Positions 1 through 64,000 of a stretch of DNA of 64,000 nucleotides are shown here, piece by piece. Under the pieces are notes generated by a model. The model was not told the DNA's origin. It searched no databases and saw nothing but the letters and a program-made list of their open reading frames with translations. How positions within the stretch are numbered: position 1 is the first letter of the stretch; each line of letters starts with the position of its first letter. The DNA lies in assembly GCF_030684315.1 (NCBI RefSeq), contig NC_081403.1, forward strand, positions 1,178,001 to 1,242,000, written 5' to 3'. This stretch comes from Stegostoma tigrinum (lineage: Eukaryota). The position numbers were made by a program, and so were the translations under genes.

Positions 1-1400
1 ACTTGGGGATGTGGGACTCCAAGCCCCGCCCCTTTGCCCCCTCCCCACACAAGGCAGCGGCGTGATGACGTCACCGCGCCAGCGAGGGAAAGGAAAGTAG
101 CGGGGATGGGAAGACCCCGGATGTAGCCTCCATAGCCGAGGCGCTTAACACGACGCAAGGGGAAGGGGCGGCCACAATCCAGCGCCATCCTGCCTGGGGG
201 AGCGTCAACCGAAACGATGGCCAGCGCCACGGGCGCCGGGAGAGCGCGGGGGAGGCATCCGCGGCGTCGGATGATGCAGCCGACGGTGCGGATGGGGTGG
301 AAACACAAGGAACGGATTAGCGGGCGCAATCGGCGAAAAGATGGCCACGCCAAACACCGTTTCTTCCCACACCGGCCCCGCCTATTTCTACACAACACAT
401 CCGGAGGGGAGAAAAACGGAGACGGCATCCTCCCGCCGAAAAGTCGCTGGATGGCGAACAATAAGAGACAGGGACACCGCGGGAACAAAATGGCGGCGGC
501 CTTCCCTCTCCCATTAAAATAAAAACGTTGCGCACTTTCCTCATCGTAGCCCACCACCCACCCCAAAAGTAAAACCCATCCTCCTCCAACATTTAGAACG
601 CGAAAGGGAAGGTTTTAATACGCCCAGACTTGGCCATTTCCCCCAACCGCTGGGAACGACTTATTCTTCTTTCTGATCGATTTTAAGACAAAACGAACAG
701 AAAATGGCGCCCGGCGAGGAAAAGGGGGAGGGGTAAACAAAATGGCGGCCGACCTAAAACAATAAACGGAGGCTCAAAACGTCGCTCCCTCCGCGTTTTT
801 CACGTTCATAACAGCCCTCCCGTCCGCCGGAGGAAAGCGGGCCGTGAAAACGACATTTCTTTCACTCTTGCCTCTCTTCCCCTTCAGCCCACACACCGCT
901 TCCTACCCACCAGCCTTACCATTGGACGCCATTTTTGCTCTCTCCTCTCGCTCGGAGCTCCGGCTCCGACTGAGCGTCTCAGCTCCGAGAGGGGCCGGGT
1001 CTAGACGGAGGGGGCGTGGCCTTGGGCCTGGGACACATCAAGGGAGAGACAGGGGGGAAAGAGGGCGCCACCCTCAAACCGCGATGGGTGTTTTCCGTCC
1101 ATTTTCGTTCTCATCATCCGTCCACTGATTAATTGTAAGGTTATTCCGCCGGAACAATCGCAGGTGACTGTTCGTCTCCGTGGCGGATTCGCTCTTTCTG
1201 TATTTCACAGTACCGCCGTTCCCCCCTCTCGCTAGAGTTGGTACAGTCAGCGCCGAGCATGTATGATCACGTGATCTCACGCTTCATGGACAAAGGACTG
1301 CACCATCTCCCTTCCCGTCGCAGGCGAGGGAATGGTACAGCCGGCGGCTCGGGCTCTACCATCGTGGGGTAGGGAGGACGTCGAGATATTCATCACCGTG
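1..1400. promoter_or_regulatory. CpG island: FUS promoter, exon 1 and start of intron 1
   Basis: CpG-dense. CRE TGACGTCA 66-73; YY1-type AAAATGGCG at 487, 701, 739 and across the ATG; GC-box GGGGGCGTGGC about 1010-1020; palindromic E-box GATCACGTGATC about 1265-1276. Confidence 0.8.
920..932 (-). CDS. FUS: FUS RNA-binding protein, coding exon 1 (MASN + first base of D); the rest of the gene lies left of the window
   Basis: Minus strand reads gcaaaaATG GCG TCC AAT G|GTAAGG, the 13-nt first coding exon typical of FUS (MASND; EWSR1 has MASTD). It lies in a CpG island, downstream of and co-oriented with KAT8 as in human. Confidence 0.8.
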
Positions 1401-2339
1401 AGAATGACCACGGACACATTCCACAGCTCAGCCTCTGACTCAGACAGTTGACAAGAACTTTTCTGTCCTCTCTGAGAATCTGGAGTCTCGGTTCAGTTGA
1501 GATTTTAGGCTAGATAAATGTCCTTCCGGCTGAAGACGACCCCCTCAGGACGAGATGAACACTTCCAGGAGCGCTCCCCTAGCATGGGAATGGGGGGAAG
1601 GGAAAGACTCGACCATGACACCTTGGGGGAGTACTACAGTGTGTTGTCAACGGTATCCGTTTCATAGCCTATTTTAAGAAGTTAATCCCGCCGGAGACCA
1701 TGAATCCCGCTACGAAATTTTCCGCTCTAAGGTTTCAAGTCGAACAGAGACGTGAGACTGAATGTGCACATGACCATGGATACCACCCCGCCTTTCCCTT
1801 CCCCACTCTCCGCACACACACCCACCCAAACGCGCAGCGAGGTTGCACGGAGTGGGCGGGGCTCGTAGGCCACCGAAAGGTCACGTTCCGTGACTGGATT
1901 TTTATGAATGAATTTGGCGCGCAAATGCCTGATTTCCCCCCTCTGGACCTGGTCCCTGCCCCCTCCCTTTTGGGGTTTGGAAAGCGGGAGGTCAAGGAGC
2001 TATCCAAGGTCATTCCTGATGCCCATTCCTGGAGGGTTGGGCTATCAACATATGCATAGCTGCCAAGCCCTTACACACATTGTTTTGTTGGGACTAAGTG
2101 GGCGAAGGGAGCTTGAGAAAGAGGGAGATGGGCTGAATGGCCTCCTTCACCGTCCTGACACGGCTCTCCCGCTGAAGGGATAGCTGGGGTTCAGGCGGGG
2201 TCCCAGAGCGCAGGAAAGTGGCCAACGCACGTCCCCCGTTTAAGGAAGGAGGGAACCAGAAGACAGGAAACAATGGGCCGGCCAGCCTGCCCTTGGTCAT
2301 CCGTAAGATCTGTTGTCGGGGGGGGTGATTGAGGAGTAC

Positions 2340-3100
2340 GTGCAAAGTGCATGCTAAAACAGGGCTTGGTCAGCACAGAGCAGTCAGGATCCTTTAGAGG
2401 AGGTAACGGGCATGTTAGGCGACAGAGAGCCAGCGGACGTGATCTGTTTGGATTTCCAGAAGGTGCCACGCAGGAGGCTCTCGATAGAACAGGACCCCAT
2501 GATGCGAGGTGCGTGGAAAGGGCAGATAAAACGTGGAGCTGGAGTCCTGAGCCGAAACGTTGACTTTCCTGCTCCTCGGCCCGCCTGTGCCCCTCCCGCT
2601 CCACATTTCATCGGCTCCAGCTTCTGCAGTCCTTGCTCCTTCCTGGGCGTGAGCCCTTGACGACTAGAGTTCCGCAGGGAACACAACTGTTCACGTTATA
2701 CAAGAACAACCTGGATAAAGGAACCTTTGGAAGGGTGATCCCGGGAATGAAGCAAAGGGGAAAGACTGCAGAATGCTACAGTGCAGAGGGACCTGTGGCA
2801 CTTGATCGCGAAAAGCCTGAAAGCTGCAGAAGTCTTTTTCCAACAGTATAGACCACGCCACATGTGGAGCACTGTGTATCATTTATGTCCCAGGGTTGAG
2901 ACAGGGGGAGCAGTAGCTATTTCAAACAGGTTGAGGCTGAGACTTCAGGGGTTGAATTCTGAGGAGTGTTACACAAATTTAACCCCTTTTTCGCTTGAGT
3001 TCAGAAGGTCAAGGGGCGATCTGCTGGGACTCTTCAAGATAGCAACAGGAGAAAACTGGGAGGATAAACTATTTCCGTTTGCTGCGGACTCTAGAGCCAT
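2340..3100 (+). mobile_element. Degenerate CR1/L2-type LINE ORF2 fragment
   Basis: Remnant peptides DVICLDFQKVP and FSLEFRRSRGDLL. The LINE resumes after the SINE at about 4086-4330. Confidence 0.6.
2525..2640 (+). mobile_element. Degenerate, truncated copy of the Penelope-like foldback element
   Basis: gataaaacgtggagctgga followed by gccgaaacgttgactttcctgctcct...ctccagcttctgcagtcc resembles the arms of the copies at 29635, 36971 and 61579. Confidence 0.5.
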
Positions 3101-4085
3101 GGGCTGCCCAGTGGCTCAGTGGTTAGCACTGCCGCCTCCCATGGCCAGGGACCCGGGTTCGATCCCACTCCTGGGCGAATGTCTGTCTGTGTATGGTTCC
3201 CGCCACCCTCGACCCTCCACTGCCAACCCACCCCATAGTGTGCAGGTGAGGGCAGATTGGCTGTGGGAAATTGTCCCATAGTGCCCAGGGATGTGCGGGT
3301 TAGGGTGGGATTGGCCGATGGGAAATTGTCCCTTAGTGCCCAGGGATGTGCGGGTTAGGGTGGGATTGGCTGATGGGAAATTGTCCCGTAGTGCCCAGGG
3401 ATGTGCGGGTTAGGGTGGGATTGGCCGATGGGAAATTGTCCCATAGTGCCCAGGGATGTGCGGGTTAGGGTGGGTTGGCCGATGGGAAATTGTCCCTTAG
3501 TGCCCAGGGATGTGCGGGTTAGGGTGGGATTGGCTGATGGGAAATTGTCCCGTAGTGCCCAGGGATGTGCGGGTTAGGGTGGGATTGACCGATGGGAAAT
3601 TGTCCCATAGTGCCCAGGGATGTGCGGGTTAGGGTGGGTTGGCCGATGGGAAATTGTCCCTTAGTGCCCAGGGATGTGCGGGTTAGGGTGGGATTGGCTG
3701 ATGGGAAATTGTCCCGTAGTGCCCAGGGATGTGGGGGTTAGGGTGGAATCGGCCGATGGGAAATTGTCTGGTAGTGCCCAGGGATGTGGGGGTTAGGGTG
3801 GGACTGGCAGATGGGAAATTGTCCCGTAGTGCCCAGGGATGTGCGGGTTAGGGTGGGATTGGCCAATGGGAAATTGTCCCATAGTGCCCAGGGATGTGGG
3901 GGTTAGGGTGGGATTGGCCGATGGGAAATTGTCCCGTAGTGCCCAGGGATGTGCGGGTTAGGGTGAGAATACAGTGTTACACGGGTAGAGTATGGGAGTG
4001 GGTATGGTTGAGAGGCTTTTGGAGGGTTGGTGTGGCCTCGATGGGCCAAATGGCCTGAGTTCCCACCATAAGGCCTCTATGATTG
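3101..4085 (+). mobile_element. tRNA-derived shark SINE (HE1-like), internally expanded by a tandem array and nested in a LINE
   Basis: A-box TGGCTCAGTGG 3112-3122, B-box GGTTCGATCCC 3156-3166, LINE-like tail gatgggccaaatggcct...ctatgatt. Confidence 0.75.
3245..3965. repeat. 55-bp minisatellite, about 13 copies, inside the SINE
   Basis: Unit tgtgcgggttagggtgggattggccgatgggaaattgtcccgtagtgcccaggga, recurring at 3291, 3346, 3401 and onward. Confidence 0.95.
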
Positions 4086-5089
4086 GGGGGCGACATATTC
4101 TGAGAACGAGGGCCAGATCCCTGAGGAGGAGCCGTTACGATGCGCTCTGACATAAAAAGAGGTGACAGACAGAATAGAGGGAACGCTATTCCACAAAGTG
4201 CAGTGGATGCTGGACTCATTGTGAGTACTCAATGGGAGATGGATAAATCTTTGTTCAGGGATACAGGCCAATGGCAAGTATAGTTACGCCACACATCGGC
4301 CATGACCTCAGTGGATGGCAGGACAGACTCCGCGGGCCGAACGGTCTACATCCCATTCCAATGCAGATGCTGTGCGTCAATGGGTCAGACGAACAAAAGG
4401 AAGCAGATCACCCTGTGCCCAGAGACAGTGCACTTACCAGATCGCATTTTCCCTCCCTGCTTTTTCTTCGTGACAAGATGGCGCTGGGTTTAGCTCGAAG
4501 CGAGGATCGGCTAAGCACCAGAAAACAGAGAGAGTGAGGTGTTTCTCTGGTTGGCTCGATGGGGTGCCATAAGTGTTCAGTGGTCAGCCCTGACTCTCTG
4601 TGGTCTATATTTTAATGGCTTGGATGCAGGGACAGAAAGTGTGCTCGCTAAGTAGCCCTAAGGTAGGTGGTGTGGTAGATAGTAGGACGTTTTGAAATGG
4701 ACAGGGATAGCTTTGATAAATGGGCCAACAGTTGGCGTTGAATTACACGTGAAGGAATTTCTCCCCGTCTCTGTTCTAAGCTGCTGTCCCTGGTTGTATT
4801 CTCTCTCAGGCAACGGGGAACATCCTTCCTGTGTTTAATCTGCCGAGTCCTGTCACAATGTTAGCATCCCTGAACTCTACTGAAGACCGTCCTAACCTTA
4901 GTTACAAATCCCCTCCACAGCCAGAACAGCTGATACAGGGGGCTAGAGCAGCACACAGATTCACAAGGAATCAAGGGCTACGGGGAGAGTGCGGGGGAAG
5001 TGGAGTTGAAATGCCCATCAGCCATGATATAAATGGCGGAGCGGACTCCATGAGCTGAATGGCCTTACTTCCACTCCTATGTCTTATGG

Positions 5090-6055
5090 TGTTATAGACG
5101 TGGCCTCTCCAAGGAGCCTGAACATAGAAAGACAGCCTGGCTGGAAGCCGTCTGACTTAGTTCACTATTACCACGGGACGTGGGCAGGGTACTTGACGAG
5201 TGGAAGGCAGGGCATTAGAATTTCGTGCTTGTAAAATGCCGCAGGGAAGGAAAGCATCGCGTGGTCCGTTTGAAAAGGTGATGTGCTTAGTGATTGAAAA
5301 TGGATTCCTGTCAGCAGCACGTACACAGAGAGAGCCCGGAGTGAAACATTTGTATGAAAAGGCCGTGCCGTCAGCAAGCAAAGCAGCAATGTTTACAATG
5401 CCAGCAGGCTTTCGAATTTAGCCAATCAGGTTGAACCAGGCACTTAGATACCCCCACCCCCAAAATTAAATTTAAATAAGATGGTTTAGGGCCAGTCCTA
5501 TTGATATGTCGTCAAAGGTATAAAAGAAGGGGGCACTTGGACAAAGTCCCAGAGCTAACTGCCATCCACCAGAGCCAGCGGCTCTCACGAGAGAATCCAT
5601 GCCTCTCTCAGACTCCTTTATGTCTCAGAGAAAGAACCATCTGAATAAGGGCCAATTGTACCAAGCGTACAACTAGTCAATGTTCCTGACAGAGGAATCG
5701 ACGGAGAAGGCGCAGAACATTCCGGAAGACACGGTACCCGGCCGTGATTTCGAGAGCCTAAATTCCATTTCTTTTGGTACATAGGTGGGACTCGTATTTA
5801 TTGGAACAGCACACCTTTGCAATCTTGTTTCATTCGGGGATAGTTCGTAGTTAGATGTGATTTATTTGGGTTGTTAATAATTTGGGTAATTTGTTCACTG
5901 TTACAGTAAGGTGACTAAATTGTTGCTTGTGTCAGGGATTTGTTTTACTTAATCGCGAGAAGTTGCTGAAAGGCAGGTTAAACCACTTTTCACACTCCTT
6001 TCACAACATAGGGGCAAGGTGCTCCTCTGTGGTTGTTTTGGGAGGGGGGGGGCTA
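5090..6055 (+). mobile_element. Possible solo-LTR-like remnant
   Basis: Starts at gttatagacg and is AT-richer and non-coding. Its overall character resembles shark LTRs, but no TG..CA ends or TSD were confirmed. Confidence 0.25.
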
Positions 6056-6129
6056 GGGCTCAAAATTCACTTTATAATTGCTTATGGGGAGAAGGGGACA
6101 GTGGTGCCCTGTGTCTTGGGGCTTGTCTG

Positions 6130-6900
6130 ATGCCGACTCAGTGGGCCCAAATCCCTGGAGGTTTTCTTCGCACAAACCCGTGCTGACTATCCCTAACCAA
6201 TTACTGCCTCTAACTGTCCCTAAATCCTCTCCTTTATAATCACCTCCAGCTATGTAGTCACGGCCCAAGTCCGGCTCACAAGGTCTGTAGTTCCCCAGTT
6301 TCTCCCTACAGCCTTCCTTAAACAAAAACACTACATTAGCCGCCCTCCAGTCATCAGGCACCTCACCCATAATTATAGATGTAAATATTTCTGCAGTTTT
6401 CTCCCTTACTTTACGTTAGATCAGGTCCTGGAGATTTATCTGCTCTTGTCAGAAGTCCATTTCTCTGTATTCTCTAGACTCCCCGTTTTTCTGTGCTCAG
6501 TAAAAACTGATGCTATTATTCCATTAATATCTCTCCCACATCCTGAGGTTCACCACAAAGACACCATCCTCCATCTTTAAGGGACCCTCCTCTCTCGTTC
6601 GCTTCTTGCTCTTCATGTTTGTAAAATCTCTGATTATCCTTCACCCGACCATAACCGACGCTGTCTCTCGCTCCCGCTGTTTCTTCCTTCACAGCGCCCC
6701 TACCCTCTGTATTAGTGAAGAGATTGCATTGAATCGAGTTGTCTGTGTCTAAAATAAAATTCCCCTTTCTTCTTGACGAGACCCTCAATGTCTTTATATA
6801 TCCGTTGTTCCTTAATGGCACCAGCCTTCCCCTCTCAGTCTAACAGGAACATGGTCTGTAACCGTCTCCTCTCAGACGGGTCCCTAAGGCTGACTCCTTT
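6130..6900 (-). mobile_element. CR1 LINE ORF2 fragment
   Basis: GEVPDDWRAANVVFLFKEGCREKLGNYRP, the conserved CR1 pre-RT motif. Confidence 0.8.
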
Positions 6901-7259
6901 GGCTGTTGAGTCGTGTAACCATCTTGTGATGCCCCCTTTTAGGGGTATTTCACACATTGCTAACAGTGCGCTCTCTCTCTGACTGACTGGTTGGTTCCCT
7001 GTTTGGATTGATCGGGTGGTGGGGGGGGGGGGGCACGCTATCTCTAGTTTTAGCCCCTTCCTGGGGGTGTGCAAGCTGCGATGAACGTTAGTCTTTGACC
7101 ATCCCAAAGACAGCTGATGGGTTGGAGAGGAAGTCTGTTCTTGGACAGTTTGAGTGATTTCTAACCCACTTGTTGTCGTCTCTGTCTCTCTCTCAGGGTC
7201 AGCCTGGGCGAGTTGGACTAAATGGTCTGTTTCTGTGCGTGCGACTCTCCGAAATCCAC

Positions 7260-9200
7260 GGCTGGAAACAAAATCGAATCACACTGCGCTAAGAGCTGGG
7301 CTCTTCACCCTATCCATGCCCATCCAGGACTGTATGAACCTCCCGTCTGCCTCTTTCCCAGCCCCAGCCTCTTGTAACACAAACCCACCAGTCTCTGCAA
7401 ACCCTTCCAAAAACTTAACAATATCCTTCCTGCAGCAGGGAGACCGGGATTGAATGCAGTGTTCCCAAAGTGGCCTCACCCACACAGCCACAACATGACC
7501 CTCCCAATTCCTACGCTCAACGCGCAGACCAAACGCCCTCAGCCCTGTCTACCTGCAACTCCACTTTCGAGGGACTATGCTCCTGCACCCCACCACACCT
7601 TCCCCCGAAGCTCTCTCTGTTCAGCGACACTCCCCAAGTCCTGCCCTGACGTGCCTTTCTGAAACTCAACACCTCGCATCCATCCGAATGAAACTCTGTC
7701 CGCCACTCGGCCCATCCGATCAATGAGACCACCTCTCGTTCTCAAGTTGGTGCTTATCCCAGTAAACAGCCTTTGTTTGGACGACAGTCCCTCCAAACCA
7801 AGGATCGTCTGGGCAAGCCTTCTCTGGACTGCCTCCAGTGTAGTAATATTTTCCAAATTACAAGAAACAAAGAGCAGGAACAGGCCCTTCGGCCCGTCCT
7901 GTTGCCCTTCTAAACTGAAGAGACCTTTCCCATCTCGGGCGCCTGCGTCCCTCCATTCCCAGTCAATCCATGCAGCACATTCCAGGCACTCTCCCTCCTC
8001 TACCTGGGGATTTAAAAATTAAACTCACCTGTCCTTTAACCCTTCCCCCACCCCTCCTCAGCTTTCAACTTAACCCTACCTCCCCAGGAACCGACGTTTG
8101 CAACCTGGGAGAAAAGGTGGGCCATGCTTCCCCCTCCCACCACCTGCTGTCTGCCAGCTCTCTGCGTGCCACCCACTACGTGTTATAGCTTTCTCTCCAT
8201 TTCCATAAGACTTGAGTGGAAGCAAGGCCAGTCGGCCCATCGATTTGACACTCTGCTCTTTTTATTCTCAAACAAATGGAACGGCGCTTCCCCAGCGCTG
8301 TGTTCACCCCCCCCACCCCCACCGCAAACTATTTGCTGACATTTTGCTCACCACCCACCTTGAACGTCGCTGTCTCTCTCTTGTTTTTAAGATGACCATG
8401 AAATTCCCTTGCTCCCCCTCCCAGGTCCAACCAGTAAACAAATGCCCCCCACCCCCATCACGGTCCGACGCGCCTCTCAGTTCTGAAGTTGTACCCGACT
8501 CTAAATCTGAAGTCTCTCACTCTCTGTGTGTGCGGACCATGGGTCTGTCCAGCATCGGCGCTTGGCACTGTTTGGCCTTTGATTTTGCAGACGGTTCCCC
8601 TGTCCCCCAAAACACTGTGCCTAACCCCCCACCTCATCCCGCTACCCCCTACCAGCTCATTTACCTCCCCGTTGACACTTGACGAGAGTCACACACAGCA
8701 TGGAAACAGACCCTTCGGCCCATCCAGTCCCATAATCCCAGGCCAGACCATATTCCTCCAAACCCTTTGCTCTCCAAGGACTTACCCCGAATCTCTTTTA
8801 AATGCTGTAACTGTACCCACACCCACCCCTTCCTCAGCAAGTTCACTCACTACCCTCTGTGTGAAAAAAATCACCCCTCAAGCCTCTCTCCCCCAAACCT
8901 ATGCCCCTCCATGTTTGACCCCAGGGTAGAGGGGGGGGGGTGCCCAAAACTTGTTCCCCCATCCACGTCCCTCATGATTTTACAAACCTCGAGAAGGGTC
9001 ACCCCCTCAGCTTCTCGGCGGGGGGGGGGAGAAAGCGAGCCCCTGTTTATTTTGATGACTCAAACTGTCCATCCCTCCTGAACCCTCTCCAGCCGAATCA
9101 CATCCCTCCTTATCAACGGGGCGACCAGGACGGGGGACACAGTGCTCACCCATATCCCGTAGAACCTTAACATGGTGCTCCCAAGCCCTGACTCTTGGAA
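7260..9200 (-). mobile_element. Cluster of degenerate CR1/L2 LINE 3' fragments
   Basis: RPLWEHCIQ..SPCCRKDIVK, TLEAVQRRLAQTILGLEGLS, and repeated cccttcggccca 3'-tail motifs. Confidence 0.6.
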
Positions 9201-9967
9201 CGACAGGCTTGGGACTGGGTATGAGGAAACGGGAGGGGTGGGGGGCACATGTAGTGCAGGTTTTAAAATAAACAATAGGTTTTTTCCCTTGTCCTGGCGT
9301 GGCTTCTGTGTGAATATCCCTCCAGACTGCCCCCTTCAGCTCCAGGCTTCAGTACTGGAGGGGACATGGGCGGGGGGGAAGGGATAGTTCACACTCACGG
9401 TCTGACGGAGGAATGGTCATTGGAGGGATTTTGAGGGGAATGACTCTTAGTTGTTATGGTCAGTGGGGAGACCCCATCCTTTAACCTCTGTGCCCCTAAG
9501 TAACACAGACCCCCCACACACGAGAAGGTAGGAGTGAGCGACCACCCTGAAGCGTGCGGCGCTGCTGGGGAGGGAGTTCCAGGAATTCGAGCCTGAAGGA
9601 ATGGCCAGCAGGGACATGAGGGGTGTCCGATGGGAACGTGCAGGGGCCGGTGCTCCCTCCCGTGTCTGCTGCCCCTCTAAAAGGTGGGGGGGGAAGGGGG
9701 GCTGGGGAAGGTGCTGACGGTAGGTCTTGTAGACGGTACACAATGCTGCAGCCATGCCTGATGAGCGAGGGAGTAGAGAGAAAACAGAAACTGAGCCAGG
9801 GAGTTCCAATCGTGAGCAACATAGAGGGAGGTTTGCCGGAGCTTGAGGAGATTACACAGACAGTGCCGAGTTCTCTCTCAGAGCGCCGATTCCCCCCGAC
9901 CCCCCGGCGGGGCACTGTGAATGTATCTGCACCAGTGAGTAAAGTAACAAAAAAAAACATAACTACA

Positions 9968-9973
9968 TTTATT
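9968..9973 (-). terminator. Candidate KAT8 polyadenylation signal AATAAA
   Basis: tttatt on +, about 870 nt past the KAT8 stop, in a U-rich 3'UTR-like context. Confidence 0.5.
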
Positions 9974-10214
9974 ACAACTTTGAACAACTACAATCAAACT
10001 ACATAAAGGAGAATGTGTACGTGGGCTGCCCGGAAGCTCAAGCTGAAATTATTGCCGACAATTTCTCAATAAAAACACGATCAAAGCCTCTCCGGTCCAT
10101 CCCTTTCCAATCCCGAGCTGCATCCTCAAGGCAGCTGGCAGGTGCTCAACTGTTCAAGTCGGTGAAAGCTGCACCCACCTGACAGGCACCGAGTCACACA
10201 CCTTCCCTCTCACT

Positions 10215-10552
10215 CCGCATCAGGCTCGCACCCACACACGCTCACTCTGACACGCTCGCAGTCTCGCTCTGACACATTCTCCGTGACATGCTCACACACA
10301 CTGACACGCTCGCACTCTCGCTCTGACACACACACACAGAGACACGCTCGCAGTGTCGCTGACACACTCTCACCGTGACACGCTTGCATTCTTGCTCTGA
10401 CGCACTCACTCTGTGACACATGCAGTCTCACGCTCATACGCACTCTCTGTGACACGCTCATGCTCTCACACACTCACTGTGACATGCTTGCACTCTGACA
10501 CTCTCTCTCTCTGTGACACATTACTCTCTCTCTCACTGTGACATACTCGCAC

Positions 10553-10585
<33 letters not shown>

Positions 10586-10600
10586 GAACACACACATACA
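10215..10600. repeat. Degenerate (CA/CT)n microsatellite in the KAT8 3'UTR
   Basis: ctctgacacacgctcgca-type units and a (TC)n run. Confidence 0.85.
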
Positions 10601-10845
10601 AACAAGCAAACTAAGTCTGAGTGAACCAGTGTCATCCTGGCGCTACCACTGCTGTTCTCAGTGTGTCTTGGCAGCAGCAATGATGGGTGGGTAGAGGGTG
10701 GGTCTGTGTCTCTGGGGAAACCCTCTGTTGCCTGCCCCCTGGCCCGCTCTGTGCCATCTAGCCCCAGTTGATTCACTGTCCTCGCTCTCTCTCCCTCCTG
10801 CTGTGGCGCCATCACAGAAATCCTGCTCCTCGGATCTCAGCTGAG

Positions 10846-14432
<3,587 letters not shown>

Positions 14433-14624
14433 CTGTGGGAAGGAGACAGGGCGACAGGGGTTGAAAAACACACAGGGAGAGGGAGAGGGAAAAACGCAGA
14501 GGCACAGGCTCAGATAAACAGAGAAGCATTGACAGCCGGAGGGAAGAGAGCGTGAGAGGACAGAGGCAAAGAGAGAAAGACAGATAGGAAAAACACAGAG
14601 GCATAGATTCAGATAAAAAGAGAA

Positions 14625-15047
14625 TGAGAGAGAGAGAGCGCGAGGGAGCGCGAGGGAGCGCGAGGGAGCGCGAGGGAGCGCGAGGGAGCGCGAGGGAGCG
14701 CGAGGGAGCGCGAGGGAGCGAGAGGGAGCGCGAGGGGCGAGAGGGAGCGCGAGGGAGCGAGAGGGAGCGCGAGCGCGAGAGGGAGCGCGAGCGCGAGAGG
14801 GAGCGCGAGCGCGAGAGGAGAGCGAGCGCGAGAGGGAGAGCGAGCGCGAGAGGGAGAGAGAGCGCGAGAGGGAGAGCGAGCGCGAGAGGAGAGCGAGCCG
14901 CGAGAGGGAGAGCGAGCGCGAGAGGGAGAGCGAGCGCGAGAGGGAGAGAGGCGCGAGCGAGAGGGAGAGAAGAGAGACAGCGCGAGAGAGGGAGAGAAAG
15001 AGAGAGGAGCGCGAGAGAGGAAGAGAGAGAGAGAGAACGCGTGCGTG
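14625..15047. repeat. (GA)n/(GAGCGC)n microsatellite running into the gap
   Basis: cgagggagcg and gagcgcgaga units. Confidence 0.95.
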
Positions 15048-15247
15048 NNNNNNNNNNNNNNNNNNNNNNNNNNNNNNNNNNNNNNNNNNNNNNNNNNNNN
15101 NNNNNNNNNNNNNNNNNNNNNNNNNNNNNNNNNNNNNNNNNNNNNNNNNNNNNNNNNNNNNNNNNNNNNNNNNNNNNNNNNNNNNNNNNNNNNNNNNNNN
15201 NNNNNNNNNNNNNNNNNNNNNNNNNNNNNNNNNNNNNNNNNNNNNNN
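15048..15247. other. Assembly gap (200 N)
   Basis: Round-number N run; the 5' exons of both KAT8 and BCKDK are missing at this point. Confidence 0.98.
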
Positions 15248-15456
15248 ATAGACTGATTGGGATATTAGAGGGTGCGGGGAGTGAGGGGAATGAGTGGGAT
15301 TAGACTGGGTGGGATATTAGAGGTGCGGGGAGTGAGAGTGAGCGGGTTTGGACTGGGTGGGACCTGGCGAGTGGAGGGCACGGGATGCGCTGGCGTTGCC
15401 TTTGCCCATTTTACGAGTAGTTTTTTTTCTCCTTTCCGTGGATTTGTTTTTTCCAG

Positions 15457-24688
<9,232 letters not shown>

Positions 24689-26589
24689 TGAGGGAGAGGT
24701 TTCTGCACACCAATTTCACTCCCAAAGCTGTGAAAGATTTGAGGGTCTTGGAGAAGGGCAAAGGTTTTGGTGGAGGGAGGGAGGGACGATTGGGCTAAGT
24801 GGAAAATGAAAATAAAACGAATGGGGGGTGTAGGGGAGAGAGAGAGAGACCCAGAGAGAGTTGATAACGCGGCCTCACCCCCACCACACTGCTACCTGGA
24901 GGAGGCCGCACTCCTGTTGGCTTCTGACGCAGCCATTGTCAACCCGTCAGCCATTTTGTTTTCTCAAAAACTGCCCCTCCAAACCCCACTTTCCCACCGC
25001 TGTCCAGTTCACGCCTCGAATTAGGGACCACATTGAAACCTGATGACCGTTGCCCTGTGATTGTCAGGTGTTTGGGCTGAAGGTGGAGATGGGGTGAGGA
25101 GTGGGGAGCCTTCCAAGGACAGGCGGCCATTTTAGAAACACTGGGTCTGTTTCTCGCTCCCCCTGCTCCGCTGGTCTCCTTCCCAGGCTTTCAGGCTACC
25201 ATAAACTGTGGGTTGGGAGCGCTGTCTAGTGAACGCCAGGGAGGGTGATGGGGTGAGGAACAGGGGTGCCATCTTTAAAAAGTTCCGGAAACCAGCAGTT
25301 GTGGAGCGATGGCCATTTTTTCTTGGCCCACTGAGGCCTAAAATTCAGGCCAGAGAGAGCAGGAGATCACTGGCCCTCCTCCGATATCTTTGATTTGCGT
25401 CGCTCATCTCTCTCTATCTCTCTTTTTCCCACTCTCTCTCTTTCCTCAAACATTGACCATTGTGTCCATTGTCGCACCTTTATTTGAAGCGTTAGCAGTC
25501 GGATGCCAATGGAAACTTCCCGACAGTTTGTGTTTTTTTTAGTCTGTGGGAGAGGTTTGAGCGTTGCTCCGGTGGGCTAGGTTGACAATGACACGATCTG
25601 TGACAGTTCATGGGAGCTTGCTGTGCATGTACGAGTGTGGGATTAGGAGGAGTTGAATATTAAACAGTTAAGGGGGGGGAAAGAGTGGGATTAGAGTGGC
25701 ATGAGGCCCTGTGGGGGACATTAAAGGGGTAGAGTGTTTGGGGGGTGGTTGAGAGTGGGATTAGAATGGTGGGATGTTGCAGGGTGCGGGGAGTTGTTGG
25801 GGGGGGGGGAAGAAAGAGATTAAATTTGCTGGATATCGCAGCCCTGTATTTGTGCAGTCACTCATTTGGATGATGTTGCCATATTGTGCGAAAATTTTTC
25901 TGTGTGCTGCATTTTAAGACTCAGGGGAACAGAGATGATGGACCAGAACTGTTTTTTCAGAGAAATAGATTGAGGAATGTTGACCCAAAGCTGTATTTGT
26001 ACCCGGGACACGTACCCAGATAATGCTGTGGGCGGAAGGAGGACAGCCTGTGGCAACAGTTGATGGGTCCCAGTCCTCAGGATTGCTGAGGTGTTCCTCT
26101 AGCTGTGCAGGGCGCCTCCATTTGTGGTCCAAGGTGACGATTTTCACCAACTAGAGAAGAATCAAATTACCTGCCTGGTGGCAGACTTCAGGCATGGAAG
26201 ACCCCTCTCACTCTCTACCTTCTGCTCCCTGCAGCAGGCTGAAGGCGTCTGGTCCTGTTGTCAACCCCCCACAAGCTGTGCAGCGTTTACCCCCTGCCCG
26301 GGCAGAAGCCATTTGCACTGCTGTTGCTGCAAAGCTACTTGATTCCCTCGTCCCTCACCCAATGGCGTGAGCTCCTCCCGCTGCTGGAAGAAAGCAGCTG
26401 TGTAAACAGCCCCTCTAGTGAGCTTGGACAACTCCCCTTCTTTAACCTGCTGCACTCCTTTCTTCTATCTGCAATTCAGAAGTAGAGCTGGAGTCAAGAT
26501 TTCTCTCGTCCTCCGGTGAGACAGTGTAAATAGAAAGGATAACGTGCAAACCATGTTCATTTTGTTTAGCTTCTTTTCTTTTCTCTAAC

Positions 26590-27830
26590 AAGTTCGAAAC
26601 TACATTTCCTATCAGCCCACTCCTGTAGATAGGTCGGGGCAAGGGGGCGTGTCCTAAAGGTCCAAGCGCGCGGCGAACTGCACGCCGGGAGTTGTAGGCA
26701 CCTCAATTTCCCTTCGAGCTTCGCGCCGCCGCCCCCCAAAACCCCAGGCGCTTGCGCAGTTCACGTTCTCTTCTCCATCCACCAACCCCCCACCCCCCCC
26801 CAACCAACTCCTCGATGGGGCAAACGGATCCGTTCGGCCTCCAGCTCCCCAGCGGCGGCGATCACTTTTTTCCTTCCCTTCTCGCAGCTGTCGGGAAGAC
26901 TCGTCACGGAAGCATCACGGCACTGCAACAGGGATAGAGGCGGGAGGGAAAAAACAAAGGGAAACGAGAGAAAGAGGTGGGTCGGTTTCGTAAAGAGAGG
27001 CCATTCTTTCCTCCATCTGTATTTACAAGACAGAGGGAACCGGCCGGCGCTAAAATGGCGGCTCGGGCGTGTTGGGCCCGCTGGGAATTGTAGTCCAGCT
27101 GTCCACTTCGGGCAAAGAGCGATGGCCGTCCGTGAACTACAACATCCGGCGGACAGCGCATCCTACGTCGTCCGCGGTGATCGATGGGTGTTGTAGTGCG
27201 GCCGTGCTGCTTCGAAGGCGGTGACTACATCACCCGTCATGCTCTGGGTGCAAACGCCTGCGCACTGCTCCCCTTCTCCGCCCAGCCGCTTGCGCTGACG
27301 GATGTTGTGGTCCCGGGGTGGGCGCCCGCTACTACATCTACCATCGTGCCTGGAGGGTAGCGCCTGCGCCCCGTGATTATATCGATGGGAGCTGTAGTCC
27401 CGAGGCGGGAGTCGGCGACTACAACTCCCGTGGCGCCCTGGCGGCTTCGCGCCTGGCCTGCCGGGAGCTGTAGTTTCGCCGCCGGCACTTAAGGCTTGGA
27501 GCTGGGCAGGGGATGGGGGCCGCGGAACTACATCTCCCGGTGGGCCTCGCGGTGCAGGTTTCCCTCTCCCCCGGGCCCTCCCGCAGAGCCCCGGCGCCAT
27601 GATGGAGACAATAATGGAGAGGGGAGAGACAGGCGGACAGGCAGAAGGGGGAATTGAGTAAATAAACAAATAAAGAGATCAGGGGAAGAGCTGAGTCGGC
27701 GGTGTTAGAATGTGCAGAGTGAAATAGTTAGCTTCTTACTCTTTTTTTTAAAAGAAAAGGCAAGGAGGTGGTGGAAGTTGGGGGCGAGGAGGAGTGAGAC
27801 TGCTGTGGGAATTGTAGGTGACTCCTTCCC
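26590..27830. promoter_or_regulatory. CpG island, probable FBXL19 promoter, with about 13 ZNF143/THAP11-type ACTACA motifs and a YY1 site
   Basis: GCACGCCGGGAGTTGTAGG 26680-26698, CTGGGAATTGTAGT 27081, ACTACAACTCCCG 27418 and others; AAAATGGCGGC about 27052. Confidence 0.8.
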
Positions 27831-27959
27831 CACTGGTAGGGGGCGGTGAGGAGGGGGAGGGAGAAGGAGGATGTGAGAGGGGGTGGGAGGGAGTGCAGCA
27901 GGGTGCTGGGGAGAGTGTGAGGGGGTGGCGGGGTGTGTGAGGGGTAACAGTCGGGGCTA

Positions 27960-28535
27960 AGGGGTGTGTGTGGAGGGTAACAGTGGGGGGCAGGGGTGTG
28001 TGTGAGGGTTCGCGGTGGGGGGCAGGGGTGTGTGTGAGGGTTCGCGGTGGGGGGCAGGGGTGCGTGTGAGGGTTAGCGGTGGGGGGCAGGGGTGTGTGTG
28101 AGGGTTAGCGGTGGGGTGCAGGGGTGCGTGTGAGGGTTCGCGGTGGGGGGCAGGGGTGCGTGTGAGGGTTCGCGGTGGGGGGCAGGGGTGCGTGTGAGGG
28201 TTCGCGGTGGGGGGCAGGGGTGCGTGTGAGGGGTAACGGTGGGGGGGGCAGGGGTGCGTGTGAGGGGTAACGGTGGGGGGGGCAGGGGTGCGTGTGAGGG
28301 GTAACGGTGGGGGGGGCAGGGGTGCGTGTGAGGGGTAACGGTGGGGGGGGGCAGGGGTGCGTGTGAGGGGTAACGGTGGGGGGGGGCAGGGGTGCGTGTG
28401 AGGGGTAACGGTGGGGGGGGGCAGGGGTGCGTGTGAGGGGTAACGGTGGGGGGGGCAGGGGTGCGTGTGAGGGGGAACGGTGGGGGGGCAGGGGTGCGTG
28501 TGAGGGGTAACGGTGGGGGGGCAGGGCTGCGTGTC
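27960..28535. repeat. About 31-34-bp G-rich minisatellite with G-quadruplex potential
   Basis: Unit ggggtgcgtgtgaggggtaacggtggggggggca. Confidence 0.9.
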
Positions 28536-28781
28536 AGGGTTTGCGCTGGCGGGTGCGGGTTAGGGCTGGGGGACAGGGGTGTATGGGGATGGAGGGAGTG
28601 TGAGGGGTAGCGGTCGGGGTGTATGTGAGGAGGCGAGGCTTATTGAGGGGGTGGGAGCGGGGGAGGGGGAGGGAGAGTTGGGGGGCAGAAGGAATGAGGG
28701 TCAGTTAGTTGAGTGCGGGTGAGGGACGAAGTGTGAGTCGGAGGTGGGAGCAGGAGAATGGTTGAGGCCTGGCTCTGAGCC

Positions 28782-28871
28782 ATGGCGCTGAGCCCTGAGG
28801 ATGAGGACGAACAGGAGAGCGGGCCTCCAGCACCCCCGCCAGCTGCTGGCCCTGGAGGAGGAGGAGGCCAG
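28782..28871 (+). CDS. FBXL19: Putative FBXL19 first coding exon ([30 protein letters not shown])
   Basis: Strong Kozak gccATGG; phase-0 donor CAG|GTCAAT matches the phase-0 acceptor of the CXXC exon. Confidence 0.6.
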
Positions 28872-31800
28872 GTCAATATGGAGACTGGAGGGAGGGTGGG
28901 TGGGTGGAGAGTGAATAGCATTGGCTGTGATGGTGTACTCCTGTCCCTAGCTCCTAATGCTTATCTCCTGTGTGTGTTCTTGCTGGTCCCCAAATCCCTT
29001 ATTCCTGATCCTTGTACCCCCTGCCCATTCCTGAGCCCTGTCTTTCAATCCCCCCAATTCTTCATTCTCAATCTCTTCCTGTCCCTCATTCCTGATCCTA
29101 ACCCCACCTTGCTCCCTGTTCCTACCCCTCCTTATCCTTCCTTGCTGCTCCCGGATCTTATTGTGCTGTACCCGAACTCCTTTGGGATCCATACTTCATT
29201 CTGATCCCGATGGCTCCGTTGGTGGGTTCGGATCTTGCCTCCAATGTCTGACGTTCCCGGTCTCTCTGCCCGGGCCCGCGCTCCGTGCCTCCCGGAGGCA
29301 GGTTCGATTTGAGGCCGGTGTTGGAGAGGAATGTTGTGCAGCGACACAGAAAGGAAAGGCAAGGCTACTCGTAGCGGCTTCTGGGGGGTGGGGGGGCGGT
29401 GGGTGGCCACCTCCTGTGCCGCGACCATTCTGGAATGCCCTTGCTGAGAGGCTGGTGCTGGGCGCTGTGCTCGCTTCAGAAAGGACTTTTGTGCTTTTAC
29501 AGAAGGTTCACCCTTGGCTCATTGCACCTCCCCCCCCTCCCCCCACTCCCCAACCCCAAGCCTTTTCAGGAGATTGCACCAGTGCCCAGCGGAGGACAGG
29601 ATGCGATCCATATGAAGGAATTGTATAAAACCCCAGATAATAAAATGGGAGGCTGGATGAACACAGCAGGCCAAGCAGCATCTCAGGGGCACAAAAGCTG
29701 ACGTTCCGGGCCTAGACCCTTCATCAGAAGGGTCTAGGCCCGAAACGTCAGCTTTTGTGCTCCTGAGATGCTGCTTGGCCTGCTGTGTTCATCCAGCCTC
29801 CCATTTTATAATCTTGGATTCTCCAGCATCTGCAGTTCCCATTATCTCTGTATAAAATCCCGAGCAGGTTACTGGGAAGGGAGGAGGCTACCGGGAAGGG
29901 AGGAGGCTGAGCAACACGTTCTCCCCCCACCCCCTTCCTCCTGGGGAGAAAGCCTTGTCCCGGTGTCAAAATCTTGTCTTTTCCCCCCAGATGGAGATGA
30001 CAGGGGTGGGGTGTGGAGTTTCCACTCTGCTGAGGAAGGAGGTGGGGGTGCGGGGAGTTGGTGGGAGCCAGGATTGAAGAAAATTACAGCACAGGAACAG
30101 GCCCTTCGGCCCTCCAAGCCTACGCTGATCTCAATCCTTTGTGTAAGCCTGTCGCCTGTTTTCCAAGGATCTCCATCCCTCTGCTCCCTGCCTATTCATG
30201 TATCTGTCGAGGTACATCTTAAACGATGCTATCGTGCCCTCCTCTACCACCTCCGCTGGCAACGCGTTCCAGGCACCCACCACCCTCTGTGTAAAGAACT
30301 TACCACGCATATCTCCTTTAAACTTTTTCCCTCTCGCCTTGAACTCATGACCCCTAGTAATTGAGTCCCCCAGTCTGGGAGAAAGCTTCCTGCTCTCCAC
30401 CCTGTCTATACCCCTCATGATTTTGTAGACCTCAATCAGGTCCCCCCCTCAATCTCCGTCTTTCTAATGTAAATAGTCCTTATCTACTCAACTTCTCTTC
30501 ATAGCTAGCACCCTCCATACCAGGCAACATCCTGGTGAACCTGTTCTGTACCCTCTCCAAAGCATCCATATCCTTTTGGTCGCCGAATGTACGCTGAATC
30601 CGAGTTGTCAATTTTTTTTTGGTTTTAAACTGTAGTAAAATCTAATATGATTCCAACGTGACGAGACGGGGATTGAGAACAAGGATAGGGCAGCTGCTCA
30701 GAATAATGGCGTGGTTTGGCCGGGGGTGGGTGCGGTGCGGTCGGTCATGCTCAAAAGTGTGCGTGAGATGAGGAGCGATGTGTTCATCCAGACAGCAGGG
30801 AGCCTGTGGGATTCTCTGCCACAGAAAGTGGTTGGAGCTGAAGTGTTGTAGAAGGTTTTTGAACATTTACCATGAGAACTTGATCCATTGGGTCAATGGG
30901 CTGAGGAGGGACAGACTTAATTTGGATAAATGTGAGGGGTTGCGTTCTGGTGAAATGAAGGAAGGGCAGGAGTTGGGTCGCGCTGTAGAACTCAGGGACA
31001 TAACTCTTAGAAGTTGCTGGCCCACATAGACAGGGGGTTTGAGAAGGAGTTTGACACATTTGCCTTCAGTGCTCAGAGAGCTTTGAGTGTAAGAGCTAGG
31101 GACGTCACGTTGAGGTTGGACAGGGACGTCGGTGAGGCCCGTTGTGTTACCGGAAGGATGTTATTGAACTGGAGAGGGGTTCGGGAGAGACCGGGATGTT
31201 GCCAGGAATGGTGGTTTGAGCTATAAGGAGAGGCTGGGACCTTTTTTCTACTGGAGTGTTGGCGGTTGAGAGGTGACCTTGTAGAGGTTTATAAAATCAT
31301 GAGGGGGCTGAATGGCAGGTGTCTTTTTCCCCAGGGGTTGGGGGCATATGTAGAACAGGGGGCATATTTTTCAGGTGAGAGGAGAGAGATTTAAAACAGA
31401 TAAAAGGGGCAACTATTTTTACGCCGAGAGAGTGGTCTATGCGTGGGATGGCCTTGCAGTGGAAGGAGTGAAAAGGACATTTGGGATAAGTGTGCAAACA
31501 GGAAAGGGTCTGGAGGGCTTTGGGCGAGCAGCTGGCAGGTGGGACTGGTTTAGTTTTGGATCACGGTCGGCATGGACTGGTTGGGCCGAAGGGTCCATTT
31601 CCCTGCCGTACAGCGACATTCGCTGTTTCTCGCAAGGGAGTCAGATGTAATTCGGAAGGAGTTGGGGCTGTGTGTTGGTGTGTGTGTGTGTGTGTTGGTG
31701 TGTGTGTTGGGGCGGGGCAGGGTTTGCGGAGGGGAAAGTGGGGAACGGGGAGGTGAGTCGCACGAATTCCCGTCCCCAGGAAAGAGACAGGAGCCAAAGT

Positions 31801-33749
31801 GTTGAAAGTTTCCTGGGAGAAGGTTGTGGGGGGTTGGGGGGTGGGGAACCATTTTGGACGATGGGCCAGTGGTGCTGTACAGTCTCACGGGGACGTGGCT
31901 GCCACCCCGCTCCGCCACCGCCTGCTCTCACCCTCCCTCTCCCTCTTTCTCTCTCTCCCCTCTTCCCCCCTCCCCATCTCTCTCTGTCTCTTCCCCCCCC
32001 TCCCTGTTGTGTCCCGCAGGCCAAGGGCAAGGTGAAACCCAAAGCCCCAATGTCCTCCAGCAAGGCGGCAAGCGGGGCACGGCGCCGACGGACTCGCTGT
32101 CGCAAGTGCGATGCCTGCCAGAAGACAGAGTGTGGGGAGTGCCACTTCTGTAAGGACATGAAGAAATTCGGGGGGCCCGGACGCATGAAACAGTCCTGCA
32201 TGCTCCGCCAGTGCACAGCGGTGAGTTCGCCACCCACCGCCCTCCATGCTGTTCCCCCGCCCCCATCAAACACCCCCAGGGACAGGGTCAGTGACAGCAC
32301 GGGATTAGGTACAGGGTAAGGCTCTCTCTACACTACCCCCGCCCCCCCCCCCCCCCCATCAAACACCCCCAGGGACAGGGACAGCGCGGGGTTAGATACA
32401 GGCTAAAGCTCTCTCTACACTGTCCCCCCCACCATCACACTCCCAGGGACAGGGACAGCATGGGGTTAGGTACAGGGTAAGGCTCCCTCGGCACTGTTTC
32501 CGCCCCCCCCCCCCAATCACACACTCCCAGGGACAGCATGGGGTTAGATACAGAGGAAAGCTTCTTCTACATTGTCCCTCTCCCCAGGGACAGGGACAGC
32601 GCGGGGTCAGAGTGAAGTTGCCTCCCTGTTGACTCAAGTGTTTTCTCTGTCTCCCTGCCCCTCGGTCCGTGCCTGTGGGTGGAGGTAGCCTGTACTCCCT
32701 CACACGGCCGTCTGCCTCATGTGTGGGGACGCTGGCAAGGAGGAGTCTGTCGAAGGCGAGGCCGAGAAGTTCAAGCTCTCGCTGATGGAGTGCACCATCT
32801 GTAACGAGATTGTCCATCCGGGCTGCCTGAAGGTGAGGAATCGTTCCCCCCACCGACCCTCGTGCCCGAAGCAGGCTGCGTTTCCTTCAGTCTAAACCCC
32901 CCCGCACCATCTGTCTCTCTCCCTCAGGTCTGCGCGGCGGACGGAGTCATTAATGACGAGATTCCCAACTGCTGGGAGTGCCCCAGGTGCCAGCTCGAGG
33001 GTAAGACTGGCAAGGTGAGTGTCCCACCCATGGGGACGGGGTCAGCGGTGGGGAGGGTTTTGGAGACTGTTGATGAACAAAGAGACGTTGCCCTGCAGGT
33101 TCGTAGCTCCTTGAAAGTGGGTAGCCAAGGCGGTGTTTGGTATGCTTGCCTTTAGTGGTCAGTGTGTTGATCGTACGGAGTTGGGGGGGCCGGGGTGTCG
33201 GGGTTCATGTTGCCGCTGTGTTGGTGAGGACACTTTGGGGAACACCACTTTCGATCCTGCTCTCCCTGCTACAGGAACGAGGTTGGGAAAGGGGTTTGGA
33301 AAAGGGAAGTCGGAGGGTTTGAGCTACAGGGAGAGGCTGGGGTCTATTCTCCCCAGAGCATCGGGGTGGGGGCGGGGTGACCCTTATAGAGGTTTATAAC
33401 ATCATGAGGGGCATGGACATTTGGGAATAGTCAAGGACTTCTCCCCAGAGTTAAGGGGAGTGTCCAAAACTGAAGGGTGAGAGGGGAAAGATTTAAAAGG
33501 GGCAACATTTTCACACAGAGGGGGTGGTGCGTGTGTGGAATGAGCTGCCAGGGCAATTGTTTGAGGCTGGTACAGTTATAGCATTTAAAAGGCATCTGAA
33601 GAGGTATATGGATAGGAAGGGTTTGGAGGGGTGGGGGCCAAATGCTGGCGTACAGGGGTGAGTGGGTGAGTGCGTGGGTGGTGGCGTGGGGATTGGTGGC
33701 CGGCTGAGTGTCTGTGTGTATGTATATGGGCATGCACGCGCAGACAGGA

Positions 33750-33781
<32 letters not shown>

Positions 33782-36304
33782 CTGTGTGCGTGTGCAGGTA
33801 CTGAGGTGCGTCTGTGGCTGGATGTTCTGTCTCTCGGCACCCTGCTCATGTCTTTTCTTTGTCGGCCTATTTCTCTCTGTCTTCCCACTGTGCCCCCGCG
33901 CCCCCCCAACCTTCCCTCTCCCGCTCACTGCCTCCTCCACCATTACTTGCTCCCCGTCCCGCTGTCTTCCCCCCCCCCCCCCCCCCCCATCCTGTTAGGA
34001 TGTGAAGGAGGGGAAGGAGCAGCTGGAGGTGAGTGGGAAGCGCCGATCAGATGGTGAGGAGGGGCCTCGCTGGAAGCTGGAGGAGGGCGGCCGGGTCAGG
34101 CCTGAGGATTATGTAGCCGGGCGCAAGAAGAGGAAAGAGAAGGATGGAGCACTGGAGGCTGGGCCCAAGAAAAAGGTAAGGCGTGGGGCTGGGAGTTCAT
34201 GAGAGGGCAGGGGTGGCTCCCCCAGTCTCCCAACACCCCCTTCACTCTGTACATACTCACTGGTACGTAGGTGGCTGGAGGAGGTTACAGAGTTAGAGAG
34301 AGCGTGTGTGGGCGTGGAGAGCGGGTGTAGGGGGCAGGGAATGGGTCCAGGTGTGGGGGCTGGAGGAAGTTTGGGGGAAGGGGCTGGTTGGAGCAGGCGG
34401 GTGTAGGGGCCGGGGGAGCGGGTGTAGGAGATGTTGACCCCTCTCCCCATCTTCCAGAAGCTGAAGAACACCCGGGGGCCAGAGGGCACGGCGCTGAGCA
34501 CAGAGAGGACCCACCAGCGTGAGAAGCTGGAACACTTCAAGAGGATGTGCCAGATGCTGGAGCGTGTGAACCCAGCCCAGAGCTCCAGCTCGAGCTCCAG
34601 CTCGGACTCGGACTCAGACTCGCAGGGTTCGGAGGAAGAGGAGGAGGAAGAGGGAGCGGAGGAAGAGGAGGAGGAGAGCAGCGACGGTGGAGGTGGGGCT
34701 TCCGGCACCAATGGCAGCTCCCGTCGGCCACGCGACCATCGGGTGACAGCGACCTCCCTGCTGGGCTTTAGCGAGAGTGAGGACGAGGAACAGGAGGACG
34801 ACGAGGGAGCTGAGGAGGAGGAGGAGGAGGAGGAGCTGGCAGATCACTCCCACCGACCGGCCCCCTACACCACGTCCCGCAACGGCAAGGCCAAGGGCCG
34901 CGAGCCCTGGCAGGGCAAGGAGAACCAGCATGCTGCTCGGCACCCACGGGGCCGGGCCCAGTCCGGCCGCAAAGCCCCCAGAGCGCCTGGTGCTCCCGGC
35001 CTGCGAGTAGCAGCCCGCACCCAGTTCCTCAACCGGCCTCCTGTCTGCTCACCGTCCCGGCCCCTGCTGATGGAGCGCCACGTAGTGAAGCCACCTCCCG
35101 ACTGCCCCGAGCCCGACTCGCTGCCCCTGGAGACCGGCGCCGACCATGTCCTGCAGCGGCATGCCTGGCTAGCTGTCTTCCGCTACCTCAGCCACCGGGA
35201 CTTGTGTGTCTGCATGAGGGTGTGCCGTACCCTCAACCGCTGGTAAGGAGCACGGCAGCGCGCTGCCTGTTAACGTTGCCTGCTTTCTCGTAGGCACGAG
35301 TGTACGCTTTAGCTACTCTCCTTTTGGTTTTGCTTTCGAATTCAACCCGAGAGGGTTAATGTTTGATGTTTTTGTTTGTTTTGCGAGGGGCCTGGTTGCT
35401 CAGGTGGTGGGGAGACATCTCGGTTGCCTGTGTGGGACGTCGCTTGAGTACACTCGTGCCAAAATCCTCCCTTGAGTGTCCCCTGGGGATTGGCAAAACG
35501 TGGATTCGGAGATGATTTCCGAGAGATGGGAGGAGACGTGTTCTCGAAGCTCATTATGCTGCCTTTGACATAAAGGAATCAAGTGTGGTGTCAGGGAATC
35601 TGAGCAAAACTTTATCCACGAAGAATCAGGGAACAAACTCTCCGGTGGTTGGAGTCACATCTGACACATGGGAAGGTGGTCCTGGTTGTTGGAGCTCAGT
35701 CATCTCCGCTTCAGGACATCTCTGCAGGAGTTGCTCAGGGTAGTGTCCTCGGCCCAACCATCTTCAGCAGCTTCTCCAATGACCTTCCCTCCATCGGAAA
35801 GTTTGTTGATGATTCATGAATGCGATGTTCAGCACTAGTGACTCCTCAGATGCTGAAGCAGGCCATGTTCAAATGCAGCAAGGTTTGGGCTGACACCTGG
35901 GAAGTAATATTTGTGCCACATGGCTGCCCGGCAGTGACCAACTCCAAAAACAGACACGTTCTGACCATCGTCTCCTTGTCATTTCAATGGCATTCCCATC
36001 ACTGAAACCTCTGTCCTCTTTACTGTCAAGCTCCTGGGGGTTCCCATTGAGCAGAAGCTGAACCGGACCCCAGCCCCATATCAATCCTGTGACTACATGA
36101 GCAGGTCAGAGACTGGGAATCCTGTAACTCCCCTCCTAATTCCACCCCCGCCAACCCAAAAGCCCGTCCCATCATCGACAAGGCACGAGTGTGAGGGAAT
36201 GCTCCCCACTTGCCCTGCACGGGGCAGCTACGACAGCACTTGAAACTCCACACCGTCCAGGACTAAGCAGCCCACGTCGTTGGCCCCGTATCCACAAATG
36301 TCCA

Positions 36305-36341
<37 letters not shown>

Positions 36342-39300
36342 ACACACACCTCACTCAGTCGCAGCAGTGTGTACCCTGCAGACATTCACCAGAGACCCTC
36401 GGGCAGCAGATATGTGGGCAACACCACCACCCCCACATGTTCCCCTCCCCGCCAGGGCTCAGAAACCATTCCTTCAGGGCTGCTGGGCCCAAATCCTGGG
36501 GGTGCCCTGAACAGCACAGAGGGTGTCCCCCATGCCAAACAGACTGCGGAATGAAGGCAGCTCACCCCACAACCAGCACCACCTTCGCGGGTACCTGGAG
36601 ATGGGCTAAAAACTCTGCCCTGGCCAGCGAAACCAAACCCCCACCCAAACCCTTGTGTGTGTCGTTGCACTTCTGTTTCAATTCTACGGCACAACTATAG
36701 CATGACAAACCTTATTAAAGTGAGGAACTTGCTGTGTGTGGGTGTGTGTACAATTGCAACGTTTAAAGTGACATTCGGATAAGGAAAGTTCTAGAGGGAT
36801 TGGGGCCAGGAGCAGGCCGGAGGGACTAGTTTAGGATTATGGTCGGCACGGACTGGTTGGGCCGAAGGGTCTGTTTCTGTGCTGTATGACTGTATAACTC
36901 GGAGTGGTCAGTATCAAATATGGGTAAGAATAAAAGATAATTGGTGAGAAAAGGGGTCTAGAAATGGCAAGATAACAAAGTGTGGAGCTGGATGAACACA
37001 GCAGGCCAAGCAGCACCTCGGGAGCACAAAAGCTGACGTTTCGGGCCTGGACCCTCCTTCAAAGAGGGGGATGAAGGGTCCAGGCCCAAAACGTCAGCTT
37101 TTGTGCTCCCGAGGTGCTGCTTGGCCTGCTGTGTTCATCCAGCTCCACACTTTGTTATCTCGGATTCTCCAGCATCTGCAGTTCCCATTATCTCTCTAGA
37201 AATGGCAAACCCAAATGGCCTACATCGTTTAGGTTCACAAGAGAGGTAGTTACAAAGTGCGCAAAGACACTGCTCATAGCACTGCAAGACTCCTGAGGTC
37301 CGACAGCAGCCCCAGCAAATTGGAAGGGAACAGATGTGATACGGCTATTCCCGAAAGCAGGGGTACTAGGCAGGCTAGGATGGATCACAGAGTCATACAG
37401 CATGGGAACAGACCCTTCCATCCAACCAACCATCTCACCCGTGCCAACTGGGTTCCGAAACTCTCGTCCCATTTGCCTGCATCCCTCTAATCCTTTCCCA
37501 TTCACATCCCCATCCAGATGCCTTTTAAATGCTGTAGCTGCACCAGCCTCCCACCCACTTCCCCTGGCGCAAGGGTGTTACCGGGGTTAGAGGGTTTGAG
37601 CTGGAGGGAGAGGCGGAATAGCCTGGGGCGATTTTCCCCGCAGCGCCTGAGGCTTATAGAGGTTTATAATATCACGAGAGGGCTGGAGGGTGAATAGGCA
37701 AGGCTTTTTCCCCTGAGGTAGGGGCAGAGGTCCAAACCTGAAGGGCATAGGTTGAAGGTGAGAGGGGAAAGATTTAAAAGGGACCCAAGGGGCAACACCT
37801 TTCACACAGAGGGTGGTGTGTGTATGGTTGGAGCTGCCAGGGGAAACAGGTGGGAGGCTGGTGCAGTTACAGCATTGAAAAGGCATCTGCACGGGGACAT
37901 GGATAGGAAGGGGTTAGAGGGATATGGGCCAAATGCTGGCAAATGGGACTGGATTAATTTAGGATATCTGGTCAGGTTGGGTCGAAGGGATTATTTCTGT
38001 GCTGTATGTCTTCATGACGCAGGTGGAACCTAGGCAATTCTGGAATGGGATTTTGGAATGACATTCCCAGTATGTTTAAAGGCATGACACCCTTCTCTGT
38101 CACAGAACAGCAGCAGGCTGAACCGGGGGAGGAGAGAGGGAGGGAGGGAGGGAAGAGGGCGGGGAAGAGGGAGAGAAAGATGTCGAAACGGTGAATGGAA
38201 AGTGCTCTGTATCCCAGGTGCTGTGTGTAACAGGCTGTTTGACCAGGTGAAGCAGGTTAGAACGAGGGAGGCAGCTCCAGGGCTGGAATTCACTGGGTCT
38301 GTTAGTCAACACTGCCACACTCGCAGTGGCTCCAGAGTAACTTGCAGTCACCCCTTGTGGGAGGCACTCCCACATTCCAACGCACCCCAGCCTCTCCAGG
38401 GAAAGGCACGCCTCCTGAATTCCCAGTTTGTGCACGGCGCTCCCAGTGTGGGTCTGACCGAGGGGTACAGGGACAGGAACTGTGCACGGCGCTCCCAGTG
38501 TGGGACTGACCGAGGGATACAGGGACAGGAACTGTGCACGGCGCTGCCAGTGTGGGTCTGACCGAGGGATACAGGGACAGGAACTGTGCACGGCGCTCCC
38601 AGTGTGGGTCTGACCAAGGGGTACAGGGACAGGAACTGTGCACGGTGCTCCCAGTGTGGGACTGACCGAGGGATACAGGGACAGGAACTGTGCACGGCGC
38701 TCCCAGTGTGGGTCTGAGCGAGGGATACAGGGACAGGAAGTGTGCACGGCGCTCCCAGTGTGGGTCTGACCGAGGGATACAGGGACAGGAACTGTGCACG
38801 GCGCTCCCAGTGTGGGTCTGACCGAGGGATACAGGGACAGGAACTGTGCACGGCGCTCCCAGTGTGGGACTGACCGAGGGATACAGGGACAGGAAGTGTG
38901 CACGGCGCTCCCAGTGTGGGTCTGAGCGAGGGATACAGGGACAGGAACTGTGCACGGTGCTCCCAGTGTGGGTCTGACCGAGGGATACAGAGACAGGAAC
39001 TGTGCACGGCGCTCCCAGTGTGAGACTGACCGAGGGATACAGGGACAGGAACTGTGCACGGTGCTCCCAGTGTGGGTCTGAGCGAGGGATCCAGGGACAG
39101 GAACTGTGCACGGTGCTCCCAGTGTGGGTCTGACCGAGGGATACAGAGACAGGAACTGTGCACGGTGCTCCCAGTGTGGGTCTGACCGAGGGACACAGGG
39201 ACAGGAACTGTGCACGGTGCTCCCAGTGTGGGTCTGAGCGAGGGATACAGAGACAGGAACTGTGCACGGTGCTCCCAGTGTGGGTCTGACCGAGGGACAC

Positions 39301-39923
39301 AGGGACAGGAACTGTGCACGGTGCTCCCAGTGTGGGTCTGAGCGAGGGATACAGGGACAGGAACTGTGCACGGTGCTCCCAGTGTGGGTCTGACTGAGGG
39401 ATACAGGGACAGGAACTGTGCACGGCGCTCCCAGTGTGGGTCTGACCGAGGGATACAGGGACAGGAACTGTGCACGGCGCTCCCAGTGTGGGACTGACCG
39501 AGGGATACAGGGACAGGAACTGTGCACGGTGCTCCCAGTGTGGGTCTGAGCGAGGGATACAGGGACAGGAACTGTGCACCGTGCTCCCAGTGTGGATCTG
39601 ACCGAGTGATATGGAGACAGAAGCTGTGCACGGTATTTGTTATGGGGACCATGATGATTGCTGACTCTGCCAATCCTGTTTCGGGTCATGCCGCACTGGG
39701 ACTGGGCTCCCACCCAGCTTTGCCAATATTCATGGACCCACCTGAAAACTTTTAAGAAAGCTGTTTGGCCATTTGGATGGGTAGGGGCCTTTGCACCTCT
39801 ACCCTCTACCCCGGTCACACTCTGGTTACTCTGGTACATGTGGGTGGGGACCCGAGTTGTCGTTAGTTTTTAGTCAGTATTGTCAGATGTTGTGCGACAG
39901 GGCGTTGCTCCATTCTGATGGCA

Positions 39924-39965
<42 letters not shown>

Positions 39966-42772
39966 CTCTGTCTGTTTGTCTGGCTCTCTCTCCCCTGCAC
40001 TCTGCCCCCACTTCCCTCCTTCTCCGCCTCCCCCCTCCTCCCTTCCCTCTCTCCCTCCTCCCTCTGCCTTTCTCGCCCCATGCTCCAGGTGCTGTGATAA
40101 ACAATTGTGGACCAAGATTGACCTGAGCAGACAGAAGTCGATCACACCAGCCATGCTGAGTGGGATTATCAGGAGGCAACCCATTACCCTGGACCTCAGC
40201 TGGACCAGTATCTCGAAGAAACAGCTCATGTGGCTCATGAACCGGCTGCAGGGTGAGAGGGCGCAGGGAGGGGCCGGGCGGGTGGGAAGAGCGTGCAGGG
40301 AGGGGCCGGGCGGGGGGAAGCAGTCACCTCGCAACCCCCCCTCGCAGTCATCGCTCCCTGTCTGTTCCTGAGGATTGGGACAGGTGATAATGGAGGGTTG
40401 GGAGGGAGTGGAGGAACAAAGGTCTTTATGGTGGTTGTGGAAGCCCAGAGTCTGACCTCAGTGTCCCTGTTCTCTCTGGTCCTTGCCCAGGCCTGAAGGA
40501 GCTGATCCTGTCCGGGTGTTCCTGGTCCTCAGTGTCTGCTCTCTGTTCAGCCAGTTGTTCTTGCCTGAGGCTACTCGACCTTCGCTGGGTCGAGGACGTG
40601 AAGGACTCACACCTCCGTGAACTCATCTCCCCTCCAAGTGACACCCGGCCAGGTAGGAATTGAGGGGAGGGGACAGTGTGGGATTTACATGGGGCTCGGT
40701 GGGAGTGTGTGGGGGGAGCTTAGACAGTAACTGGGGGGTTGTGAGCCTCCTGCAGTAACAGCCCCTGACCAGTGGGTGGGGGCAGTGAACCTCCTGCAGT
40801 AACAGCCCCTGACCAGTGGGTGGGGGCGGTGAGCCTCCTGCAGTAACAGCCCCTGACCAGTGGGTGGGGGCAGTGAGACTCCTGCAGTAACAGCCCCTGA
40901 CCAGTGGGTGGGGGCAGTGAACCTCCTGCAGTAACAGCCCCTGACCAGTGGGTGGGGGCGGTGAGCCTCCTGCAGTAACAGCCCCTGACCAGTGGGTGGG
41001 GGCAGTGAACCTCCTGCAGTAACAGCCCCTGACCAGTGGGTGGGGGCGGTGAGCCTCCTGCAGTAACAGCCCCTGACCAGTGGGTGGGGGCGGTGAGCCT
41101 CCTGCAGTAACAGCCCCTGACCAGTGGGTGGGGGCGGTGAGCCTCCTGCAGTAACAGCCCCTGACCAGTGGGTGGGGGCGGTGAACCTCCTGCAGTAACA
41201 GCCCCTGACCAGTGGGTGGGGGCGGTGAGCCTCCTGCAGTAACAGCCCCTGACCAGTGGGTGGGGGCAGTGAGCCTCCTGCAGTAACAGCCCCTGACCAG
41301 TGGGTGGGCGTGGTGAGCCTCCTGCAGTAACAGCCCCTGACCAGTGGGTGGGGGCGGTGAGCCTCCTGCAGTAACAGCCCCTGACCAGTGGGTGGGCGTG
41401 GTGAGCCTCCTGCAGTAACAGCCCCTGACCAGTGGGTGGGGGCGGTGAGCCTCCTGCAGTAACAGCCCCTGACCAGTGGGTGGGGGGGGTGATAAGCCTC
41501 CTGCAGTAACAGCCCCTGACCAGTGGGTGGGGGCAGTGAGCCTCCTGCAGTAACAGCCCCTGACCAGTGGGTGGGGGGTGATGAGCCTCCTGCAGTAACA
41601 GCCCCTGACCAGTGGGTGGGGGCAGTGAGCCTCCTGCAGTAACAGCCCCTGACCAGTGGGTGGGGGCAGTGAGCCTCCTGCAGTAACAGCCCCTGACCAG
41701 TGGGTGGGGGCGGTGAACCTCCTGCAGTAACAGCCCCTGACCAGTGGGTGGGGGCAGTGAACCTCCTGCAGTAACAGCCCCTGACCAGTGGGTGGGGGCA
41801 GTGAACCTCCTGCAGTAACAGCCCCTGACCAGTGGGTGGGGGCAGTGAGCCTCCTGCAGTAACAGCCCCTGACCAGTGGGTGGGGGCGGTGAACCTCCTG
41901 CAGTAACAGCCCCTGACCAGTGGGTGGGGGCAGTGAACCTCCTGCAGTAACAGCCCCTGACCAGTGGGTGGGGGCGGTGAACCTCCTGCAGTAACAGCCC
42001 CTGACCAGTGTGAGGTGGTGATGAGACTCCTGCAGTTAGCCCTGTACTGAGTGCCGGAGCCTGTTCCTGCCCCTTCCACAGGTCAGAACGAGCATCGAGG
42101 GAGGCTGCCAAACCTGTCGGAGCTGCGGCTTGCTGGCCTGGACATCAATGACACGTCACTGCGCCTCTTGGTGCGACACCTCCCACAGCTGAACAGTCTC
42201 GATCTCAGCCACTGTCCACACGTTGGAGACCAGTCTGTGAACCTACTGACCGCTGCCAATTCCCAACTCCGGGACAATCTGACTGAGATCAACCTGTCGG
42301 GTAACTGCTTCCTCCTCTGCCTTCGATTGTCTATCACCGCCGTCCGTCCCTCCTCCTGTCTCAGTCTGTCCATCACCGCCGTCCGTCCCTCCTCCTGTCT
42401 CAGTCTGTCTATCACCGCCGTCTGTCCCTCCTCCTGTCTCAGTCTGTCTATCACCGCCGTCCGTCCCGTCTCAGTCTCTCTATCACCGCCGTCTGTCCCG
42501 TCTCCTGTCTCAGTCTCTCTATCACCGCCGTCCGTCCCTCCTCCTGTCTCAGTCTCTCTATCACCGCTGTCCATCCCTCCTCCAGTCTCAGTCTCTCTAT
42601 CACCACCGTCCGTTCCCTCCTCCTGTCTCAGTCTCTCTATCACGGCCTTCCGTCCCTCCATCGCACCTTCTATCTCTGTGTTCCCTTTTCTCTCCCTTGT
42701 CCCTGCTTCGACACTGTTCTACCTCTCTCTCTCTCTCTCTCTCTGTCTCTCCCCCCCCGCACTGTCCTACAC

Positions 42773-42808
<36 letters not shown>

Positions 42809-43067
42809 CCCCCCCCGGACGCCACACTGCCCGACACTAATCTCTCTCTCTCTCTGTCTCTTTTCCTCCGCCCGGCCTGCTGCAGGGTGTAACCGACTGA
42901 CTGACCAGTGCCTGCCTCTGTTCAGGCGATGCTCGAACCTGTCCCGTGTGGACTTGCGTTGCTGTAAGCTCGTCACGCTGGAGGGCTGCCAACAGTTTGC
43001 CAAGGACGCCTCCATGAGCGCCACCTTCCGGTGCTCCCCGGACAAATTGATTTTGCGGAACAGCTAA
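28782..43067 (+). CDS. FBXL19: FBXL19, F-box/LRR protein 19 (CXXC-PHD-F-box-LRR, no JmjC), about 736 aa
   Basis: Exons 28782-28871 (tentative), 32020-32220, 32689-32832, 32928-33014, 33999-34175, 34458-35242, 40089-40252, 40491-40652, 42082-42300 and 42886-43067 total 2211 nt in phase. [16 protein letters not shown] and [21 protein letters not shown] are FBXL19-type. No JmjC exons upstream. Confidence 0.93.
29635..29848 (+). mobile_element. Foldback Penelope-like element, copy A
   Basis: About 88-bp inverted arms around apex 29723-29726, plus a ~35-bp unpaired tail. TSD TGTATAAAA(C/T)CCC at 29622-29634 and 29849-29861. Confidence 0.8.
30085..30580 (-). mobile_element. CR1 LINE 3' end, well preserved
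   Basis: [39 protein letters not shown], the typical CR1 ORF2 C-terminus. Confidence 0.9.
30890..31615 (+). mobile_element. CR1 LINE 3' fragment, degenerate
   Basis: [26 protein letters not shown]; tail ttgggccgaaggg. Confidence 0.8.
32020..32220 (+). CDS. FBXL19: FBXL19 CXXC zinc-finger exon
   Basis: [45 protein letters not shown]. Confidence 0.97.
32255..32620. repeat. About 70-bp dispersed tandem repeat (same family as 49920 and 51700)
   Basis: catcaaacactcccagggacagggacagcacggggttagatacagagtaaagctccctctacactgtcccc. Confidence 0.85.
32689..32832 (+). CDS. FBXL19: FBXL19 PHD exon
   Basis: [48 protein letters not shown]. Confidence 0.95.
32928..33014 (+). CDS. FBXL19: FBXL19 PHD C-terminal exon
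   Basis: [29 protein letters not shown]. Confidence 0.95.
33050..33650 (+). mobile_element. CR1 LINE 3' fragment
   Basis: Motifs gacctTATAGAGGTTTATAA, ttcacacagagggggtggtgcgtgtgtggaatgagctgcca and gggccaaatgctggc. Confidence 0.8.
33999..34175 (+). CDS. FBXL19: FBXL19 exon ([27 protein letters not shown]...GPKKK)
   Basis: AG/GT bounded, phase 0/0, basic NLS-like content. Confidence 0.85.
34458..35242 (+). CDS. FBXL19: FBXL19 large exon (Ser/acidic linker and F-box)
   Basis: [19 protein letters not shown]...[10 protein letters not shown]...[33 protein letters not shown]. Confidence 0.93.
35480..36620 (+). mobile_element. Degenerate L2/CR1-clade LINE RT fragment
   Basis: gcaggagttgctcagggtagtgtcctcggcccaaccatcttcagc encodes [15 protein letters not shown] (RT motif). 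Confidence 0.7.
36971..37194 (+). mobile_element. Foldback Penelope-like element, copy B
   Basis: Inverted arms plus tail; exact 14-bp TSD TCTAGAAATGGCAA at 36957-36970 and 37195-37208. Confidence 0.85.
37390..38015. mobile_element. Two CR1 3' fragments in opposite orientation (about 37390-37560 minus, 37590-38015 plus)
   Basis: [21 protein letters not shown] on plus; reverse-complement tail on the left. Confidence 0.7.
38430..39610. repeat. 52-bp minisatellite, about 22-23 copies
   Basis: Unit gtgcacggcgctcccagtgtgggtctgaccgagggatacagggacaggaact. Confidence 0.95.
40089..40252 (+). CDS. FBXL19: FBXL19 exon ([31 protein letters not shown]...RLQ)
   Basis: End of F-box and first LRR; AG/GT bounded. 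Confidence 0.95.
40491..40652 (+). CDS. FBXL19: FBXL19 LRR exon ([19 protein letters not shown]...DTRP)
   Basis: AG/GT bounded. Confidence 0.95.
40740..42040. repeat. 44-bp minisatellite, about 29 copies, filling almost the whole intron
   Basis: Unit gtgagcctcctgcagtaacagcccctgaccagtgggtgggggcg. Confidence 0.95.
42082..42300 (+). CDS. FBXL19: FBXL19 LRR exon ([21 protein letters not shown]...EINLS)
   Basis: AG/GT bounded. Confidence 0.95.
42328..42660. repeat. 39-bp minisatellite, about 8 copies
   Basis: Unit ctatcaccgccgtccgtccctcctcctgtctcagtctgt. Confidence 0.9.
42886..43067 (+). CDS. FBXL19: FBXL19 last coding exon ([15 protein letters not shown]...DKLILRNS*)
   Basis: Stop TAA ending at 43067; AATAAA at 43422-43427. 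Confidence 0.95.
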
Positions 43068-43389
43068 CGCCACAGGGAGGGGACGCTGTGTTCCCCCCCC
43101 TCCCCCTCCCGGGTGCTGATGGTGGGGAGCGAGGGAATGACGCTGGGTACTTTCACCATCAGACTCCAGGCTTGGACCTGAAACCAATTCTGTTTGGTTC
43201 CCCTCATAATCTCTTTTATTTTTGCTTCCTCTGTTTCTTATTTTCACCACCTTCCCCTCCCCCCCCCCCTTCCCCCCCCCCCCCCCCCCCCCCCACTCCA
43301 GTTTCTTGTGCTTTGTCGCGTTGGTGTAATTTCTGAAAAAACTGTGCCACTGATTTGGATCCAAGCCGCCTGCGAGTTGTACTGAGAGG

Positions 43390-43760
43390 AGACCGCGCGG
43401 GCGACCAGACACGAGGGGACCAATAAAATCCCAAAGGAAAATGGCGACCACCCCCCCCACCCCCCCCAACTCTCTCTTGCTCAGCTCCCTGACTTCTGCG
43501 ACGTCGCACACCGAGTTTTTCCCGAAACCACCGCCACGCGTCCGGCAGGTCTCCCGGTCGTTACCGCTCTCGGGAAGGTGTCGCGCGTGTGTCGAAATGG
43601 TGTCGGTTTGGTTTGGGACGGTGGGGTGGGGGGGGGGGGGGTGGGGGGGTTGGCAGGGAGGGGGAGGCGGAGGGAGAGAGCGCGCGCGCTCGGCGATGGA
43701 AGTTGACGTCAGCATGCCAGTGTTGTCAGTGCTGACCCACCGACAGCCCGGCGCTCCCTC
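43390..43760. promoter_or_regulatory. Small CpG island at the FBXL19 3' end
   Basis: YY1 AAAATGGCG 43438-43446, CRE TGACGTCA 43704-43711, CpG-dense. Confidence 0.5.
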
Positions 43761-44924
43761 ACAGAACAGTGTGAATGGGACGGGCTGTCACTCGGGGAAA
43801 TGACCGTCTGCCATCAAATGTGTCCAATGCAGTGGAAAGGCTGGGCTGTTCCTTGCCTGTGATTCGCTGGCTAACCGCTCCCTGAATTGTGTTTATTCAC
43901 CGATAGGGTTGTACTGAAGCAGTTCCGCCGCAAACGACTGGGTTGGCAGTGTAGGGGGAGTGCGACATGAAAATATCTGGCGGATACACTGGGAGAAGCT
44001 GGAAATGTTTAAGGGGAGAGCTGAGTGAGGGATTGGGTTGGGGCTTTCAACCCAGGCCTTGAGGAGAGAGTGTTTGAAGTAGCAGGACGGTCAGGAACTG
44101 GTGTCAGGGAGCATTCACGGGTGGTGCTGATGGGTGAGACATGGCTGGGGGGCATGGATTGGGGCCAATGTGAGAGACCCGGGGTCGGGGGGGAGGGGGG
44201 GGGTGAGGGCACGGATTGGGGCCGATGGTGAGACCCAGTTTGGCGGGGGGGGGGGGAAATGAGGGCACGGATTGGGGCCGATGGGTGAGGCCCGGGGGTG
44301 GGAGGTGGGCACGGATTGAGTGGGGATTGGAGACAAATTGTGGGGGGTGGGTGAGAGATCTGGGGGGAGGTGTGGAGATGCAGATTGGGGTGGGATGGGT
44401 GAGAGACCCCGGCGGGGTGCTGGAGACATGGATCGGCGTGTGATGGCCGTGATACCCAGCCGGTGGGGCGGGGGTGGTGAGGGAGAGATGTGATGAGCTG
44501 GGATCTGTGTGGGTCACCCTGAAGGTTTCGGTGTGATGGAGGGGGAACTGTTCCCACGGTACGGCTGGGAACCTGGCGGGGAATGTGGCTGAGGGAAGGA
44601 GGGAGGTGGAATTTCTTTCTGCAGTACCTCTCACAGCCAGGCGGTGTGATCCTGAAGCCTCTCCCCCCCACCCCCGGGCACTCGCCGGGCATCTGGATGT
44701 GTTGGGGTGACTGAAGCGAAGCCACCGTCCTCTCTGTAAGTTGGGTGCAGGTTCTCAGTGAGATCTGCACTTGGCATTTCCTACATGCTGTGTCCTCTGT
44801 CCGTGTGCCTGGTGGTTCCTCCATTCGCTGCTTCTCCCGCCCTTCCTTACCCTCCCGTCGCTCACCCTGATCGATCCCAGCCCTCTGTCTCAGGTCAATT
44901 CCTGCCAGACCTCCATCCCACCTT

Positions 44925-45265
44925 CGGGTGACTGCGTGGGGTTTGTACGTCCTCCCCGTGTCTGCCGGGGTTTCCTCCCACAGTCCACAAAGATGTGTGG
45001 GTTAGGGTGGGATTGGCCAATGGGAAATTGTCCCGTAGTGCCCAGGGATGTGCGGGTTAGGGTGGGATTGGCCGATGGGAAATTGTCCCGTAGTGCCCAG
45101 GGATGTGGGGGTTAGGGTGGGATTGGCCGATGGGATATTGTCCCGTAGTGCCCAGGGATGTGGGGGTTAGGGTGGGATTGGCCGATGGGAAAGGTAAGGT
45201 CACAGGGATGGGTCTGATCAGAGGGTCAGCATGGATTCGATGGCCTGCTTCTACAGTCGGGATTG
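44925..45265 (+). mobile_element. 5'-truncated HE1-like SINE with about 3 copies of the 55-bp unit
   Basis: ctccccgtgtctgc..gggtttcctcccacagtccacaaagatgtg, followed by the same unit as 3245-3965. Confidence 0.75.
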
Positions 45266-47189
45266 GCCCCAGAAGGTCGTGGAGTCCAAGTGATGGTGTG
45301 TTTTGAGGCCAGCGAGAGATGGTGATTGGGATTGAACAGCACAAGGGAACGGTCGCTATGGTGATGGAGGTGGGAGCTGGGTGTTTGGCAAGGGCTGGGG
45401 GCTGGGGGCGGGGGGTGGTGTGAGGGTGAGCGTCTCCTCTCACTGTGAATGGCGTGCTCCCTTTTCCGACGACCAATGGATTCCCCCGCCCTGGGAGCCG
45501 CTCGCTCCCGGGTGGCGTCTCGCTCAGCTGAGTTCCAACATCCACGAGATGCATTGCCTACTCCCCCCCCCCCCCCCCCCCCCGCCCGCCCGACCTCGGG
45601 GAGGGGAAATCCCTCCCCATCTCCTCCTCCATTTGGCGCCCCCTTTCACTCCGGACCCGGGCTCTCCATTTCTGGCATTCAATACCCGTCCCTAGTTGCC
45701 CCTTTGGGGACCGCTGCCCGGGGCTGACCCCACCGTGTCTGCGGGGAGGGAATTCCAGGGTTTTTGTCCCGGAGATGGTGGAGGAACGGCGGACAGATGG
45801 CCACGTCGGGGTCGGGGGGGGAGTTGGTATTCTCCGTCTCTGCTGTGGCTGCACCTCTCGGGGGAGGCGGGCACTATCGAAGCGTGGCCTGGTGGCGTGG
45901 AAGCAGGCCCTTCGGCCCAACCGAAGCCGCCGCGTTGATGTCCCTGCAGAGAGGCTTGCGAAATGCCCAACGTGGCTCCCGTCCCAGCCGCCGCGCGCCC
46001 TTCTTATGTGAACCCAGGTGCCCATCTTGCATTGCGACCACCCCTACCCTCAGGGGTGGGGGCAGGGGAAGCCATCCCCCTTTTTCCAAACCCCTTGAGA
46101 TTGGAGGGTCACCCCCACACCCTGGTCCCCAGCCTCTCTTCCCCGTGCCCCTTCTCCATGTTAACTTCCCGCAGCTGGGTGACCAGGACTGCGCATGTCA
46201 ACTCCAACACCGACCGAGGCCATCCTCGTGGCCCTCTCTCTCCCACCCACGAGGAGCGGTTGCCCACCCCCGCCGCGGCACCCCCCGGCTGATCTCTCCC
46301 TGCATCCTGTGGGCTGTGCCACCCATGGCCTGGCTTCGCCGCCCACGACGCCCTCACGATTGGCGGGACCCTGTGCTGGAGTTTCTGTGGGGCATCCATG
46401 AGCGTTGGCGGTGGGGGTGCCAGCCCATTGCTTTTTGTGTTGGTGGCGGGGGGGGGGGGCGGCATCCAACATCCCCAGTGCAGCCGGCGCTGCCCCCCCC
46501 CACCTCCCCAGTCTAGGGGCAAGCGGGGAGCATCCCCCAGCCCGATCCCCATGTTTCCTCTATCCCAGTCCGGCTCCCCCATCTCTCCCGGCTCCCTCCT
46601 TGTTCTCCGCACGCCCGCCGACTCTGAGGGGGTTGCGGCGGGGGCGGGGGGTCCCCCGGACCCTGAAATGTCTTCCTCCTCCCTGTCTGGGTGGGCAGAC
46701 CCGCTGAGTTTTTCCAGCCGCTTCCCGGGCCACGGCACCCGCGGTTCACCACGTCGCACTCCCTCTCCCGCCTGCGGTACCCGCCCGGACCGGCCTTTGA
46801 CCGCGGGCTGGGGGAGGTCCCACGGCTCCCTGGGGCTCCGGGATACCCTGCTCGGCCGGAACTGACCTCAGTGCCCCACTCCTCCGCTTGAAACCCGTCC
46901 CGGGTGGGGGTGACCCCCCACAGCCTCGTATCCGTCCCCAAACTAACCCCCCTGCTCCCTCCCCCCCCCCCACAGCCCCGTATCCATCCCCAAAGTAACC
47001 CCCCTGCCCCGCTCCCTCCCCCCACAAACTAATCCTCCCCCCTACACAGCCCCGCCCCGCTCCCTCCCCACCCAACACAGCCCCGTATCCGTCCCCAAAA
47101 CTAACCCCCCGCCCCGCTCCCTCCCACCCCCCGCCGACACAGCCCTGTTTCCGCCCCAAACTAATCCCCTAGCTCCCGCCCCCACCACA

Positions 47190-47389
47190 NNNNNNNNNNN
47201 NNNNNNNNNNNNNNNNNNNNNNNNNNNNNNNNNNNNNNNNNNNNNNNNNNNNNNNNNNNNNNNNNNNNNNNNNNNNNNNNNNNNNNNNNNNNNNNNNNNN
47301 NNNNNNNNNNNNNNNNNNNNNNNNNNNNNNNNNNNNNNNNNNNNNNNNNNNNNNNNNNNNNNNNNNNNNNNNNNNNNNNNNNNNNNNNN
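47190..47389. other. Assembly gap (200 N)
   Basis: Round-number N run. Confidence 0.98.
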
Positions 47390-47458
47390 CTGCTGGCCTT
47401 GGAGATGCCCAGCATGGCCAGCCGTGAGATCAAGTCGCCCCGCTCCAGGAGGAAGTGA
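47390..47458 (+). CDS. CFAP119: Probable last exon fragment of CFAP119 (CCDC189): LLALEMPSMASREIKSPRSRRK*
   Basis: Open frame from the gap edge to TGA, then AATAAA at 47478-47483. Resembles the recalled human C-terminus KLTALERP..GKSKTK*. Convergent with PHKG2, as CFAP119 is in human. Confidence 0.6.
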   Translation: MLALEMPSMASREIKSPRSRRK

Positions 47459-48124
47459 GGGTTTGGGGGGAGGGGGCAATAAAGCATCCGTCTGGGCAAA
47501 CTTCTCACTGCCTCCGATTTCGTTCTTCAGCCCCTTCCCCCGCAAGCCATGGGGGAGACAGAAACGCAAGTGGGAGAGAACACACGTGGGAACAGGCCCT
47601 TCGGCCCATCAAGCCCTCTCTATCGTCGTGGCTGACCAAACGGGTTGCCAGCCCCCTTTCCCATAATCCCTCTGTACCCATTGGTCTCCAGAATCCAAAA
47701 GCCCACTCCCCCACCCCCCCGAACCACACTCACACACTGAGGATCCCACAGCCCTGTCTCCCGGGGTTGGGTGGGTTTTATGGATTCCCGAAAGGGGCAC
47801 GGCGCTCCTGCCGCCCCCCCCCCCCCCCAACTCCAAAACAAACCTTCAGCTCGGGCTGAATCAGCACAACCGCCCTTGTTTGTAACCTGCGTTCCCGGTT
47901 CCAGGCTCTCTCAGGCCGACAGAAAGGGCACAGCACCGAGGGCCAGAGACACCACTTCTGTACATTGTCAGTGAGGTCACCTCTCGAGAGGCGGGCGCAC
48001 AGGACTGAGAGGGAGGGAGGGTGGGGGCCGACAGTGCTGTGTCTGCCCACACACACACACACACAGCACAGCCCAACACCCCAACTTCAGAATGAACACA
48101 GGAGCCACAGTCTCTGCGATACAC

Positions 48125-48130
48125 TTTATT
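48125..48130 (-). terminator. Candidate PHKG2 polyadenylation signal AATAAA
   Basis: tttatt on +, with GU-rich sequence downstream on the minus strand. Confidence 0.5.
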
Positions 48131-49819
48131 CGGTTGCGAGCAGCCTCTGGCTGGGGGAGTGCGAGTGTGGGAGCTGGGGGCAGTCAGACACACTCCAGAA
48201 GACAATAAGGGGTCCCATGTGTGACAGGAGGAATTGGTTTTTACTGGTCTGACAGAGGACGGAGTTGGGGGGGTGGGTGTGAACTGCAAGCACAGTGTTT
48301 TGTGTCGGTACGTGTATACAAAGGGGAGGGAGCTTACTGCTGGGTGGTCAGTGTGCTTGGCGGGGAGGGGCGTGCTGCCGGCTATCGCGCTCCATCCTCT
48401 GCCTACCAGGGACACCCAGTGGAGGGCTGGATCCGATCCACTTGGTGACAGAGCTTTCCAAACTCCAACATGCCCTGCACATTGAACCCTTGGGCTCAGG
48501 GTAGGTGCTGTGTGACTGTCTCACCACACACACACAACACACACACACACACACACACAGAGACACACTCAGTAAACCATCCTCCTGCCAACAGCCACGC
48601 ACAGAGAGACGGAGGGGAAACAGCTTTGAGCAGGAGCCAGGCAGCGGGGAGCTGGAAATGGTCTGATAGAAAGCAGGCAGTGCAGACTCAGATTACCTCG
48701 GTGTGGGCTCAAGGGGAAGGAGGGGGGCTTTGGGGGGGCGTTCAGATCCAGAGCGTTGAAAAAAGACAAAACAGAGTGAGTGAGCAAGACTAGACTGAGA
48801 CGGAGGACGTGTCCAGAAGGAACAGGGAAGGGAGGGCATACGCTATAGAAAGAGAGAGAGAGAGGAGAGGAGAGAGACTGACTAAGGAGGGGTGGGGGTG
48901 GGAAGAGGGAGGAGAGAGAGACTAAGGAGGGGTGAGGGACGAAGAGAGAGACACTGAGGAGGGGTATAAGGGAAAGAGAGACAGAGAGACTGAGGAGGGG
49001 TAGAGAGAGAGAGGGAGACAGACTGAGGAGAGAGACAGAGAGACTGAGGAGGGGTGTATAAATATATATATATATAAATATAGAGAGAGAGAGAGACGGG
49101 GAGGGGGGAGGGGGAAGGGTAATCAGCAATGTGGGGAGGGACGAGAGCGACGGTGGGGAGGGAGAGGCAGAGAGAGGGTGGAGGGAGGAGGATTGGGGAG
49201 GAGACAGTAAGTAAGTACATTCAAACCAATGGATGTGTGGGAAAGAAAGGGAGGTGGAGACACAGAACCCCGCAAGGTTTGTGCTGGTCGTTGGAAGGTG
49301 ACAAAACGGCACCACTGTCCCCAAACAGAAAAGCCCACACCAAACGCTGCCTCTGCTGTGAGCAACAGAGGAAGGTTTGGGTGAAGTGGGGGGGGGGGGG
49401 GGGGGGGGAGGGGGTTCTGTTTCAATTCTGTCTGGGAATGAAGGCAGTGAAGTGTCTGGCTCTCTAGGAGGGTTGGTTGGTGGGGCGGTGGAGGGGAAGC
49501 GGTGAGGAGCAGGGAGTTGTGGACAGGGACGGGGGACGACCTCCCTGCCCAGAGGCAGCACAGGGAACCCTGAGAGTCTGCAGGCAGTAAATCAGGGACA
49601 CCCCACCCCTCCACCCCCACCAGTCCATGCCCCTCTTGTGTCAGCGGGAACACAGTCCGGGGCGAGGCAGCGACAGTGATGCACTCTCAGGTCCAGGAGA
49701 TGTTCCTCCTCCTTCGGCACTGCTTCCAGGAGCAGTAACAGGATCCAACACAATTTCTGAGAGCTGGAGCTGTAACACACACGGTGTGGGAGAGAGAGAG
49801 AGAGAGAGTGTGTGAGTGT

Positions 49820-49872
<53 letters not shown>

Positions 49873-49919
49873 CAGGGAACTGCAGGCAGCTCTGCTCAGG
49901 GGCTTCACACACGCTCATC

Positions 49920-50345
49920 CTTCCCAGGGCAGGGTGAGATACAGAGCAAAGCTCCCTCTGCACTGTGCCCTCCATCAAACACTCCCAGGGACAGGGACAG
50001 CACGGGGTTAGATACAGGGTAAAGCTCCCTCCACACTGTCTCTCCACCACCCCCCCCCCCCCGACCCACCAAAACACTCCCAGAGACACAGACCGCACGG
50101 GGTTAGATACAGAGTAAAGCTTCTTCTACACTGTCCCCCCCCGATCAAACCTCCCAGGGACAAGGACAGCACGGGGTTAGATACAGAGTAAAGCTCCCTC
50201 TACATTGTCCCCCACCCATCAAACACTCCCAGGGACAGCACAGGGTTAGATACAGGGTAAAGCTCTCTCTACACTGTTCCCCCCCTCCCATGTCCCCCGC
50301 CACCCCTGGGACAGGGACAGCACAGGGTTAGATACAGAGTGAGGT
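49920..50345. repeat. About 70-bp dispersed tandem repeat
   Basis: Same unit as 32255-32620. Confidence 0.85.
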
Positions 50346-50391
50346 TGCCTTTGGACCAGCCCAGTGAGCGAATAGGGCTGTGAACTGACCG

Positions 50392-50673
50392 TCAGTCGCT
50401 GTACATGTGCCCGAGCTCCTGCGGGTCCTCTTTCTCGAGGTAGAGGGTGGTGTGCAGCAGGGCTTTGGGAGAGTTCTCGAAGAGTGCCGCTCGGTTCTGA
50501 TACTGTCCTTTCTTCACCCAGTGCCCGTAGATACGGAAGGCACAACCGTCGATCAGCCTGCGCACAGCCTTGATGGTGTAGGGGTTGCCGATCAGGATCT
50601 CCTTGGTCACCAGCTTCATTCGCCTGTAGTTCTCGTTGATACGGATACAGGCCCGTGTTGTCCACACGGCCAC
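50392..50673 (-). CDS. PHKG2: PHKG2 last coding exon (calmodulin-binding regulatory domain)
   Basis: VAVWTTRAC...[22 protein letters not shown]...MYSD*. Confidence 0.93.
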
Positions 50674-52320
50674 CTACAACAGAGAGTGAGACAGTGGCAT
50701 CAGGCACACAGGCCACGAAGTCAGGGCACAGCAAGCGTGTGTCCTCTCCCTCTGTAATACCCCCCGCCCCCGGCCACCCCCTCTATCTCTTGTCCTAGAC
50801 TGCGCCCACCCATCAACTCTGTCGCAGACCACCACTGTCGCAGACCGCCCACTCTTCCTCCCTCGGCCCCCCCTCCCATTCTTTCTCCAGACCGACCTAT
50901 TCCACCCCCCCCAATCCCAGACTGCCTCCTCTCCTATCCGTCCCAGACCGTCCCCCCCACCTCCTCCTACCATCCTCCTGTCCCGGACCGCCCCTCCCAC
51001 CTTCCTCCCGTCCCGGACCACCCCTCCCGCCTCCTCCTACCTTCCTCCCATCCCGGACCGCCCCTCCCACCTCCTCCTACCTTCGTCCCGTCCCAGACCG
51101 CACCCTCCCCACAAACCTCCTCCTACCTCCCCCCCCCGCCCCCCCAGTCCCGGACCACACCCCCCCCACCTCCTCCTACCTTCCCCTCCGTCCCGGACCA
51201 CCCCTCCCACCTCCTCCTACCTTCCTCCTGTCCCAGACCACCCCCCGACACCTCATCCTACCTTCGTCCCGTCCCAGACCACCCCCCACCTCCTTCTCCC
51301 CCAACTTCTTCCTGTCCCAGACTGGCAACGCCCCCACTCCCTAAATCATCCTAAAATGACACCCCCACCCTGTCCTGTACTCTGCCTGCCTGTTCATCCC
51401 ACTCTGGATGCTGCTCCTCCTTCAGTTCTTCCTGCCTTGTGCCCACTGTAAAAGCACTGTCTCCCCACTTCCTTGGCCTCGCACCTACCCGGAACATTCG
51501 GAGGGGGCTGAAATGTCGAACTTCTGGAATGTAACTCTGGAAGAACGGGTGGCTCAGAGCTTCTCCTGTGGTGATTCTCTTGGTAGGGTCCACGGTCAGC
51601 ATCCTTGAGATCTAGCAGGGAAAACAACATGATAGTCCGGATATCGCCGTTCACCGCACTGCGCCCCCCCCCCGCCTGGCAAGCTTCATTGAACATGCTC
51701 CAGGGGACAGCACGGGGTTAGATACAGAGTAAAGCTCCCTCTACGCTGTCCCCCCGATCAAACACTCCCAGGGACAGGGGCAGCACAGGGTTTGATACAG
51801 TGTAACGCTCCCTCTACTCTGTCCCCCCATCAAACACTCCCAGGGATAGGGGAAGCACAGGGTTAGATACAGTGTAACGCTCCCTCTACTCTGTCCCCCC
51901 ATCAAACACTCCCAGGGATAGGGACAGCACGAGGTTAGATACAGAGTAAGGCTCCCTCTACACTGTCCCCCATCTAAAACTCCCACGACAGGGACAGCAC
52001 AGGGTTAGATATAGAATAAAGCTCCCTCTACAGTGACCCGCGTCAAACAGTCCCAGGGACAGGGGCCGCATGGGGTCAGATACAGAGTAAAGCTCCCTCT
52101 ACGCCGTCCTCCACACATTGTCGAGGCCCTTGGTTACCCACCAGGTCTTTGACAGTGTCCGATCGATCCTGCCATTCGTTCGAAGTCATCTGGTACTTGC
52201 CCTCCATGATCATGTGCAGCATCACCATCTGTTTGCGGTGCCAGAAGGGCGGAGTACCAGCCAAGAGGGTGTACATGACTACCCCAGCGGACCAGCTGTG
52301 GGGGGAGGGGGTGTGGAAGG

Positions 52321-52356
<36 letters not shown>

Positions 52357-53167
52357 GGAATCAGACACCGAGTCCCATTTCTGTACCTGCACTCCCACCA
52401 TCTCCAGGCTGCTTCCTCATGAGAGCGTCTCCAGGAAATTCACGGAGAGGGGTGCAGCTCTGATCGCGATGGGGCAACAGACACACAGGGCGCCCTACCG
52501 ACCCAGCCCAACGCCATCAGGCTGGGTGGCACATGTAGCTTGCTAGAGAGGAGCCCAGAGGGCACTGTGCCTCAGCAACAGGCAGCTCTCTCTCTCCCTC
52601 TCATGCTCCGCTATCCATCATTATGTTTATAAACGAGCGGCTCCAATAACCCTGGCCAACACATTCCCACAACAAGAAGGAGCCCTGCGCCGCAAGGACG
52701 GTCAGCGCCGGGAGGGAGCCCCGCGCCGGCCGCACGGACGGTCAGCGCCGGGAGGGAGCCCCGCGCCGGCCGCACGGACAGGAGGGAGCCCCGCGCCGGC
52801 CGCACGGACGGTCAGCGCCGGGACCTCTGAATCAGAGGATGCCTATCACGCTCTATTCCCTACCCTCTCAAACTTCCCCAGCTCGAATTGGGAGTACTCA
52901 CACATCCACCTCTTTGCCATAACCTGGGTGCGTCTCGTCCATGGAGCAGGTGAGAAGCTCAGGAGCCAGGTAACCGGGGGTCCCGCAGAGTTCTGGAGGA
53001 GGGCAGGAAGATGGAGAGGGAGTGGATATTAAACCAAAGGTAAGACCAATCCCTGTCCACCGCCCACTGGGCTGGACTGACCAAGTTTCCCCACACACTT
53101 CATTCTCTTCACTGGTCTCCAATCACCCTGCACCCCCACCCTGAGCCCCGCTGTCACGTCATTTACT

Positions 53168-53199
<32 letters not shown>

Positions 53200-56100
53200 C
53201 CTCGCGCACCCCAGACCTACCTCGGAGCTTCTCACCCGGCCCAAGGTGACAGGCAAAGCCAAAGTCAGAGAGTCGGATATGGGCCTGTTCATCCAGCAGG
53301 ATATTCTCGGTTTTCACATCCCGGTGCACGATGTCCCGGCTGTGGAGATAGTCAATGGCCTCTAGGAGCTCCCTCATAACATTCCTGCCCGGTTGTAAAG
53401 GGGAGGTAGACAAGATGAGGTGGTGAAGTGACAGAATTTACAAGGAGTACTCAATAAACCCTTGATGTGTGTTCCTAATTGCCTGTTGCCTTGTGGCCCT
53501 GTCACGCTGAATTCCCCAATTTAACAAGAATCCACACGCCTCCAAAATATTCAACACCCTTGGCTCTGAATGACTGAAGTTGCTCACCTTTCAGGGAGAA
53601 GAAACCACATTTGAGTCAACGTCCTGAAAAGGGTGACTCCTAGTTGTAAAACCCATGCCCCCCCCACCCATACTCCTGCCACATGAGGAAATATCCTTCC
53701 CATGTCCATCTTATCCACGTGCTTCAGTGACTAACACTCCTCAATGAGGTCACTCCTCCCTCCTCTAAACTCAGTCCCCCCCCCCCCCCTCTCTCTCAGG
53801 GAGATATCTATCTGTACACTGACTGGTGTCTCTCAGTGACCCCTCTCTCTCTCTCAGGGAGATATCTGTACACTGTCTGGTGTCTCTCAGTCCCCCCCTC
53901 TCCCTCTCTCAGGGAGATATCTGTACACTGACTGGTGTCTCTCAGTCCCCGCCTCTCCCTCTCTCAGGGAGATATCTGTACACTGACTGGTGTCTCTCAG
54001 TCCCCCCCTCTCTCTCTCTCAGGGAGGTATCTGTACACTGACTGGTGTCTCTCAGTGACACCCTCCCCCCGCCCAATCTCTCAGGGAGATATCTGTACAC
54101 TGACTGGTGTCTCTCAGTCCCCCCCCGCTCTCTCTCAGGGAGATATCTGTACACTGACTGGTCTCTCTCAGTCCCCTCTCTCTCAGGGAGATATCTGTAC
54201 ACTGACTGGTGTCTCTCAGTCCCCCCTCTCTCTCTCAGGGAGATATCTGTACACTGACTGGCGTCTCGCAGTCCCCCCTCTCTCAGGGAGATATCTGTAC
54301 ACTGACTGGTGTCTCTCAGTTCCCCCCTCTCTCTCTCAGGGAGATATCTGTACACTGACTGGTGTCTCTCAGTTCCCCCCTCTCTCTCTCAGGGAGATAT
54401 CTGTACACTGACTGGTGTCTCTCAGTCCCCCCCTCTCTCTCTCTCAGGGAGATATCTGTACACTGACTGGTGTCTCTCAGTCCCCCCTCTCTCTCTCAGG
54501 GAGATATCTGTACACTGACTGGTGTCTCACAGTCCCCCCCCCTCTCTCTCAGGGAGATATCTGTACACTGACTGGTGTCTCTCAGTCCCTCTCTCTCTCT
54601 CTATCAGGGAGATATCTGTACACTGACTGGTGTCTCTCAGTCCCCTCTCTCTCTCTCTCTCTCAGGGAGATATCTGTACACTGACTGGTGTCTCTCAGTT
54701 CCCCCCTCTCTCTCTCAGGTTGATATCTGTACACTGACTGGTGTCTCTCAGTTCCCCCCTCTCTCTCTCAGGGAGATATCTGTACACTGACTGGTGTCTC
54801 TCAGTTCCCCCCTCTCTCTCTCAGGGAGATATCTGTACACTGACTGGTGTCTCTCAGTCCCCCCCTCTCTCTCTCTCAGGGAGATATCTGTACACTGACT
54901 GGTGTCTCTCAGTACCCCCTCTCTCTCTCTCAGGGAGATATCTGTACACTGACTGGTGTCTCTCAGTCCCCCCTCTCTCTCTCTCTCAGGGAGATATCTG
55001 TACACTAACTGGTGTCTCTCAGTCCCCTCTCTCTCTCTCAGGGAGATATCTGTACACTGACTGGTGTCTCGCAGTCCCCCCTCTCTCAGGGAGATATCTG
55101 TACACTGACTGGTGTCTCTCAGTCCCCCCTCTCTCTCTCAGGGAGATATCTGGACACTGACTGGTGTCTCTCAGTCCCCCCTCTCTCTCTCAGGGAGATA
55201 TCTGTACACTGACTGGTGTCTCTCAGTCCCCTCTCTCTCTCTCTCAGGGAGATATCTGTACACTGACTGGTGTCTCTCAGTCCCCCCCCCCTCTCTCTCT
55301 CAGGGAGATATCTGTACACTGACTGGTGTCTCTCAGTCCCCCCTCTCTCTCAGGGAGATATCTGTACACTGACCGGTGTCTCTCAGTCCCCTCTCTCTCT
55401 CAGGGAGATATCTGTACACTGACTGGTGTCTCTCAGTCCCCCCTCTCTCTCAGGGAGATATCTGTACACTGACTGGTGTCTCTCAGTCCCCCCTCTCTCT
55501 CAGGGAGATATCTGTACACTGACCGGTGTCTCTCAGTCCCCCCCCTCTCTCTCAGGGAGATATCTGTACACTGTCTGGTGTCTCTCAGTCCCCCCTCTCT
55601 CTCTCTCTCAGGGAGATATCTGTACACTGACTGGTCTCTCTCAGTCCCCTCTCTCTCAGGGAGATATCTGTACACTGACTGGTGTCTCTCAGTCCCCTCT
55701 CTCTCTCTCTCAGGGAGATATCTGTACACTGACTGGTGTCTCTCAGTCCCCCCTCTCTCTCTCAGGGAGATATCTGTACACTGACTGGTGTCTCTCAGTC
55801 CCCCCCCCTCTCTCTCTCAGGGAGATATCTGTACACTGACTGGTGTCTCTCAGTCCCCCCCCCCTCTCTCTCTCTCAGGGAGATATCTGTACACTGACTG
55901 GTGTCTCTCAGTCCCCCCCCCCCTCTCTCTCTCTCAGGGAGATATCTGTACACTGACTGGTGTCTCTCAGTCCCCCCTCTCTCTCTCAGGGAGATATCTG
56001 TACACTGACTGGTGTCTCTCTGTTCCCCCCTCTCTCTCTCAGGGAGATATCTGTACACTGACTGGTGTCTCTCTGTCCCCCCCCCTCTCTCTCAGGGAGA

Positions 56101-59100
56101 TATCTGTACACTGACTGGTGTCTCTCAGTCCCCCCTCTCTCTCTCATGGAGATATCTGTACACTGACTGGTGTCTCTCAGTCCCCCCCTCTCTCTCTCAG
56201 GGAGATATCTGTACACTGACTGGCGTCTCGCAGTCCCCCCCCCGACCTCTCTCAGGGAGATATCTGTACACTGACTGGTGTCTCTCAGTCCCCCCTCTCT
56301 CTCTCAGGGAGATATCTGTACACTGACTGGCGTCTCGCAGTCCCCCCCCCGACCTCTCTCAGGGAGATATCTGTACACTGACTGGTGTCTCTCAGTCCCC
56401 CCCCGACCTCTCTCAGGGAGATATCTGTACACTGACTGGTGTCTCTCAGTCCCCCCCCGACCTCTCTCAGGGAGATATCTGTACACTGACTGGTGTCTCT
56501 CAGTCCCCCCTCTCTCTCTCTCTCTCAGGGAGATATCTGTACACTGACTGGTGTCTCTCAGTCCCCCCCACTCTCTCTCTCTCTCAGGGAGATATCTGTA
56601 CACTGACTGGTGTCTCTCAGTCCCCCCCTCTCTCTCTCAGGGAGATATCTGTACACTGACTGGTGTCTCTCAGTCCCCCCCTCTCTCTCTCTCAGGGAGA
56701 TATCTGTACACTGACTGGTGTCTCTCAGTCCCCCCCTCTCTCTCTCTTAGGGAGATATCTGTACACTGACTGGTGTCTCTCAGTCCCCCCCTCTCTCTCT
56801 CTCAGGGAGATATCTGTACACTGACTGGTGTCTCTCAGTCCCCCCCTCTCTCAGGGAGATATCTGTACACTGACTGGTGTCTCTCAGTCCCCCCTCTCTC
56901 TCTCTCTCAGGGAGATATCTGTACACTGACTGGTGTCTCTCAGTCCCCCCCCCCCCCCTCTCTCTCTCAGGGAGATATCTGTACACTGACTGGTGTCTCT
57001 CAGTCCCCCCCTCTCTCTCTCAGGGAGATATCTGTACACTGACTGGCGTCTCGCAGTCCCCCCCCTGACCTCTCTCAGGGAGATATCTGTACACTGACTG
57101 GCGTCTCTCAGTCCCCCCCTCTCTCTCTCAGGGAGATATCTGTACACTGACTGGTGTCTCTCAGTCCCCCCCTCTCTCACTCAGGGAGATATCTGAACAC
57201 TGACTGGTGTCTCTCAGTCCCCCCCTCTCTCTCTCAGGGAGATATCTGTACACTGACTGGTGTCTCTCAGTTACCCCTCTCTCAGGGAGATATCTGTACA
57301 CTGACTGGTGTCTCTCTGTCCCCCCTCTCTCAGGGAGATATCTGTACACTGACTGGTGTCTCTCAGTTCCTCCCCTCACTCAGGGAGATATCTGTACACT
57401 GACTGGTGTCTCTCAGTCCCCCCTCTCTCTCTCAGGGAGATATCTGTACACTGACTGGTGTCTCTCAGTCCCCCCCTCTCTCACTCAGGGAGATATCTGT
57501 ACACTGACTGGTGTCTCTCAGTCTCCCCCTCTCTCTCTCAGGGAGATATCTGTACACTGACTGGTGTCTCTCTGTCCCCCCTCTCTCAGGGAGATATCTG
57601 TACACTGACTGGTGTCTCTCTGTCCCCCCTCTCTCAGGGAGATATCTGTACACTGACTGGTGTCTCTCAGTTCCTCCCCTCACTCAGGGAGATATCTGTA
57701 CACTGACTGGTGTCTCTCAGTCCCCCCTCTCTCTCTCAGGGAGATATCTGTACACTGACTGGTGTCTCTCAGTCCCCCCTCTCTCTCTCAGGGAGATATC
57801 TGTACACTGACTGGTGTCTCTCAGTACCCCCTCTCTCTCTCTCAGGGAGATATCTGTACACTGACTGGTGTCTCTCAGTCCCCCCTCTCTCTCTCAGGGA
57901 GATATCTGTACACTGACTGGCGTCTCGCAGTCCCCCCCCCGACCTCTCTCAGGGAGGTACATTAACAGGAGACACTTCATTCTTTCAGCATCCCCACTAA
58001 TGTCAGGCCAGTTCAGATCTTACCATCTCTCTCTCCCTACCTGGTTTCCTTCTCGCTCAGCACCACTTTGTGAGTGAGGTAGTCAAACAGCTCCCCTCGC
58101 TTCATCCTGTAAGAAAAGGAAATGGAAGAGGTTATCCTCCATCCCACACTGACAGGGTGCCGAGCTCGGGTTAGGGTAGTTGTGTGGCTGTGCAGTGAGT
58201 GGGGAGCTGTGACAGCTCTGGGGAAGGTTGAGAGAGGGGGAAGGGACTACCCGTCACCTGGGAATTGCAAATTCCTGATACTTACAGATCAAACACGAGG
58301 AAGGTAACGGTCTCAGAGGTGTAGTAGTCAATGAGTGTGACTGTAGAGAGGGAAGGAAACGTCACAGTTAGCTAAGATATAAGTTTACAGCGAGAGCCGT
58401 AACCTAGCACCCAGGCTCGGGTCCTACAGTGGGGGTGGGGGGGAACCACAGTTCCGCCTTCAAAGCTAAGGCCCCACGCCGGGAGGCCTCGGCTCGCGCC
58501 CAGGCTCCGGCCCACGCCGGGAGACCTCGGCTCGCGCCCAGGCTCCGGCCCACGCCGGGAGACCTCGGCTCGCGCCCAGGCTCCGGCCCACGCCGGGAGA
58601 CCTCGGCTCGCGCCCAGGCTCCGGCCCACGCCGGGAGACCTCGGCTCGCGCCCAGGCTCCGGCCCACGCCGGGAGGCCTCGGCTCGCGCCCAGGCTCCGG
58701 CCCACGCCGGGAGGCCTCGGCTCGCGCCCAGGCTCCGGCCCACGCCGGGAGGCCTCGGCTCGCGCCCAGGCTCCGGCCCACGCCGGGAGGCCTCGGCTCG
58801 CGCCCAGGCTCCGGCCCACGCCGGGAGGCCTCGGCTCGCGCCCAGGCTCCGGCCCACGCCGGGAGGCCTCGGCTCGCGCCCAGGCTCCGGCCCACGCCGG
58901 GAGACCTCGGCTCGCGCCCAGGCTCCGGCCCACGCCGGGAGACCTCGGCTCGCGCCCAGGCTCCGGCCCACGCCGGGAGACCTCGGCTCGCGCCCAGGCT
59001 CTCAGACAGTGCAGGTCCAAGTCCTGCTTTGCCCATGTACGCCCACTCTCGATCCCTAGCACACGTGAAGCACGATTCCTTACTGATGTTCGGATGTCCG

Positions 59101-60651
59101 GAGACCACCTGTAAGATCTCGATCTCCTTCTGGGTGGATCTGCGGACCTCGTCCAGCTGGTCCGGGCTCATGCTCTCGTCGGTAACCTCGATGATCTTCA
59201 CAGCGTACTCCATGTCCGTCCTCTTGTGGATGCATCTCTGGACCACACTGCTGACCCCCCTGGTGGAAAATGCGAGCAGGTCAAGGTGACTTCAAGAGAT
59301 TCAGCTGTTGTGTTGGACATATCCAGGCCCTGTCCTGTCCTAGTCTGAAGCACATCCACCCAAACACGCATGTACACAGCAACGTGTTTCCGGCTGGCTG
59401 GGCTCGGACTGGCCCAGTAGCGATGCCTATTTGCAAGAGGCTATTGGTGTATTTTTACCAACAGAACGGCGTTCATGCACAAACTCTGCCACACCTGTGC
59501 AGAACTCTCTGTAATAAACCCGCTGCAGAAATTGGAAATAGGCATTCAACTGCTCTATCCTCCACAACAACCTTAGGTGATGCTCAAACCTCAGTGCGGG
59601 ATCACCCCTGTCCCACGTTAAGACTTTTTTTCTCAGCTAGCACAACTGCAATCTGTTCATCTTCATCAAATCTCCGCATTCACTCCTATTTCATTTCGCG
59701 AACATGTCTTCCCGAGGCCAGTCAACAAGCTAACTAAGATGACTGAAGACATAACGTGTTCCTCAGACTCGACATGAGTCAAAACATCAAAAGTGCTTGG
59801 ACATCTCAGTCACAAGGACGCACACACAATTGGAGTTGGGGGGTCATGTTGCAGCTGTACAGGACGTCGGTGAGGCCATTTTTAGAATACTGCTTCCAAT
59901 TCTGGTAGCCCTTCTGTCGGAGAGATGCGAAGCTTGAGAGGATGCAAAGAAGATTTACAAGGATGTTGCCGGGACTGGAGGGTTTGCGATACAGGCAGAG
60001 GCTGGATAGGCTGGGGCTATTTTCCCTGGAGTGGTCGGAAGCTGAAATCACGTGGGCATGGTTAGGGGGAAGAGTCAAGTCTTTTCCCCAGGGTAGTGGA
60101 GTCTAAAACTAGAGGTGCATATGTTTAAGGTAAGAGGAGAAAGAAATAAAAGGGACGTGAGAGGCAACTTTTTCATGCAGAGGGCGGTGCGTGTAAGGTA
60201 TGAGCTGTCAGAGGAAGTGGGTGGGAGGCTGGTACAGTTATAGCATTTAAAAGGCTTCTGGAAGGGTCCATGAATAGGAAGGGGTTATGGGCCAAATGCT
60301 GGCAAGTGGGACTAGGTTAATTTGGGATATCTGGGTCGGCATGGATGGGTTGGGCCGAATGGTCTGTTTCTGAGCTGTATGACTCTAATTAAACCATAAA
60401 CTATATCTTCCTCCTTCTGAACTTACAAGATAGAAATACAACTGGAAACATGAAACCAAACATCATTCTCCACGTAACATATCACCATGCACTCATTAAC
60501 GTGTGCAGCTACAGTCATTAACACACACTCGCTTTCTCTCCCACACTCGGTCATGAAGTGGGCCTTACCTTCCGATCACCTCCTTGGGATTATATTTCTG
60601 ATAGAAGCCACTGGCCGCCACCTCCTCCTCCTGTCTCAAATCCCGCGTCAT
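50392..60651 (-). CDS. PHKG2: Phosphorylase kinase catalytic gamma subunit, PHKG2-like, 397 aa
   Basis: Exons 60569-60651, 59084-59259, 58286-58340, 58041-58106, 53221-53384, 52902-52992, 52142-52295, 51489-51611 and 50392-50673 total 1194 nt in phase. [29 protein letters not shown], CaM-binding [18 protein letters not shown]. Synteny favours PHKG2 over PHKG1. Confidence 0.88.
50930..51320. repeat. C-rich degenerate ~45-bp repeat
   Basis: cctcctcctaccttcctcccgtcccggaccacccctccca units. Confidence 0.8.
51489..51611 (-). CDS. PHKG2: PHKG2 exon ([24 protein letters not shown]...RMFR)
   Basis: AG/GT bounded. Confidence 0.93.
51700..52115. repeat. About 70-bp dispersed tandem repeat
   Basis: Same unit as 32255 and 49920. 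Confidence 0.85.
52142..52295 (-). CDS. PHKG2: PHKG2 exon ([22 protein letters not shown]...TVKDL)
   Basis: AG/GT bounded. Confidence 0.95.
52902..52992 (-). CDS. PHKG2: PHKG2 exon ([30 protein letters not shown])
   Basis: APE motif; AG/GT bounded. Confidence 0.95.
53221..53384 (-). CDS. PHKG2: PHKG2 exon (NVMRELL...[11 protein letters not shown]...SDFGFAC...KLR)
   Basis: HRD and DFG motifs. Confidence 0.95.
53775..57960. repeat. 4.2-kb satellite of roughly 80 copies of a ~50-56-bp unit in a PHKG2 intron
   Basis: Nearly invariant core cagggagatatctgtacactgactggtgtctctcagt plus a variable (C)n(TC)n linker. Confidence 0.97.
58041..58106 (-). CDS. PHKG2: PHKG2 exon ([22 protein letters not shown])
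   Basis: 66 nt, AG/GT bounded. Confidence 0.95.
58286..58340 (-). CDS. PHKG2: PHKG2 exon ([18 protein letters not shown])
   Basis: 55 nt, AG/GT bounded. Confidence 0.93.
58470..59002. repeat. 38-bp CpG-rich minisatellite, about 14 copies
   Basis: Unit ggcccacgccgggagacctcggctcgcgcccaggctcc. Confidence 0.95.
59084..59259 (-). CDS. PHKG2: PHKG2 exon ([23 protein letters not shown]...SGHPNI)
   Basis: AVK catalytic lysine; 176 nt. Confidence 0.95.
59830..60390 (+). mobile_element. CR1 LINE 3' fragment
   Basis: gtgaggccatttttagaatactgc..., gagagggatgcaaagaagatttacaaggatgttgcc-type sequence, tail gggccgaatggtctgtttctgagctgtatgactct. Confidence 0.85.
60569..60651 (-). CDS. PHKG2: PHKG2 first coding exon ([28 protein letters not shown])
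   Basis: cgcag|gaaaacATG ... AG|GTAAGG; a non-coding exon 1 was not located. Confidence 0.9.
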
Positions 60652-60799
60652 GTTTTCCTGCGAAGAATCCTGCGAGAACGGATTGAAGCTGGAAACTGGA
60701 ACAGAAGAACAGGACAACCTGAGAAACTGGAGCAGGCCACCTGGACTTGTCGAGCATGCTCGTCCCTTCCACAGGATCCTGGCTGAACTATTTCATGGA

Positions 60800-61315
60800 C
60801 TCAGTCAGCACCCCCTTACCCACCCGCTCACCATAATCCTTCATTCCTTCGCTGTTCAAAAATCCATCTTTGCCTTAAGAACTGCTTCGCTGGGCAGGGG
60901 ATTCCACAGATTCACACCCCAGTGGGTGAACAAATTCCTCCTCAGCTCAGTCCTAAATCTGCTCCCCCTTCTAAGTTTCACCCACCTCTGGAAACAACCT
61001 CCCTGCTTCTGTCTTATTCATTCCCTTTATAAATTTCATATGTTCCCAACAGATCCTCCTCCTTGTTCTTCTAAATTCCAACGAGCATAGTCCCAATTGA
61101 CTCAGTCTCTCCTCGTAAGGCGACCGTCTGAACTGCGGCATCGACCTAGTGAACCTCCTCTGCAAACCCTCCAGCGCCAGTGCGTCCTTTCACAGAGATC
61201 AAAACTGTACACAGTACTCCAGGTGAGGCTGCACCGGCACCCAGCAAACCTCCCCGCTTATCAACTCCATCCCTCGAGCACCAAAGGACAACATTTCATT
61301 TGCCTTCTTAATTAA
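60800..61315 (-). mobile_element. CR1/L2 LINE 3' fragment
   Basis: QRRFTRSMPQFRRSPYEERLSQLGLCSLEFRR. Confidence 0.8.
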
Positions 61316-61578
61316 GGCAACATTTTGAGAACACAGAGGGAGGTCAGGTCAGGTTGGGTCTAGCCAAAGCCACTGGGGGCAAATCCGAAACCGAACACAC
61401 CAATGGGAGATTTGGGAAGCTCCGTCCAGCAGTCCGAGGAAGGAAACTTACATTTTGAAAAGGCTTCTACTGGCAACGGGTCATGCCAAGGACCATCAAC
61501 TGGCACGTTGCACCCTCTGTTTGCTGCATCAGAAGCTTTGACAGCCAGCTCCAGCACAGCAAACTCCCAGAGGACAGG

Positions 61579-61793
61579 GATAGCAGGAACTGCAGATGCT
61601 GGAGAATCCGAGATACCAACGTGTGGAGCTGGATGAACACAGCAGGCCAAGGAGCAGAGGAGCAGGAGAGCTGACGTTTTGGGCCTAGACCCTTCATCAG
61701 AAAATGAAGAAGGGTCTAGGCCCGAAACGCCAGCCTTCCTGCACCACTGACGCTGCTTGGCCTGCTGTGTTCATCCAGCTCCACACCCTGTTA
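61579..61793 (-). mobile_element. Foldback Penelope-like element, copy C (opposite orientation)
   Basis: Exact 14-bp TSD TCCCAGAGGACAGG at 61565-61578 and 61794-61807; tail on the left. Confidence 0.85.
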
Positions 61794-63184
61794 TCCCAGA
61801 GGACAGGATCAGGTTTCTTTCAAATTAGCTAGCAGAGGACGAACACTGCAGTCCAGGATACATCATGCCAGCAGAGGGGCGGGGTGACACTTGCATTTGT
61901 CAGGGAGGCAGTTTCAACACTGTCCACCATTCAGGTAATCCTTCGGCGCCGAACCTCCGACAGCACGGCGCTCCCTCGGCGCCGACCCTCCGACCGCATG
62001 GCGCTCCCTCGGTGCTGGCCGAGGGCAGTGAGAGCGACAGTAGGTTGAAATGAGCACACAGACACACACACACACACACACACGCGCGCTCCAAGTCCGA
62101 ATTCCCAAAGCGTTCCCCGCAACCTAACACAGATGTCCCGATCTGCACTCCCCCAGGGACAGAGGGCTCTTGCGAAGTTGGGTGCAGGGGGTGCTGAGAG
62201 ATACATACGCATGGTTGCAGTTCCCCGGAGCTCTGAGCTTTTGGTTCAATGCCAGTGTTGGCCCAATGGCAGAGGGTCATGCTGGGTCACCAGTGCGTAC
62301 AATCCCAGTCAAACTGATTGAATTTGGAGATTGGAGATTGGAGATAAGATTGCCCCTCATCAGAATGGGAGGGCGATGATTGAATTAACAGAGACAATGG
62401 GGCTGCTGTGAGTAACAGACACACACAAATGGTCAGAGATCTGACCAACAGGAGTGGGGACTCTCTTCCTCCCTGCCTTTGGGACTCGTCAGCCCAACCC
62501 TCCTGACCTTCCAGAGAAAGGTCTAGTGTAAGAAGAGGTTGTTCAGCCCCTCGGCTCTGTGCTGGATCTTTGTTGGACTTAGTCAATTCATTCCATCCCA
62601 GCCACGTTCTATCCTCCCAATCCCTTTCATCTTTGTCTGAACCCCTTGCTTCAGATGACCACCGCAACTCAACACATTACTCCTCATCTCACCACCCCGG
62701 TGACCGACGGCCTTCAATCTGTCTGCCCCAAACCATTCCTAACAGTTCTGCTCCCGAGAACACAGTCTCTCCCCAACTAGTTGATCAAAAACCCTTCCAG
62801 ATCTCAAACATCTAAAGTCAATTTCCTCCTGAACCTTGTCTGCTCTGAGGAAAACAATTTCCATCTGCTTCCAGACTCTCTAGCTGAACTCGGGACCACC
62901 CACCTGTCCCAAGTGCCCATTCGGGTAAATCTCTCTCTCTCTAGGCACTGTGCAAACTCAGGGGGCCTGAAACTGGGAGTAGCAAGTGACCAATTTGGGC
63001 CTATCCAGGGTTTTTGAAAGGACTTGGCAATTTGGCTTTGGTACCCAATGAGAAAGATAAATAATTACACATAACTTTATTATTAAAATTGCCGATTAGT
63101 CCAATGAACTTAGGAAGGGGCACTTGTGGCAGGGGTGGGGGGTGGAGCAGCTTGGAGCAGGTAGCGGTAATAGAGAGGGGGTTG

Positions 63185-63675
63185 TAAGGGCTGGAGGAGT
63201 GACTGGGATAGAGAGGGGGTGTAGGGGGCTGGAGGAAGTGACAGGGATAGAGAGGGGGTGTAGGGGGACAGAGGAGGTGGTAGGGATAGAGAGGGGGTGT
63301 AGGGGGTGACAGAGATAGGGAGGGAGTGTAGGGGGCTGGAGGAGGTAACTGAGATGGGGAGGGTGTGTAGGGGGGTGACAGAGATAGGGAGGTGGTGTAG
63401 GGGGACGGAGGGGGTGACAGAGATAGGGAGGTGGTGTAGGGGGATGGAGGAGGTAACAGAGATAGGGAGGGGGTGTAGGGGGATGGAGGAGGTAACAGAG
63501 ATAGGGAGGGGGTGTAGGGGGTGACAGAGATAGGGAGGGAGTGTAGGGGGTGACAGAGATAGGGAGGGAGTGTAGGGGGTGACAGAGATAGGGAGGGAGT
63601 GTAGGGGGTGACAGAGATAGGGAGGGAGTGTAGGGGGTGACAGAGATAGGGAGGGAGTGTAGGGGGATGGAGGAT
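63185..63675. repeat. About 29-39-bp purine-rich minisatellite
   Basis: Unit gtgacagagatagggagggagtgtagggg. Confidence 0.9.
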
Positions 63676-64000
63676 GTTAACATACGGAAGAATATATACA
63701 AATATATGAAACTCTGCTCCAAATTTCCCTTCAACCTGAAGAAGCATACTATTCCTCACTGCAGATTCTGGCTAACAAAATGCAGTGCAACCAAATCCAT
63801 TATTTCCAGTTATGAATTGTTCCACCAGTCACCTTAGACGGTCGGCAGAGGGTCAGCAGTGGGGGAGCGCCGCGTTTTCGGAGGCTCAGCGCTGAGCCCG
63901 TAGGTATATCTCTCACACAGGGACCGCTGCAATTCAGGAGGGGAGCACATTTTCCCCACATCTCCACCAAGCGCCTTTCTGAAGGGGCAGTTCAGGACAG

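Follow-up and report, generated by a model that had tools for sequence, protein, structure and literature searches.

Hammerhead-bearing hairpins in Stegostoma tigrinum as probable dual-priming by-products of an abundant Penelope-like element

Penelope-like elements (PLEs) are known to insert with an inverted, truncated pLTR, a tail of 30-40 bp, and a target-site duplication (TSD), and to carry a hammerhead ribozyme (PMC3846280, PMC8557442, PMC4209133). In EN+ PLEs, the inversion has been explained by self-priming or by endonuclease resolution (PMC3846280, PMC8557442). PLE hammerheads have been described as dimeric (Lunse et al. 2016, as cited in PMC6765202), and their cleavage in vivo has been left open, PMC4209133 writing of an “absence of in vivo evidence.” In vitro, a PLE enzyme extended both strands from two reverse transcriptase (RT) start sites that bound the tail, and uncut RNA of this Anolis element was the main template, with no reads at the cut (PMC11167929). 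Two further systems are close. In L1 twin priming, a second RT is primed from the other DNA end (PMC11702581), and the animal non-LTR retrozymes are ORF-less, hammerhead-bearing PLE derivatives (bioRxiv 10.64898/2026.07.22.740005).

The window analyzed here, a stretch of 64 kb of Stegostoma tigrinum DNA, contains three hairpins (copies A, B, and C), and no further copy was found in it. The sequence-only reading of this DNA had presented them as three hairpins of one design, and the design is real, with TSDs of 13-14 bp and a 34-nt tail on one side only. Element positions are numbered from the C of CUGAUGA (position 0), which places the predicted ribozyme cut between +27 and +28. Copy A starts with its left TSD (29622..29634; 13 bp, one mismatch to the right TSD), followed by a tail-less inverted arm on the minus strand (29635..29728) that covers element positions -1/0 to about +93. 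The head-to-head joint (29727..29728) is a 2-nt microhomology common to both arms. The direct arm on the plus strand (29727..29814) starts at +5, so that CUGAU is missing, and leads into the one-sided PLE tail of 34 nt (29815..29848, plus strand) and the right TSD (29849..29861; 13 bp). The two TSDs share 12 of 13 bases (9 exact), and the arms (94 nt) are 95% complementary. Copy B lies on the plus strand at 36957..37208 including its 14-bp TSDs (at 36957 and 37195). Its arms (91 nt) are 97% complementary and mirror three private variants; the inverted arm extends to between -8 and -12 and the direct arm begins between +2 and +7. Copy C, on the minus strand at 61565..61807 with 14-bp TSDs at 61565 and 61794, belongs to a T-run subfamily and is more decayed and older. 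Its direct arm begins at about -4 and its inverted arm at +1, the tail arm being 5 nt longer.

The parent element is abundant. In counts made on the 3.2-Gb assembly, a 28-nt piece of the tail gave 72,426 exact matches genome-wide and its control 0. At this density, about one tail per 44 kb, finding three copies in 64 kb calls for no special function. A Penelope origin had been proposed from the letters, and long copies bear it out, since their pLTR-hammerhead-tail segment is contiguous with an RT/GIY-YIG ORF. The ORF upstream of the segment contains YIDD, a C-x4-C-x2-C linker (in the ORF of locus L019), and a GIY-YIG motif. Pfam searches with the ORFs of L019 and L097 returned RVT_1 (E 2.5e-5) and GIY-YIG (E 0.0018), both below the curated gathering cut-offs. 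The segment follows the ORF in L019 and precedes its ATG in L281 and L284; in copies where it precedes the ORF, the ATG is at +167. As the segment is found both before and after the ORF, the arm corresponds to the front of the element RNA and to the end of the 3' pLTR.

The layout is that of the EN+ PLEs as given for Adineta Pen2a_Av (PMC3846280) and in the general scheme of PMC8557442. RT is followed by GIY-YIG in one ORF, a pLTR with a hammerhead stands at both ORF ends in partial tandems, and insertions show an inverted 5'-truncated pLTR, a one-sided tail, and a variable TSD (106 of the 188 sampled copies described below are inverted). The linker agrees with the CX2-5CxxC definition for Neptune/Nematis (PMC8557442). 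By sequence, copies A-C are the front-of-RNA segment (pLTR, minimal hammerhead, and tail) of this EN+ Penelope-like element, whose type and layout are ordinary for the group, the layout being already published. Unlike in the published EN+ PLEs, 83 of the 106 inverted copies here are without any ORF or promoter, and the position of the joint could be mapped to two single-base edges.

An unrelated origin of the hairpins, as a DNA-transposon MITE, a miRNA gene, or an assembly artefact, is extremely improbable. Long inverted repeats are what a MITE or miRNA gene would have, and Rfam mir-3622 scored 54 bits, below its 78-bit threshold; we rejected the Rfam miRNA matches in the window as generic hairpin matches below threshold. 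The TSDs vary in length and the tail is on one side only, against a MITE, and the linkage of the sequence to an RT/GIY-YIG ORF refutes all three possibilities.

The sequence-only reading had placed copies A and B in introns of FBXL19 and copy C just 5' of the first coding exon of PHKG2. For these genes the domain searches gave only domains, and we take the two names as assumed. Copy B lies between the PHD and LRR exons of a CXXC/PHD gene and is therefore intronic. Copy A is found downstream of BCKDK-like exons and 2.2 kb ahead of the CXXC exon; its intron status is unproven, no exon of the CXXC gene being found upstream of it among 145 of the 152 plus-strand ORFs scanned. Copy C is indeed upstream of the start codon of a kinase gene, which is phosphorylase-kinase-like, at a distance of about 0.9 kb. 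The BCKDK-like gene exons (Pfam BCDHK_Adom3) are on the plus strand at 15421-19081, upstream of the CXXC gene.

The hammerhead core that had been reconstructed by overlaying the arms is correct. The intact 30-nt core has 90,316 exact matches genome-wide, with 0 for the reversed control. It is also true that no arm in the window is fully intact, as a regular expression for the intact core had 0 matches on either strand. In copy A, the plus-strand arm lacks CUGAU (stem II 29730-29741, GAAA 29742-29745, predicted cut between 29749 and 29750), and the minus-strand core (29700..29727, predicted cut after 29700) is complete but broken by a G for A13 at 29706, leaving neither arm with an intact catalytic core. 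The direct arms of copies B and C have A for G12. An Rfam search of the window at E 5 gave no hammerhead match. At the level of the family, the assignment to the minimal type-I hammerheads was upheld, the descriptor (CUGANGA, an extra base, stem II, GAAA, a palindromic stem III, and an NUH cut) being passed by 64 of the 102 direct arms and 33 of the 54 inverted arms long enough to include the core. Like the metazoan PLE minimal hammerheads of PMC4209133, the family has CUGAUGA, one extra base before stem II, G10.1-C11.1, GAAA, and a palindromic, loopless stem III. Stem I, rightly described as very short, is 2 bp, as in D. virilis, vs. the usual 4-5 bp (PMC4209133). Unlike the hammerheads described there, stem II here has 4 bp and a palindromic loop, and the copy A core is mutated. 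The predicted fold of the monomer is not hammerhead-shaped, and that of L284:1386-1560, which holds the tail and ORF start with the core outside, was unremarkable (z -0.33). A 13-codon short frame opens at an AUG inside the hammerhead core, directly after the likely RNA start discussed below. Copy A is most likely an inert stub.

To see where the arms end, 188 copies were sampled blind to the apex, taking the first 100 tail matches on contig C1 and 90 of the 100 listed matches of a second tail pattern, thinned by flanking host bases, with two duplicates dropped. Twelve putative inversions with an outer end outside the pLTR were counted as non-inverted, and the 30 best DNA matches, which are biased to the copy A joint, were excluded from all apex counts. 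The parser misplaces some very long arms (e.g., L108 and L116), and L168, L172, and L174 are clipped by the flank; both affect only the bins upstream of -30. Among the 106 inverted copies, the TSD is at least 8 bp in 96 (median 14, spread 8-18), with 12-17 bp in 78. The tail-less arm mostly ends on the outside at +85..+96 and the tail at +127 to about +133, and these outer ends mark two start sites about 35 nt apart. This resembles PAc, a Poseidon element of Anolis, in which two internal RT start sites bound the tail and both strands are extended (PMC11167929).

The inner ends are far from random, as the sequence-only reading had suspected. Of 294 arm ends, 113 fall in -8..+8 and only 3 in -30..-9, a stop rate of 0.046 vs. 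0.0017 ends per nt. Another 20 fall in +9..+27, 45 in +28..+40, 19 in +41..+60, and 81 upstream of -30. Both arms end at the core front in 30 of the 106 inverted copies and at least one arm does in 58. The same two end clusters are found in the non-inverted copies (25/82 and 10/82). At the joint of L042, a 17-nt telomere-like repeat is inserted between the arms.

The sequence-only reading had explained the hairpins by a fold-back. In a model of this kind, one cDNA, or an antisense RNA as has been proposed for rotifer PLEs, would loop at the ribozyme and copy itself, any asymmetry coming from a later central deletion. The arms of a copy are certainly related. They are both short in 83 and both long in 21 of the 106 inverted copies, with 2 mixed (Fisher p 6e-20), and across 76 copies subfamily variants were mirrored 87 times vs. 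27 +/- 5 in 1000 shuffles and rare variants 8 times vs. 0.3 expected. The 124 rare variants that are unmirrored are expected from later mutation, but they limit the test. Such shared variants and matched lengths favor a fold-back, as do the native micro-hairpin that spans CUGAUGA in the predicted fold and the self-priming already proposed in PMC3846280. However, a folded-back cDNA copies only what it holds, and the tail arm should therefore always be the longer one. The tail-less arm was longer in 51 of 104 inverted copies, copies A and B among them, vs. 45 for the tail arm and 8 ambiguous. Where the difference is at least 10 nt, the tail-less arm leads in 35 copies and the tail arm in 28, and among the 21 long pairs there are 8 whose tail-less arm exceeds the tail arm by hundreds of bases. 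A single fold-back cannot give this result, and the fold-back is not supported. The presence of the same end clusters in non-inverted copies and the persistence of single-base edges, which heavy secondary deletion would blur, also argue against it, and we consider it quite unlikely.

Twin priming, in which a single RNA is reverse-transcribed twice on one and the same pLTR copy, is likely and is the simplest reading, even if a later deletion at the palindrome center could add arm asymmetry in single copies, which is a point against it. The likeness to L1 extends to the priming of a second RT at the other DNA end, a preserved TSD of 12-18 bp, microhomology at the joint, and an extra G at full-length 5' ends (PMC11702581). 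The L1 pieces are adjacent parts of the RNA (PMC11702581), whereas both arms here cover the same stretch and form a palindrome. We propose that the element enzyme would use both nicks of a single staggered cut to prime reverse transcription, at the two start sites some 35 nt from each other, and that each cDNA would terminate by run-off at what is likely the capped start of the RNA. Priming within the front pLTR copy would yield short stubs that terminate where the RNA ends, and priming within the 3' pLTR copy would yield long, randomly truncated arms. The two cDNA ends may then be joined bluntly or by microhomology, and each stub would be a dead, promoterless by-product. Copy A is thus quite probably a head-to-head insertion of two short front-end copies made by dual-nick priming, with run-off at the likely capped start. 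In the open-access literature, including PMC11167929 without its supplements, neither twin priming nor truncation at the cut site was found described for PLEs.

The stubs might instead form a non-autonomous hairpin family that propagates itself, the PLE enzyme copying each hairpin whole, in line with the earlier suggestion of a non-autonomous PLE derivative. There are 11,953 loci genome-wide with a head-to-head joint within 30 nt between two stem II copies, and the exact joint of copy A occurs at 23 loci among the 30 best matches. However, the joints differ widely from copy to copy, with the copy A joint at 1 of 50 listed loci, and this joint is found on three tail variants or subfamily backgrounds (17, 5, and 1), which suggests that the type of joint is not tied to the arm sequence. 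Moreover, the stubs lack the promoter region with its TATA-like box, and their transcript would form one long duplex. We therefore abandoned the idea of such a family, which is very improbable.

If the short arms are made by run-off, as we favor, their ends should mark ends of the RNA. The first edge is at -4, where 10,058 arms genome-wide begin after a non-native base. Of 59 long arms, 57 carry a TATA-like box, and in 46 it sits at -34, a distance of 30 nt above -4. The T-run subfamily fits the TCT initiator consensus YYCTTTYY (PMC4102762), and the main subfamily is one base off. The likely RNA start (element -8..+2) reads as a C followed by five pyrimidines and is 5'TOP-like. The base before the arm is G in 34 of 53 non-templated rows at -4 vs. 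13 of 38 at +28 (Fisher p 0.006, counted by eye, after removal of 13 point variants of long copies and of rows templated by the other arm, and with C excluded by both search patterns). Untemplated linkers in the fetched loci end in G in 12 of 13 cases at -4 vs. 3 of 8 at +28 (p 0.014). In capped full-length L1 insertions, an extra G marks copying of the cap (PMC11702581). An edge 30 nt below a TATA-like box with an excess of untemplated G is likely a capped transcription start and not a ribozyme cut. Against this, the inverted arm of copy B overshoots the main -4 edge and extends to at least -8. Among 100 listed rows, 5 are long copies (L207, L210, and 3 others) with G for C at -5, where a cap-derived G would fall.

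The second edge coincides with the predicted cut. Arms starting at +27, +28, and +29 number 663, 3,657, and 700 genome-wide, and the +28..+40 cluster also holds in the non-inverted copies (10 vs. 4, p 3e-4). Judged by eye, 100 listed +28 rows comprise 55 perfect palindromes, 7 variants of longer copies, and 38 informative rows, the last corresponding to about 1,400 arms. The palindromes center on a 4-nt self-complementary site, so microhomology alone could favor them. Variants of longer copies make up about 27 of 100 listed +27 rows and 21 of 100 listed +29 rows (by eye), and the +27 remainder of about 480 arms is close to the number expected from +28 arms that happen to be preceded by a C. 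The +28 edge may be the 5' end of hammerhead-cut RNA, which would be a hint of cleavage in the living animal. Against a cut are a second peak at +33/+34, 5-6 nt downstream of it, that it does not explain (14 arms vs. 9 at +28, n=294), the 2-bp stem I, the monomer without a hammerhead fold, and the Anolis element, for which uncut RNA was the main template and the cut had no reads (PMC11167929). The sequence-only reading, which had put the fold-back at the ribozyme core, was right about an end cluster at the core front and missed the class starting exactly at the predicted cut. In copy A, 22-28 nt separate the scissile bond from the apex, which lies upstream of it, and the joint of this copy was therefore not made by ribozyme cutting.

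Under twin priming, both edges could also reflect stalling of the RT, either on hammerhead RNA that is folded or bound by protein or on G-rich cDNA, without being ends of the RNA. The clusters span 12-16 nt and lie on either side of the ribozyme, and the extra peak at +33/+34 would fit as well. Stalling should not, however, leave such hard upstream edges, with 3 arms in -30..-9 and a +27 count close to chance spill-over from +28, nor an excess of G only at -4, and arms do not accumulate at the 3' foot of stem II (1 of 294 arms at +20). We regard stalling as unlikely.

Taken as RNA ends, the two edges lead to a broader reading, for which we hold the chances to be slightly better than even. The copies may be a fossil record of the PLE cycle at the resolution of single bases, in which a dimeric enzyme would copy one RNA from both nicks, a capped pyrimidine start 4 nt before the hammerhead would let the ribozyme remove the cap, and more than 1,000 germline insertions would derive from cut RNA. 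If true, this would be the first in vivo evidence of cleavage by a metazoan PLE minimal hammerhead. PAc likewise has its hammerhead near the RNA front (PMC11167929). Its ORF starts inside the hammerhead, whereas the ATG here is at +167, and no PAc reads mapped to the cut, whereas here the predicted cut is the starting point of thousands of genomic copies. What makes these copies valuable is their population, which bears on how inverted pLTRs form and on cutting by PLE hammerheads in vivo, and which gives single-base predictions: a capped start at -4, a 5'-OH end at +28, and either arm being the longer one.

The genome also contains head-to-tail arrays of the same element, on C1 at 104860944-104862293, 110519779-110520691, 140329148-140330177, 165409516-165411427, and 49657917-49658674, with periods of 166, 293, 313, 329, 336, and 362 bp. 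In related loci the ORF is deleted between its start and the pLTR. These head-to-tail, ORF-deleted arrays look like non-LTR retrozymes, which are head-to-tail tandems (bioRxiv 10.64898/2026.07.22.740005). We rejected a retrozyme identity for copies A-C, which are single head-to-head insertions and not head-to-tail hammerhead tandems. In tandem units of 100 nt at C1:4383881-4384015 and in L303, the tail leads at its end directly into the base that follows the predicted cut.

Other repeats were noted in the window. A 234-nt inverted pair at 15014-15247 and 17330-17563 consists of purine/pyrimidine simple repeats, both largely N. A dispersed repeat occurs in inverted pairs at 37472-37568, 37836-37932, 33563-33641, and 60209-60287 (78-84% alike) and is unrelated to the Penelope stub by BLAST. 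Many intronic minisatellites were noted, at 22694-24404, 38325-39768, 40593-42172, 53785-57900, and 58359-59115, with periods of 79, 52, 44, 52-55, and 38 bp.
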